Shown: positions 1 to 64,000, numbered from the stretch's first letter. The stretch: 64,000 nucleotides of DNA from Adineta vaga (GCA_021613535.1 CP075492.1:6200001-6264000), one strand, 5' to 3'. Notes: generated by a model not told the origin, from the sequence alone. A program made the numbers and translations.

Positions 1-1676
1 GACAGGAAGAATGGATGAAAGAATGGTCAAAGATTAAAGGAATCTTTACAGAAATAATGTCGGTATGTGGAACTCTTAGACAAGGCTGTACAACAATATG
101 AACAAAATGTGGCACCTATAAGTTTCGTCGGATTTGGTAAAAGATGGGATCAATTACATCCTTCTTTTATATATACACAAGTCTTGAAAGAAATCGTATG
201 TACCATCAAATTCGATGATGTATCCTTACAAGATTACGTCGATTATTGTCGTGAAGTTTTTGTCGACAATCAAGAAGAACTGAGTAATGTGGCACTATTG
301 GAACGTAGATATTATCACCAAACGTTTGGTGGCACAGCTGTGACTGTTTCTTATCTCCTATGCTCAATCGTGGTCTTCGACTAATGGATAGCGTTATCGT
401 AACACGGATGGGTTTCTTTATTAATGATTTACAACGACACATCGAACAACTATACAAAGAACAATGTACTACTGAAGTCTTCACAGTTTATCATGGACAA
501 GGATTATCGAGCAAAGATTTTGAACAACTGAAGCAAACCATAGGTGGAATGATATCATTTAATAGTTTCTTGTCTACTAACAAAGTTCTTACAGTGCCAT
601 TTTCATTTGCTCAACGAACTGCAACTGATCCAAATTTAGTTGGAATTCTATTTGTAATGAAAATAGATCCAATTCAATCAAGTACACCATTTGCTTCAAT
701 TCGTGGTATTAGTGCCGTTCCAGAAGAAGATGAAGTACTTTTTTCTATGCACAGTGTGTTTCGCATTCAAAATATTAAACCAATAGGTGCAAACAACAAA
801 CTCTACGAAGTAAACTTGATCCTTGCCAATGGCAATGATAAAGATTTATGCATACTTACTGATCGCATTCAAAAAGATAGTTTTTCAGACGATCAAGGAT
901 GGTATCGATTGGGTTCAGTACTATATAGGATGCGGCAATATGATAAGGCAGAGGAGATTTATGAAATATTACTTGATCAAACAGCGGAAGAAATTGAAAG
1001 CGCATCAATTTATAATCAACTTGGTTCAATTAAAAATGATCAAGAGAAATATCGAGAAGCACTTATGTTCTACGACAAATCACTTGTTATTAAAGAAAAA
1101 CTTTTGCCTCCAAATCATCCTAGTGTAGCTATGTCGTACAACAATGTCGGTGTGGTATACAAAAATATGAGTGACAATTCAAAAGCAATTTCATTTCATG
1201 AAAAAGCTGTTGCAATTCGACAAAAATCACTACCTGCTGATCATCCAGATTTGGCGATGTCTTATAACAATATCGGTGTGGTATATCAAAATATGGGTGA
1301 TTATACGAAAGCACTTTTATTTTATGACAAAGCTCTTGAAATTTGGCAGCAAGTGCTTCCTTTAAATCATCCTGAATTAGCTATGTGCTACAACAACATC
1401 GGTGTAGTATACAAAAACTTAGGTGATTATACGAAAGCACTTTTATATTATGATAAAGCTCTTACCATTCGACAACAAGCTCTTCCTTCAGATTATCCTC
1501 AGTTAGCTGTGACACACAACAACATCGGTTTGTTGTATGAAAATATGAATTACAACTCAAAAGCTCGTTCATTTTATGAAAGTGCTGTACAACTTGGAAA
1601 ACAATTATTACCAACGAATCATCCTCACCTTCAAACGTATGAAATAAACTTAGAACGTATAAAAAAGAAGTTGTAA
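1..1676 (+). pseudogene. ADP-ribosyltransferase (R-S-E type)-TPR protein, 5'-truncated by window edge, two frameshifts
   Basis: Frame 3 gives EEWMKEWSKIKGIFTEI, shifts at ~84 to AVQQYEQN...FIYTQVLKEI, and shifts again at ~325 to WWHSCDCFLSPMLNRGLR. ART motifs VYHGQ / SFLSTN / EEDEVLF are followed by ~42-aa TPR repeats (HPDLAMSYNNIGVVY). The conserved Arg is replaced by His. Confidence 0.8.
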
Positions 1677-1860
1677 TTCTGATTTATTTTTTTTTCGTTC
1701 TTTATCAACAAGAAAAAGCTATTCAATCAATAATATAGGTGCATACCTATAAAGTAACTTCTTTAGTTCTCTTAAAACACAAAACGGCTGTTAATCTTTG
1801 TTTCCATACACTGAAATTGTGATATAAACAATAATATATACATATATAATTTCATAATGA

Positions 1861-2862
1861 TTAATTGTGATATAGTTTTGGAGGTTTAAACATCGCACTT
1901 ACTCCTTGTGTCTTTCTTTTCCATAATGAAAACCGTTCACATCTGGGACAGTATACTTCAAGTACATCGATTCGTTCGCTACGACATTTCTTCGGTAGAT
2001 AACTAATGAACCAATTATAGGGACGTGGTTGTAACGATGTATCTAATGGAAAATGACATTTCGATTTACATTTCAAACATCGACTTGGACTTGGATACAT
2101 AGAGAAAAATTCAACAGGTCCAGCAACAAGTAATTGACTTTGTATATCGAACATATTGTGACGAAGATTATGTTGAAGTTCATCATGAAAGAAATACATA
2201 ACTGAAATCATCAATATATTTTAATAAAAGTTTTTTCTTTCTTTCTTTCTTTCTTGAAACTCTTACATATTCGATGATTACGTTTCAATGGTCGAACATT
2301 TTTAATCGATGATCGAATTGTGATATATTTAAAGAATAAAGTTTCACAAAATGTACATCTATTTAAATGAATAATAAAGATTGTGAACTTTCATTCAAGA
2401 ATTATTACCTTGAACCACATCCGTACATTGCACTAGCTGTCATCCACGAACGTTTCCGACGTTGTCCATGTAAATATTGAAATCTAGCTTTAGCATTTCG
2501 AAATATAGGTATGATTTCCTGTGATTGATGTTTATCTTCGTCTAGATCCAGTAATAATTCATTTCGAAAAAAAATATATTCTAAAACATACCTAGCATTT
2601 CACTTTGAATAGCATTATTCCATAAATGATCGTTATTGTCAATCAATGCTTTGAGAGTTTGATTGACTCGTGAAAGTGAACATAAATCAATATATGATAC
2701 ATGTGGAAGGATATGATAAACAAGTAATTCGGGTGGAAGATCAAACAAAGATAGGGAAGTTGTCAGCATAAAATTATTCAATGGATTATCACAACATTGT
2801 TTGTCTTTCACTATTGACAATGTTCGCTGATGACCAGAACAATGACTAACGAGTTGACCCAT
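1861..2862 (-). CDS. F-box protein with Cys-pair-rich C-terminus, 4 exons
   Basis: F-box motif LFDLPPELLVYHILPHVSYIDLCSLSRVNQTL. GT-AG introns splice in frame (exons ~2862-2592, 2541-2409, 2358-2267, 2201-1861). CxxC pairs CTFC, CLKC, CPRC. Confidence 0.75.
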
Positions 2863-3356
2863 GGGTAAATAAACAATGATTCTTTAATAGCTACTATGTA
2901 ATTTGAACTCAATATCGACGATCGTTTCCTATTATTTTATTGGAGCATTATGCAAATAAAATAACAGTGTCAGATGATAATCTTTAGTTTCTCATCGATT
3001 TTTTCGTCTAAGTAATAAGATTTTTTTAATGATGCATATCGAATAAGCAAGAGAGTATAATGAGAAAAACCTTCTTATTTGCTTTTGAATATCACACGTG
3101 TTCGATCATTTTTACCTTTCCCTTTATATAAAGTCGTTACGGTATTGTATAATGTGAAAAACATACAAAAGCACAAGTTTTACTAGATATAAAATACTCC
3201 TATTATTGCTTATAAACATTTGCTGACACGACATGTCTGCGAATAATATTAGTTGGAAAAGACATGATGTCTGTGAAAATGATCACGAATGCAATAAAAT
3301 GAAGAATCGTTGCGTATTTGTTTGAATATATATATTACCATATAACATAATACCTG

Positions 3357-3825
3357 TCTCAATAAGATTTTGACGTTGTAATCGAGCTAATACAGCCGTA
3401 GTATTACCATCACTCACAGCGATAATTTGTTGATTTTGAAAGTTTGCATGAACAGATATTCGGAAATGTTCGTTAACTGATCTTATAAATAATTATCTTC
3501 AACATGTATTATATGATCATGAATAAGTGAACCATGCGTTCGATGAATATACCAACTCCAGCATGTTATAAGCAAATAGAGACAAGAGGTACAGCATCGA
3601 GTGCTTTGTTATCAGCTGCTTTGTGTGCACATACAATAGATCCAATAAAAACTGCTAAGACAATGATATTGAAGAGAAAAATCTGTCCGTTTGATAATGA
3701 TTATATTGTCTAACATCTCGTGCTTGACCTAATTGCAGTTGAACATCCACTCGATTACTAGTTACAATGACTGTATCATCGTTACTTTCAATTGTAGATA
3801 CATACTGTTGATGCGCCATATCCAT
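3357..3825 (-). pseudogene. Decayed gene for a small membrane protein
   Basis: Protein-like segments in shifting frames (MDMAHQQYVSTIESNDD; GQIFLFNIIVLAVFIGSIVCAH; CWSWYIHRTHG; NFQNQQIIAVSDGNTTAVLARLQ) are broken by stops and frameshifts. Confidence 0.35.
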
Positions 3826-4246
3826 GTTGAAAAATGATCTTCTTTAGTATACTTATCTCTTTTATATAATTCGTTGAAATCTTATAGAAAAATAATATCT
3901 CACTCTTTTTCTTTATTTATCGGAGGTAATGCAAATATTTCTAATATAAAATGTATACATGATGTAGATCTCTATTTAATTTCACATACATAACTGAGTT
4001 TTTTTAAAGACCCTCGAGAAGAATGTATGTGTGAAGGAATAAAAAAATTGTATTTGTTTTTGGCTGTTCTTCCGACTTCTTTGCGTTACTATAGAACAAA
4101 TCATAACACTCAAGTTTTTTCAAAGGAACAGTGTATGCAGAATTTCTTTTTTTCCAACATTGAATCTACAGGCAGTTAAAACATCAGTAGAACACAATCG
4201 TACATAAAGAAATTTTGTCTTTTGCGAGGACGTAAGAGAAATAATT

Positions 4247-6293
4247 ATGGCAAGTAAAACTAATAAAACTTCTCATTCAAATTATGAGACTTTAGAAACA
4301 TTTTCTCTTATTTGGCTTGATTCGCATGTAAATAAATCAGAAGATAATGAAAAAATACAACAAAAATTACAACAAATTATCACACATTTGAAAACATTTG
4401 ATGATCCACAAGAATGTCAAGAATATATTTCATCTCTTTCATCTAAAAATCGTGTTATTCTCATTATTAGTGGCCGATTTGGTCGAGAATTATTACCTCA
4501 TATTCATTCATTTCCACAAATTGTAGCAGTTTATGTTTTTTGTATGGATAAACAAGCTAATGAACAATGGGCAAAAGAATATTCCAAGGTTTAATACACA
4601 TATATTTACTTTAGCAATTAACATTTCGTATTATGTTTTAGGTTAAAAGTGTAGTGGTTCGAGCGAAAGATCTGATTGCTGAAATAAAGACATATGAAAA
4701 GAGTCCAGAAAATGTTGAAGAACCACTTTTATTCAGTGTATCGTCGGGTGATGGTCATTCAACGACAGATATCAATGGTCATTTCGTTCATTTTCTTCTT
4801 TTAATCGATGTTCTTCTTCGAATCAAACCAGACGAAGTAGATAAAGCGTCCTTAATCAAACGATGTAAAGAAAAAAATCGAGATCACCCTGAAGAAGTGT
4901 TGAATATTTCTAAATTTAAACATGAATATACAGCTGAAAATGCTCTACAATGGTATACTCGTGATTCATTTTTATATAAAATGTTAAATCAAGCATTACG
5001 TTTTCAAGATATTGATTTATTATTTTTGTTTCGTTTTGTTATCGCTGATATGTGTCGACAATTAAAAGAATTCCAATATCAAACTCGTGTCAAAGTTTAT
5101 CGTGGTCAGATAATGTCGAAAGGTGAACTTGATACTCTTCAACAATCGAAGGGTAAATTAATTTCGATTAATTCGTTTTTTTCAACTAGTATAGTTCCAA
5201 AAGAGGCATTAAGATTTTTAGAGAGTGCGTCATTTTCTAATGATTCACAAAGAATATTATTTGTGATTGATGCGGATCCTAACGTAGTAAAATCGAAACC
5301 ATTTGCGGATCTAAGTGAAGTCAGTGAATATGAAAAGGAAAAAGAAGTTTTATTTATGGTGGGATGTGTTTTTCGTTTAAATGATGTTCAACGCAATAAA
5401 GAACAAATATGGGAGATTAAAATGGAACTTTGTGGTGATGATAATCATGATTTAAAAATTCTTTTCGATCATATGAAAGCGAAATATGGAGGTGGTGATG
5501 GAGAAGTCAATCTTCGTTCTTTTGGTGAAGTTTTACGTAAAATGGGAAAATTTGATGCAGCAGAAACAATGTATCAACGGTTACGCAGCGAACTTTCTGA
5601 TGGGGATCCTCAACTATTTTCTTTATATTACTCATTAGGTCAAGTAACTTTAGAAAAAGCTCAGTACGATGAAAGTCTTAAATGGTTCCAACAGTCATTA
5701 GAAATTATAATGCGAACAGATTCATCCAATTATGTTGATATAGCTGCAGTCTATGGTTGGATTGGAAATGTTTATCTAAAGAAAGATGTCATCGTATAGC
5801 AGGAAATTTTTATCATAAAGCTATTGAACTTTTCAAACAAGCGCATGATGAAGATCATGAAGATCTCGCTTATCTTTATAATAATATTGCTGTTATCTAC
5901 AAGACCGAAGAAAAACATCAAGAAGCATTAAGATACTATCAAAGATCATTAGATATTAGAAAAAAACATTTGCCAAAGAATCATCGAGATATTGCTATTT
6001 CACATAATAATATGGGATGTGTTTATCTTGCTCTTGAAGAATATGATTGTGCTATGAAACATCATAAACAAGCATTAGAAATTCGAATAAAATCACTTCC
6101 GCCAGGACATCCAGAGATTGCCACGAGCCATGCAAATATTGGTTCAGTATATGCGGCAGAAAGTGATTGGCAATTAGCATCGGAGAATTATAAAAAAGCG
6201 TTAGATATATGTCGTGATGCATTACCAGATCAACATCCAACGAAAATAAAAATCGAAGAAGATTTCAAGCGTATATCATCAAAATTAAAATGA
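4247..6293 (+). CDS. Receiver-like domain - ADP-ribosyltransferase - TPR protein (intron 4589-4641; 1-bp frameshift at ~5783)
   Basis: N-terminal LIWLD...LIISGRFG...VYVFC domain; intact VYRGQ / SFFSTS / EKEVLF; TPR repeats. The GT-AG intron is in frame. Restoring one A in AAAGAAAGATGT gives LKKRCHRIAG and joins the two ORFs. Confidence 0.85.
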
Positions 6294-6699
6294 TACTTTT
6301 TTGTACGAGAATGTCACGAGTTTGTTTATATTTTCTTTTTACTAAAATTAAATAATTATTTGAACTCAATCTATTATCATTCGGTATTTTCTTCAACTTA
6401 GAACTAAATTCATCTATCATATAACTATCTGTATAGCACTTAACATTGTGAAATGAATAAATAGATTCTAACGATGACTATTTTGATTAAATTAAATTTC
6501 GATTTCTGACACGTCGCAGATGATTCACTCCTTCTAAAAGAGGACCATTGGTAAGTTAAAAACAATTCGAAAAGTATTGTTGCAAACATTTATTAGATTG
6601 AATTGTTAATTTGTATGCATAGATGAAGGTAAAAAGTAATTGTGGAAGATACCTAAAAGAACAATGATATAGATTGTTTTCACGTCCTATCTTGTCAAA

Positions 6700-7602
6700 C
6701 TATGCGCAGTTGAATTGAAGTGAAATAGGAAAATGATCAGAAATATCACCAATTTCATCATGAACCAGGGCGGGCGACATTGCTAATTCATTCAATGACG
6801 CTGAAACGAGATAATGATCAATCCAGTGTTGTGTACGAATACCATTAGCATTCAAACCAACTCTTGTTGGCTTGTTAGTTGTTATGGAGCCTAACAGACC
6901 CGAAGATACTTTGCCATATGTGAATGCGCCAATCTTTTTCATAAATACGTTATATTTGCAATTCATATCACCGACTAATACAAAGAAACTATTATCGGCT
7001 GGCCACGAAATATTTTGTAATAGTGACATAGAAGCTTGGTCTTCAAACGGCACATGCGTATTGATAACACATAGACCGGATGAAGTTATCACAGTAAGTG
7101 CACCTTTCCCAGGATCAGCAGGACATGGCGTCCAATAAATTTGATCATTGGAAGAAGCACCAGTAGGATCGTAATGAATCGTGACGAGACTTTCATTTGG
7201 ATCATTATACAATGGTCCTTTGATTTGTCCTCGAACTTTCGGTATACGAGAATAAGTATTGAGATGAAACATTGGTTTATTAGACAAAGTAGAACCTACA
7301 TGTGAATTAAGCATCTGATTCAACAATGGCAACAAATCACCAGGTACTTCTTGCAAACAAATAAAACATTCCATTGAGCAATATTTTATTAATAAATCAT
7401 TCAATGTTTTTATAATATCGTTCAATCGCAATTTTTCATTCGACCAGTTTTCTTTAATTGCATATCGATTGATTACTGGACTCGAATCATACACATAATT
7501 TATTTCATGAATCATATGCAATACATTCCAACTAATAACAACAAAATTTTGTTGCATTTGTTTGTTTGTATGATTAACTTCTCCCGTTGAAAATGATGCC
7601 AT
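6700..7602 (-). CDS. Endonuclease/exonuclease/phosphatase (EEP) family hydrolase, intronless
   Basis: Motifs SWNV, CLQEV, NTH, GDMN, IDH, SDHFPI in the expected order. Confidence 0.85.
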   Translation of the reverse strand: MASFSTGEVNHTNKQMQQNFVVISWNVLHMIHEINYVYDSSPVINRYAIKENWSNEKLRLNDIIKTLNDLLIKYCSMECFICLQEVPGDLLPLLNQMLNSHVGSTLSNKPMFHLNTYSRIPKVRGQIKGPLYNDPNESLVTIHYDPTGASSNDQIYWTPCPADPGKGALTVITSSGLCVINTHVPFEDQASMSLLQNISWPADNSFFVLVGDMNCKYNVFMKKIGAFTYGKVSSGLLGSITTNKPTRVGLNANGIRTQHWIDHYLVSASLNELAMSPALVHDEIGDISDHFPISLQFNCA

Positions 7603-7893
7603 TGCAATTATGCAAAAGTCTGAAATTAATTAAAAGAATATTGTATAAATTGTGTTTAGAAGAAAAATATTGATAAATGACGGTATTTGAAACTTTATCT
7701 ATGTTGAATCATCGATGATAAAAGATGAAAAGATAAAATGGTATGTAATTTCTTTGATAATATTTATTGAACTCTTCTGTCTAATAAAAATATAATCAAG
7801 GGATTAGAAAGGAAATAGTTTGTTCATTTGTAGAAATTCTGTATCAATTCAGTATGTAGAAGACAATTATGTATTTGGTCTGTTTTGTGGATA

Positions 7894-9865
7894 TCAGTCA
7901 TGTATATATGTTTTCATATGTTCACGATCGGATCTCCTAGAGAGAAGAAATTTATTTTTTAATATGAAAAGCATTGATTCGATATTGAACATACTTTGCA
8001 CATCCATCACCGAAACGACATTTTTGTTTATCCGAACGAACAGTGCGACTCGTATCTTTCGAAGGATGAGAATACTGCTTACGATGATCGGTATCATTAC
8101 TTTAAGGAAGAAATATCGATATAAATAGAATTCTAATGACAACGTCAATGATTAAACATACTTATAACATTCAGCTCCATAGCGGCATTTTACTTTGCCT
8201 CCAACATCTTTTGGGTGTGAAAATTTTTGTAGGTGATCTGCATCCTTACTGAAAGAAAACAAAACATTAGACATCTACATGATCATATCATGCCAATCAA
8301 TGTCTACTGACCGAAAGCAGGATGAACCATAACGGCATTCTGATTTATCCGATTCATTACTTGTTCCACCTTTTGGACTTTGATAATCGGAATCACCAGG
8401 ATGTGCATATTCTTCATGATGATCAGCATCATGTCTAAAGACATTATTGATGATGAATAGTGGATGAAAATATTTCTCTAAATTACCTGGTACAAGATCG
8501 GCCATATCTACATGAACGACGTCCTCCGTCTATTGATACAAAAATTGAATGAAATGTCTGTTTTTTTTCTATACAATAATCTTGTCTCTTCACTTACATT
8601 GTGAACTCGATGATGAACCATCACTAGCCACATGTCCCGGTTTTGCAAGTTTTACTGAAAAATAGATAAAAAATATTCATATTTATTCTCAAGTTCTATG
8701 TTCAACTATACTTACATAAACCTTGACGAACATCATTTGGCACTCTCACATTACAAACATCATCAATTGGACCGAAATTTTCATGTAATGCTTGAAAAAG
8801 TTTACTGAATACAGGATGAGCTTTTAATTGTAATAATGTTGCTTTAGCGCTAGCTCGTTCCTCGGGGTTTTTCTTTAATAAAAGTTCAATAATCAATTTA
8901 TAACCACCAATATCTGGTATAACAACATCATCTGCATCAGGATCATTACAAAAATTCTCAAACTCATATATATCTTTCCAAGGTAAACCTCCGCAAAATA
9001 AGAGATAAAACATAACACCAGCTGCCCAAGCATCGGATTTTTTATGTAAATGTCGTGTAACAAGATTTTTTGAATTACGTTTTAAAAATTCCGGTGAAAC
9101 AAAGAATGGAGTAAAGCCTTTTGTCATGTCAACTGTATGTTGTGCAAGACGTGTATTCATTTTTTCTATTGTACCAAAATCAATTAATTTAATAGAGAAA
9201 TTCTTGTCATTTGGAACAATAACAAGATTTTGTGGTTTGATATCACCATGAATAATATTTATTTTTTCCAAGAATGCTAATGCTCGTAGAACATAGAGAA
9301 TAATAATCATTCCAACAATAGCAATTTCTTCTGCATCACCATCGGTAACTTTACTCACCCAAAATGTCGCAAGATCACATGCAGCAAGTTCCATAGCAAT
9401 AAAAATACCTTCTTTTGTTACTTTACTTCCGTAAAATTCAATAATTGGATGATTTACGATCTGAATTTGTTTCGTTAAACGCATGAAATTAACTTCATTC
9501 TTGATTTCTTGATCTAATGCTGGTGTATATTCCATGACTTTAATGGCAACAATTTGATTTTTATTTTTTACTTTGGCCTTATGAACTTCTCCAAAACCAC
9601 CACGATTAACAAACTCAACGAGTTCATAAATAACTCCTTCAATTTCAATTTCTTTTTTTTCTTTACGTATTACAGTTTCATTAGCTCCCGCTTTCAATGC
9701 AAGCATGAGAATCATTTTCGCCATTTGTTCTACATTTTCTTGCTGTTGTCGTTGACTTTCTTCTTGTTGTTCAGCAAAACGTTTCGCCATATCGGCATTT
9801 TGTTTCATTAACATTTTTTGTTGTTGTTCTAATTCGTTAATCTTTTTGGAACTATTGTTACCCAT
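7894..9865 (-). CDS. Ser/Thr protein kinase with predicted N-myristoylation site, coiled coil and four C-terminal PBZ (zf-CCHH) fingers, 7 exons
   Basis: Starts MGNNSSK. Kinase motifs RGGFGEV, AIK, HGDIKPQN, DFG, SPE. Exons 9865-8716, 8654-8598, 8529-8487, 8434-8312, 8248-8162, 8099-7995, 7936-7894 give CRYGRSCTRHDADHHEEYAH, CRYGSSCFRKDADHLQKFSH, CRYGAECYNNDTDHRKQYSH, CRFGDGCAKRSDREHMKTYIH. Confidence 0.88.
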
Positions 9866-10350
9866 GTTTTTAGACAAGTATTTCGAAAGAAAACTGACAA
9901 TATCAAATGAAATATAGTGTTGTCTGTATGCGTTTCTGCTCCTCTAATGTTATGTTGGTAAAAATAGAGACGCACAGAAAAATTCGCCGAAATATTCTCT
10001 CTCTTACCTATGTATTTATCGCAGCATAGCAGCATGTAGGATGCGTTGTTTTTCTCTCCAGTATAGCAAGGAAGAAAAAGAACTTGTGTGAAATTGAATC
10101 ACTTTTTTTTGTCGTGGTAGGAAGAAGAAAAAAGACGTTTTAACATTCCTGTAAACTACCTAGCAACCGACTTCAATTCGAGATAAGCAGAGTAACAAAA
10201 ATAAAAGATTAATTTCGAGAACTCAAAATCATGAAGATGGATGTGGATAAAAGTTTAGAAGAATGTCATGCTCGATTGAAAATTCTAATCGAGTCTAATT
10301 AAATAATAGCTGATATATATTTATTCACTATAAGTCAATAACATTAGCTT

Positions 10351-13258
10351 TTAAAATATAGTAACATATTCTGATTCAGAAAAATATATTTGTGCTCGTT
10401 GTTGTTGTTGTTGTTTAAAATACGTTTGTTTGCAACAGCTTTTACGGCACCGGCGACAATTGCATAAACTCATTAGAAATGGAATTGCATGGGTTACATG
10501 AAAACGAAATCTTGATCGGTATTCAGATTTCCCGTAGAGAAACAGAAGTGTTAAAGCACGGAGAAAAAATCCAATAAATAGAAGCCAGAAATAGGGATGT
10601 TCATTATCTTCGAAGGAAAAGTGTTTTCGAAGAGCTGCAATCTGAATCGACCATATGTAATAATCTTTCTCACCACTTCCGAAATACAGAGATGTTTCAT
10701 GACTGAACAGTAAGTTTTGAATATGTCGTGAAAAGGATATAGTAGTAATAAACCGTGCACCACCCAATTCTTCTTTTGGTGGACTGAAACCTGACAGAAG
10801 ACAAGAGAGAAGTGCTACGATTGTTCCAGCTAGATAAGCATATTCGGTACGATTAAATATAACTGAAGCTAATTGTCCAATAGCTGAACAAACAAATGAA
10901 AGAAGCAGCAAGACACCGAAATAATTGAAAATGCTCCTCTCGGAACGATTTCAATGTACATCATACTTAAAAATAATAAAGGATATAAAATCAATCGAAC
11001 AATATCGACTAAACTTTTTGCAAGCCAATATTGAAATGGATGATAATAATTCCGACTTTCTCGTTCAAACGTTTGATCCGTAATTTCAACTCCAAATAAT
11101 CGTTGACTGGATATACAAGTTAAAATACCATATGCTAAACTCATGAGAAAATAAATAGTTGGTAAACTTTTTATATCACATTCGTCTTGTTGTGCATTTT
11201 CAAATAAATAACCAATGCATGAACCAAGTACAAAATAAGCTAATAAATACAATGCTTCGACAACAGCACCACGTATATAAATTTGTCGACCACAACGTAA
11301 GAAAACATAGAAAAAGGGTAGGAAAAGTCGTTTTGGTATTGAAGTTGTAGTCAATTGTTGCTGAATTCTTTCATCTTCAACTGAATGATTTTCAATATGT
11401 TCTTGCGCTTTTGTTAACATTATAAAACATGTATCACAATCATTATGTCTTGGAGCAGGACATCTATCAGAATCTGAAAAGATCTTCTGTTTCAAGAATT
11501 CTTTAGCTTGATCACGTGGTCCTTGATAGGCTAAGCAGCATAGAGGAGTTAAAAAGAAAATATCATCGATTTTTTCAAACAATTCTTGACTTGGTTGATG
11601 AATAACAGTAATGATTGTTACTGGTCCAGCTGCACTATATTTAATTAATTGTAATAAATCAAATAAATCATCACAGGAAGCCGTATCCAAACCCGATGTT
11701 GGTTCATCCAAAAGTAAAACTTTAGGACAAGCAGCAACTTCCATAGCAACATTGACACGTTTTCTTTGGCCTAGAAAAAAAAAGAACTGATTAGTATAGT
11801 TATTGAGTATAGGATACATTTATCTTACCTCCGGATAAAGTTTTCGTTAAATTGTTATGCATAATTTTTAAACCTAATTTTTCTAGAACGAAACAAACAT
11901 CATTGGTAATAACTGTGTTGGACTCATTTAAACGTCTTGCTCGTGCTGAATAATAAACAGTTTCAAAGACTGTTAAATCATTATGCATAATATCAGCTTG
12001 AGGAACATAACCAATGTAATCAGTTAGTTCATTAGATAATGGTTCATAATCTGCAAATGTAATATACCCATCTCGTTGTAATCTTCGACGACCATGAATT
12101 GTTTCCAAAAGACTACTTTTACCGCAACCAGAACCACCCATCAGAGCGGTTATTTTACCTGCACTTATTCGACCTGTAAAACCTTCGTTAAGTTCCGAAT
12201 TGAAACGAGTTACATTTCGTAATTTTGCTCGATTTAAATGAATATGAAGTTGAATATGTTGTCTTCGTTGACTAAACTCATTATGTTCTCTAAAATAATC
12301 ACTTACACCAGGAGGATCTATTAATTCATATTGTCCAAGAAGTTTCTTTTTCAACACAAGCCATTGCATTAGTTCAGCACATAAAGTAAGGCCTAGAACA
12401 ACACAGAGTACAGTGATGACAACTTTGACTAAAAGTCGTGTTCTTCTAGCTGTTCCATTTGTACACGTAAAGCCAGATGGACAGGGTAATTCTTTGTCAG
12501 TTCCAATTGGACAATAATTCGTATTGTTCACACATGATTGTTTGAGAGCAGAAGTCTGACAATACGATTGTGCTGGACAGTAGCTTTCTCTTGATGAACC
12601 GCCACAACCGTAATATTCATAGTCTTTTGCTTGATGTTGTGGACATTTTGTTACAGGAGCTACGCAAGTTCCATTGATAGCTGGCCATGGAGAGGGACAG
12701 TAGGCACCTTGTCGACAGGGTATCATACAACGTTGTCCTTCCGGACAGAAAAAACCAGGACAACAAACCATAGGTTGTGGATTGTTGTCAATAAAAAAGA
12801 AACCTGCTTGACATTGTCTATCTTTTTGATTACATCCTCGAAAATCGTAGTGGAGTAATTGCTACTTCATGATTAACATAGAAGTCGCGAATATTTTCCT
12901 TGTTACAAATATTAGCTTCAATAAATGTTCGATTTAAACATAGCAAACCAGCTGAACAACTTTGTTTTATAGACCAATAGGTTTGACTTAGTTTTGATCG
13001 ACACTGTAGACATGCAAGACTACTATTTAAACGTGTTTGATTGTCATAATAGCATTCTCCTTCAATATAACAGAAGTTCTCTTTGACTTGGCCATCATCG
13101 TCAAGACAAGAAGCATTGAGCTGAAGAAGGTATGATGTTGATGAACTATCATTTATATTATGCAAAACCGTGTCTTCAAAATTGACCGGTATTGTTGCAT
13201 CGGTCTGAGTCAAGATGTTCAAAGTGAAAAATTTGAACGCAAGTAACAAAAGGAACAT
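10351..13258 (-). CDS. ABCG half-transporter with signal peptide and Cys-rich extracellular N-terminal domain (two 1-bp frameshifts)
   Basis: Walker A GGSGCGKSS; signature LSGG|QRKR across intron 11771-11828; Walker B LLLDEPTSGLD; C-terminal TM domain. Ectodomain contains CCPGFFCPEGQRCMIPCRQGAYCP. Frameshifts lie in 4-base runs at 12841-12844 and 10928-10931. Confidence 0.85.
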
Positions 13259-13812
13259 ATTCTTCTTTCTTTGATTCGTCTCAATGAATTCAAAAAATGT
13301 CGTGTCTTCACCACTTATTATCAATGTTGATGAATAATTGTTCTATTTGATTTATAATACCGTAGGTGTACATAATAAAAAATACGTTGCATTGTCGTAT
13401 TTAAGATTATATGAATAATCTATGATGAATTTTTTTTATTAGTATAATATATCGTTATCGTTAATCGATGTTTGATTCAGAATGTCAAATAAAATGAAAA
13501 TTTATTTCATCTTAATCAAAGATTATTCATATCTACACTAACATTCTTTTTAAGAATAAATTCATCTCGATAAAAATACTTTTTATCACAAACGAAGCTA
13601 ATTTGAAAGAAACGCGTAGTATTGACGTTATTATTCTGATAAGTGATTGATAAGAAAAAATTTTACTGGGATTTTGATAAGCATATAAACGAATTGATAA
13701 TGTTCTGAGAGACTTGCTTGAATTTATTAATTTTCAATATAAAAAGCAATTTATAAGCATGAACAAAACAATAAGCATTAGGAGATGAGAATTTAATAGT
13801 TAATAATTCATT

Positions 13813-15315
13813 TTAACATGTATTCAGAAAGATATTTAAAGAATATCCATATGCACTCGTGACAGCGATATCCATTCGATCATCTTTATTAAAATCGGCA
13901 ACGATAATAGATTCGAGATACCAATTGACAGCTAAGACGGTTTCTTTTCGAAAACTTCCGTCACCTATACCAATAAATATAAATAATCGATAGTCATAAT
14001 AGTTTGCAACAACAATATCCAAATAAGTATCTCCATTAAAATCTGCAATAGCTATTTCCCATGGTTGTCTACCAGTTTCATAGACTAGTTCTGATTGAAA
14101 ACTTCCATTGCCACAATTAATTAAAACGCTTATAGTATCACTGTATATATTTGCTGTGACTAAATCTATGTATTTATCACCATTAAAGTCTCCAACATTC
14201 ATACTGAATGGACGAGCGATTGTTGAATGAGAAATTCTAGATTGAAAAGTTCCATTGGCATATCCGAGATATACACTAATAGTTTGATTATAATACTCAT
14301 TAACAGCAAAATCTAAAACATTATCGCGATTAAAATCAGCGACAACCATACAACATGGTCCATTAAGAGTTATAACACTTTTTCTTATTTGAAAACTTCC
14401 ATTACCATATCCCAATAATAGACTAACCATATTATTTTCACAATTAGTAACAATAACATCTAGATTATTGTCGTTATTAAAATCACCAACTCTAATATCA
14501 TATGGACTAGCACCAACTGGCAATATTTGTTGGCTAGAAAAAGTTCCATTATCTTCTCCAAGTAATACAATAATACTCGCTTGACTTGGATTGATGATAA
14601 TAAGATCGTCTTTTTTATCACCATTCAAGTCACCAACACCCATAGATCCGAGAAATCTATTAAACGGTGCAGACGTTTGTAATTGAAATGTTCCATTTCC
14701 ACTACCAAAGTGAATGTTCATTGTAACATCGTCATATGGAGTTACAACTAGATCAGTTATATTATCTTGATTAAAATCACCAGCAGCAACTCTAGCAGGA
14801 TATACTGATGTTGAATAACTCTTTACAAAATCGAACGTTAATTGAACACATCTAGGATCTACATATAGGATAGAAACCAAGTCAAATAGACGATTATTCT
14901 CAATACTTGCCTAATGGAATAAAAGTTGAAGTGCTCGTCAAAGATGAAAATGTTAAAATAGAATTATTCGCTGAACTAGTCGATGTTAATTCTAAAAATA
15001 GAAATATATTATTATGATTATTTATATTCTAACTCTTTGACAATGGAATACATACCAGTTGTCGTACTAACTATTTTATTTGATGATGATGATGATGATG
15101 ATGTTATGTTGTTATTTATGATAATGAGAATAACAACAAAAACTACAGCTGCAATGGCGCTTCCAATAAAACTAGTCAATATGAACAAAAACGAATTTTT
15201 CGATGAATTGGTTGGTCTAAAAACAAGAATATCTTGTGAAAAAACGTACATTATCAACTTTATAGAGAATATACTTATTCATTATCAATGAAGAGTTTGT
15301 TGATGACGAACTCAT
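13813..15315 (-). CDS. Type II membrane protein with Ser/Thr stalk and FG-GAP (VCBS-like) beta-propeller repeats; 5' end approximate
   Basis: Seven G/ADFNxDxxxD repeats with GxGNGTF. Upstream TM segment FLFILTSFIGSAIAAVVFVVILIII. Introns 14992-15055 (GT-AG) and 14859-14910 (GC-AG) keep the frame. Confidence 0.8.
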
Positions 15316-16239
15316 ATTGTTACTAAACATTAAAACTTAGAAAGAGTAAACTGAATAACTGTTATTGGATTCTTTTCAAACATAGAATACAACGACTGAC
15401 GTCAAGAAGAAAATTTTCTCTGTAAGAAAAAACAAAAGTATCTGTTGATGCATATTATTCTTTGTAATAGTCGAGGTTTTCTCGTAGTTTTGCTTTATTG
15501 CTATTTTAAACTTTGTTTTCATTAAGAATATGGAATAGCCATATATGTTTGAGAAAATAGCTTAAATCAAACTTGATGACGAACAATTTTTTTATAATTC
15601 AAGTTAGATAGTTCACTCTTCGAAGCTAGGATTTATCAATTGCAAAATATTCCAACAACAAACATCAATCTATTTTCTGTTCATTTCTGAAAAACATAAT
15701 ATTTCATTATATGAATGAGTTTGCTGATAAACACGTCAATTCATTTACTTTATGTATGGAAACGATATTTTACAAGGGTTTTTTTTCTTCTTGAAACTCA
15801 AAATAATAAAGGAACATCTATGACTACAATTAAAAGTATTAACATTTAGCAACATTTGTTTCCTAAAAAAAATGAAATGCATTTTCCGTAGAATTCAATT
15901 CCTTTGTAAACTAATCATTATGATCTGTTATAAAATCATAGTATTTTTATATCTGAACAAAGAGACGTACATGGATCGTTCAATTTTTATATATTCTTTC
16001 ATTTATTTTCCAAACAACAGTTTACGTCTTGTGTTCTGTGTTGTAAAGAATATTTGAACAAAAGCTCACGACCATATGTCACGTCATTTATACTGAAACG
16101 TTGGTATCACATCTGCAAAGTGTTTGATAAACATTGAAATGAGAGAGAAATTAGAGGATAACGTGCTCTGAACGTATATATGTATATGTATAATATCAAT
16201 GATGAGAAGTGAAATTTACAGTATTCCTTAAAGAAAATA

Positions 16240-19200
16240 ATGCGATTGAAAGATATTTTTCATTGGTCGTGTCAATATATTCAAAATTACAATCTTTTTA
16301 TTCCTGATGATGATTATGACGAAGAGACAGATGAAAATGAACGTTCAGAAACGACGCTTATACGTCAGAAATATACAACATGGGTCTATGTTGTCCTATT
16401 ACTAGGTGAGTATTTAATGTATGTTTGTTTCTTTTTGCATAGTATCTTGTTCACGCGTTCAACTGATATATATACTGAACACAATCACTATTTATTTACA
16501 TATTTATATTACAATAGTGAAATCAATTTGTGATCTATTTTAGTATGTGTATGTGTTCTTATTCAAACAGCTTTGATGCAATTTCAATCTCGAACAATTA
16601 CTATTTCACCTGTTACTCCTCTCATCTTTGAACAATTGTATATTAAACATGAGAAAACTCTTTCATGTCCATGTTTAAAAGTAACGGTACCTTATCGAGA
16701 TTTTGTATTGAACAAAATTCGATTTCATGATGTTTGTTCAAGTCAATTTATAAGTGATGAATGGATCGAAGCAGTGTATACGAAAGACGAAAGCCGATAT
16801 GGAACAACAGATTTTCGAACAACAGCTAATTCACAAGTAAGTAAAATTTTCTTCTTCAAATTATTGTCCTCTCGGTTGTATTTAGTTCTATCTTTTGGCT
16901 CGTCTGTGTTCATTTTCCAAAGATACAGTGCGACAAAATCAATTGAATTTTGACAATAATGAGTTTGTGACAATTAAAGTATTGTCATCTCATCAAGTTG
17001 AAGTAGAAACAAAGGCAATATTTAATTCTATGAAAAAAAGTATATCTATTCAAATTATGTCATTTTTCAATTATCTAAGAACTACAAGTCAAGCTAATTC
17101 TCAAGTTTCGGCCCTTAATACAAACGTTGTAGTTTTTATAGGTGATTTTAACAGTAGCTATGCTGCCTTTACATTACCCACGGTATATGGTTCCAATATT
17201 GTGTATAACGATTCATCAGTTGAGGTAGAAATTTGTCTGAGATCCAATCCAGTTGGTACAGTAGGTTTCTTTGGAAATATCAATTATTCACATGTTTCGT
17301 CCATCGTACATGGTCCATAACTGATCCAGATACTGAAATAGTTGATGGATTCTATGGTGCATGTAATTCACTTGAAGCACTTCTTTCCAGTACACTTGAT
17401 TGTCTATACAATAGTGAATGTCTTCAATTATTGTCTCATTACTTTCCTGCTCTCCATCAGGTGTGTATACGTGTTGCGAGCTATTCATTTTCACGTCATT
17501 GAACGAGTAGAAGAGTATTTTGTAAACTATAGTGCGAAATGAAAATCATCTATTCAATTATATAGTACAATTATTCTATTCAGATGCATCTTAATTGGTC
17601 TGATCTTATTCTACCTTCGAAACAAAGCAATACATCTGTATATGATCATTTACTTGATCTTTTCACTAATGAATGGTCTATCCAAGTCAACTATTCAAAA
17701 TATTTCCATCAATGTTCACCTGCATCTTGCACATATATGACTCAAGATATGATCAATTATTCATATGCAATCACTCTCTTCATTAGTCTCTATGGTGGTC
17801 TTATCATTATACTTCGTTTAATTGCATTATTTATAGTTCATCTCTTTTGGTCACATTGTCCAGCAAACACAAACATTCAACACAGTAATAGCTTTAAAAA
17901 CATCACAACTCACTAGAGACATATATGATATTGGATTTTTAGAATCTTTTTTCAATGTTGTACTTCAACTTGAAGAATCAATGAAGCGATTAAATTTATA
18001 TCGGAAGACTGATGATCGAAGTGAAGATAGTATCAGACAGCAGAAGATATATACTCGTGTCTATTTATTTCTCTTAGCAAGTATGTTCACCATTTTTGTC
18101 AAGACCCAACAACTTTTGTTATACATTTAAATAAATGCGTGCATTATTTTTGTTTTTTCGTACTTTTAGGTTCATTTGTTGTTCTTCTTCTTTTCACTTC
18201 TTTGAATACTGAAACAATCACGAAAATTGAACGAAAACCATCGCTATTCACTTATCAGAAACTACAAATGTCACATTCAAAGTCAATTGATTGTCCTTGT
18301 TCGAATACAACAATATCTTACTCTACATTTATTTCATTTTCACCCACTCTTCATCAAATATGTTCAAGTGAATTCGTTCATAAACGTTGGCTTTCAATCA
18401 TGGACCCTTTGTCTTCTCTTTATATATCTATGGATTGGCGAAGTACAGCACATTATTTCTTTCAACTGATATCTGATTTATGTCTATTAGCAAATAAAAC
18501 GAGTAATGATGCTATCGATCGTTTTCTATTAGAATTTTTTGTCACTTCAAATGTGTTGAATGAAATTGATTTTGAAATACAACTGAATGCAACTGTCAAC
18601 CAGCTTTATCAATCAACAATAGCTTACTTTGGTCTTCTTGTAAAAGCTGTACATCTTTTCATACAAATTGATCTACCATTTGTAAAATTAGAACAAGATT
18701 ATATGAATTATTTTGATCAAAATCTAATCGTAGATATTGAAATAGATGAAATATTCCAAAATCAATTAGCACAGGTATGTTTCACTAAGAATATTTTAAA
18801 TGATTTAACATAGTGACTTGATTTAGCATCAAGTATAGTATTAGCTAAAATCAAGATCGAATAAAGAATACGAAAACGTGCACTTTGAAAACATTGAATA
18901 TTCAATCTTTCTTTTAGATCAAATTTCGACTAATTGGAACTCGTGATATCCATTCGATGCGTATCAATTGTATTTGTGCAGTTAATCCAAGTTGTGAAAG
19001 TTCTAGTGTCATTTATAACGATACTTTGAGTTTCAATGATGGTAACACTCAAAGTATTAGGTATATCATACCAGGTTTAGTTACGGGTTGTTCTCGCATG
19101 GACTCGCTTTTACGCTCAACACTCCAATGTTTCTATACAGATTCGAACTGTACTTCAATCATCATAGCCAATTTAGTGACCTTTGACGGTTGGTATCATG

Positions 19201-21097
19201 ATCTTGATTCGTGGTCTGAAAAATATGCTCTTCTTTATGATCCGAAACGAAGTCGTTTCCCTCCAAATACTTCTATTGAAACAATTGTGAGAAAGTTGAT
19301 GATTGAAGAATGGAATCATTCTTTTCTATACGAAAAATTTTACGAATCATGCGCACCGATTCATTGTACTTATAAAGAGAAAGTTCGTACAAAAACTACT
19401 ATTGATATAATAACGACATTGTTATCTATGATTGGTGGTCTTACGGTATCTCTATATGTGATTACACCTTACGTGGTCAAAGTAGTATCTCGTTTGTTAA
19501 GATTAATTCATAGACGAGAACGACATAGTGAACAACAAGAACAAGGTAATTATATATCAAATCTTGTAAAGAGGAGAGATAATACTATTCGGAATAAATC
19601 TTCCATTCAACGAGTGATTCTTCGACCTGCTGCTCAGACAGAAACAATAAATATGAATGAAAGTAAAATAAACTATGTCTCGTGTATAATTGTCTTCTGT
19701 CATAGTTCGACCTAGGTGGTTTGATCGACTGAAAATGGTCTTGTGGGATATGATCTCATTTCTCTACAATAATGTTATTGATCTGAATCTCTTTCGTCGA
19801 CGTGATTTTGGAAGTAATGTTCATCGAACAACAACCATGCATCTTGGACAATGGGCAACTCGTCTTTATATTCTTCTATTTCTTATAAGTCTTGTTGTCA
19901 TTAGTATTTATAATGCTGTTCAACCTCGTACCATAACGAAAACGTTTCCTAAACCAACGGTTACATTGTATAAACAATTACGCGAAAAATATAAAGATAA
20001 ACTTGAATGTTCATGTGGATCGATTGCAACAACATATGATCGATTTATTGAAATCAAAGCAGTTTTTCATGAGGTAAGATAAAACATGATGCATCTTTGT
20101 TTTATTTCGTTTCTCATAGATCTGTAGAAGTCCATTTACATCCGATGCATGGCGAATAAATCTCACACACAATTTAGATCCCAGTCTTGCGATCTATGCA
20201 CGAAGAGATTATCGTCGATTTCTGTCTGCTCATTTACAATATCTCAGTGGATTATGTGATCTTTCAATAGAATTAGTGACTAGTTCAATGGATCAATTTC
20301 GTAGATCATTATTTATTACTACCCAACTTTTATCTGAAGAAGATTTTCGTGCAACTATCAATTTGACAATTGAACAACGTAAATCCGTTGCACCCATGAC
20401 ATTTGCTCGTGTTTTCTTCTTGATTCGAAGTGCTAATCATGGAAATGCGTTTGTCTCCACGTATGAAACAAATTTTCGCTATATTCTTCCTTGGGAAGAT
20501 ATCTATGGAACTTATGCACCAACTGAAGCAATGATCTATGATAATGAATGTTCCTGTGGAAAGCATCCAAATTGTACAACTGAAGCAAGATTTCTCGATA
20601 CAAAGACGAATATGTCAGTGTCAATTAAAGGTTTAAAAATAGGATGTACACCAAGTGAATCATTTCATTTATCAACTCTCGAATGTTTTTATGAGCAATC
20701 TTGCATCGATCTCATTCAAAAACATGTTGATCATATAGTTGATAATAGTTCTGCAAAATCTGCATATATTTTATCTGAAAGAATGATACATTTCTTAGTG
20801 AATAGTACAATAAATGAACTGATCGATGATCTGTTCGTAGATGAATGGATGATTCAAGTGAATTACTCTTATTATTATGAAGAATGCTCTCCTGTGGAAT
20901 GTACATATACATACATGTCCGGAACTACTCTTCTCTATATACTGGTGTTTGTGCTTGGTGTCCAAGGTGGTTTGACAATTGTTTTAAAATGGATATGTCC
21001 AAAGATAATTCTAATTTTAGTTGGACTATATGAATACAGACAAAGACGAATAAATATAGTCAATCCTGCTCTCAATATCTATATACGAAACTATTAA
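16240..21097 (+). CDS. Uncharacterised membrane protein with three tandem TM-Cys-rich ectodomain-TM modules (multi-exon; 1-bp frameshift at ~17295)
   Basis: Each module follows LNLF...TRxY-TM1...LxCP/SC...HxI/VCxS...D(F/W/Y)R...C...G..GC...STLxC(F/L)Y..C...EW...Y...CxPxxCxY...GGL-TM2. Eight GT-AG introns traced in frame, including phase-1 inter-module introns 17885-17942 and 19546-19705. Confidence 0.8.
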
Positions 21098-21446
21098 TGA
21101 ATATGTCTATCTTTCATTTGTCGTCTCTTTTGCACCTATGCAGATTTATATGTCTGGTTTAGTTTCAATTTATTTTGGACTGTAGAGTTTTCTAACGAAA
21201 TCTATGCCTATCAATTCTTCTTGAAAGGAATAATTGAAACGATCTACTGAAACGTTGATCTGATAATTGTTACGGATCATTGTGCTTTTTTTTTCTTTTA
21301 TTCGTAATTAAATAAATTGAAGGAATACCTACTTGTCGGTGATTGTAATACAAGACTGTTGAACAAGTGACATTACAAAAAGGCACCGAAAGATATGAAG
21401 CAAAGTTAATATTGTTCAGTTTATAATGTATGACACTAATGCTTGC

Positions 21447-24400
21447 TTAATGGACGACATGAACAGATTCTGTAGATGGCATTACTTGTGCTTGTCGTCG
21501 ATGAAAATTCCAAAGAACAAAATGAATACAAAGTGGTAGGAAAATTTTCAATGATTTCGACAAACCATCGTACAAAGCCATAACAGTTGTGATGATATAA
21601 ATAACATTAAATCTTGTAATATAAGAATATGAACATTGTGCAGACTGACATTTTTGAAAATACTTTGTATAAGATTTATTAATATACCAATGATCAACAA
21701 ACAATCTATCAACCATTTCTTGTACGGTTTCTTTGATGCCATAAACTTTTGTTGATGGTAGCGATGAGTTAAGTATCGTAAATGTCACATTCGACATGTT
21801 CTCATCGATAAAATGTCGAACCGAGTTCAAACATGTCTGATTATAAAAACATTCTAATGATGAATGTAAAATAGATTCAAGTGGATAACAACCAATGAAC
21901 AATTCAGGTACACCCAAAGGATAATCAGCGGTAACAATTGCTGATTCCATACATTTTGATGAAGTTGCACAACTGCACGAATTATTATAGATTTGAGGAT
22001 TTGCATAAACAGGTGACCAATCATTTGTATCTATAACAGTAAATTTCCAATTGCTTTCATAAGCTGTCATAAAGGCATTGCCTTGAATTAACCCACGAAT
22101 AGTATCTAATGTTCTTTTGAATGTGTGAGGCATTGATATTTTGAAAGATTCAATAAATGATTCAATTTGAATTTCAAATAATACGGAAGAAATCAGTTGC
22201 ACATTTGACAATTTTGCTGCATAGAATTGTGTCAGACTAGCAGTAACCGTTTCTTGTGCTAAGCGACATAATGATGATAGAGTTATAAATTGAGCTGCTG
22301 CAGTTGCACGAAATGTATTATCATTCATTACAGTTAAATTAAATAAATAATTAATCCATCGTTGATTAACAAAATCTGATGAACAGATTTGATGATATGC
22401 TGGTTGAATTTCAACAAATTCTCGATATTCAATAGAAATTTCATCACATGGACAGTTGAGAGTTGTAGAATAGATGGATTGTAAATCTTCATATTGATTT
22501 TCCGATGATAATTTCACTTTTTTATTAACAACGACATTGTTCAATGATGTATATACAACGAGAATAAAAAGAGTTGTTAATAAAATAATTATATAAAATC
22601 TTGTTGTGATTTTCTGCTTTCGAATAGTACGAGCATTCGACGAACGATTTTGAAATAAGTTTAAGTTAAAGAGTTTTTCTTGGATTGTTGAAAAACTAAC
22701 ACGAAGCCGATTGGAAGATGAAACGGCTAAAAATAGAAAATATACATCTCAGATTAAATGACAAAAAGTCTATTTTTCATACTCGCAGATACTTGCTGCA
22801 TTTTTTTCTTTCTGAAAATATCGACAATAAATCGTGTCAAAAATTTCAATATAACGGCCAAACCTCCGAAAATACTTATCACTTTTGATAAGATATAAAA
22901 GAAATCTGGACGTTGTTCAACATTATACGAACAATAAGATGGTCTACATTTATTATAATATTTCTCATAGAAATAAAATACATTCCAATCTTCAATAAAT
23001 AAATTCTCAACAATAATATTGATTTGTGTATTACTTGCATAATGACTTGGTATTGACATGTCCATGGGCACTAAAATTGAATACATATCAGTAGATGGAG
23101 TCATATAAGATTTAATTCGTAGAATACATTGCTCATCGTAAAAACATTCGGTTGTTGTTACTAATAATGAATCAACAATATGACAACTTGAAAACATACC
23201 GGTCACATAATCTTCAATGTCAGATGCAATGTAAAAACCTAGTTGTTTTTGGCAGGTTGAATCTGTACCACAGGTACAATTATTATGACCTATAATGCTT
23301 GGATGTACTCGTTGTTGTAAACCATCGTAATAAGTAGAGTAGTTAACGTTAGTTTTTTTTACAGAGATCAATTGATTTCCATATATCATATCACGAAGCA
23401 TATCTAATGGTTGTTTGAAAGATTGTCGTGTTGTTATTTGAAATAACTTAATAAATGAATCTATTTGACTATTAAATACATTAGCAGTAAGTGCTTGTGT
23501 TGTTATATATTCAGTAGCATAAAATCGTGTTAAGCTATTAACAATTGTTTCATTGGCTAGTTGACAGAATCTTGATAGAAGAGCGAAATAAAAAGGTGCC
23601 ATTTCTCGAAAATCAGAAAAATAAGCAATATAAGCTGACCAATAAACATTTTCGTGCCAAACATTTGAAACAAAAGCACTGGAACAAATTTGATGATAAG
23701 TTGGTCGAAATGTTATGAATACGTCGTATTGAATTGATATTTGACTGCATGGACATTGTAGATTATTGACCGAATCATTGTTCAATTGTTCAAATTGAAC
23801 TTGTATTGGATTATTAATTGTTATTATTTTTGTTTGTGTTGTTAACCAAGTATAGAGAGTAAATGCAGCTAATAATATTGTAAATAAAATAATATAAATT
23901 CGTGTTGATATTAGTTCATTCTTTTGTACATGTTCATCTAACGAGTCACTCTTGAATAGATTTAAGTTGCAAACAAATTGAATACCATGTTGATATATTG
24001 AATAAAAACGAACTCTTATCGTCACTAAATAATTCAAAATAGATAATATTAATTACAAATTATTCAAACAACTTCTTATTATACGAGCGATACCTTTTGG
24101 TGAAGAATCGGTAGTATGTATTTCTGGTTTTGACTTATTCTTACGACAGAAATTTATAATTGCCGGAATGAATGTACCTAAAACAACCGTTAATCCACCA
24201 TACAAACCAATAATCGTTACTATAATATAGAGCACATTATGGTTTTGCTCCGCTGTATATTCACAATATGATGGTTGACAAAGATTGAAATACTGAACAA
24301 AAGATGTGTCAAAAATCCAATCTTTCAGAAATAATTCATTTATTAATGTCTCTATAGTTGTTTCTGGAGTAAATTGTGATATGTTAAGTGCAGTGAATGA

Positions 24401-25426
24401 TTGATTCAATGTTGTTGAATAATTAACATATGAAATGATTGTATTCAAACACGTTTCATGAAAAAAACATTCCGTTGTTGTTTGAACTAATGATTCAATC
24501 GGCTCACAACCCGCATATATACCTGGTAAACTAACTGTTAGGGTTGGTTGTGAACTCATATTATAAAGTATTGGTCTCGGCCATACAGATCCTGCATATT
24601 TATATCGGTTGGTATCAGTATAAATACCTTTTGATATTCTAGATATTGTTTTACTACCATTATAACAATCAAAATTATAATCTTTTGAAAGCGTTTCATT
24701 ATAAATGATGTTAGCTATAACTAATTTTAATTCTAACCGTGTATTTCTTAAAAATTGGAAAACATAGTTTGTTTCTACTGCTGAAAATAATCGATTATTG
24801 ATTGACGCATGTCGAAATAAGTTGACTAGATCTTGGAATAATGGTGGTGTTGTTCGTTTGAATGTTTCAATAAAAGAGCCTGTTTGAATAATAAATGTAT
24901 GATTTGAAACTAATTGTGTAGTTATATATTGTAGTAAATTAAATTGTATTAAACTATCATCAATTGTCTGTTTTGCTTGTTGACATAAAGTTCGAAGAAT
25001 TTGAAATTCTAGAAAAGCACTGTGACGAAAATCAAGTTGATAAAAGTAACTAACATTCTCATAGAAGAGAAAATCAATCCAACGTTGACTAATAAAATCT
25101 GATGAACAAATTTCATGATATTCGACTTTAGGATTAATAAATTTTCCATATGAAATCGAAATATCCTGACATGGACATTCTAAAGTATTGGGATATTGAC
25201 TATGCAAATCTTCATATTGATTATAAGTAGGTTTAGATATTGTAATGATAGTTGTTTGTGTCCTAAATGATGTATATAGAGTGAATGCAAGTAAGATTGT
25301 GATTAACACAATGATATAAATTCGAGTGGACAGAATTTGATTACGGATGGTATGTTCATCATTTATATTATCTTCAAAGAAATTTATATTGGTCACATAT
25401 TGACCAAGCTGTCTGATGCGATGCAT
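21447..25426 (-). CDS. Paralogous three-module membrane protein, 3 exons, 1284 aa
   Basis: Exons 25426-24094, 24024-22783 and 22726-21447 total 3855 nt, joined by phase-1 GT-AG introns. Each exon encodes one complete module with the same motifs as the + strand gene. Confidence 0.85.
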
Positions 25427-25601
25427 TGAGAGAGCAAAAGAAACTGCTACAAAGATGCACTGAAGTGCCGTTTACTCTTTAGAAGAATGTAGTATACATA
25501 TATATATATATACGCATTCAATTGTTTGTTGGAAATAATTTTCCTAAGTTGTGTATGTATTGAAGTAAGAGCTTACAAGTTTTGTTTCTTTTTTTTATCT
25601 A

Positions 25602-25618
25602 GGTGTGTGTGTGTGTGT
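25602..25618. repeat. (GT)n microsatellite
   Basis: ggtgtgtgtgtgtgtgt upstream of the minus-strand three-module gene; (TA)n nearby at ~25494-25511. Confidence 0.8.
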
Positions 25619-26331
25619 TTAATTTGTAAATGTCTTTGTTGATGAGAAATACGTATTTATTGATAGCATCATCATCACTTGAGAGGATTGACGTCATTAC
25701 TTCAAAATATTAATATGAGTAAAAGAAATGGATTTCATATTCTCTTTCAAGGAAAATGTCAAATTAATTTTCAACAAACATAATGTTGTATCAACAGATT
25801 TCGAACGTTACATACTTTACAAAATATTTTCATTGTTTTTAATAATTATTAGAAAACTTTTTTGAATGATCTGTAGAGAAATATGAGTGCAGAAGAGGAG
25901 AAAAATGACGTTGTTAAATAGTATGCTTATAGCATCATGGTCTACCAGCATAAATACATGAGATTTCTTTTTTTTATACATGTTTTTATGAAGAGTGGAT
26001 TCATTATGTGTTTTTATCATCAAACTGATGAAGTTCGATCAATAATTTTGTCGTTAGTGACAAATAATAACGAACTAATCTTTGTCATTCTATATACATT
26101 AGTTTGTATGGTTGCCTGGCGTTAACAACTTTTAGAAAGAAATACTCTCAATGATTATATCTTGATTTATTCATCGTTTGTTAATGTATTTTTCATTTAA
26201 CGATATTAGTACAATTCAAAGTTGTTTTTAATATGAAAAAACTTAAGAAAAAGAATAGTATATAACTATGGCATCGTAAGCACCATGGAATACATTTGTA
26301 CTGTTCTATAAGATTAAGAGAATCTGGCAAG

Positions 26332-26695
26332 ATGAAGTTCATTCTTTTTGTTTTATTCGCTCTTATACTTACAGTCATCGGTAATCCAATCAGTCGAAAG
26401 TTAGAATGCACGAATATTTGAAGATAAATAAAGAAATCTTTTTTCTAGATGTCAATGTAAAGCTGTATCGAATACATATCATGTTCCATATCATTCATGG
26501 ACTATTTCATCATGCAAATTTTGTTCATGCAAAAATGCTGCTATGATTAATTGTGAACAAGCATGTAAGACAATGGTGGAAAGTTATGCACGAACGGGTT
26601 GTGGCAAAGGTATCCAAGGTAGTAAAGTAAAATATTCATGGAAAGCAAGTTCATGTTCAAGTGGCGTGAGCAATGTAGAATATACATGTGCATAA
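26332..26695 (+). CDS. Small secreted cysteine-rich protein (104 aa, 10 Cys), not in ORF track
   Basis: Signal peptide MKFILFVLFALILTVIG. Phase-2 intron 26400-26448. Mature region KCQCKAV...SSCKFCSCK...NCEQACK...GCGK...SSCSSG...YTCA*. Confidence 0.8.
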
Positions 26696-26906
26696 CTATG
26701 AACAGAAAAATACTATGCTTTGCTTTATAATATTATAATAAAATACTGTCCGAATGAAAAAATAGATAGTAGTCATAAAATAATCAGTATGATGCCCAAA
26801 AGAAGAATTGTGATGTTGCATAAATGCAGAAATATATGTATTGGCTTTTTCTCGAATTCGTATTCTGTAAGAAATCAATCGCTCGAATAATTTGTGAGGT
26901 TTTTGA

Positions 26907-28803
26907 TTATTTGGATGATTGATGTCGTCGATGCTTTTCAGCTTCTTGTTGAATCATTGCTTGTTGTACAGAAATCGTCAATGCTGGATTGAGATTTAAA
27001 GCGTATTCCATTAGAGATGTTGACATGTCATTAAAATCAATCATCACCTTGATGTACACTGTGTCATCACGAACGTACGGACTGTTGTCTTGTTGAAGTA
27101 ATGATAATAATGCAAATTTCGGTATACCACTAGCAACATTCATATCGGTTTGAGGACGTTGAAAACTATTGGAATGTAGATCTGGTCGAAATGAGTCGAT
27201 AATATGATTTTTCTGTGCAATTTGATTGTAAAGACAGAAGATTACTTTGTATTGAAATGGATATTTGAGAATAGCGTCGTATTCTCCTCGCATAACAACA
27301 AAAAATAAGGAGACATACGTTCCACGTGCATTTCCATCACCATTTAAATAGATACGAAGACACATCTTATATCCAGTTGCTGAAGTATAAAAAGGTGTAG
27401 AATATATCGATACTTGTTTTTCTGTTCGTGCATCGGCTATAACAAATCATTAGAAACATAGATGATATTTAAGTTCGAATGAATACAATTTCTGAATCAT
27501 TTTTTTTCTCTGACTCATTTTCTCATGAAATGCATTGCAAACTATGACATTGATTCATCAAGACTTACTTATCAAACCTCTTGTCAAAGCGAATGATGAT
27601 TTCTACCACGATAGTGTTACTTGTATTTCTCTAAATGGTCAAAATTCTTTTTGAAAAGGCAAGCATTTCGTTTGAAGAAGACCTCCATCTCTAATCGAAT
27701 CAGTCTGGATTTCTTATCAGTTATGATTCAATGGAAGATAAGGTTTCTCATATTGCGTATTACATACCTATTTTCGTATGAATATCATTGATTTTCCATG
27801 TGAATGTTCCATCATATGTGGTGCTCTCCAGTGCACTAATCTTTCCTTCTAATGATTCGATTTCTGTTTGAAGAGCTTCTTGACTAACTGCAATAGAATT
27901 TAGTACACCATTTTGTTCTTGAATTGATGTCTTCAATACTGAACACTCTTGTGATATACCATCTAGATTCGTTTTATGCCGTGTCGATTCATTAGTAAGA
28001 CGTTTTAGATCACCATTCAAAATATCAACACTTGTGGATAGAACATCAATTGTACTAACAATCTCTTCCAATTGATCAGTATCCATAGGTAACTTATTTT
28101 CAGTCATTGACTGATAAATTGATTGCAAAGGACGAATGATACTCATTAATACTAATTGATGATTTTTTGTGCGATAATGTTCATTTAACTTAGTACGAAA
28201 TATCTAAAAATGAGTTCTATGAAGTTAAATTATAATGAAATAGAACTACGTACGAGATCTGTACATCCAAAATGATTTAAAGGACAATGTATAGTAATTT
28301 TCTCGCAATGATACAATTGATGTCGATTCAGATCATCGATGAAAAGAAATTTTTCGTTACAATAAACACAGATCGGGTTCGAATGTGTTTCATTTAAATG
28401 TTTCTAAGAAAAAGAATTTTTATGTGCAAAATCAAAAAAAATCTAATAGAAAGAATTTACTTGGTAATTTTTCAATTGATTATTCCAATCACAATATGCA
28501 CATGAAATCTGCAATGTTTTCATGTCATTTTGAAAGCCTCGATCGCGTTTCAATTCTTTCCTAGATATTCTCTGATGACATTCTACACATGTAATTATAT
28601 CACTAGAAAGAAAAGCAAAAAAACACTGAAAAAACAAAATTTATAATCAAATTAATTTACTCTGACTGTTCATCAGCACAAGACTGACATAGACGATGAC
28701 CACAATCAGTTAGTTGAATTGGGTCTCGTAATAGTAATGAACATTTTGGACAAATATATATTGATTGAAAAGAATCTATGTTTTGTACTCGTGTTCCAAC
28801 CAT
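26907..28803 (-). CDS. TRAF: TNF receptor-associated factor (RING, zf-TRAF, coiled coil, MATH), 5 exons
   Basis: RING CPKC...DPIQLTDCGHRLCQSC; DRGFQNDM; CPLNHFGC; YDGTFTWKI; MATH domain GYKMCLRIYLNGDG...SFQRP..DMNVASGIPKF. Confidence 0.92.
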
Positions 28804-29639
28804 TTTAGTTCTTCTGATTTGAAATAGGTTCTCTAGACTACTAGTTTGTCGTAATTGATCGAAAAGATATGAGCTGAATCGTTCACATTTGTTAATTTAA
28901 TTCTTTTTTATGTAATTAATACTTAAATTCTGATTTATACCAGTAATCTATATTCAAAATATGTTTAAAATGAATGAAATAACGCATCAATTTATATATT
29001 TCTTAAGAAAAAAACAAACGTAATAAAGATGAGTCACGACATCTTAGTTGGAAAAAACCAACGTTTCTTTTCACGACGTTATTATGTTATTTTTAGCATT
29101 TATGCGTTCTAATTGTGTACTGATTCGTACCTTGAGTTCCGTAGAAGTACTGGATTTTTTCTACAACCATCGACAGATCAATATCGTAATGTTGTTCTAG
29201 AACAAACATAAATAAACAACTTTTTAACCTTAAGTATTAAGTTTAAAGGATGGTAATATTGCACGAGTCATACGTCAAGACTTCTCATAAAAACATGAGT
29301 TTATCAGATCAATTAAGAGCGTTGCATTATTTTTTTTTAAATAAATTTTAGCAATTAAATGCAATCGATATGTGTTAAGAACATCATAGAATTTGTATTT
29401 TTTTCTTAGACGTTATTAAAATTTTATTCAGGTAATTACATTTTAGTAATAGCATACGATCATATGGCTTATCATATTTTTCAGAGAGTGTAGATGAACT
29501 AGGTATGAATGTTCCGTTTATTCAGAATTTGTTTTTTATCAAACCACCAAAAGTTTTAATTGGTTTTTCCATTGCTATTTCTCCCTACTTGCAGAATGTC
29601 AATAAAGTTTTGTGTTTGTTTCGTTCGTAAATGTTCATT

Positions 29640-30960
29640 ACCCAATACATTTGTCAAGATTTCTTTAGCTTTGAGAGCATGCTGTAATGCACGTCTATCA
29701 AGATGATTTTCTGGTAGAGAGATAACCATAATAGATAAGGCTTTATGACAGGAACCCAGAGCTCTCTCGCTATCTTTCCTTGTTGTAGTAAAAGAAGAGT
29801 GATGTTATTCATTTGATACATCAACTTTCCGAATTTCTCCCAGAATGATAAATTTACAAGAAAGTGTCAACGCTTGTATCTAGCCAACTTTTCTAGTTGT
29901 TTATCGTCTGTCTTTGTCAAATTGAGATTAATTCGCCAGATATTTTCATTTGCTTTTTGTATAGAACGAATTCGAAAGGCAGTACCCATTGAGAAGAGAT
30001 ACTCTTTTTCTGTACCTTCGAAGACATTCAAATGCTCGATATTTGCATAAGGAGTTACTGAAGATTCTAATGGATTAACATCGATTTGAAAGAGAACAGC
30101 TACTGTGTCAGGATCGCCCAACGAAGCTTCTGCATAGAAAAGTCCAATATTTTCCTTCACACTTGTCAAGAGAAATGTATTCATCGAGAGTAGACCACCT
30201 CTATTTGATTTTAATTTGTTGAAAATCATCATGAGATAACACTTGCTCTCGACATAATATCAATTTATCACTTTTAAAGCTGCTTTCTGCTGGTAAACAA
30301 CCTAGTTCCATATGAAGATCACGGATAGATCATCGAAATGCATACAAAGTCAGATGTTCTTGAGTACGAAGAGCTTTGTTAATCATTCTATATAAGAAAG
30401 TATCATGCGTAGCATTGTTGATATGATCGTCGATCGAATTCAGAGATAATATTCAATTCAGGTGCGTTATTCTTGTACTGTTCACGTGCAAAATCAATCA
30501 ATTCTCGTCTATAATCGTCGGTTGTTTCCAGTACGAGTTCTTTAAATAATTGAACGTACATGAAAGAGGTTTCCTGTTTATTATTTTTTTGAAAAGAAGA
30601 ATCAAGAGGAGCGATATCAAAACCAGTGGAATCATGTTCAGTCTTGCGAATATCTCTCTTCAATGGTTCGCAAAGAGAAGCAATAGTTTTATAAGTTCCT
30701 TTAATGGTTCGATATTGTTGAATCCATTCTGCTCTAACTCATGATAATCTTTGCTGAAAATATATATGGCGACTAGTTGAACAAAGCTGTAAATTATCGA
30801 TGTTAAAGTTTGACTGAAAGATCTCTCGATATGATGAAATGTATTTTTCATGACGAATACGTGCTATCCATTCAATGGCAAAATTTTCACTAAGTTGCTG
30901 ACGGAGTTGAAAACATTGTCTGTGAGAAGAACTAGTTCTCTGATGTTCTTCCCTATTTTG
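29640..30960 (-). pseudogene. Degraded ART-TPR paralogue
   Basis: Fragments ETSFMYVQLFKEL, GGLLSMNTFLLTS and EKEYLFSMGTAFRI occur in different frames with multiple stops and frameshifts; TPR-like remnants follow. Confidence 0.75.
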
Positions 30961-32675
30961 CGCGTAATCTGTTCTTGTAGATTTATGTAACGAGAATGTT
31001 TGAGCAGCTGTGACTTAAAGTAAAGTTAGATAAGAAGTATATTACTATTTATTTGTTTTTCGTAACACAAGTACGCATTTGACAACACTTTCTACATAGA
31101 AGTTTTCTTTTTGTGACTGTCAATATGTCGAAAATACATAGTGTTAATGCAAATGGATAAAACACGTTACGGAAGACTTACAATTTACTAAATTATACAA
31201 AAATGATGTGAAAAAAGAAATTTTTTATCATGTATGTACGCATATTATCATAAATGTCACAAAAGCTACTCCACGCAACGGATAAATAACTTTGAAGCAG
31301 GGTAATGGTGTCGGTGTGCTTGTTTTCTTTATTCACAATTTGCATCCACACCCACACCCTCAAACTACCTGACTCCCAATAAAATTCATATTTTTGAACC
31401 GTTCACATTTTAAGCAGGCCGTATTTTCTTATTTCATACCTCATAACTCCATCAGAAAGTATCATAAGCGAAACTCTACGGCATCTACCACCTTGACAAC
31501 CATAGCGACGGCAACAACAAGCGTTCTCCAAAAAACTACACATAGCATAAGAACAGATATTCTCTTTTGTCGTATTCTATAACTACCAATTTCCACCAAA
31601 ACATCTGCTTAGCTAATATAACTGCCAGTTTCGTGCTTTCCCCAAAGTAACACTACCTACTGATGTACAAATACTGCTTATGGAACTAATTAACATTGCC
31701 AGGCATCTCCACCAACTGAGAAAGACATACCCAAAAGAAACGCAAACACCAATTCACATTTCCACCTCTATCCCCGAAAATTGTTTAGTTTTCATCAAAA
31801 CACTCAATTAATTCTCTACAAAACAACTTGGACATTGACTTTCTTTCCTATATTTCATCTCATACGATTCTGACACCCACAAAAATAATTCACATTCCTC
31901 CACCGACCCATCCCTTCCTTAAGCCGCTATACAATCTACATACTGAGTTTTCCATCCTAAACCAGCCCAAACGCATCGCACTCTAATCGAGCATATACGA
32001 AGTATAAGTAAAGAATTTATAATCCGAGAAAGAATGCTATCTTCGATACCATTCTTTTTCTCTTTTGCTTGTTTTTCTTCCTATATATGTATATGCGCGA
32101 TATAGTGTACGGCGGTGATTTCTCCTTTTTGTTCTTTTTGATATATATCACACCAGAGTCCTGCAGGCAGGCTCACACGGACTTGTAGCAAGCGTATGTA
32201 GTTATGTACGTAGGAAGAAAAACAGTCCTCTTTTTTTCATCTTTATGATGCAATACATAGAAAAGAAACAACGTAATCACAATGCATAGTAATGTTGACG
32301 TATCTTCACTTTAGAAAAGTATGACGTCAGTTTATGTGAATCATTGACGAATGAAAGAAAAGAACAGGAGAAATCCATTTGATTGAGTATATACATATAT
32401 ATATATATGATCTTTGATACAGACCGTGTAAAAACTTATCTTCATTATTAATATAGATACGTACATGGTATTTGACTCATTATCGAATACTATCTATATT
32501 TCTTTAACTATTCCATAGGCTAAAAAGACTGAGGTGAACTTGGTATATTTTGATGAGTCATATCAGTGTTTGTTTTTGTTCTTCCGACATATTCAGAATA
32601 CACATGTTTAGTGTTCACATTTCGTCTACTTCAAACATATTTTTTTATTTAATATAGGAAACAACACACAGCAAT

Positions 32676-34266
32676 ATGTCGTCACAATCTAATGAGCTTT
32701 CTAGAGATGAAACATCTACTGCTACATACAAGGAAATACGTAAAGTTTTGGACGGACCCAGATATCTTCTGATTATCAAATTACCACTTTTCTTTATCGT
32801 TATTGTACTTTATATCATTTATAAAATTCTTCAACTTATACTCCTGCACTTCCCTTATTTGTGTTATAATGCTGCGAAAATATCAATACAATTTTTCGTG
32901 AAAATTTGTTTCTATACTATCATAATCTGTCAAAGTCTGGTAACAATTACTCAACAATGGATTACACAGTTCTTTAAAACTAAATTATTACCCATGGTAA
33001 TCTTCATATTTGATGATGTTTTTCTTGCCGTTGTGAAACAGATACCATGGATAGTCAGTCTAGTTTTACGAACAGCTACACGATACTATCTTCTATATAT
33101 CATTACACCAGTTTCTACGTTGATAAATTGTGCATTTGACATTTTGTCTAAAACTTCGACTTATGTGTTTATTCAACTTAAAACACCGTGCATACGATTA
33201 TGGCAGATATCCACGAAAATAATGAGTGTACTCATTTTTGATTATATTTGGCCATTTTCCTACAGCGTTACAATAATACTTGTGACAAATATTTACAGTC
33301 ATGGTCTTTTACCATTATATAGAATAAGAGGAGAAATCTTACAAATGACTTATCGTTCATTCTATGAATTTATTTGCTTTATCCTTAAGCATATATCTCT
33401 TGTGATAGAATACCTTTCCCATGAATTCGAAATCATCTCTTATCGACTGCGATGTCTTATATACATTATGTTCAGCTATACATTATCATGTAGAATTACC
33501 AACGATTCTAGTTATAAAGTATATTGTACCTATGGTATGGCATGGACTATACCGATTGGTTCTTATTATTACTGAGACGATGATATATATACTTGAACAA
33601 CTTTACTTCATAGGAAAAGCGATTTATTCTCATGTACTAGATGTCCTAATCACATTCTGCTCAATCATCTATATACATATCTTAAAACCACTGGTGCGAG
33701 TAATAAGATATATTGCACCAGTAATCTGGTACAAATTAAAACAATTGGCCATTGATATTATCGCACTTATACAACATATATATCAGCGTTTATGGCATGC
33801 ATTGTCAGTTATTTACATTCAGTTTATAAAACCTACTCAGCAACTAATAAGTGAGGTCATGCGAATACTTTGGCAAATATTGTATCAATCCGCTCTCAGT
33901 ATTAGTCAGATTGAACCATATATACGTGACTATGTAGTTAATATATGTAACATCGTCTATGTACAATGCCGAACCATTTGTGTTCAAGTCATTACTGATG
34001 TGCCAATCATTTGTGGTGAAATTTATCGACCTACATCAAATTTCATATGGCATACATCGAGTGTAATACATCGATCGCTATATCAGGATATACTACCATC
34101 ATTAGGTCATATGCTTTCTGCAATACGAATAAGTGTTGTTGACATGTTCATGTTGCTGACAACGGTTGTGGCTGCGGTACGGACTATGATAGGAGCAACT
34201 ATTTTGACAGTTAGTTCAACATGGAGAACTATCGGATTGATACTGCGTAACAATAATGATGCATGA
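32676..34266 (+). CDS. Intronless hydrophobic/amphipathic helical-repeat protein with one frameshift at ~33450
   Basis: Two overlapping ORFs of similar Ile/Leu/Tyr/Trp-rich composition; internal repeats I.Y....P....I.YI.P..W..L. Confidence 0.55.
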
Positions 34267-34609
34267 AACTTTTTATTAGTTTAATATTTTTTGATTAAAA
34301 ACAACTTTATATAAGAATAGTTTATACGCGTATTTGTTAGAAATAAAACCATCATATTAATTTAGAGAAAAAATATCTATTCGGAAAAAAATATTTGTAA
34401 CATGTACTTGTTAAATCATCAAAGATAAAAAGTACGCTGTTATCAAGATTTGATTGAAATATAATCTTATAAATGCCAATAATTGAAAAGATTTAAAGTA
34501 TCATTTCATTTCTGTTACATATAAAATATCTAAAATTTGAATTCGGATTTTCATGGTGTATATATACCATTATATGATACACTAGTAATCTAGAAGGTGA
34601 TAGTACAGG

Positions 34610-36133
34610 ATGCGTTCAATAATCATATTTATAGTATCCATTTGTTTGACGAATATTTCATTCATCTCCACTCAAGATCCAATTGGTCTTCGAGTATCTG
34701 CAACTCTACGTGATATTCGATTAGGTACTGCAGTACTCGTTGACAATTTGAAAAACAATGTTGATAGTGGCAAATATATTTCGAATATAAAGAAGAATTA
34801 TCAATGGGTAGTTGCAGAAGTTGGTATGAAACCAAAACAGATATGGTTAAGTGAGAATAGTTACAATTGGGCTGTTGGAGATTGGCTCGTTGGTTCTCCA
34901 TCGAATTCGATCGGTTGGATTCAACAGAATGGATTACAATTGAGAGGACATAATTTACTTTGGCCAGGTGATAACTTTATGCCACCATGGTTACTTCAAC
35001 AAGAATCAACAATAACACCTGATAAAGCGAAATCTCTCTTACAAAATTATATTACTACAGTAGTTACTCGTTATCGAGGCAAAATTGCTGGATGGGATGT
35101 AGTAAATGAAGCGATCGACGATTGGGATAGTAGTCGTCCATTTAATTTACGTGATTCTTTTTGGTTTCGAAAACTAGGTCGTGATTTTATAAAATATGCG
35201 TTCATATTCGCTCATAATGCTGATCCGAATGTTGAATTATTCTATAATGATTATAGTATCGAACGTATTAGCTTAAAAGCAAATCGTACACTTGAATTAG
35301 TAAATTGGTTAAAATCCGAAGGAGTAACAGTACATGGTATTGGTATGCAATGGCATATTGATGTTACGAAAACAGTTACACCTGGTGATTTGTATTATCA
35401 AAATGCTCAACGATTTATTGATCAAGGATATGACATTTTAGTTACTGAACTTGATATATCTGTTCCAATGAGAAATGGAAAACCTATCAATCCAACAGAT
35501 ATTGAAAAACAAGGCGCTCTATATCGTTCACTTCTACAATATGCTCTTCATTTTCATCCGAAATGTCATGGTTTGCTTACATGGGGTTTTACTGATCGTT
35601 ACAGTTGGTTGCCAGCTTTTTCTAACAATACGAAAGGTGATGCTTTACCCTTCGATGCAGCATACCTACCTAAACCAGCTTATTGGAAAATGCAAGAAGA
35701 ATTAGCACGTGTTTTAACTGATGGTACCTATTGTCTTTCACCACAATCACAATCGAATAAATGCCTTGGTGCAGCGAATGATGTTGCTAGTGAAAATGTT
35801 CAACTGTACGATGGTGCATGTAAAACTGATAATCAAAAATGGAATATTACTTGGCTTGGTGATGGAACGTATCGTTTATCTCCAATTAGTATTAATACTC
35901 GTGCACTCAGTGTTTTTAATGTAACTACGACAGTTGGAGGCGTTCAAACAACTATTTGGTCAAATAATATCAATCAAGAATGGGTTCTAACATCGACAGG
36001 TAACAATGTATATCGTATTGGACCACGTAGTGCCTGGTTACGAGTTATAGCTATAGTTAGTGGAACGCAAAACATTGGTATCATTGATTATACAAGTAGC
36101 AATGAGCAAAATTGGATTTTAACTAGTATCTAA
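34610..36133 (+). CDS. Secreted GH10 endo-1,4-beta-xylanase with C-terminal ricin-B (CBM13) lectin domain, intronless
   Basis: Signal peptide; LRGHNLLW; WDVVNE (acid/base); YNDY; GIGMQWH; TELD (nucleophile); WGFTDRYSW; QxW repeats (QKW, QEW, QNW). Confidence 0.93.
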   Translation: MRSIIIFIVSICLTNISFISTQDPIGLRVSATLRDIRLGTAVLVDNLKNNVDSGKYISNIKKNYQWVVAEVGMKPKQIWLSENSYNWAVGDWLVGSPSNSIGWIQQNGLQLRGHNLLWPGDNFMPPWLLQQESTITPDKAKSLLQNYITTVVTRYRGKIAGWDVVNEAIDDWDSSRPFNLRDSFWFRKLGRDFIKYAFIFAHNADPNVELFYNDYSIERISLKANRTLELVNWLKSEGVTVHGIGMQWHIDVTKTVTPGDLYYQNAQRFIDQGYDILVTELDISVPMRNGKPINPTDIEKQGALYRSLLQYALHFHPKCHGLLTWGFTDRYSWLPAFSNNTKGDALPFDAAYLPKPAYWKMQEELARVLTDGTYCLSPQSQSNKCLGAANDVASENVQLYDGACKTDNQKWNITWLGDGTYRLSPISINTRALSVFNVTTTVGGVQTTIWSNNINQEWVLTSTGNNVYRIGPRSAWLRVIAIVSGTQNIGIIDYTSSNEQNWILTSI

Positions 36134-36273
36134 AGAGTATTGTATTGATACAAGCTGTGCGATAGAGATTCTATTTAAATAAACTGGGATACAAAGGTGA
36201 ATGTACATATGTTGTTTTTTAATATAAAATATTTAATAAGAAAAAAAACAGAATTTATTGTTGGAAAATGATA

Positions 36274-36456
36274 TTAATAAAATCCATTATATCCATATGA
36301 TGCACCATATGGACTAGAAAACGCACCATGATTATTAGGATTTCCAAATCCGAAATTGCCATAATGATGATGATGCCACAATTCATAAGCACCTAATCCA
36401 ACAGCACCAACTAAAGCTGCATCAAGAAATGGATGTTGAAGATGATGGTGATGCAT
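36274..36456 (-). CDS. 60-aa His/Gly/Tyr-rich peptide
   Basis: MHHHHLQHPFLDAALVGAVGLGAYELWHHHHYGNFGFG...YGYNGFY; coding-like GC content; TATA-like motif ~75 bp upstream. Confidence 0.6.
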   Translation of the reverse strand: MHHHHLQHPFLDAALVGAVGLGAYELWHHHHYGNFGFGNPNNHGAFSSPYGASYGYNGFY

Positions 36457-37478
36457 GGTATTCAGAAGAATTATTTGATAATTGTCGAATTGAAACAAAT
36501 ATTGAAACTAAGCATTGATATTCGACGTATTTATATAAATATTTTAGGTTATAAATTGAAAAAAAGGCGTAATCAAAGTATTCATGCATGATATTAAATA
36601 AACATTACTCATTTATACGATAACGCCCAGTTATTGCGTATAATATATTACTGAAACCAACTAAGAGTAAAGAACGAATCATATATCACACTCTTCATCT
36701 TCAATACTAAAAGATACATACATCAAACATTATAATATGATTACACATTGTTATTTCCTATCTTTACCTTTCTATCTTTCTCATATTAGATTGATAGATA
36801 CTCGAATCATAGTATTTATTGATAATGTTATGAAATTATTATTATTATGAAAAATCTACGTCAAAATATAGAAAAACAAGAGTAAACAAAAAGAAATGAT
36901 ATTGTCAATAGAACAATTTAAACGAGCGAATGATCGATATTGTTTATCATATCAAATAGATGTGACTAAACTAAAGTCAAGAGGAATATTCTTCTTATCG
37001 ATGATAAAACTTTCAAATCATATAGTACGATTTACTTTCTCAAACTACTGAAAATATTGCTTCATGTACAAAAAAATAGTACTTATTCCTTATAAAATTT
37101 GTTCGTAGACATCAAATAAATATCGTTGCATTCTATTACGAATATCACGTACTTCGAACGAACTTTATCCCTATCGATCGTTAACTATGATCTACAATTA
37201 TTTTCCTTTCTATATCGAATAGATACATGTTTCTATACATATATCTATATATATGACACATATCAAGGGATTGAAAGCAAAATCAGAAATGAAAAAATGA
37301 TGTCATTTTACAAGTAATCACATATCGAGGGATGACAAAGTTTGTATCTTTATAAAGACCGTAAATATTTGTCATTTTCCAGTTGGATCTAACATGATTT
37401 AATAAAGATCTGTTCGTTATTGATATTTCAGATATTTTCATATTGTATTCGTCAAGTATCAAATCAGAAGATAGTAAG

Positions 37479-37796
37479 ATGCAATTCCTACGAATTCCAA
37501 CCGATATTATTCATCTTTGGATGTATTGTATTAGTGGAGTTGCAACCGTTATATTTTTAATGATTATGATCTGTTACTTAGCATGCCGTCAAGAATATTC
37601 AGATAGAGCAGCACGACGAAGAGCAAAGAGACTTCACTTAACTACAATTCAAAATTGGCAACAACAGGTCAATTCTTATCCTGATTTATCTCATCGACTT
37701 GCAAGTGATATTCTACTTCAATTAGATAGTAATCGACAAACAACAGCATCTTCAACCAATATAGAAATTCAAAACAATTATACTAAATCTATATGA
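37479..37796 (+). CDS. Small single-pass membrane protein
   Basis: TM segment ISGVATVIFLMIMICYLAC followed by basic stop-transfer RAARRRAKR. Confidence 0.55.
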   Translation: MQFLRIPTDIIHLWMYCISGVATVIFLMIMICYLACRQEYSDRAARRRAKRLHLTTIQNWQQQVNSYPDLSHRLASDILLQLDSNRQTTASSTNIEIQNNYTKSI

Positions 37797-38017
37797 ATTA
37801 ACATTTGTTTTCTTAATACGTACTACTTAATACAACAGAATCGTACTAACTGTATATGTAAATTTTATCTTGACGGTAGAGATATCTCGTCTTTATGATG
37901 ATTACGAATTAGTCAATAGTATTCATATTTATTTAAGATTATATGTTTTGGAAATCGAAGTAGCAAGACTGAATGTTCTGTAGAATAAAAATTTAGCGAA
38001 AATAGTTAATGATAGAT

Positions 38018-38983
38018 TTAAATCGTTTTTTTAAATAAATTGAATAATGTCCGACGAAACAATGTACCAGTAATTGTATATAAATAGAAAGTTATACAAC
38101 TAGGAATATAAGTTAGAAGAAGAACGAAACTAAAAAGTAAACTTTCCAAAGCTCGTTGTGATGAACTTTTGCTCTGATAAAATGTATAAGTTAGATAGAA
38201 TTTTTGTCCAGCTTGTGGAAACGTAAATATAGTAAGTAGAATTACTTGTGCTATTAACATCATAGTTAAACTGATTTCATCTCGTCGAATTTGTCGATTA
38301 GTAATTTTCGTATTTGTACTATCTGACGATATTCCTTTTCGTTTTGTTTGACGAAGATTACGAATAGTTAAAAGACCAAATATCAATATAATTCCAGCGG
38401 GTATAATAGTTGTAATCAATGATTGTGCAAGATCATTAAAAACACGACAAGCATCTGATTTTGCATAACATTTCTGTGGTGTACCAATTAAATTAGCATT
38501 GAAACAATAGCCTGCTTGAGCCCAAATTAAAATAGAGCTGAAACTAACAATTCCAATCCAATAGTATGTATTCTTCAAATTACTCATTTGACGTCGATGA
38601 ATATTGATATTTGAAATTAAATAACGGTCTATGGTCGCAAGAGTTAATAACCATGAAGAAATGGTACGCATTGTAAATAAGATAATTATACGTAATTTAC
38701 AAAAAACAGGAACAGTTTCTGTTCGATCGGAGAACATAAAAAAGCTTTGAAGAGCACGTGGTGTTACACCAGAGATAATAACAATTAAGTTTGATATACT
38801 AGCCAAAAGAAAATAAATTACGCAAGGTTTAAAACGAAGAGATCGTTGGATAAATACAAAACAATTGAGTAGATTACCAATGAGACCCAAAAGAAGAATA
38901 AGAACTGACATAAACAGAGTTATTTGATTGGAAATATTCTGTAGTGTTGTTACGTATGATGTTACATTACTTGTATTAGACAT
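38018..38983 (-). CDS. Rhodopsin-like (class A) GPCR, intronless
   Basis: GLIGN in TM1, CKLR, TIDRY, seven hydrophobic segments, FYLY...FR in TM7/helix 8. Confidence 0.88.
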   Translation of the reverse strand: MSNTSNVTSYVTTLQNISNQITLFMSVLILLLGLIGNLLNCFVFIQRSLRFKPCVIYFLLASISNLIVIISGVTPRALQSFFMFSDRTETVPVFCKLRIIILFTMRTISSWLLTLATIDRYLISNINIHRRQMSNLKNTYYWIGIVSFSSILIWAQAGYCFNANLIGTPQKCYAKSDACRVFNDLAQSLITTIIPAGIILIFGLLTIRNLRQTKRKGISSDSTNTKITNRQIRRDEISLTMMLIAQVILLTIFTFPQAGQKFYLTYTFYQSKSSSQRALESLLFSFVLLLTYIPSCITFYLYTITGTLFRRTLFNLFKKTI

Positions 38984-41011
38984 TATTCTGTCAAATTTAG
39001 AAGAATTTTCGAGTAAATGCCTTTTATTTGAGATCGACTGTGAACAGAGAAAGTCTTGTGATGAGAGAATGCAAAAATCATTATTCAACTGGAAAATGAC
39101 TTTTTCTTAAAAATTAGTTCTGCAAGTGTTCGTCGATAACGATATTACTTAAGGCAAGCATCAATTGAAATATGAACATGTTTTCCCTTGAAAACGGCAC
39201 TATGAATTGTTATATTAAATAAAAAGCAATTAAACTAAATTCAACGATATGTTTCTTTCACAATCATGATATTTTGTATTTCCTGGAAAAGAGAATATAC
39301 TGTGGGTGTGTCATATATCGTTATTTTTACAAAGGAAATGATTACTGATGAAGATGTATCTAATGAAAATGGAAAAATATTTTTATTACATTTTCACTCT
39401 TTGATTTATACAAGCGGTAGAGTCTGGATGAAATCTCAATGTGAATTTGTATCGTTGAAACGCTTATTCCTAGAAAAAGTTATAGTGCAATATATGAATG
39501 CTATAAAACATTGAGTCGAATAAATTGCGGGATTTATACGCGTAATAAAAACATTTAAAAAAAGGGTTTACAACTACTGGAGAAGTTTTACCAAGATTTA
39601 TGATAAAAAAAGAGTTTTATGAAGTGTGATAGAGCGGGTTTTTGACAAGTCATTATGTTTTTAGAGGTTTCAGGAATTTGGGGATTTTCAGATGGTTTTC
39701 CATGAAATTTTCGCGCCGAATATTGGGGAATGAATCAAAATTTTATCGAATGATCTTGTTTTTCGTTAAGTTTACAATTAAAAATACCGCTAATACTTTT
39801 CGGAAATTCTTTGAAAACAGAGCGGCTTCTATTATGCGGGGGTGGAGAGTTATAGTTACATCCGAGTTTATTTAATGTTTTTCTCCAAGACTTCATTTTG
39901 TATAGATGTCTTAGAATATTTGAATCAACCCTGAGTTGTAATCATTGCATTATCTTGCATTTTCACAATGGGACAGTCAGATGATGCTCTTATACACCTA
40001 CACTCTCACCTGTATCAAAACTTGATTGTTATCATAAAACTTTAGTGCAATGACAAAATAAACCAAAAGGCATTGTTAATGTCAACTGATACGCAAATAT
40101 GTAGACATTCATCTGCTTTTTCTTTGACAAATAAAAGAGGGTTAAAGTCCATTTTAAATTCGATTTTATCTTGATAAAAAATATTATAAGCGAAGAAAAC
40201 AATATTACATGTATCATCTAGCTTGGAATCATACCATTTTAATTGATGAATGCGTTTTTTTGAATAAGTTACTGAAGAATTCAATACACAGCATAAAAAG
40301 TATCCTAAATGATCATATGAAAAAGAGAATGTGCTTTATCAGTTTTCGACGAGTTTCTATTCTTTCCTTTTTAAACCTTTGCGTGTAAACAGTCGTATTG
40401 TCTATTTCAACAATATAGGCTGATAAAAAGTGACGAATAAATACATGAATAACGAAAGTTTTGGTGTCTGACTTCCAATAGGGAAAAAAATAAAAAATCA
40501 GCTAACATAGAGAAACATTGTTCGTAAAAGTCATCTCAAAAACTATTTATAATATACTGTGACGCAAAATTCTGTTAGCAATCTTAAGAACATTTACTCA
40601 GAATTCATATCAGACATATAACAAGATAAAAATAGTTTTCTTTTATTTCTTATAAAGAATTTGTATAACTCTTGTCGAGAACATGTATATGTTTGCCAAC
40701 ACTTTAATTTTCGATATTTTGTTATCAGCAGAAAAACAAACATCTTGGTAATTTAGACAAAGGAATAATCCCTGTTTATTGTTTCGCAGGTGATATTGAC
40801 GTAGGCGTAGGAAAAATAACTTGAAGTCAAACAAATAAAGTGCAAGATAACAGCAATAAATAGAGAGGCACTTTGAAATTCAATTATATATACAACAACA
40901 GTATTCAACTTTGTTGCAGCTTCGTTTGATATTTTTTTCAGTATCAGAAGTGAGTGTTCCTTTGTGCTATATCTTATTTTTCTACAGAATACTTGCACAT
41001 AGATACACAAC

Positions 41012-44000
41012 ATGGTACTTTATACAATGCTTAATGGTGATGGTGAAGCTCCTAGTATTCCCCATCAAAAACAGAGAAGGTGAGTAAAATATTTGAAATT
41101 TTTAAGCATCTATATCAAACTTAGATACAAGACTGTGTTATTTCAATTAGGAGTACTTGGAAATCAGCTTGGGTTCGTGCTGGGGCCGGTTGCCTATTAC
41201 TTGCCGGTATTTCTTTGATTGCCGCTATTGTTCTCTATAATTCAGTATCCATTGGAAATAAATCCACCGCTTCCGTAGAGAAAAAGAAAGGTTAATATAC
41301 GCATGTGTTTTCCATTAATATTATAGAAAGTGATTGTTTAGATCTATACGAAACGGTTCTTGAAATCGTCTTAACAACAGATTATGCTTTCAACGATGAT
41401 AGTCAAGCATTCAATATCAGGAATCTGGACGCTATGGCAGAACAAGTATGATATCTATAGTGAATCATGTATTAGCATGCATTTTTTCATATTTATAGTT
41501 AACAACTAAACTCAACGGTCGAGCGCTTCGTGTTATCAACGGTTTCTTTCGTAATGATTACGAATCAAAGAGGTATACAGCCGTATTAAATATAATGTAT
41601 AAATAGGTTTTTTCATCTATTTTTCGTTCTAGAACTATTTGCGAAGATACCTTAAGTGGCAATATCCTTGAATTGCATATTGTCCCTTCATATGCAGTTC
41701 AATGTACATCGTCAGATGACACTAAATGCAAGAGTCGTCTTGTAAAACAATTGCGTTCTATGTTTCATCGACAACTGAGTTTTCTTCTAACGATTCAATT
41801 TAGTGATGATCAATCAAATGAAGTAAATACAAAAGTATGTGATGTGAAAGCTATAGATGGTAGGGTAGAAAATACTATATAACTACTGAAATATACATGT
41901 TCCTTATTTAGAACATCGAGATGAATCTATCGCTTCAGCTACACCGATACAACGATCAAGACGAAAACGAACAACAACAAAACCATTAACATCAATAATA
42001 GAAGAACCAGCGGAAGTTTCATTAGAAATAGGAGCAGGAGCATCTGAGCCGCAAAGAGCTCGAAATTGTAAGTATATCCAATGAGAACGAAGTCGAGTGT
42101 TTCTGTAACTAGAAAAATTGATATTTCATACTTTCTTTAGATCCGAAGTATGCGAATGATGCATATGTAACATAAAAAAGAACTCATTGTGCTTTGTGCC
42201 TGAATAAAATTGGTCTCGTTCAAATGAGCGGTGATCATGGATATGATATTCAAGACGATATACGAACGTATTACAATAATGGTCAATATCGACGCGCGTT
42301 TATCTTGACAGTATTTGAAGACTCCATTCACACACTACATGTCCAGTTAGATTGTGCTGGACATTTGGGCGAACGTTTATCGGACAGTCCGTGTAGTAGC
42401 TCGTTGAGTGCACATATATGGATAGATTATAATGATAATGGTCATGATGACGGAGAAAGTCGACTTCTACGTCGATCTTGGTCAACTGACGGCACATCCA
42501 CTGGTACCTTTGATTTGGATGTTTACATACCAACGATTGATGGTGTAAATACAAAAGCTGGCCAACACACAATGAGAATTACTGTGGCACCCAGTCATGA
42601 ATATCAAACTAATTTTGGTACTATAGATTACAGAGAACAGAGAGATTATTCATTAAATATCGTCCGAAAAGCTAGACACATAGGTAAAGCGATCTTTATT
42701 GTATAAATATAAAAATAAAATAAAAACGATTCTATCTTTCTATTATAGTAGCTGCACCGACAACTCCTTATATTTATAGAGATCCACTCTGTTCAGTTGA
42801 TTTCGGAAAGATCAATCTTGTTTTAATGGCAGGAGAAGTCGGTACTGAAATTCGTGATGATTTGGCCAGAAATAACTTAGCAGATTATCGTCGAAATCAA
42901 CATCACCTAGCCGTCACTCTTTATGAACACACAATCTATCTATTGCGTATTCAATTACAGTGTTCATCTCAATTGAAGACGGAATTAACTGAAACGGGCT
43001 GCAACTTAGCCCAAGATATTAACGTTTTCTTAGATTTGAATGACGATGGACGCTATGACTCGTCTGACATCGGTGCACCATATCGTTGGCCAGTCACTAG
43101 CTATCTACCAGATGGTATATACGACATTCAAATATATATACCATATTTGGATGATCGTTATGTCACATCTCGACAACACGGAATGCGCATCGTAGTTACA
43201 CCAAACGATCATTACCGCCGAATTTGCGGCAATCGTGATTATATGGAAGAAAGAAATTACTATGTCAACATCATTTCGAAGAGAAATTACATACGTACGT
43301 ATTTTTGTTTTGTTTTCATATTTGAAGATGGTTTGTCACAGGATGATAAGAATAGTGATATTTCTTCATATGTGTTGCTCTTATGCTTATCACTTAAGAT
43401 TCATATTTCTATCTAATGAAAACTTGAATATACAGAATATGACTGAAATTATTGACTTTATTCATACTTTTATTCGTATTCTTATTTTGTCTGAACTTTG
43501 CATTATGTCTTAATATATTGTTCACATCTATTCTAGCACCAAACAATATTGAAGCAACATATGCGGCATATGGTAATATCACCTGTACGCCACAAGTTGG
43601 CAAACTTATACTTGTAGTGATGGGTGGGGAACATCGGACACAACTTAGGGATGATCCATCCACAAACGCGTTATTAGGTACAAGTGATGAGATTCAACAA
43701 CATTTATCTATTATGTTACGCGAAGGTGTCACTTATCTGTTGCGTCTTCAGTTTGAATGTATTGGCCATCAACGAAATTCAGTAGAAAACAATTGTCATC
43801 TACCTCATGAGGTCAGTGCTTGGATAGACCTTGATGATAATGGTCGCTATGATGAATCGGAAAGTGCAACTCCTTATAGGTGGCCTCTAACAAGTTATTT
43901 ACCCCAAGGGGTATACGACTTACAAATTGTGGTGCCGGTAATAGATGGTAGGAAGATCAAAAGTGGCCCTCATCGTATGAAATTAGTTGTCATATTAAAC

Positions 44001-44698
44001 GAGGACTATCGTAAAAAATGCAATATTAACGATTACGAAGAGACACGTTACTATACGGTCACTGTTGTTTCACATACTGCAATCAAGTAATTATGCGTTT
44101 AGATGCGAGTTAATATATTTACTAATGATTCTCTATTGTAGATGAACTTGGTGGTCCTTACTTACAATTAAGTGATCGCGTATGTACTCAAAGTCATGGT
44201 CGAATCGTACTGGTCATTATGGCTGGGGAGCAGGGAACTGAAATTCGCGATAATACTCCGAACAATACTATTATCAGCGAATATCAAAATCGCCATCATA
44301 TGGCCGTGACTCTTTTCGAAAATACAAATTATCGTATTCATATCCAGGTAGACTGTGAACTGTTATCTAGCAGAGGACCATTGCGAAGTGACTGCAACTT
44401 GATGCAAGATGTCAACGTGTTAATTGATCAAAACAATGACAACAAATATCAGGAAAGCGAATCTGCTACTCCAGATCGTTGGCCACTACGTAGCTCAATT
44501 TCATTGGGCCTCTATGATTATGAAATTCATACACCGCCCAGTGAAAATGCATATTATCGAAGAAATGAAGCACACCTTATGCGCATCATTGTCAAGCCCA
44601 GTAGTGAACAGGAGACCAAATGTGGTCACTCTAATTATGCTGAAATTAGAGAGTATAGTTTAAACATCATCCCGCGAGTGACAACCCATGAACATTAA
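41012..44698 (+). CDS. Type II membrane protein with four tandem GEVED-like domains (~10 exons; in-frame TAA at 42173)
   Basis: TM segment AGAGCLLLAGISLIAAIVLY; RSRRKR site. Four repeats with WIDYNDNG / FLDLNDDG / WIDLDDNG / LIDQNNDN, then HxMR/KI/LxV, then YxExRxYxV/L. Confidence 0.75.
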
Positions 44699-47636
44699 AT
44701 ACATACAAGTGATCGACGATAAACTAATTACTTCATCGATTGTTTATTTATACTTACTATTTATTTTTTCTTTCTAAAGATCAATAAATCTGAAGAAAAG
44801 TTGATCATAGCATGTCCTGCTGTAAATAGATTGTATAGTTTGAGTGATACACAATATGCATCATCTCAAAATCAATGTATTCTCTTAAATTTACAGTCTA
44901 CAATATGATTTAAAGATTCAAATGAATTCATCGTATCATAAAATAATTTTAGTCAAAGTTCATTTATATTTTGATTCAGAATCGATAGTTTCAATGTTCA
45001 TCTATATCAGCAATCATCTATAGAAAACGACAAAATTTCAAATCAAATCATCATAATACCATATACCAATTCTACTCACCAGTGGATCTTCTTCCATGGG
45101 ACTAATGCCAAACTCATCCTCCATTGGTGATGTACCATTCTAATAACAAAAAAGAGATTATTTGGCATTTACAAGAAATATTTGTGATGACACTTTTTCT
45201 ACAGTTTTCTCAATACTTACATCAGTAATTGAATCTTCATCATCCGACGTATTTTCTGGAGGATTTTGCAACTCACTTGTTATTCTTTCCTATCAGAAAA
45301 TTTTTAAATCAGACTTCGACCAAGAATGTATAGAATACTGTAACCGAGCTTACTTCTTCTTCAATCATACTCTTGATTGTTGAGTAATATACATGATCAT
45401 ACGTAGTTCCTCTGAAAAAAGTGGAAATAATATTATAAAATCATATAAAATGGTTGTAATTTTTGATAATAATACTTGAAAACTAGCCATATAAGTATCC
45501 ATGTTTTGATAGTTCGCAAAAGTGGAATGAATATTTCTGTGACTAATCCACCTAATATGTACAGAAGAAAAATAAACATTCACACGTCTTTTTCTGACAT
45601 GTAGCCAACAATTTTGTTTAGCTTACCATCGGTAAAATAAGAATTTACGAAGTAAGTTGCCCAGAACAAATCTTCACATTGGTTTCTTAGCGAGTTAATA
45701 TGTATTAGCAATTTAAAAAATTGCAGTAAACAGACAGTAAGGTTTAGACCACAAAAACCGTTTAGTATACGATTGAAATCAGTAACAATATTTTTCTGCA
45801 TTATCAACGGTACAGATTCCATAATAAAAGTATGTTCTGAATTACCTGATTCGTAAAAAAAACACGAAATTAAGAATACAATGTGCTCTGTACGTTAACT
45901 GAATCATCCGTAAGTTGTTTGTTTCTACGGTCACTGGGAAAAAATGCAAACTCAAATTATTGTACGTAATGAAGTAACTATAGGCGCATGAGAGCAAACA
46001 TCAGCTCAGTGTCTGCAATGTGCTTTGCATCACAAATATTAATTTATATTTACATTAGTAAAAAAGGTTGAGGGTGTGGATTAATGGCCATGGCTTACAC
46101 ATTGTTTCATTTCATGACGACTGCATTACCGTTCATATTATACTATTCGGTTTTATTGATAGACATTCGCATGTGTGTGAATGAAAGAAAGAGTATAAGT
46201 ATAAAAGGAACTCATATCTACGCCATAAGGATAAACTTTTACTGAAAAAATCAACGTCTCAATCTGACATTATAATTTTTGAGCGTTCGCCGTAATCGTG
46301 TAGAAAACACCTCTTCTGAGCAGCGATCTGTAATATTAAACACTGCTGGTGCAGGGCGTTCATATGTATAATTAGTAATCTGAATACTGAATAATGACGC
46401 AGAATCATTTTAGGATTTTTAATGCGTTTGTTTGATATGTAAATGTTGTAATTAAGATGAAAATAGACAATCTTTTTTCTTTTTACATATGTATGGTGGT
46501 GGTTTACTATACAGGATAAAAAGATAAAGTTTAGATTCGATTAAGGATGTATTCAATGTACTTTAAAAGTAAATAATTCATCTCAAGACTGATTAATCTG
46601 CATCGAAGATGAAAATACTATATTCATTACCTCATAACGATAATAAAGTACCATTAAATGTTTCTGTTTCATTATAGTGATGATTTTATTCATACAGAAG
46701 CACACAAACTTGATATTTACAATGGAAAATTATGAATATTACCGAATGTTATCATACAGTTTAAATTCTTCGACTTCCGTAATAGCGTCATCACGTATAT
46801 TCTTTTAACTGATATTTTTCTTGTTTCACACAGTCTTGCTATATATGCACATATTATATCGGAGATAAATAATTCGAAAATAACAGAATTTCAGAATCTC
46901 TGAATTTTATACCTAGATTTTCTTTTCTTTTTCTGCTTGTTTTAAAAATATTTCCATTCTTCTAACCTAGTATGTATTTTTTTTGAATAATACCTACGGT
47001 GTCACCTGCTCTTAGTGTTCGATGGTTATGATAATCGAAAATAATCGACAGATCACTAGGTCTGTATGCTGTAGCATCTAGCGTACATCGAGAACAAGTT
47101 TTCTAGAATGATACCGATACTGGCATATAATTATAAACCCTTTTCAGGTTGTAGTAAAAGTATAAACGATGAAACAAACAATACCATTGTTATCCTATAC
47201 TATATATTTGTCTACGATTTGGTACAAATTCATTTTAACATTTATTTTTGCAAACGACTGACGGTATAATATACATATCTATTATGTGCAATGCCCAAAA
47301 AATATTTGTTGCATATTCAAAACGTATATGGACAATACAGTAGTTCGTATGTATTTTTTTAGGATTGAAAGACAACTAAAATGTATGCTTAATATTTTTA
47401 TTCGATTGGCTTATAACGTCAAGAAGAAAATGTGCTGTTTATCTTAGACAAATAAAACGTCTTTTTCGTTCGTTTGCTCGTTAGTTTCTTTAGTATTCTT
47501 TTATTGCATCTCTGTGGTTTTGTTTCTTTTTTTTTACTTTGAAAATAACAACACTGGAGAAGCACGTACACTTCATCGACATTCATCATATCGGTGTAGA
47601 ATAAAAGCAAGATTAAAAACACATCTGCGATCAAAC

Positions 47637-49327
47637 ATGATGTCTCATATTACTGAATTCAGTTATGAAAATCATTGGCATGAAGTAAAAATTGATCTTG
47701 AAAGAGTTCGTCATACTATTTTATTTATTATTCGTATTTGAAAACGATAGATGTTTTTCTTTGTTTTTAAAGTCGATTGACGATAATCAACCATTAGGAT
47801 TTTTTATTGCTGGTGGTCTCAATACAAATTCATCTAATCATCGTTTTACGTCTATTATTGTTACTAAAATCATTGAAAATAGCCTTGTGGACAAAGATAA
47901 ACGATTAAAGTAAACGTATCTACATTTATTCATGACTGTTTACAGTAAATATTGATTTGTTTTATTTTAGACTATATGATATAATATTAAGTGTAAATAA
48001 TATCGATTTTACGAATATTAACGAACAAAATGCTTTGAATATATTACGAAAAGCAAGACCAACAGTTCAATTGGTTAGTAATTCACTTAAAATCTTCTCT
48101 AATCAATATACTATTTAGATTGTACGTCGACTGTCACCATTAATCATCGAAGAAATCGAATTACAACATAATGGAAAATTAGGTATGACAATTGCAGGTG
48201 GTATCGATATTGAACATTATGCAAAGTATTTTCCTCATTTATTTATTTATTTATTTATTTATTATCTAGTTTTTTGTTTTGAATATTTAGTGATCCTGGA
48301 ATATTTGTCATTAGTAAAGAAAACTATCAAACCAATGCACAATTTAATATAGGTGATCGACTGATAGAAATCTCGTCAACGGTATATTAAGAATATAAAA
48401 AAATGACTTTCAATGTACTTCTTTCTCTTGTAGAACAATACATACGATCTACGATTTGTTACATTTGAAGATGCGAAAAAATATATAAGATTAGCATGTA
48501 AAGAAAGCCAGATCATTAAACTAAGTATTGGACATCCGAAAGATATTATTGAAGTGTAAGTAAAAAACTCGAGTGAGTTCATGTCGAAAGATAAGTTTCT
48601 CATATAGACAAAATAGTGGAAACGATTTATCTGTTACTCATTCAGAAGAAGGTAGTATACATATCCTCATTTCTCAGTTTTCTATAATTTAATTATATGG
48701 GACTTTCTTCTCAAGATGACAAAGATCAGATGATCCTTTCTTTCACTGAGGGAGGTAGGCAACAACGAATAAATTCAAATTGTTTGCATCTAAAGAATCA
48801 TTGTAGATTATCAAAGATATGAAAGGTATGGAAAACGTGTCAATGATCGATTGTTACATGAACAAAATATTAATAAGTTAGCGATTGTACCGAGAGTAAC
48901 TCAGTTCAGTAGGTATGTATCGCTGATATAATAAAATCATAGATTGTGACGAGAATCTATGTTTAGTTCTGCACTAGCAGTAGCGAATAGAGATTTTACA
49001 TCACACCATTATGTGAATATAGGTGATGAAAAATCGAATACCGTTAATCGACAAAATTATACAGTGAGAAGACGATGATGATGAATTATATTTATAGAAT
49101 TGAAAGATATTTTGTTTATAGGAAAATAATGTTTATCAAGATCGAGATGTCGATCAATCGAATCTATATGATGCAACAATTCGTAAATAAAGCTTGATTT
49201 ATACGTTCATTTTTCTTGTCTTATCTTTTGCTTAGGTGAAGCTCATGCGGAAAAGTTAAGGCGTCAAGAAGCGGATCTAAGTCAAACAGCAAGTCAGAAG
49301 AGAAATAACAACATCGGTAATGAATGA
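47637..49327 (+). CDS. Two-PDZ-domain protein (DLG-like PDZ pair), multi-exon; 3' end approximate
   Basis: LGFFIAGG...IIVTKIIENSLVDKDKRLK|LYDIILSVN; second PDZ LGMTIAGG...DPGIFV...IGDRLIEI. Confidence 0.75.
48237..48263. repeat. (ATTT)n intronic microsatellite
   Basis: About six ATTT units within a PDZ-gene intron. Confidence 0.8.
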
Positions 49328-49672
49328 CTAAGAGTAAGTGAAGAATTTCTTTTATAATCAACAAAATATATACATCGCATTCTCTTATATTTAGTAGCAA
49401 GTAGATTGACATCAACAACATTCGTCAAACATGCACAAAATTAAATTTCTACTCATTTTAAGAATCTATGTATAACTTTTTTGATATTAATTATAACTTG
49501 AAATAAAGATGTATAACTATTAGAGATGTGTTATAGATCTACAGGCAAATACTTTGACATGCACGATATCTATCGTTGAAACAGCATCAACTATTTTCAT
49601 TCGTTATATTGATTTTTTTGTTTCGTTCCAATTCCAAAAAGCTTGATTCATCAACTATTTTATAGATTAAAA

Positions 49673-51999
49673 ATGATAACCAACGAACATCAAATCTTAA
49701 TATCAACTATTGAAACTTATCGTCATTATGCTAATCAACCAATCCCATACGATATTGAATCATGTTATCACGATTCTCACGATGAAATTCTTCATATAAC
49801 ACCATACTTTTCCACAATAGATCTAGTTCAATTGGAAGAGCTTACTTATACACGTTCGTTTACTTATTCATTAAAATCTCGTCAACTTCTATTCACAAGT
49901 AATGTGACACCCATCCATAAAAATCTTGTTCGTCGTCTTGCTTCACCTAATGGAAAGTATCTTGCATTAGTTACGAACGAAACTAAAGGAGAACAAGAAC
50001 TACAATATGTACAAATTTGGCATGATGAACATTTAATCTTTGGATATGAAGTTAATAATAAAAGTAATACTTCACCGCATGGAAAAATCTTACCGAAAAA
50101 TGATTATGCTAGTTTTTTTGAATGGAGTCCCAATTCTCAATATTTGATTTTTACGGCGGAAGAAAAACGAAAAACATTAAAATCATATTTTACTGCTGAA
50201 AAACTCGATGTTGATGATGAGATCAGCCAATCTGCTAGTATTTATCGAGAGAATTGGGGTGAACAAATGGAAATCTTCGAAACATCGATTGTATGTTTAC
50301 TCGATATTTCTACAAAACAAGTGAAAATAATTGAAAATCAACCAGAAGATCTGTACTTTGGTCAATGTACTTGGACAACTAACTCTGATGAATTGATCTT
50401 AGTTGCATTTCGTCTTAAACCTTATCGATTAGGTTTAATTTTTTGTGAAAATCGACCAACAGCCTTATTTAAATGTAATTGGAAACAGAATCAATGGATA
50501 CAATTAACAGAATTTGATGAAATTTGTCGATTATTTCCACGACATATACCAAATAAACAGAATCAATTTGTTTATCTTCAATCGAAAATCTATGGAGCAC
50601 ATAGTCAATGTCAACAATTGATTCTTTTTCATACAGATACGAAAGAAGAAAAAATTCTTATTGATCGAATCGATAAGTATGAAACAAATCATATATTTGA
50701 AAAAGTCTCTTCTTTTCAATTTTAGTGTAAACTATTCCAACTTGAATTCTGCATCATTTACAGCTGAATGGGATACACAATTTAAAGGTTTATACGTATC
50801 TTTTCCACTTCGATGTTATTCTTCTGATGGACGTTATCTTCTACTTCGTTCAAAATCTAGTTCACGAATTGTTTTATATATTTATGATTTTCTTGAACAA
50901 ACAATTCGTTGTATTGATTCACCATTAGGTGTAAATACATCATTAATTGGTCTAGCAATCTTTGGACATTACGTGGCCGTTAATATCGTTGATTTTCGTA
51001 CACCTTTTCGATTATATATATTTGATTTAAAAGCATTGTATGAAAATGTGAATGGATGGTATTCAATAACTGAACATCAGTATAAGGAAGAAGAAAAACA
51101 TCAATTTCAATGGAAACTTGATCGATTCTTTCCGGATAATGAATCAATTCCTGTCGAATCGATTTATGTTCATACACAAAATATTGAATCAAAACGACCG
51201 TTACTAGTCTGGATACATGGTGGACCGAATTCATCTATTTCCTGTAAGTTAACTAATCAGTCTAGTTTCTAATACATGAATCATTTTAGTAAATTATATG
51301 GTCGATGCTGTTGCTTATATTTCATTGGGTTTTGATATTCTTTTCATTAATTATCGTGGATCAACAGGATACGGTCAAGGTAAATAGAAACATCGTATAA
51401 AATCTCATTCGGAAATCGAATTTTTAGCTTCTATCGATAAATTATTGGGCAATATATCCAAAACTGATGTACAAGATTGTCATGAAGCTATTCGTCGTTG
51501 TCTTGAATATACTGATCCAAATCGATCAATCATCCTTTACGGTGGATCACATGCTGGAATAATAATTGGTCGTCTTATTGGAGAATATCCAGATGAATAT
51601 TCACTTGCTATTTTAATCAATCCAGTTACTGATTTATTACATTTCTATGTGACATCAGATATACCTGATTGGACGTTAGCTCAATCAGTGAATAGACCAT
51701 TTGATTTTCAAAACGGTCGTAATCATTTTGCAGATAGTTCATTAATGGAATATTTCATTGAACGATCACCGATTCGTCTTATTGATCGAATAAAAATTCC
51801 AATTTTATTACAATTAGGCAAGAAAGATCGACGTGTACCATTTAGTATGGGTCTTCGTTATTATGAATGTTTGAAAGCAAAGAATATTCCAACAAAACTA
51901 TATATTTATGATAGTGATCATGCTATTAGAGAAGTTGCAAATGATAGTGATATTTTTGTTAATACTATTCTTTTCATAAATGAATGTTTACATTTATAA
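49673..51999 (+). CDS. APEH: Acylamino-acid-releasing enzyme (peptidase S9), multi-exon
   Basis: WGEQM, LGLIFCENRP, IHGGP, NYRGSTGYG, nucleophile GGSHAG, SDIPDW, DRRVP, catalytic His in SDHAI. Confidence 0.9.
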
Positions 52000-52386
52000 T
52001 CTAAAACAAAGAAAAATCTATACATTATTTAGTTTCTCACTTGAAATATATAACTAAAGTGCGTAATATTAATGTTCAAAAAGAACTATATTAGAAAACT
52101 GTCAAAACATAACCCTAATATCTTTCTGATTATCTGCTCGATACCTTTGAGTTATTTAATTTTCTATAAAAAGAAATCTGAGATCTTTTGATGTAGGAGT
52201 TCTCATTACTTTAGTTACTGAATGAGTAAAAATTAAGACATATATTTCATTAATAAATGGATGTGAAGATTAGAATAATCTAGAAATATTTTTTGAGAAC
52301 ATATCATCTGTATAAAATAGTGTAGACTGAGATTATTGAAATAGACATACGAAGAAATAGTCTTTGAAAAAGTAAATCAAGTTAAG

Positions 52387-53349
52387 ATGGATGATTTCTC
52401 CTTATTACAAACAACAATTGAAATAACTCGAATTGTAGTTCCAATCATTATCATCTTTGGAACATTAGGTAATATATTAAATATTCTAATCTTAACAAGA
52501 CAACATTTACGAGGTTATGCATGTTCAATGTATTTTATTGCTTTATCAGTAGTTTGTTTATTTTATACGAGCGTTTTACTTATCAATAATTTATTATTAG
52601 ATGGTTATAGTATTGATCTAGCTAAGTATTCGAATGTAGTGTGCAAATTAATTAGTTATCTGTTAAATGTATGTCCATTATTAGCTGCCTTTTATATTGT
52701 TCTTGCTTCGATTGATCGTTATTGTGCAAGTTCATTAGATGCTGGACGACGACGATTTAGTCAAAAAAATGTTGCTAAACTATCCGTTTTAATGGTAACA
52801 ATGATTATTTCAATAATAATGCTAGGTTCTGTCATTGCATTTGATTTACGTGATGATGGTGCTGGTTGTACAAGTAGATCAGATAGTTTATTTAATCAAG
52901 TATTTCTTTTTCTTGAAACTATTCTTTATGCCATTATCGCTCCTTGTCTTTTGATTATCTTTGGCAGTCTAACAATAGTGAATTCGAGTCGTCTTGTGCA
53001 AAATCGTGCCGGTGTTTCACGTCATCGTCGTACAGAAAAAGAATTAGCTCGAATGCTAATTGTTCAAGTCGCAACACAAGTTCTCTTAAGTGCACCTTTT
53101 TGTGCGGTTTTTGTAACATTAGTTATTCCAACTGATTTTCGATTTACTTTGAAATTTTATATCATTTTTGTGCTCAGCAAAATTCCAATATACTTAACAT
53201 ATTTAAGTCCATTTTTCTTATATATACTTTCGGCAAGAATTTATCGAGAAGAATTAATTCAACTATTCAAAAAACTTTTTCGAATTCGTACAAATAATGG
53301 TGGACATCATCAAACTACAGTGGCGCCAGTACCATCACTATTACCATGA
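52387..53349 (+). CDS. Rhodopsin-like GPCR, intronless
   Basis: GTLGN, CKL, SIDRY, PFFLY...YR; seven TM segments. Confidence 0.88.
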   Translation: MDDFSLLQTTIEITRIVVPIIIIFGTLGNILNILILTRQHLRGYACSMYFIALSVVCLFYTSVLLINNLLLDGYSIDLAKYSNVVCKLISYLLNVCPLLAAFYIVLASIDRYCASSLDAGRRRFSQKNVAKLSVLMVTMIISIIMLGSVIAFDLRDDGAGCTSRSDSLFNQVFLFLETILYAIIAPCLLIIFGSLTIVNSSRLVQNRAGVSRHRRTEKELARMLIVQVATQVLLSAPFCAVFVTLVIPTDFRFTLKFYIIFVLSKIPIYLTYLSPFFLYILSARIYREELIQLFKKLFRIRTNNGGHHQTTVAPVPSLLP

Positions 53350-54179
53350 AAGGATTGAGTATAGCTTTTTAGTCTGACATGAATGTATAATTTGTTGTCT
53401 AAATGATGAAATAAACATTCTCTATCCTTTAACATTACTTTGTTTTCACTGATATGTTGACCTATATTGTGATCGGGTTAGTGTCTATAATAGTTTATTT
53501 CCCTTTCATATTGTTCACACATACACAGCATACCAATCAAATATTAGAACATCCTTTGATCAAGATGCAATATTTTTCTAACAATTTATTTGCGATATGA
53601 TGTATATCAATCCTCGTGAGTGTGGGTGGCGGTATATCCTCTTTGCTTACACCAACACCCATTTAATGCTTTGAAAATGGAATCTTCTAATGAAATACGT
53701 ATTAATTTATTTAATTTAAAATTGAGAGTGAGGGTATGGATGTGTTCATTTTGTCTTCAGGTGCACTTACATCGATCCACACCCTCATCCATCAACGAAA
53801 AACGAAACATAATCACATAAAAGAAAGACAACTTATATATAGAATTTAGCATCATGATACAACATCTAATGACGCTAATAAAAAACCATGCTGATTTGAC
53901 CATGAAAACATTTTTTTAAAATTAGTAAATCAGCAATTCCCATTCGTTTCCAATCACTTTTCTATCTACATGATCTATGTCATTCGAAAACTAGAGAATT
54001 TTTAAAACAAGCTTTGCTCGTTACGTTATAATAAATACAATTTGAAGAAAATGATACCACTGTTACTTGGTACCTCGATCGTTGTCTTATTATTCATATA
54101 CTTATAGGTGAGGGCGAGGGGAGAGGTGTGATTTCTTTGTCTCGAAAAAAAGAACTCCGAATAATACGAAAGTTAAGTA

Positions 54180-55214
54180 CTATTCTTCTATTGTAGGTAG
54201 AGTTTTTATATGACTGGGATTAATTCGATTTTGTCGACGTCTATTCATATGCATATCATAGAAAACATGTTTGGCTTGAGCACGAAAACGTTTCGAAACA
54301 CAAACATAAGTGTAAAATGAATTCTAAAGAAAATAAAAAAGAACATTTCTATTTTATTCGACAACAAAAACAATGCTTACCCCATTACTAAGAAAAGTCA
54401 TTGTTAATGTAATTGCATTAACTAATTTCAATTCAGTAAGAAAAATTGGATCCTTATTCGTATTAAATGATGATATCGCATATGTTATTGAAAATGGCAT
54501 ATAAGTACAAACATAAACAAAAATTTCGACAAGAACCATTTTTGTTAATTGTTTATCTAATTCACGTCGAACAAGTGGATTCGTTCGTGTTATTAAACTT
54601 CGTGCATTTCGAAAAGCTAGTAAGCCAAAAATAATACCAATTAATGGGAAAAGATTTCCATATGTAAAATAATATCCATAAACATTATATTCAAATAGAA
54701 TTGGATTAGATGAGATACAAAGAGCTGGATTAATTGGTGATAATTCATTGAAATAAAGGAAAAAAGGTATTGCATGACCAATCCAAATCAATGTGGCAAT
54801 TATTATGGCACGACGAGCAATTGGAATATTTGACCATTGTTGCCATCGTTGTCGAGAACATGTTGCAAAATATTGATCAATGACAGCTAAACATAAGCAT
54901 GATAGAGAAGAAAATTTACATGCAGCAGCAATAAAATTTCTCAGTTGACAATAAAAGAAAATGGATGTAAAATTGATTGAAAATGCCATTGATATTGCGA
55001 GAAATTGTGAACTCAAAATGAATCGAATCAAATTAAATGATGCCATTGACATTAAATAAATTGCACAAGAACTTTGTCGAAATGTTTTCAAACTAAGAAA
55101 AACGATGATACTACATAATTCACTAATAATACCAATTGCACAAAATGGAATTGAAACATAAAGAGCAAATTCTGATCGAGCAGACAAAAGTGAAGTTATA
55201 TAATCAGTATTCAT
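54180..55214 (-). CDS. Rhodopsin-like GPCR, one intron (~54324-54380)
   Basis: SLKTFRQSSCAIYL, DRY replaced by DQY, RRELDKQLTKMVL; last exon NSFYTYVCVSKRFRAQ. Confidence 0.85.
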
Positions 55215-56079
55215 ATTGAATATTTCAAAATAAAAATATCGTTCTCTCAACAGTTTTTCTTGAAATGATATAAGAGAAAAAGAATGTCTTAATAAAGAAT
55301 TATAAACAAAGAATATACTTCAATAATAGACTGAGTAGTCTCAATGAATATCAACTATACAAATAACTGGAGCCTACGATGTGAAGTATATAAGTTAATT
55401 AGAAGTTTATTGAACCGTTGTATTTTTGAGTTCTATGAAACGAATCTTCGTCGTTTTGTATTGTACATTTCACTAATTAAATCCTCACTACCAACCAAAA
55501 ACTATGTTCTGAGATTATGGTTAAAATATCAAAAGCAGAAGATCTGATAATCGTGCAAACTACTATAATGAAGGAAGAAGAAAGGTGCTTCTCTTCAATA
55601 TAGATACACAAAGCCATAACTTATAAAACGTTGAAATATATTTCTTTAAATTCTTTCATGTCGAAGATGTTTTATACATGGGAAGAAGAAGAAGCATATT
55701 ACGATATATTTTTTATGTGTTTTTTGCGTTTCTTAGCCAAACAGTACAATAAACTTGTAATTAGCTCATGTACTTACTATCGTACCCGCCGTTAGCTGTT
55801 TAATTCTCATAACTGATAGGTGAACAAATTATTTTTCATTAATGATATAAATAAATAGTATAAAAGAAGAATTCAAACGGAAATAACATGTATTCTTTTG
55901 AATTGAATAATTACATGATGTATCTTTTAGGAAAAATCCTATTTCCGTTTTATGACAGTTAATTAAAAGAAAACTTAAGAATATAGTGAAAGCGTGTTAT
56001 CGATGCTTTACAAAATTTAATTAACTCTTTCGCACAAAGTTTCTAATGACAAAATGTATCTATATAAACAAAATGTATT

Positions 56080-56390
56080 GTGAGGGTGAGGGTATGGGCA
56101 TTCTTCTGACTGAAAACCCTGGCAATGGCGCAGCTGTTTTGGTCAGTGAAGGTAGAGTCCGCGAAATTGATGAGCAGGAACTTCTCAATTTATGGACACA
56201 GACAGTGAACTCGGCCAACGAAAAGAAGAAAGCAAGGGAGAAACTGGAGGAAATGAAATACATGAACAAATAAACTAATATCTGCTATGCTACTAATGTG
56301 AAATAAATTAAGATCATTTCTAAAACTAATGGTAAGTTTAATTCTGTCTAAACCTCAAGCCCTTCTGACACCCACACCCGCACCCTTCAC
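56080..56390. mobile_element. Putative MITE-like element with telomere-like imperfect terminal inverted repeats
   Basis: GTGAGGGTGAGGGTATGGG at 56080-56098 versus reverse-complement GTGAAGGGTGCGGGTGTGGG at 56371-56390; part of the interior is GC-richer than the flanks. Confidence 0.4.
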
Positions 56391-56770
56391 CAAAAACTAA
56401 CGTCAAATTCGAGATCCTCGACCTCAATTACTCCTAGATTAACTTTTTCTCGTTTCCCAGATCAGTTTTTGACAGTTCACGGAATGCTGAATTCTGGTTG
56501 GATGGGCCGGACAGACACACTTTTTTTTATTTTTGCATTTCAAGCCGATGATTTTAACGCTGTATACCTTTTCTTTCGGAAAAGGGAATAAAAATTTGCA
56601 TGGATGGTGTCGGTTCATTGATTATGACTCGTGTATATTCTACATGTGTTTGATTATATTGGAAACTGACGTGATATAGTCGTTCTTCTACCTTCTTTAT
56701 TAGTAATTACATGCTTTCAATTTTATGATAGCGTTGTTTTTACATAAAAAAGTTAAATATGTATAATAAA

Positions 56771-57918
56771 ATGTATTGGAATCAACAATCATGTGAGTTT
56801 GATGAGACTTGTAATAAAAAAAGTCATTTTGTTTAATTGAAATCTATATTTTGTTCTAGACTATTATCAACTTGCTCGAATACCTCTACATGAACGATGG
56901 CTTTTCAATCGATTATTTCGTATTAGAGGTATATATCATACTCTAAGCGATCGCCGAGGTGGTGGATCATTTGGATCTGTTTGGGCAGCAACAAGAACAG
57001 ATGGTAACTATAATTTTCTTTCTTTCAATCAATAACTTGACGATATATTCTCTCAATAAACTAAAGGTGCTCGTGTGGCTGTTAAAGTATTTAATTTAAA
57101 TCGAACAAAAAACTATATTAATGTATTGGCATTAGCTAAATCATTTCAAGATGAAGTACGAATGTCATATAAAATGCGTTTTTCAACACGTCATGTGGTG
57201 ACTATTTATGGTTTTGATTTGGATTTAAGAAAACGAGTAGCATTAGTCGCAATGGAATTAGGTGATGATAGTTTAGAAGATCGAGTACGAGGACTTCATC
57301 TAGTACATTATGGGCCTGGTGGATCAGGAATGACGGATGGTGATTTTATTCATCCGAATGATCGAAAGAATATTTGGATACAATTGGTTAGTATTATTCT
57401 AGAATTAGCTCGACATAAAGTTGTAAGTATGAAATAAGCGTTTGGTATTTCATCAATGAATTGAGAGATAAGAATATGTTTAGGTTCATCGTGATATGAA
57501 ACCAGCTAACTTAGTATTTTTTGGTCCTATTTTAAAAATCGTCGATTTGGGTATTGCACAAAAAGAATTTGCTGCGTGAGTTATCTATCATTATATTGGA
57601 TACTTTCTTATTCTCATATCTAGATATAATTCACGAAAAATAGGTGGTACACCATTTTATAGCGCACCAGAATGTATGAATGGTATACAAGTGACATCAA
57701 AAGCAGATATCTGGTCAGTAGGTGCTGTTTTGTACTTTTTAACTTATGGTGCACCACCTGGATTTTGGAATTCTCAACCACCACCTGGCATTCCACCTAC
57801 TCGCTCAACTTTCGTTCAAGAAGTACTCTACTATTGTCTTCAACATAATCCAAACGATCGACCATGGCAATATCAAATTGCTCAACATCCATTAACTTCA
57901 AGTCCTGAAGTTGTTTAA
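56771..57918 (+). CDS. Ser/Thr protein kinase, 5 exons
   Basis: GGGSFGSVW, VAVK, HRDMKPANL, DLG, YSAPE, ADIWSVG, joined by GT-AG introns. Confidence 0.85.
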
Positions 57919-58159
57919 ATACTCTTTATTATAATTCTATAATATTTATACAAAAATTCTTTGAAAAAAGAAGAACGAAAAAAAACAAAATAGTTTGATT
58001 AATTATCTCATTTATTGTGAAAAACTTCGACTAGAGTGCATTCGATGAAAAAAGGTTAAAAAAATTGTGAACAACTACAATAAGATAAGAAAGGACAATG
58101 ATATCAACACTTTGTTTTCATCAAAATAGAAAAAGAAAATTTGAGAACATATCTCTGAT

Positions 58160-61100
58160 TTAACGTTGACGAACTGAACTAGCACGTAATGTTGATGTTG
58201 CACGAATTGATGTTTCTTGAATGTCATGCTAGAAAATAAAATTCATTAATTATCCAATTCATACAGAAGATTTTACTTACACTTGATGCTCGACCAACAC
58301 TAACAGATGATCGATTTTTTGATCGTAATTTTGTAAGTTGACTTTCAGCTGTATCAGCACGTTCAGCTGATTCTTCTACAGAAAGAGAAATGAAAATTTT
58401 TGAAACTATTCCTGTTTTTTATAAATATTAACTAACCAAGTTCTTGTTGAACTTTACGAAATTTAGCCAAGTTAAGTGCCGCAATTTCCTCTAGAAAAAT
58501 AGAGCAATACATGATTATATCTTATTGAAACTATCTTTTTGTCTTACCAGCTTCTTCAACTTGACGTTTGTAGACTTTTAGTTTGCCTTGTAATTTTTCT
58601 GAAAGATCTTGTAAACGTTGTTGATTCTTACGATCTTCTTCAGTTTGAAAAGCTAATTCTTTCAAACGACGATCATTTTTACGTAATTCTTTGAGTGTTT
58701 CTTGATGACGATGTTGTTCTAATTCATTTTCACTTTCTAATTCATGAATCTAAGACGAAGAAGAATAGAGAAAAACAAAAACAATTGATTTTGCGTATTG
58801 ATTTGAAATCTACTTACACGTTGTTCAAGTTTAGCAATAACACGTTTGCCACCTTTGAGTGAACTACCTTCAGCTTCATCAAGACGTGTTTGAAGATCTT
58901 TAACTTGTTGTTCAAGACCTTTACGTAAACGTTCGACTTGTAAAGCATGTTCTTGTTCTTGACGTAATTCTTCGACAAGACGTGATGCATCAGTACTTGC
59001 TTTCTTAGAACGTTCTTCACTGTTCTTAAGTTCACTGACAGCTTCATCCAAATCAGCTTGCATTGCTGCAATTGTTGATTCGAGTTGTCGTTTTTGTGAT
59101 GATAAATTAGCATTTTGTGTGCTAACATCACTAATACGATCAGCTGCATCATGAAGTTCGTTTTCAGCTGCTTTACGTGCACGTTCAGCTTGTTCTAAAG
59201 CTGTACGTAATTCTTCTAATTCACCAGTGATAACATTAGCACGACGTTCAGCTGCCATAGCAATTTCACGTGCTTCATCACGTTGTCGTTGTTCTTCTTC
59301 AACTTGAGCTTGTAATTCAGTAATATTTTGTTGAATACGTTTCAATGATTTTTGTAAATCAGCATTGGTACGATTAGCATGATCAAGTGCAACTTCAAGT
59401 TCGTTAATATCCGATTCGAGTTTCTTTTTCTAAAAAGACGAAGATAAAAATTATGAAATGATCGATAGAATGATTACAACGTACTTGTTTGAGTGTTTCA
59501 GCTTTTGATCGGGCTTCAGCTTCTAAACTAGCTTGCATAGATTCAAGTGCACGTTGATGATTACGACGTGTATTTTCAAATTCTTCTTCTTTTTCATGAA
59601 TTCGTCGATCGATTTCTTGTCGAACAGTACTCAATTCCATTTGTGCACGAAGAACTTTCGCTTCTTCTTGTTCAAGTGCAGCTTCAGCATCTTCTAATGC
59701 AGCTTGTAATTCTTCTTTTTCTAATTCAGCACGTTTACGAGCTTTGTCTAATTCATGAACATTCTTGCCACCTTCACCTAATTGATCAATAAGATCCTAA
59801 AATAATACACAGATATTCTTTCTTTTTTCTCTTTTGATTTTCAAGTCAAAGAAAACAAACCTTAATTTCATCAGCCAAATTCTTATTTTCTTTACGAAGA
59901 GCATCGATTTGTTCGTGTGATTCTTCGTATTGTTGTTTAAGTTTGAATAATTCTGTTGAAAAGTTTCGTGCTTCCTTTTGTGAAGCTTCAAGTTCAATAG
60001 TAATATCTTCACATTTCTGTCTCCATTCATTAATCAATTTATCAAATTGTTTTTGTTTTTTATCCATAGCCGAAGCATCTTGAATAATACAACAATGAAT
60101 GGTTTAAATAAAAAACAAAAGATCGAATGTCAATCAAACTTACTGGCATTAGCACGTTCAACATCAACCATAAGATCTTCAACTTCACCTTGAAGACGAG
60201 CTTTAACTTTTTCTAAAGCATTGCATTTGTTCAATGCAGCTTCAACTTGTTCTTCAGCTTCAGTTAATTTAGCAGCTAATTTACGTTTAGCTTCATCAAG
60301 TTCTTCACCACGAGACATACCTAAAACGAACATTTGATGATGACATTTTTCCATAGAAATTTACAATATAAAATTAACCTTCAGATTCATAACGAGCTCT
60401 CCATTGTTGAATTTCAGCTTGAAGTTTGGATACTTGTTTTTGAAGTTCACTTCTTGCTTCTTGTTCTTCATCAAGTTGTTCACGAGTTTGATCAAGATCA
60501 GCTGTTAAATTACGAATTTGTGATGCTAAAAAGAAACGAATGTCATTGATAATCGTGATGTTCAACTGAATTTCGTTCATTAACAAAGATATACTTACTA
60601 ACTGATCCTTTGCCACGTAATTCATCATCAATTGTTCGTTTGGTTTCATCAAGTTGTTGTTGTAAGGTAGTTTTTTGTTTACTTAATGCAGCAATTTGAT
60701 GTTCAAAATCTTCGACTTGTCGAGTTAAATCTGAATTTTCACCAGTTAATTTTGTTTTACTGTGTGTTAAATCAGTTATTTGTCGAACATGTTCTTCAAG
60801 TTTAATTTGAAGATCATTTAATTGTTGTTCAAGTTGTTTGGAAAGTTTTTCTGCAGCTGTTTTGCCTTTTTGAGCATGATCAACTTGTGTACGTAAATTA
60901 TCTAATTCAGATTTCACACCTTGTTTATCTTTTTCAAGTTTATTTTTCAATTTTTGTAATTGATCAATTTGTTCACCCATTTCTGCGAAAAAAAGACAAC
61001 AACAACAAATCAATAGGAAATGAAAATTGAATTGAATTTTCTTACCGGTAACAGCATCTTGATGTTTCTTACGAAGTTGGGCAGCAGTAGCTTCATGTTG

Positions 61101-64000
61101 AAGATTAGCTTCTTCTAAATCACGTCGAAGTTTTTGTAATTCACCTTCACGTTTCTTGTTCATTTCGACTTGTGATGATGTGGCACCACCAGCTTCTTCT
61201 AATCGATCATTCATTTCATCGATTTCTCGTGCTAAATCAGCTCGTTGTTTTTCAGTTTTTGTTCGTGCTTGTCGTTCATTTTGTACTTCTTCTTCCATTT
61301 CTTCAATACGTGCTTGTAATTCTTTGATTTTCTTTCCTAAACTTGTGGCTTGTCCTTGTTCATCTTCAAGTTTTCCACCCATTTGTTGAATTTCTTGATC
61401 TTTACGTTTAAGAGTTTCTTCTAATTCACGTTTTGATCGTTCTAAATCTTCGAGACTACTTTGTGCACCTTTCAAATCAGTTTCTAATTTTCGTTTGGAT
61501 TTATCTAAATCAGCGCGAGCTTTCTTCTCGCGTTCTAAACTATCTTCTAATTCATCTAATGTTTGTTCAAGTTTGGTTTTTAATTTATTTAAATGATTCA
61601 CTTTATCTTCTTCAGCTTGTAATTGTTCAGTTGTTTTTGAATTTTGTTCTTCGAGACGTTTGCGTTCACGTGTAGCTTTAGCAATGGTTTCATCTTGGCG
61701 AGCAATTTCATCTTGCAAGGTATGAATTTGATTATCACGAGTTTTGCATTCATTTTCAGATTTCTGTAAACTTAAACGCATATCATCAATGTCTTTCTTC
61801 AAACCATCAATGTCATGTTCAAGTTTCTTCTTTTTATTGCTTAATTCTTGAGAACTTTCTTCTTCTGCACTAAAACGTTCTTCTAAATCTTTGACTTGTT
61901 GTTCAAGATCAGCCTTTTGTGTTACTGAAAAGAAAATCTTTCAAATGAAAGATTTGATGAAGATTTATTTCTTACCTAAACGAGTATATTTTTCTTGAGC
62001 TTCTGATGAACCTGATCGTTCTGATTCAAGTTGTTGATAGAGATCATTTTTCTCTATAAAAAATATCACGAAATGAATTAGATTAGAAAGAAAATGATTT
62101 CTTTGAATTACCTTTAACTAATTTGGAATTGTTATCTTCCATTTCTTTACGTAATTTTTCTTCTTTTTCAAGAGCTTCCTTCAATGCTTTGAAGTCTTCT
62201 TCGAGTTTCTTCATTTCTTCTTCTTGACGAGCAACCGAAAGTAATGGTTTAACTTTAGTATAAAGTTTCCACCATGGCCAATTACGTAATGATAAGTATT
62301 TGCGAAGATTGCGTTGTACAACTGATAAAGCCAATCGTTGTTCCAATTTTTTCTTGTATTCTTTCTTCATAATATAACCACGAATTTGACCTTGTAATGC
62401 AGAAATAATTTTCGATAAAGCTTGATCACGTAAATCTTCTAATTGACCTAATGTACCAGCTTTGAAGAAAACTTTTGTAATACCACATCGGTATAATTCT
62501 TCATTCAAAGCAATATCTTTAAGAATATCTTCCGAAGCTTTCTTGGCATCAACAAAACCTTTAGGAATAGCATTAGGTGCAAGAATTGAATAACGTTGTT
62601 TGAATTCTGCATAGATCATGCGGTTAGGAAAGCCTTTACGACAAATACGAATGCCTTCTAATACACCGTTACATGTCAATTGATGCATAACCAAATGAGC
62701 ATCAAGAACACCACCAGTTTTGATTTCATTTGGAATAATACAACGAACAAAGTGAGGATGTGTTTGTTTCAAAGTATTCATCAATTTGTTTAATTGTTCC
62801 TAAATAAGTAATACATTATTGTTTTTATTCTCTAATCAAATGAATAATAAGATAAGATTTACCCGATGAGTAGCTGAAATGGTTTGCATACTACCACCAC
62901 CTTTCTTCTTACCACCACCACCTTTACTACCTTCTTCTTCGAGAACATCGGCAAAGAGATGACATAACATAACGTTCTTCGATTTAGCGAAGAGGCTAGC
63001 TCTATAGGTTGATAAAAAGAAAAGAAAAGAAAGAAAATCTTAATTTTCAAGATAAGATGGAAATATGAATGAAACACTTACACAGTATTGTTGATGGGAT
63101 CTTTGTTCTTTTCGAGCCATCCAGTAGCGGTATATGATACAGTACCAGCATAATGATGGATATCAAAATGTGCTTCGGCTTTACCTTTGCCTGGTTTTGG
63201 TTTACCGAATTGTGGATGTTTACCCAAATGTTGACCGTAAAGTTTTTCAACAAATGTCTTGTCCGTAGCTTTTGGAACAATACATTCTTCTTCGAGAATC
63301 GATAGAATACCCATCGGCTATATTATTGGAAAAAAAGAAGATAACTATCAAAGAAAGAACAAAAAATGAAAAGAGGCCTTACCTTCTCAATCAAATCAAG
63401 ACAAGCTTGTAAATCCATACCAAAATCAACGAACACCCAATTAATACCTTCTTTCTTATATTCTTCTTGTTCCAAAACGAACATGTGATGATTGAAGAAT
63501 TGTTGAAGACGTTCGTTTGTATAATTAATACACAATTGTTCGAATCCATTGTACTACAAAAATGAGTTCATTTTTTGTTTTAAACATTCAAATTACAATA
63601 GGAGAACAAAACTTACTTCGAAAATTTCAAAACCAGCAATATCAAGGACAGCAATGAAGTATTGTCGTTTTGCTTTAACATCGAGTGTGACGTTGACACG
63701 TTCGACTAACCAGATGAACATACGAAAGTAGATCTAATGGAATAACAGAAGAATTTGATTTCGTTTCTCAATGAAAATCTTAAAATATTCATACCGATTT
63801 TGATAGAGCACCAATTGAGTTGATGACTTGATCTTTATTTTGACCTTTGTTAACATATTCGTTACCGACCTAAATGAAATCAACAATTGATTATCTAATA
63901 AGTTAATAATTTGAATGCAAACCTTGATACGTGGCTTGAGTAAACCTTTTAAGAGATCGGCTGCTTCAACACCAAGTAAGTGGGCGACTTTTTCGACCTC
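58160..64000 (-). CDS. MYH: Muscle-type myosin II heavy chain, 5' part beyond window
   Basis: Motor motifs [56 protein letters not shown]; [14 protein letters not shown]; long heptad tail ending at stop 58160-58162. Confidence 0.97.

What the first reader, a model, noticed from the sequence alone, without database searches (positions are those of the whole stretch)
7894..9865. Predicted myristoylated kinase carrying four PAR-binding zinc fingers, hidden by splicing
Seen in sequence: after the kinase exon, six short exons splice in frame to give four CR(Y/F)GxxC-x6/7-H-x5-H units, and the protein starts MGNNSS (Gly2, Ser6). Established: this matches the PBZ/zf-CCHH motif that binds poly(ADP-ribose) in APLF and CHFR. 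Inference: a membrane-anchored kinase that reads ADP-ribose marks and converts them to phosphorylation. Single PBZ fingers occur on some kinases, but I do not recognise a myristoylated kinase with four from model animals. It is of particular interest in a probably desiccation- and radiation-resistant animal.
Basis: partly seen in the sequence, partly recalled or inferred. Interest (0 to 1): 0.85.

Follow-up and report, generated by a model that had tools for sequence, protein, structure and literature searches.

The report
Rotifer kinase with four ADP-ribose-reader fingers

Summary
On the minus strand, seven exons (9865-7894) with six GT..AG introns of 52-68 nt give a 535-aa protein. It is identical to the public model 'hypothetical protein I4U23_012650 [Adineta vaga]'. 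Spliced contigs from four studies carry all six junctions, and one contig spans the whole coding sequence.

- **Domains:** Pfam finds a kinase domain (5e-33) and PBZ/zf-CCHH (4.5e-22). Three fingers pass. The fourth has a Cys-x7-His spacing that is kept throughout the family.
- **Fingers:** Fingers 1-2 align to the solved tandem PBZ of human APLF, linker included. A phase-2 intron splits every finger at the same codon, so a six-frame Pfam scan of the genome misses them.
- **N-terminus:** MGxxxS(K) is kept in about 85 of the 100 closest homologues, and the genome encodes N-myristoyltransferase.
- **Kinase:** All catalytic residues are invariant. The domain is an orphan, nearest TTK/Mps1 and STE20 kinases at about 25% identity.
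- **Family:** It is bdelloid-wide, with two ancient paralogues carrying 2-5 fingers.

This scan had already noted the paralogue at C3:13.84 Mb (s1-482572) with the same reading. PAR binding, lipidation, localisation and substrates are untested. Verdict: a new variant of a known kind (a PAR reader fused to an enzyme), of moderate to high interest.

The parts
7748..9997 (-). Transcribed unit as far as contigs show it. The 5' end reaches at least 9997; the poly(A) addition site is at about 7748.
   Evidence: X10 record 5 covers 7851-9997 spliced. An X6 contig ends at 7748 followed by a T-run (poly(A) on the minus strand). AATAAA lies 21 nt upstream of 7748.
9866..9997 (-). 5' UTR (132 nt seen) without any ATG. 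In-frame stops lie upstream of the start codon.
8716..9865 (-). Exon 1 (1150 nt, residues 1-383 plus 1 nt): start codon, myristoylation motif, long N-terminal helix, whole kinase domain
9842..9865 (-). N-terminal MGNNSSKK: Gly2, Ser6, Lys7-8, a predicted N-myristoylation signal
   Evidence: One search gives the sequence. MGxxxS(K) is kept in about 85 of the 100 closest homologues. M1, G2 and S6 are at least 90% conserved. NMT genes are present in the genome.
9683..9853 (-). Residues 5-61: one long Q/E/K-rich helix, a possible coiled coil
   Evidence: AlphaFold2 helix 5-61 at pLDDT 55-68 (moderate confidence)
8837..9628 (-). Protein kinase domain, residues 80-343. K109, E124, H206-G-D208-I-K-P-x-N213, D229-F-G, P258-E259, D278 and R337 are invariant in the family.
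   Evidence: Pkinase 5e-33; invariant columns; pLDDT 80-93; nearest TTK/Mps1 and STE20 kinases, about 25% identity
8598..8654 (-). Exon 2 (57 nt): Ser-rich linker, residues 384-402, modelled as disordered
   Evidence: pLDDT below 50 at 389-404
8487..8529 (-). Exon 3 (43 nt): Cys half of finger 1
8312..8434 (-). Exon 4 (123 nt): His half of finger 1, the HPGDSDY linker, Cys half of finger 2
   Evidence: (half-finger hits to PF10283)
8162..8248 (-). Exon 5 (87 nt): His half of finger 2 and Cys half of finger 3
   Evidence: (PF10283 1.3e-06 from two half-fingers)
7995..8099 (-). Exon 6 (105 nt): His half of finger 3 and Cys half of finger 4
7894..7936 (-). Exon 7 (43 nt): His half of finger 4, one further residue, TGA stop
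8401..8512 (-). PBZ finger 1 (residues 409-428, split by intron 8435-8486): C-x5-C-x6-H-x5-H, with T-R after the second Cys
   Evidence: (aligns to APLF PBZ1)
8215..8337 (-). PBZ finger 2 (residues 450-469, split by intron 8249-8311): the most canonical finger, with F-R after the second Cys
   Evidence: best Pfam stretch, 447-472; aligns to APLF PBZ2
8066..8187 (-). PBZ finger 3 (residues 479-498, split by intron 8100-8161): Y-N after the second Cys, so the Arg is missing
7900..8020 (-). PBZ-like finger 4 (residues 514-534, split by intron 7937-7994): x7 Cys-His spacing, Phe in place of Tyr, at the very C-terminus. This form is conserved across the family.
   Evidence: the last finger of every member is x7 and terminal; same secondary-structure pattern as fingers 1-3, with one extra loop residue

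Best explanation
The region is an expressed seven-exon gene of Adineta vaga, already in NCBI as hypothetical protein I4U23_012650. The protein has four parts:
- a conserved N-terminal MGxxxSK signal for N-myristoylation;
- a long Q/E-rich helix;
- a catalytically intact, non-RD (HGD) Ser/Thr-type kinase domain of an orphan lineage;
- a Ser-rich linker followed by four PBZ-type zinc fingers, the first two forming an APLF-like tandem module.

The most likely mode of action is recruitment. The finger array binds poly(ADP-ribose) chains made by PARPs. This concentrates a kinase that needs no activation-loop priming next to ADP-ribosylated proteins, which it or its neighbours then phosphorylate. 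The lipid group either holds it at a membrane or acts as a switch.

Shown: the gene model, transcription and splicing, domain homology, invariance of catalytic and zinc-ligand residues, and the family's spread in bdelloids. Unknown: compartment, substrates and stress regulation.
For: - **Gene model:** it equals public protein P0001.
- **Transcripts:** all six junctions appear in contigs of four studies, and one contig spans the full CDS.
- **Domains:** Pkinase 5e-33 and zf-CCHH 4.5e-22 with three passing stretches.
- **APLF likeness:** fingers 1-2 plus the HPGDSDY linker align to the solved tandem PBZ of human APLF at 2.6e-13. Tandem PBZs are reported to bind PAR about 1000 times better than single ones (PMC6264785).
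- **Active kinase:** K109, E124, HGDIKPxN, DFG, PE, D278 and R337 are invariant across 36 family members, and the kinase fold is confident.
- **N-terminus:** MGxxxS(K) is conserved in about 85 of the 100 closest homologues while residues 3-5 vary. The 35-38% identical sister family also has it, some members as MGC. NMT is present in the genome.
- **Age:** the family is monophyletic, with two clades each holding Adineta and Rotaria and each carrying PBZ arrays. The fusion therefore predates their split.
- **Finger constraint:** finger identities, including the terminal x7 finger, and intron positions are kept between the 54%-identical paralogues.
Against: - No biochemical datum exists for any member.
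- Only finger 2 keeps both an aromatic residue and the Arg after the second Cys, the positions reported as ADP-ribose contacts in APLF (PMC6264785). Finger 1 has Thr-Arg, finger 3 Tyr-Asn and finger 4 Ala-Lys with altered spacing.
- A membrane anchor sits oddly with PBZ proteins, which are otherwise nuclear DNA-damage factors, and by eye I saw no clear nuclear localisation signal.
- No row combining kinase and PBZ Pfam domains appears in the stored parts of the published lists of desiccation- or radiation-induced genes. Those files are cut, so this is weak evidence.
- The sister family carries a different zinc finger in the same place, so the C-terminal module is exchangeable and need not define the core function.
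Confidence: 0.55

Rival explanations
1. The kinase is a soluble or nuclear DNA-damage-response kinase. The myristoyl group is not a membrane anchor. It acts as an intramolecular latch or switch, as in c-Abl 1b (from general knowledge). The PBZ array brings the kinase to PAR at DNA breaks, where it takes part in damage signalling in an animal reported to lack H2AX.
For: PBZ domains are otherwise found on DNA-damage-response proteins, including bdelloid APLF, ligase E and PARG (PMC6264785, PMC10665377, PMC4245714), and on Dictyostelium Chk2 (PMC5087659). The tandem fingers 1-2 are APLF-like. A. vaga is reported to lack H2AX (PMC10665377). An HGD (non-RD) kinase fits regulation by recruitment rather than by activation-loop phosphorylation.
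Against: The Lys-rich stretch after Ser6 (MGxxxSKxK) resembles myristate-plus-basic membrane signals, and some sister-family members have MGC, which points to dual acylation and membranes. I saw no obvious nuclear localisation signal. No kinase-plus-PBZ row was found in the stored lists of induced genes.
Confidence: 0.25
2. The fingers are PBZ by descent but no longer read PAR. They bind another ligand (nucleic acid, another nucleotide-containing mark, or a protein partner), or simply serve as a zinc-stabilised tail, while the kinase acts in an unrelated membrane pathway.
For: Three of the four fingers depart from the APLF contact set, and finger 4 has a different spacing. The sister family has an unrelated Cys/His finger at the same position. 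Finger number varies from 2 to 5 between members.
Against: The CxYG Tyr/Phe and all zinc ligands are conserved over paralogues of about 50% identity. Finger 2 keeps an aromatic residue plus Arg after the second Cys, and the tandem spacing and linker match APLF. PF10283 scores 78 bits.
Confidence: 0.15
3. The model is an annotation or assembly artefact. The real product is a kinase-only protein ending after exon 1, and the finger micro-exons are chance or decayed sequence.
For: Prokaryote-style gene calls on metagenome contigs give 385-400-aa kinase-only products. The first intron carries an in-frame stop four codons into it.
Against: Fully spliced contigs from four studies cover all six junctions and the stop at 7894. 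Reading frame, zinc ligands and intron positions are conserved in the paralogue and in other genera. The kinase-only products are explained by gene callers that cannot splice.
Confidence: 0.02

Closest known systems
APLF tandem PBZ module (human; solved structures 2kqb-2kqe, 2kuo)
   Same: Fingers 1-2 align over both fingers and the HPGDSDY linker, with nearly the same spacing (E 2.6e-13). The spacing is C-x5-C-x6-H-x5-H with the CxYG core.
   Different: Pfam finds no FHA domain, and no Ku-binding motif or acidic histone-chaperone tail was seen by eye. There are four fingers instead of two. Each finger is split by an intron. The effector is a kinase rather than a scaffold.
Dictyostelium Chk2 carrying a PBZ domain (listed in PMC5087659, after Ahel et al. 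2008)
   Same: A protein kinase carrying a PAR-binding zinc finger, that is a reader fused to a phospho-writer.
   Different: This is a different kinase family. Pfam finds no FHA domain here, and the nearest solved kinases are TTK and STE20 types at about 25% identity. This protein has four fingers and an N-terminal lipidation signal, and it comes from an animal lineage. I did not fetch the Dictyostelium protein itself.
CHFR (PBZ plus RING E3 ligase) and RNF146/Iduna (WWE plus RING), from general knowledge
   Same: The logic is the same: a PAR reader domain fused to an enzyme that writes a second modification.
   Different: The second modification here would be phosphorylation, not ubiquitin. 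No allosteric activation by PAR is shown or implied.
Myristoylated kinases of the Src/Abl type, from general knowledge
   Same: An N-terminal MGxxxS/T followed by basic residues, placed ahead of a kinase.
   Different: There are no SH3 or SH2 domains. The catalytic loop is of the Ser/Thr type (HGDIKPQN). Targeting would be by PBZ fingers.
Other bdelloid PBZ fusions: ligase E/K, four APLF copies, PARG with PBZ repeats (PMC6264785, PMC10665377, PMC4245714)
   Same: The same lineage habit of attaching PBZ fingers to enzymes. The genome holds at least 32 further intact PBZ units.
   Different: In those genes the fingers lie within single open frames. In the kinase family each finger is split by an intron. 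None of those papers mentions a kinase.
Paralogue I4U23_015279 at C3:13.84 Mb (P0081; scan note s1-482572)
   Same: 54% identical, with the same MG start, kinase, four fingers, terminal x7 finger and intron position within each finger.
   Different: It has one intron fewer, because the linker and the first Cys half share one exon, and its linkers differ.

Membership tests
PBZ / zf-CCHH (PF10283) | Profile match above Pfam's gathering score | tested here: met
   78.1 bits against a cut-off of 22.7, E 4.5e-22, on P0001, which equals the spliced model. Single exons give only half-finger hits.
PBZ / zf-CCHH (PF10283) | C-x5-C-x6-H-x5-H ligand spacing | tested here: met
   Met by fingers 1-3. Finger 4 has x7 and does not pass Pfam on its own, but this form is conserved family-wide.
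PBZ / zf-CCHH (PF10283) | ADP-ribose contact residues as in APLF: the Tyr of CxYG, then an aromatic residue and Arg after the second Cys (PMC6264785) | tested here: inconclusive
   The CxYG Tyr is present in fingers 1-3 and is Phe in finger 4. Aromatic plus Arg occurs only in finger 2 (F-R). Finger 1 has T-R, finger 3 Y-N and finger 4 A-K.
PBZ / zf-CCHH (PF10283) | Binds zinc and poly(ADP-ribose) | not testable with these tools
   Needs recombinant protein.
Active eukaryotic protein kinase (PF00069) | Catalytic residues: VAIK Lys, alpha-C Glu, HxD...N, DFG, APE-like motif, subdomain XI Arg | tested here: met
   K109, E124, H206/D208/K210/N213, D229-F230(-G231), P258-E259 and R337 are invariant in 36 sequences. 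Pkinase 5e-33. The fold is confident.
N-myristoylated proteins | Initiator Met followed by Gly2, a small residue (Ser/Thr) at position 6, and NMT in the organism | tested here: met
   MGNNSSKK is the first AUG of the transcript. The motif is conserved. NMT loci lie at C4:12.69 Mb and C1:17.51 Mb.
N-myristoylated proteins | Lipid actually attached | not testable with these tools
   No predictor or mass-spectrometry data were at hand.
APLF | N-terminal FHA domain, Ku-binding motif, C-terminal acidic histone-binding region | tested here: not met
   Pfam shows only kinase and PBZ families. The protein ends one residue after finger 4.
Chk2-type checkpoint kinase | FHA domain and CAMK-group Chk2 kinase domain | tested here: not met
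   No FHA hit. The best solved matches are MINK1, TNIK, TTK and CDPK at E about 1e-19, not Chk2.
TTK/Mps1 | Orthology-level similarity of the kinase domain | tested here: not met
   Only 24-26% identity and E about 1e-19 by sequence; TM-score about 0.8 on the target. This is generic kinase similarity.

The most novel reading that the evidence does not exclude
Bdelloid rotifers run a PAR-to-phosphorylation relay that other animals lack. A lineage-specific, lipid-switchable kinase is recruited through a four-finger PBZ array to PARP products. It provides damage or stress signalling in an animal reported to lack H2AX, or it reads cytoplasmic or membrane-proximal PAR during desiccation. The wider kinase family would have an older tie to PAR metabolism, hinted at by two sister-family genes that lie beside PARG.
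Probability: 0.15. Interest if true: 0.85.

Novelty: new variant of a known kind. Interest (0 to 1): 0.6.

Why it matters
PAR readers fused to enzymes, such as CHFR and RNF146, show how one modification triggers another. A direct PAR-reader kinase has been reported only as a single-finger Chk2 in Dictyostelium.

Bdelloids survive massive DNA breakage, over-express PARPs and PBZ-bearing repair enzymes after irradiation, and are reported to lack H2AX. A conserved kinase with a high-avidity PBZ array is therefore a concrete, testable candidate for how ADP-ribosylation is turned into phospho-signalling in these animals.

The finding also carries a practical lesson. Introns split the fingers, so six-frame domain scans and several public gene models miss them.

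Tried and rejected
- **Single-exon Pfam search.** Each exon holds two half-fingers. Two exons stay below the cut-off and one passes only by adding two halves, so this cannot count fingers.
- **Joined model.** I joined the exons only inside a script, to test equality with P0001 and to list the short finger motifs. All whole-protein searches used the public protein P0001.
- **Published expression data.** I tried to map the gene to the FUN_ identifiers of PMC10809525, assuming the same numbering as the I4U23_ tags. FUN_012664 is a cullin, and no cullin lies in the window; the nearest is 0.88 Mb away. I rejected the mapping. A search of the stored, cut supplements for rows with both kinase and PBZ Pfam domains found none.
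- **Intermediate hits of the exhaustive HMMER search.** I checked those with several matched stretches (P0127-P0139) for kinase plus PBZ. They are multi-kinase proteins without PBZ.
- **PBZ-region word search.** It returned only four close relatives, so it says nothing about kinase-plus-PBZ architectures elsewhere.
- **Run labels.** No run is labelled RNA. I infer their RNA nature from the intron-less contigs and the poly(A) tail. Contigs give no expression level and cannot exclude rare isoforms.
- **Taxon of the sister family.** All hits are unnamed metagenome proteins.

Full report
**Observation**

The finding lies on the minus strand. Reading the three minus-strand frames of 7700-8800 and locating the junction sequences, I derived seven exons independently: 9865-8716, 8654-8598, 8529-8487, 8434-8312, 8248-8162, 8099-7995 and 7936-7894. 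The six introns are 61, 68, 52, 63, 62 and 58 nt. All are GT..AG and have 21-33% G+C. The sum is 1608 nt, that is 535 codons plus TGA.

**Handling of the spliced model**

I searched the exons by reference. For whole-protein work I used a public protein returned by the database search (P0001). Inside a script I joined the exons once, only to test equality with P0001 and to list the short finger motifs. The two are identical. P0001 is NCBI 'hypothetical protein I4U23_012650 [Adineta vaga]', so the organism is the bdelloid rotifer Adineta vaga and the gene model is already public.

**Transcription and splicing**

None of the runs that hold the stretch is labelled RNA. When four of them, from four studies, are laid on 7600-10200, they give contigs that skip exactly the six introns, with CT..AC ends on the + strand. 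One contig of 1783 nt (X10) runs spliced from 7851 to 9997, covering the entire CDS. An X6 contig ends at 7748 followed by a T-run, which is a poly(A) tail on the minus strand, 21 nt after an AATAAA. The 132 nt of 5' UTR seen hold no ATG, and in-frame stops lie upstream, so MGNNSS is the first AUG. No contig seen ends after the kinase exon. Contigs cannot rule out rare isoforms and give no expression level.

**Domains**

Pfam on P0001 gives Pkinase at residues 80-343 (5.4e-33) and zf-CCHH/PBZ at 4.5e-22 (78 bits against a cut-off of 22.7), with three stretches passing. The four units start at C409, C450, C479 and C514. The first three have C-x5-C-x6-H-x5-H spacing; the fourth has x7 between the second Cys and the first His.

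Against solved structures, residues 396-469 align to the tandem PBZ of human APLF over both fingers and the linker (HPGDSDY in both), at E 2.6e-13. The AlphaFold2 model built on a 36-sequence family alignment gives all four fingers the same strand, short-helix, helix, strand pattern, with finger 4 carrying one extra loop residue. It gives a confident kinase fold (pLDDT 80-93), one long helix over residues 5-61 (pLDDT 55-68) and a disordered Ser-rich linker at 389-404.

The residues reported as ADP-ribose contacts in APLF are the Tyr of CxYG and the aromatic residue plus Arg after the second Cys (PMC6264785). They are only partly kept. The CxYG Tyr is present in fingers 1-3 and is Phe in finger 4. 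After the second Cys, finger 1 has T-R, finger 2 F-R, finger 3 Y-N and finger 4 A-K.

**Introns and fingers**

Each finger is interrupted by a phase-2 intron in the codon two residues after its second Cys. Every internal exon therefore carries the His half of one finger, a linker and the Cys half of the next. The paralogue has introns at the same place in each of its four fingers. This fits an array that grew by duplication of that exon unit before the paralogues split.

The splitting also explains three things:
- A six-frame Pfam scan of the whole genome finds 32 intact PBZ units elsewhere, but none at this gene or its paralogue.
- Metagenome gene calls of this family stop at about 388 aa.
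- Some public bdelloid models lose fingers. P0017, for example, ends by reading into the last intron.

**Kinase**

K109, E124, H206-G-D-I-K-P-x-N213, D229-F-(G), P258-E259, D278 and R337 are invariant in 36 members. The enzyme should therefore be active. The HGD motif makes it a non-RD kinase, and HGDIKPQN is the Ser/Thr type of catalytic loop.

The nearest solved kinases are MINK1/TNIK/MAP4K4, TTK/Mps1 and CDPKs at only E about 1e-19. By fold the nearest is TTK, at 24-26% identity. An exhaustive HMMER pass over 1.84 billion representatives finds only 16 proteins below 1e-30. The listed hits down to about 1e-33 are family members or fragments of them, except a few multi-kinase proteins that score by summing several kinase domains and carry no PBZ. 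So the kinase is an orphan lineage.

**N-terminus**

Of the 100 closest homologues, about 85 start MGxxxS, mostly followed by K, while residues 3-5 vary. M1, G2 and S6 are at least 90% conserved in the alignment. The exceptions are mostly N-terminally truncated or mis-started models. The genome has N-myristoyltransferase at two loci. This is the classical signal for N-myristoylation with a basic patch. Attachment itself is not shown.

**Family**

The haploid assembly holds two copies, both on contig C3: this gene, and one at 13.84 Mb that is 54% identical (P0081, I4U23_015279). A maximum-likelihood tree puts all bdelloid sequences in one clade (100/100). Within it are two well-supported subclades, each holding Adineta and Rotaria species and each carrying members with 4-5 fingers. 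The kinase-PBZ fusion and the duplication therefore predate the split of those genera.

Finger number ranges from 2 to 5 in the models that look complete. The last finger is always the x7 type and ends the protein within 0-1 residues. The ESM Atlas cluster of this protein has 64 members, all Rotifera where the phylum is known, and 83% carry zf-CCHH. This scan had already noted the paralogue with the same reading (s1-482572).

**Sister family**

Unnamed metagenome proteins 35-38% identical to P0001 share the MGxxxS start (some MGC), the Q/E-rich helix and the entry into the kinase. They end in two or three copies of a different Cys/His finger, not PBZ. Their contigs are AT-rich, and the neighbouring genes are split by short introns. 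The lipid-signal, helix and kinase core is thus older than the PBZ array, and the C-terminal finger module is exchangeable.

Two of these genes, 61% identical to each other, each lie just downstream of a PARG gene on the same strand. A third does not. I record this as an unexplained hint, not as evidence.

**Literature**

PBZ fingers in A. vaga are described on ligase K/E, on four APLF copies and on PARG (PMC6264785, PMC10665377, PMC4245714). None of these papers mentions a kinase. Searches combining PBZ, zf-CCHH or 'PAR-binding zinc finger' with bdelloid, rotifer or kinase found nothing further. Dictyostelium Chk2 is listed among PBZ proteins (PMC5087659), so a kinase with PBZ has one precedent outside animals. 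The main text of the desiccation and irradiation transcriptome paper mentions no kinase or PBZ. Its stored, cut supplements hold no row combining kinase and PBZ domains. Its gene identifiers could not be mapped to this locus.

**Mechanism**

The best-supported reading is recruitment. An avid PBZ array, with an APLF-like tandem plus two divergent fingers, tethers a constitutively competent kinase to poly(ADP-ribose). The N-terminal lipid sets where the kinase waits, or acts as a switch.

- **Shown:** the gene, its transcript, its domains, and the conservation of catalytic, zinc-ligand and lipidation-signal residues.
- **Inferred:** lipidation, PAR binding and the coupling of the two.
- **Unknown:** compartment, substrates and regulation.

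The main rival differs only in place: a soluble or nuclear DNA-damage kinase with a myristoyl switch. A second rival holds that the fingers have drifted to another ligand. The artefact reading is excluded by the transcripts and the conservation.

**Verdict**

The protein is not a member of APLF, Chk2 or TTK. It is a member of the PBZ-containing proteins and of the active protein kinases. I rate it a new variant of a known kind, of moderate to high interest. Two things reduce that interest: the gene model is already public, and this scan had already reported the paralogue.

Noticed in passing
L003:2919-4190 and L005:4557-5831 (metagenome contigs); proteins P0133, P0135, P0140, P0157, P0184, P0284, P0285, P0290: A sister family, 35-38% identical, from an unnamed AT-rich eukaryote with introns. 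It has the same MGxxxS start (some MGC), the same Q/E-rich helix and the same kinase. It ends in 2-3 copies of a different Cys/His finger instead of PBZ. The taxon is unknown.
   Followed up: partly
L003:625-2529 and L005:2537-3846: In two contigs whose kinases are 61% identical, the sister-family kinase lies directly downstream of an intron-split PARG gene on the same strand. A third contig (P0290) has no PARG. This may be plain synteny or a link between this kinase family and PAR metabolism.
   Followed up: partly
window:6700-7602 (-): An intronless 300-aa ORF starts 146 nt downstream of the kinase's poly(A) site. It has a weak, sub-threshold match to the endonuclease/exonuclease/phosphatase fold (PF14529, E 0.0014).
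   Followed up: partly
window:10351-10911 (-): An ORF fragment with a sub-threshold ABC-2 transporter membrane-domain hit (PF01061, 3.9e-05, 23.7 bits against a cut-off of 26.9). It is probably one exon of a neighbouring ABC transporter gene upstream of the kinase.
   Followed up: no
P0017 (Adineta steineri), P0014, P0018, P0019 and other public bdelloid models: Several annotated orthologues lack one or more fingers. P0017 ends by reading into the last intron, so public gene models under-count the fingers of this family.
   Followed up: partly
G000, 32 places listed (e.g. C1:8652638, C6:9377817, C4:3757456, C3:7058427): The A. vaga haploid genome holds at least 32 intact PBZ units outside the kinase family, often in pairs. 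PBZ is therefore widely spread over genes in this animal, as reported for Dictyostelium.
   Followed up: no
window:9214-9265: Contigs of runs X1 and X5 match only this 52-nt piece of the kinase exon and run on into unlike sequence on both sides (table 7). They probably come from a paralogue or another kinase that shares the catalytic-loop region.
   Followed up: no
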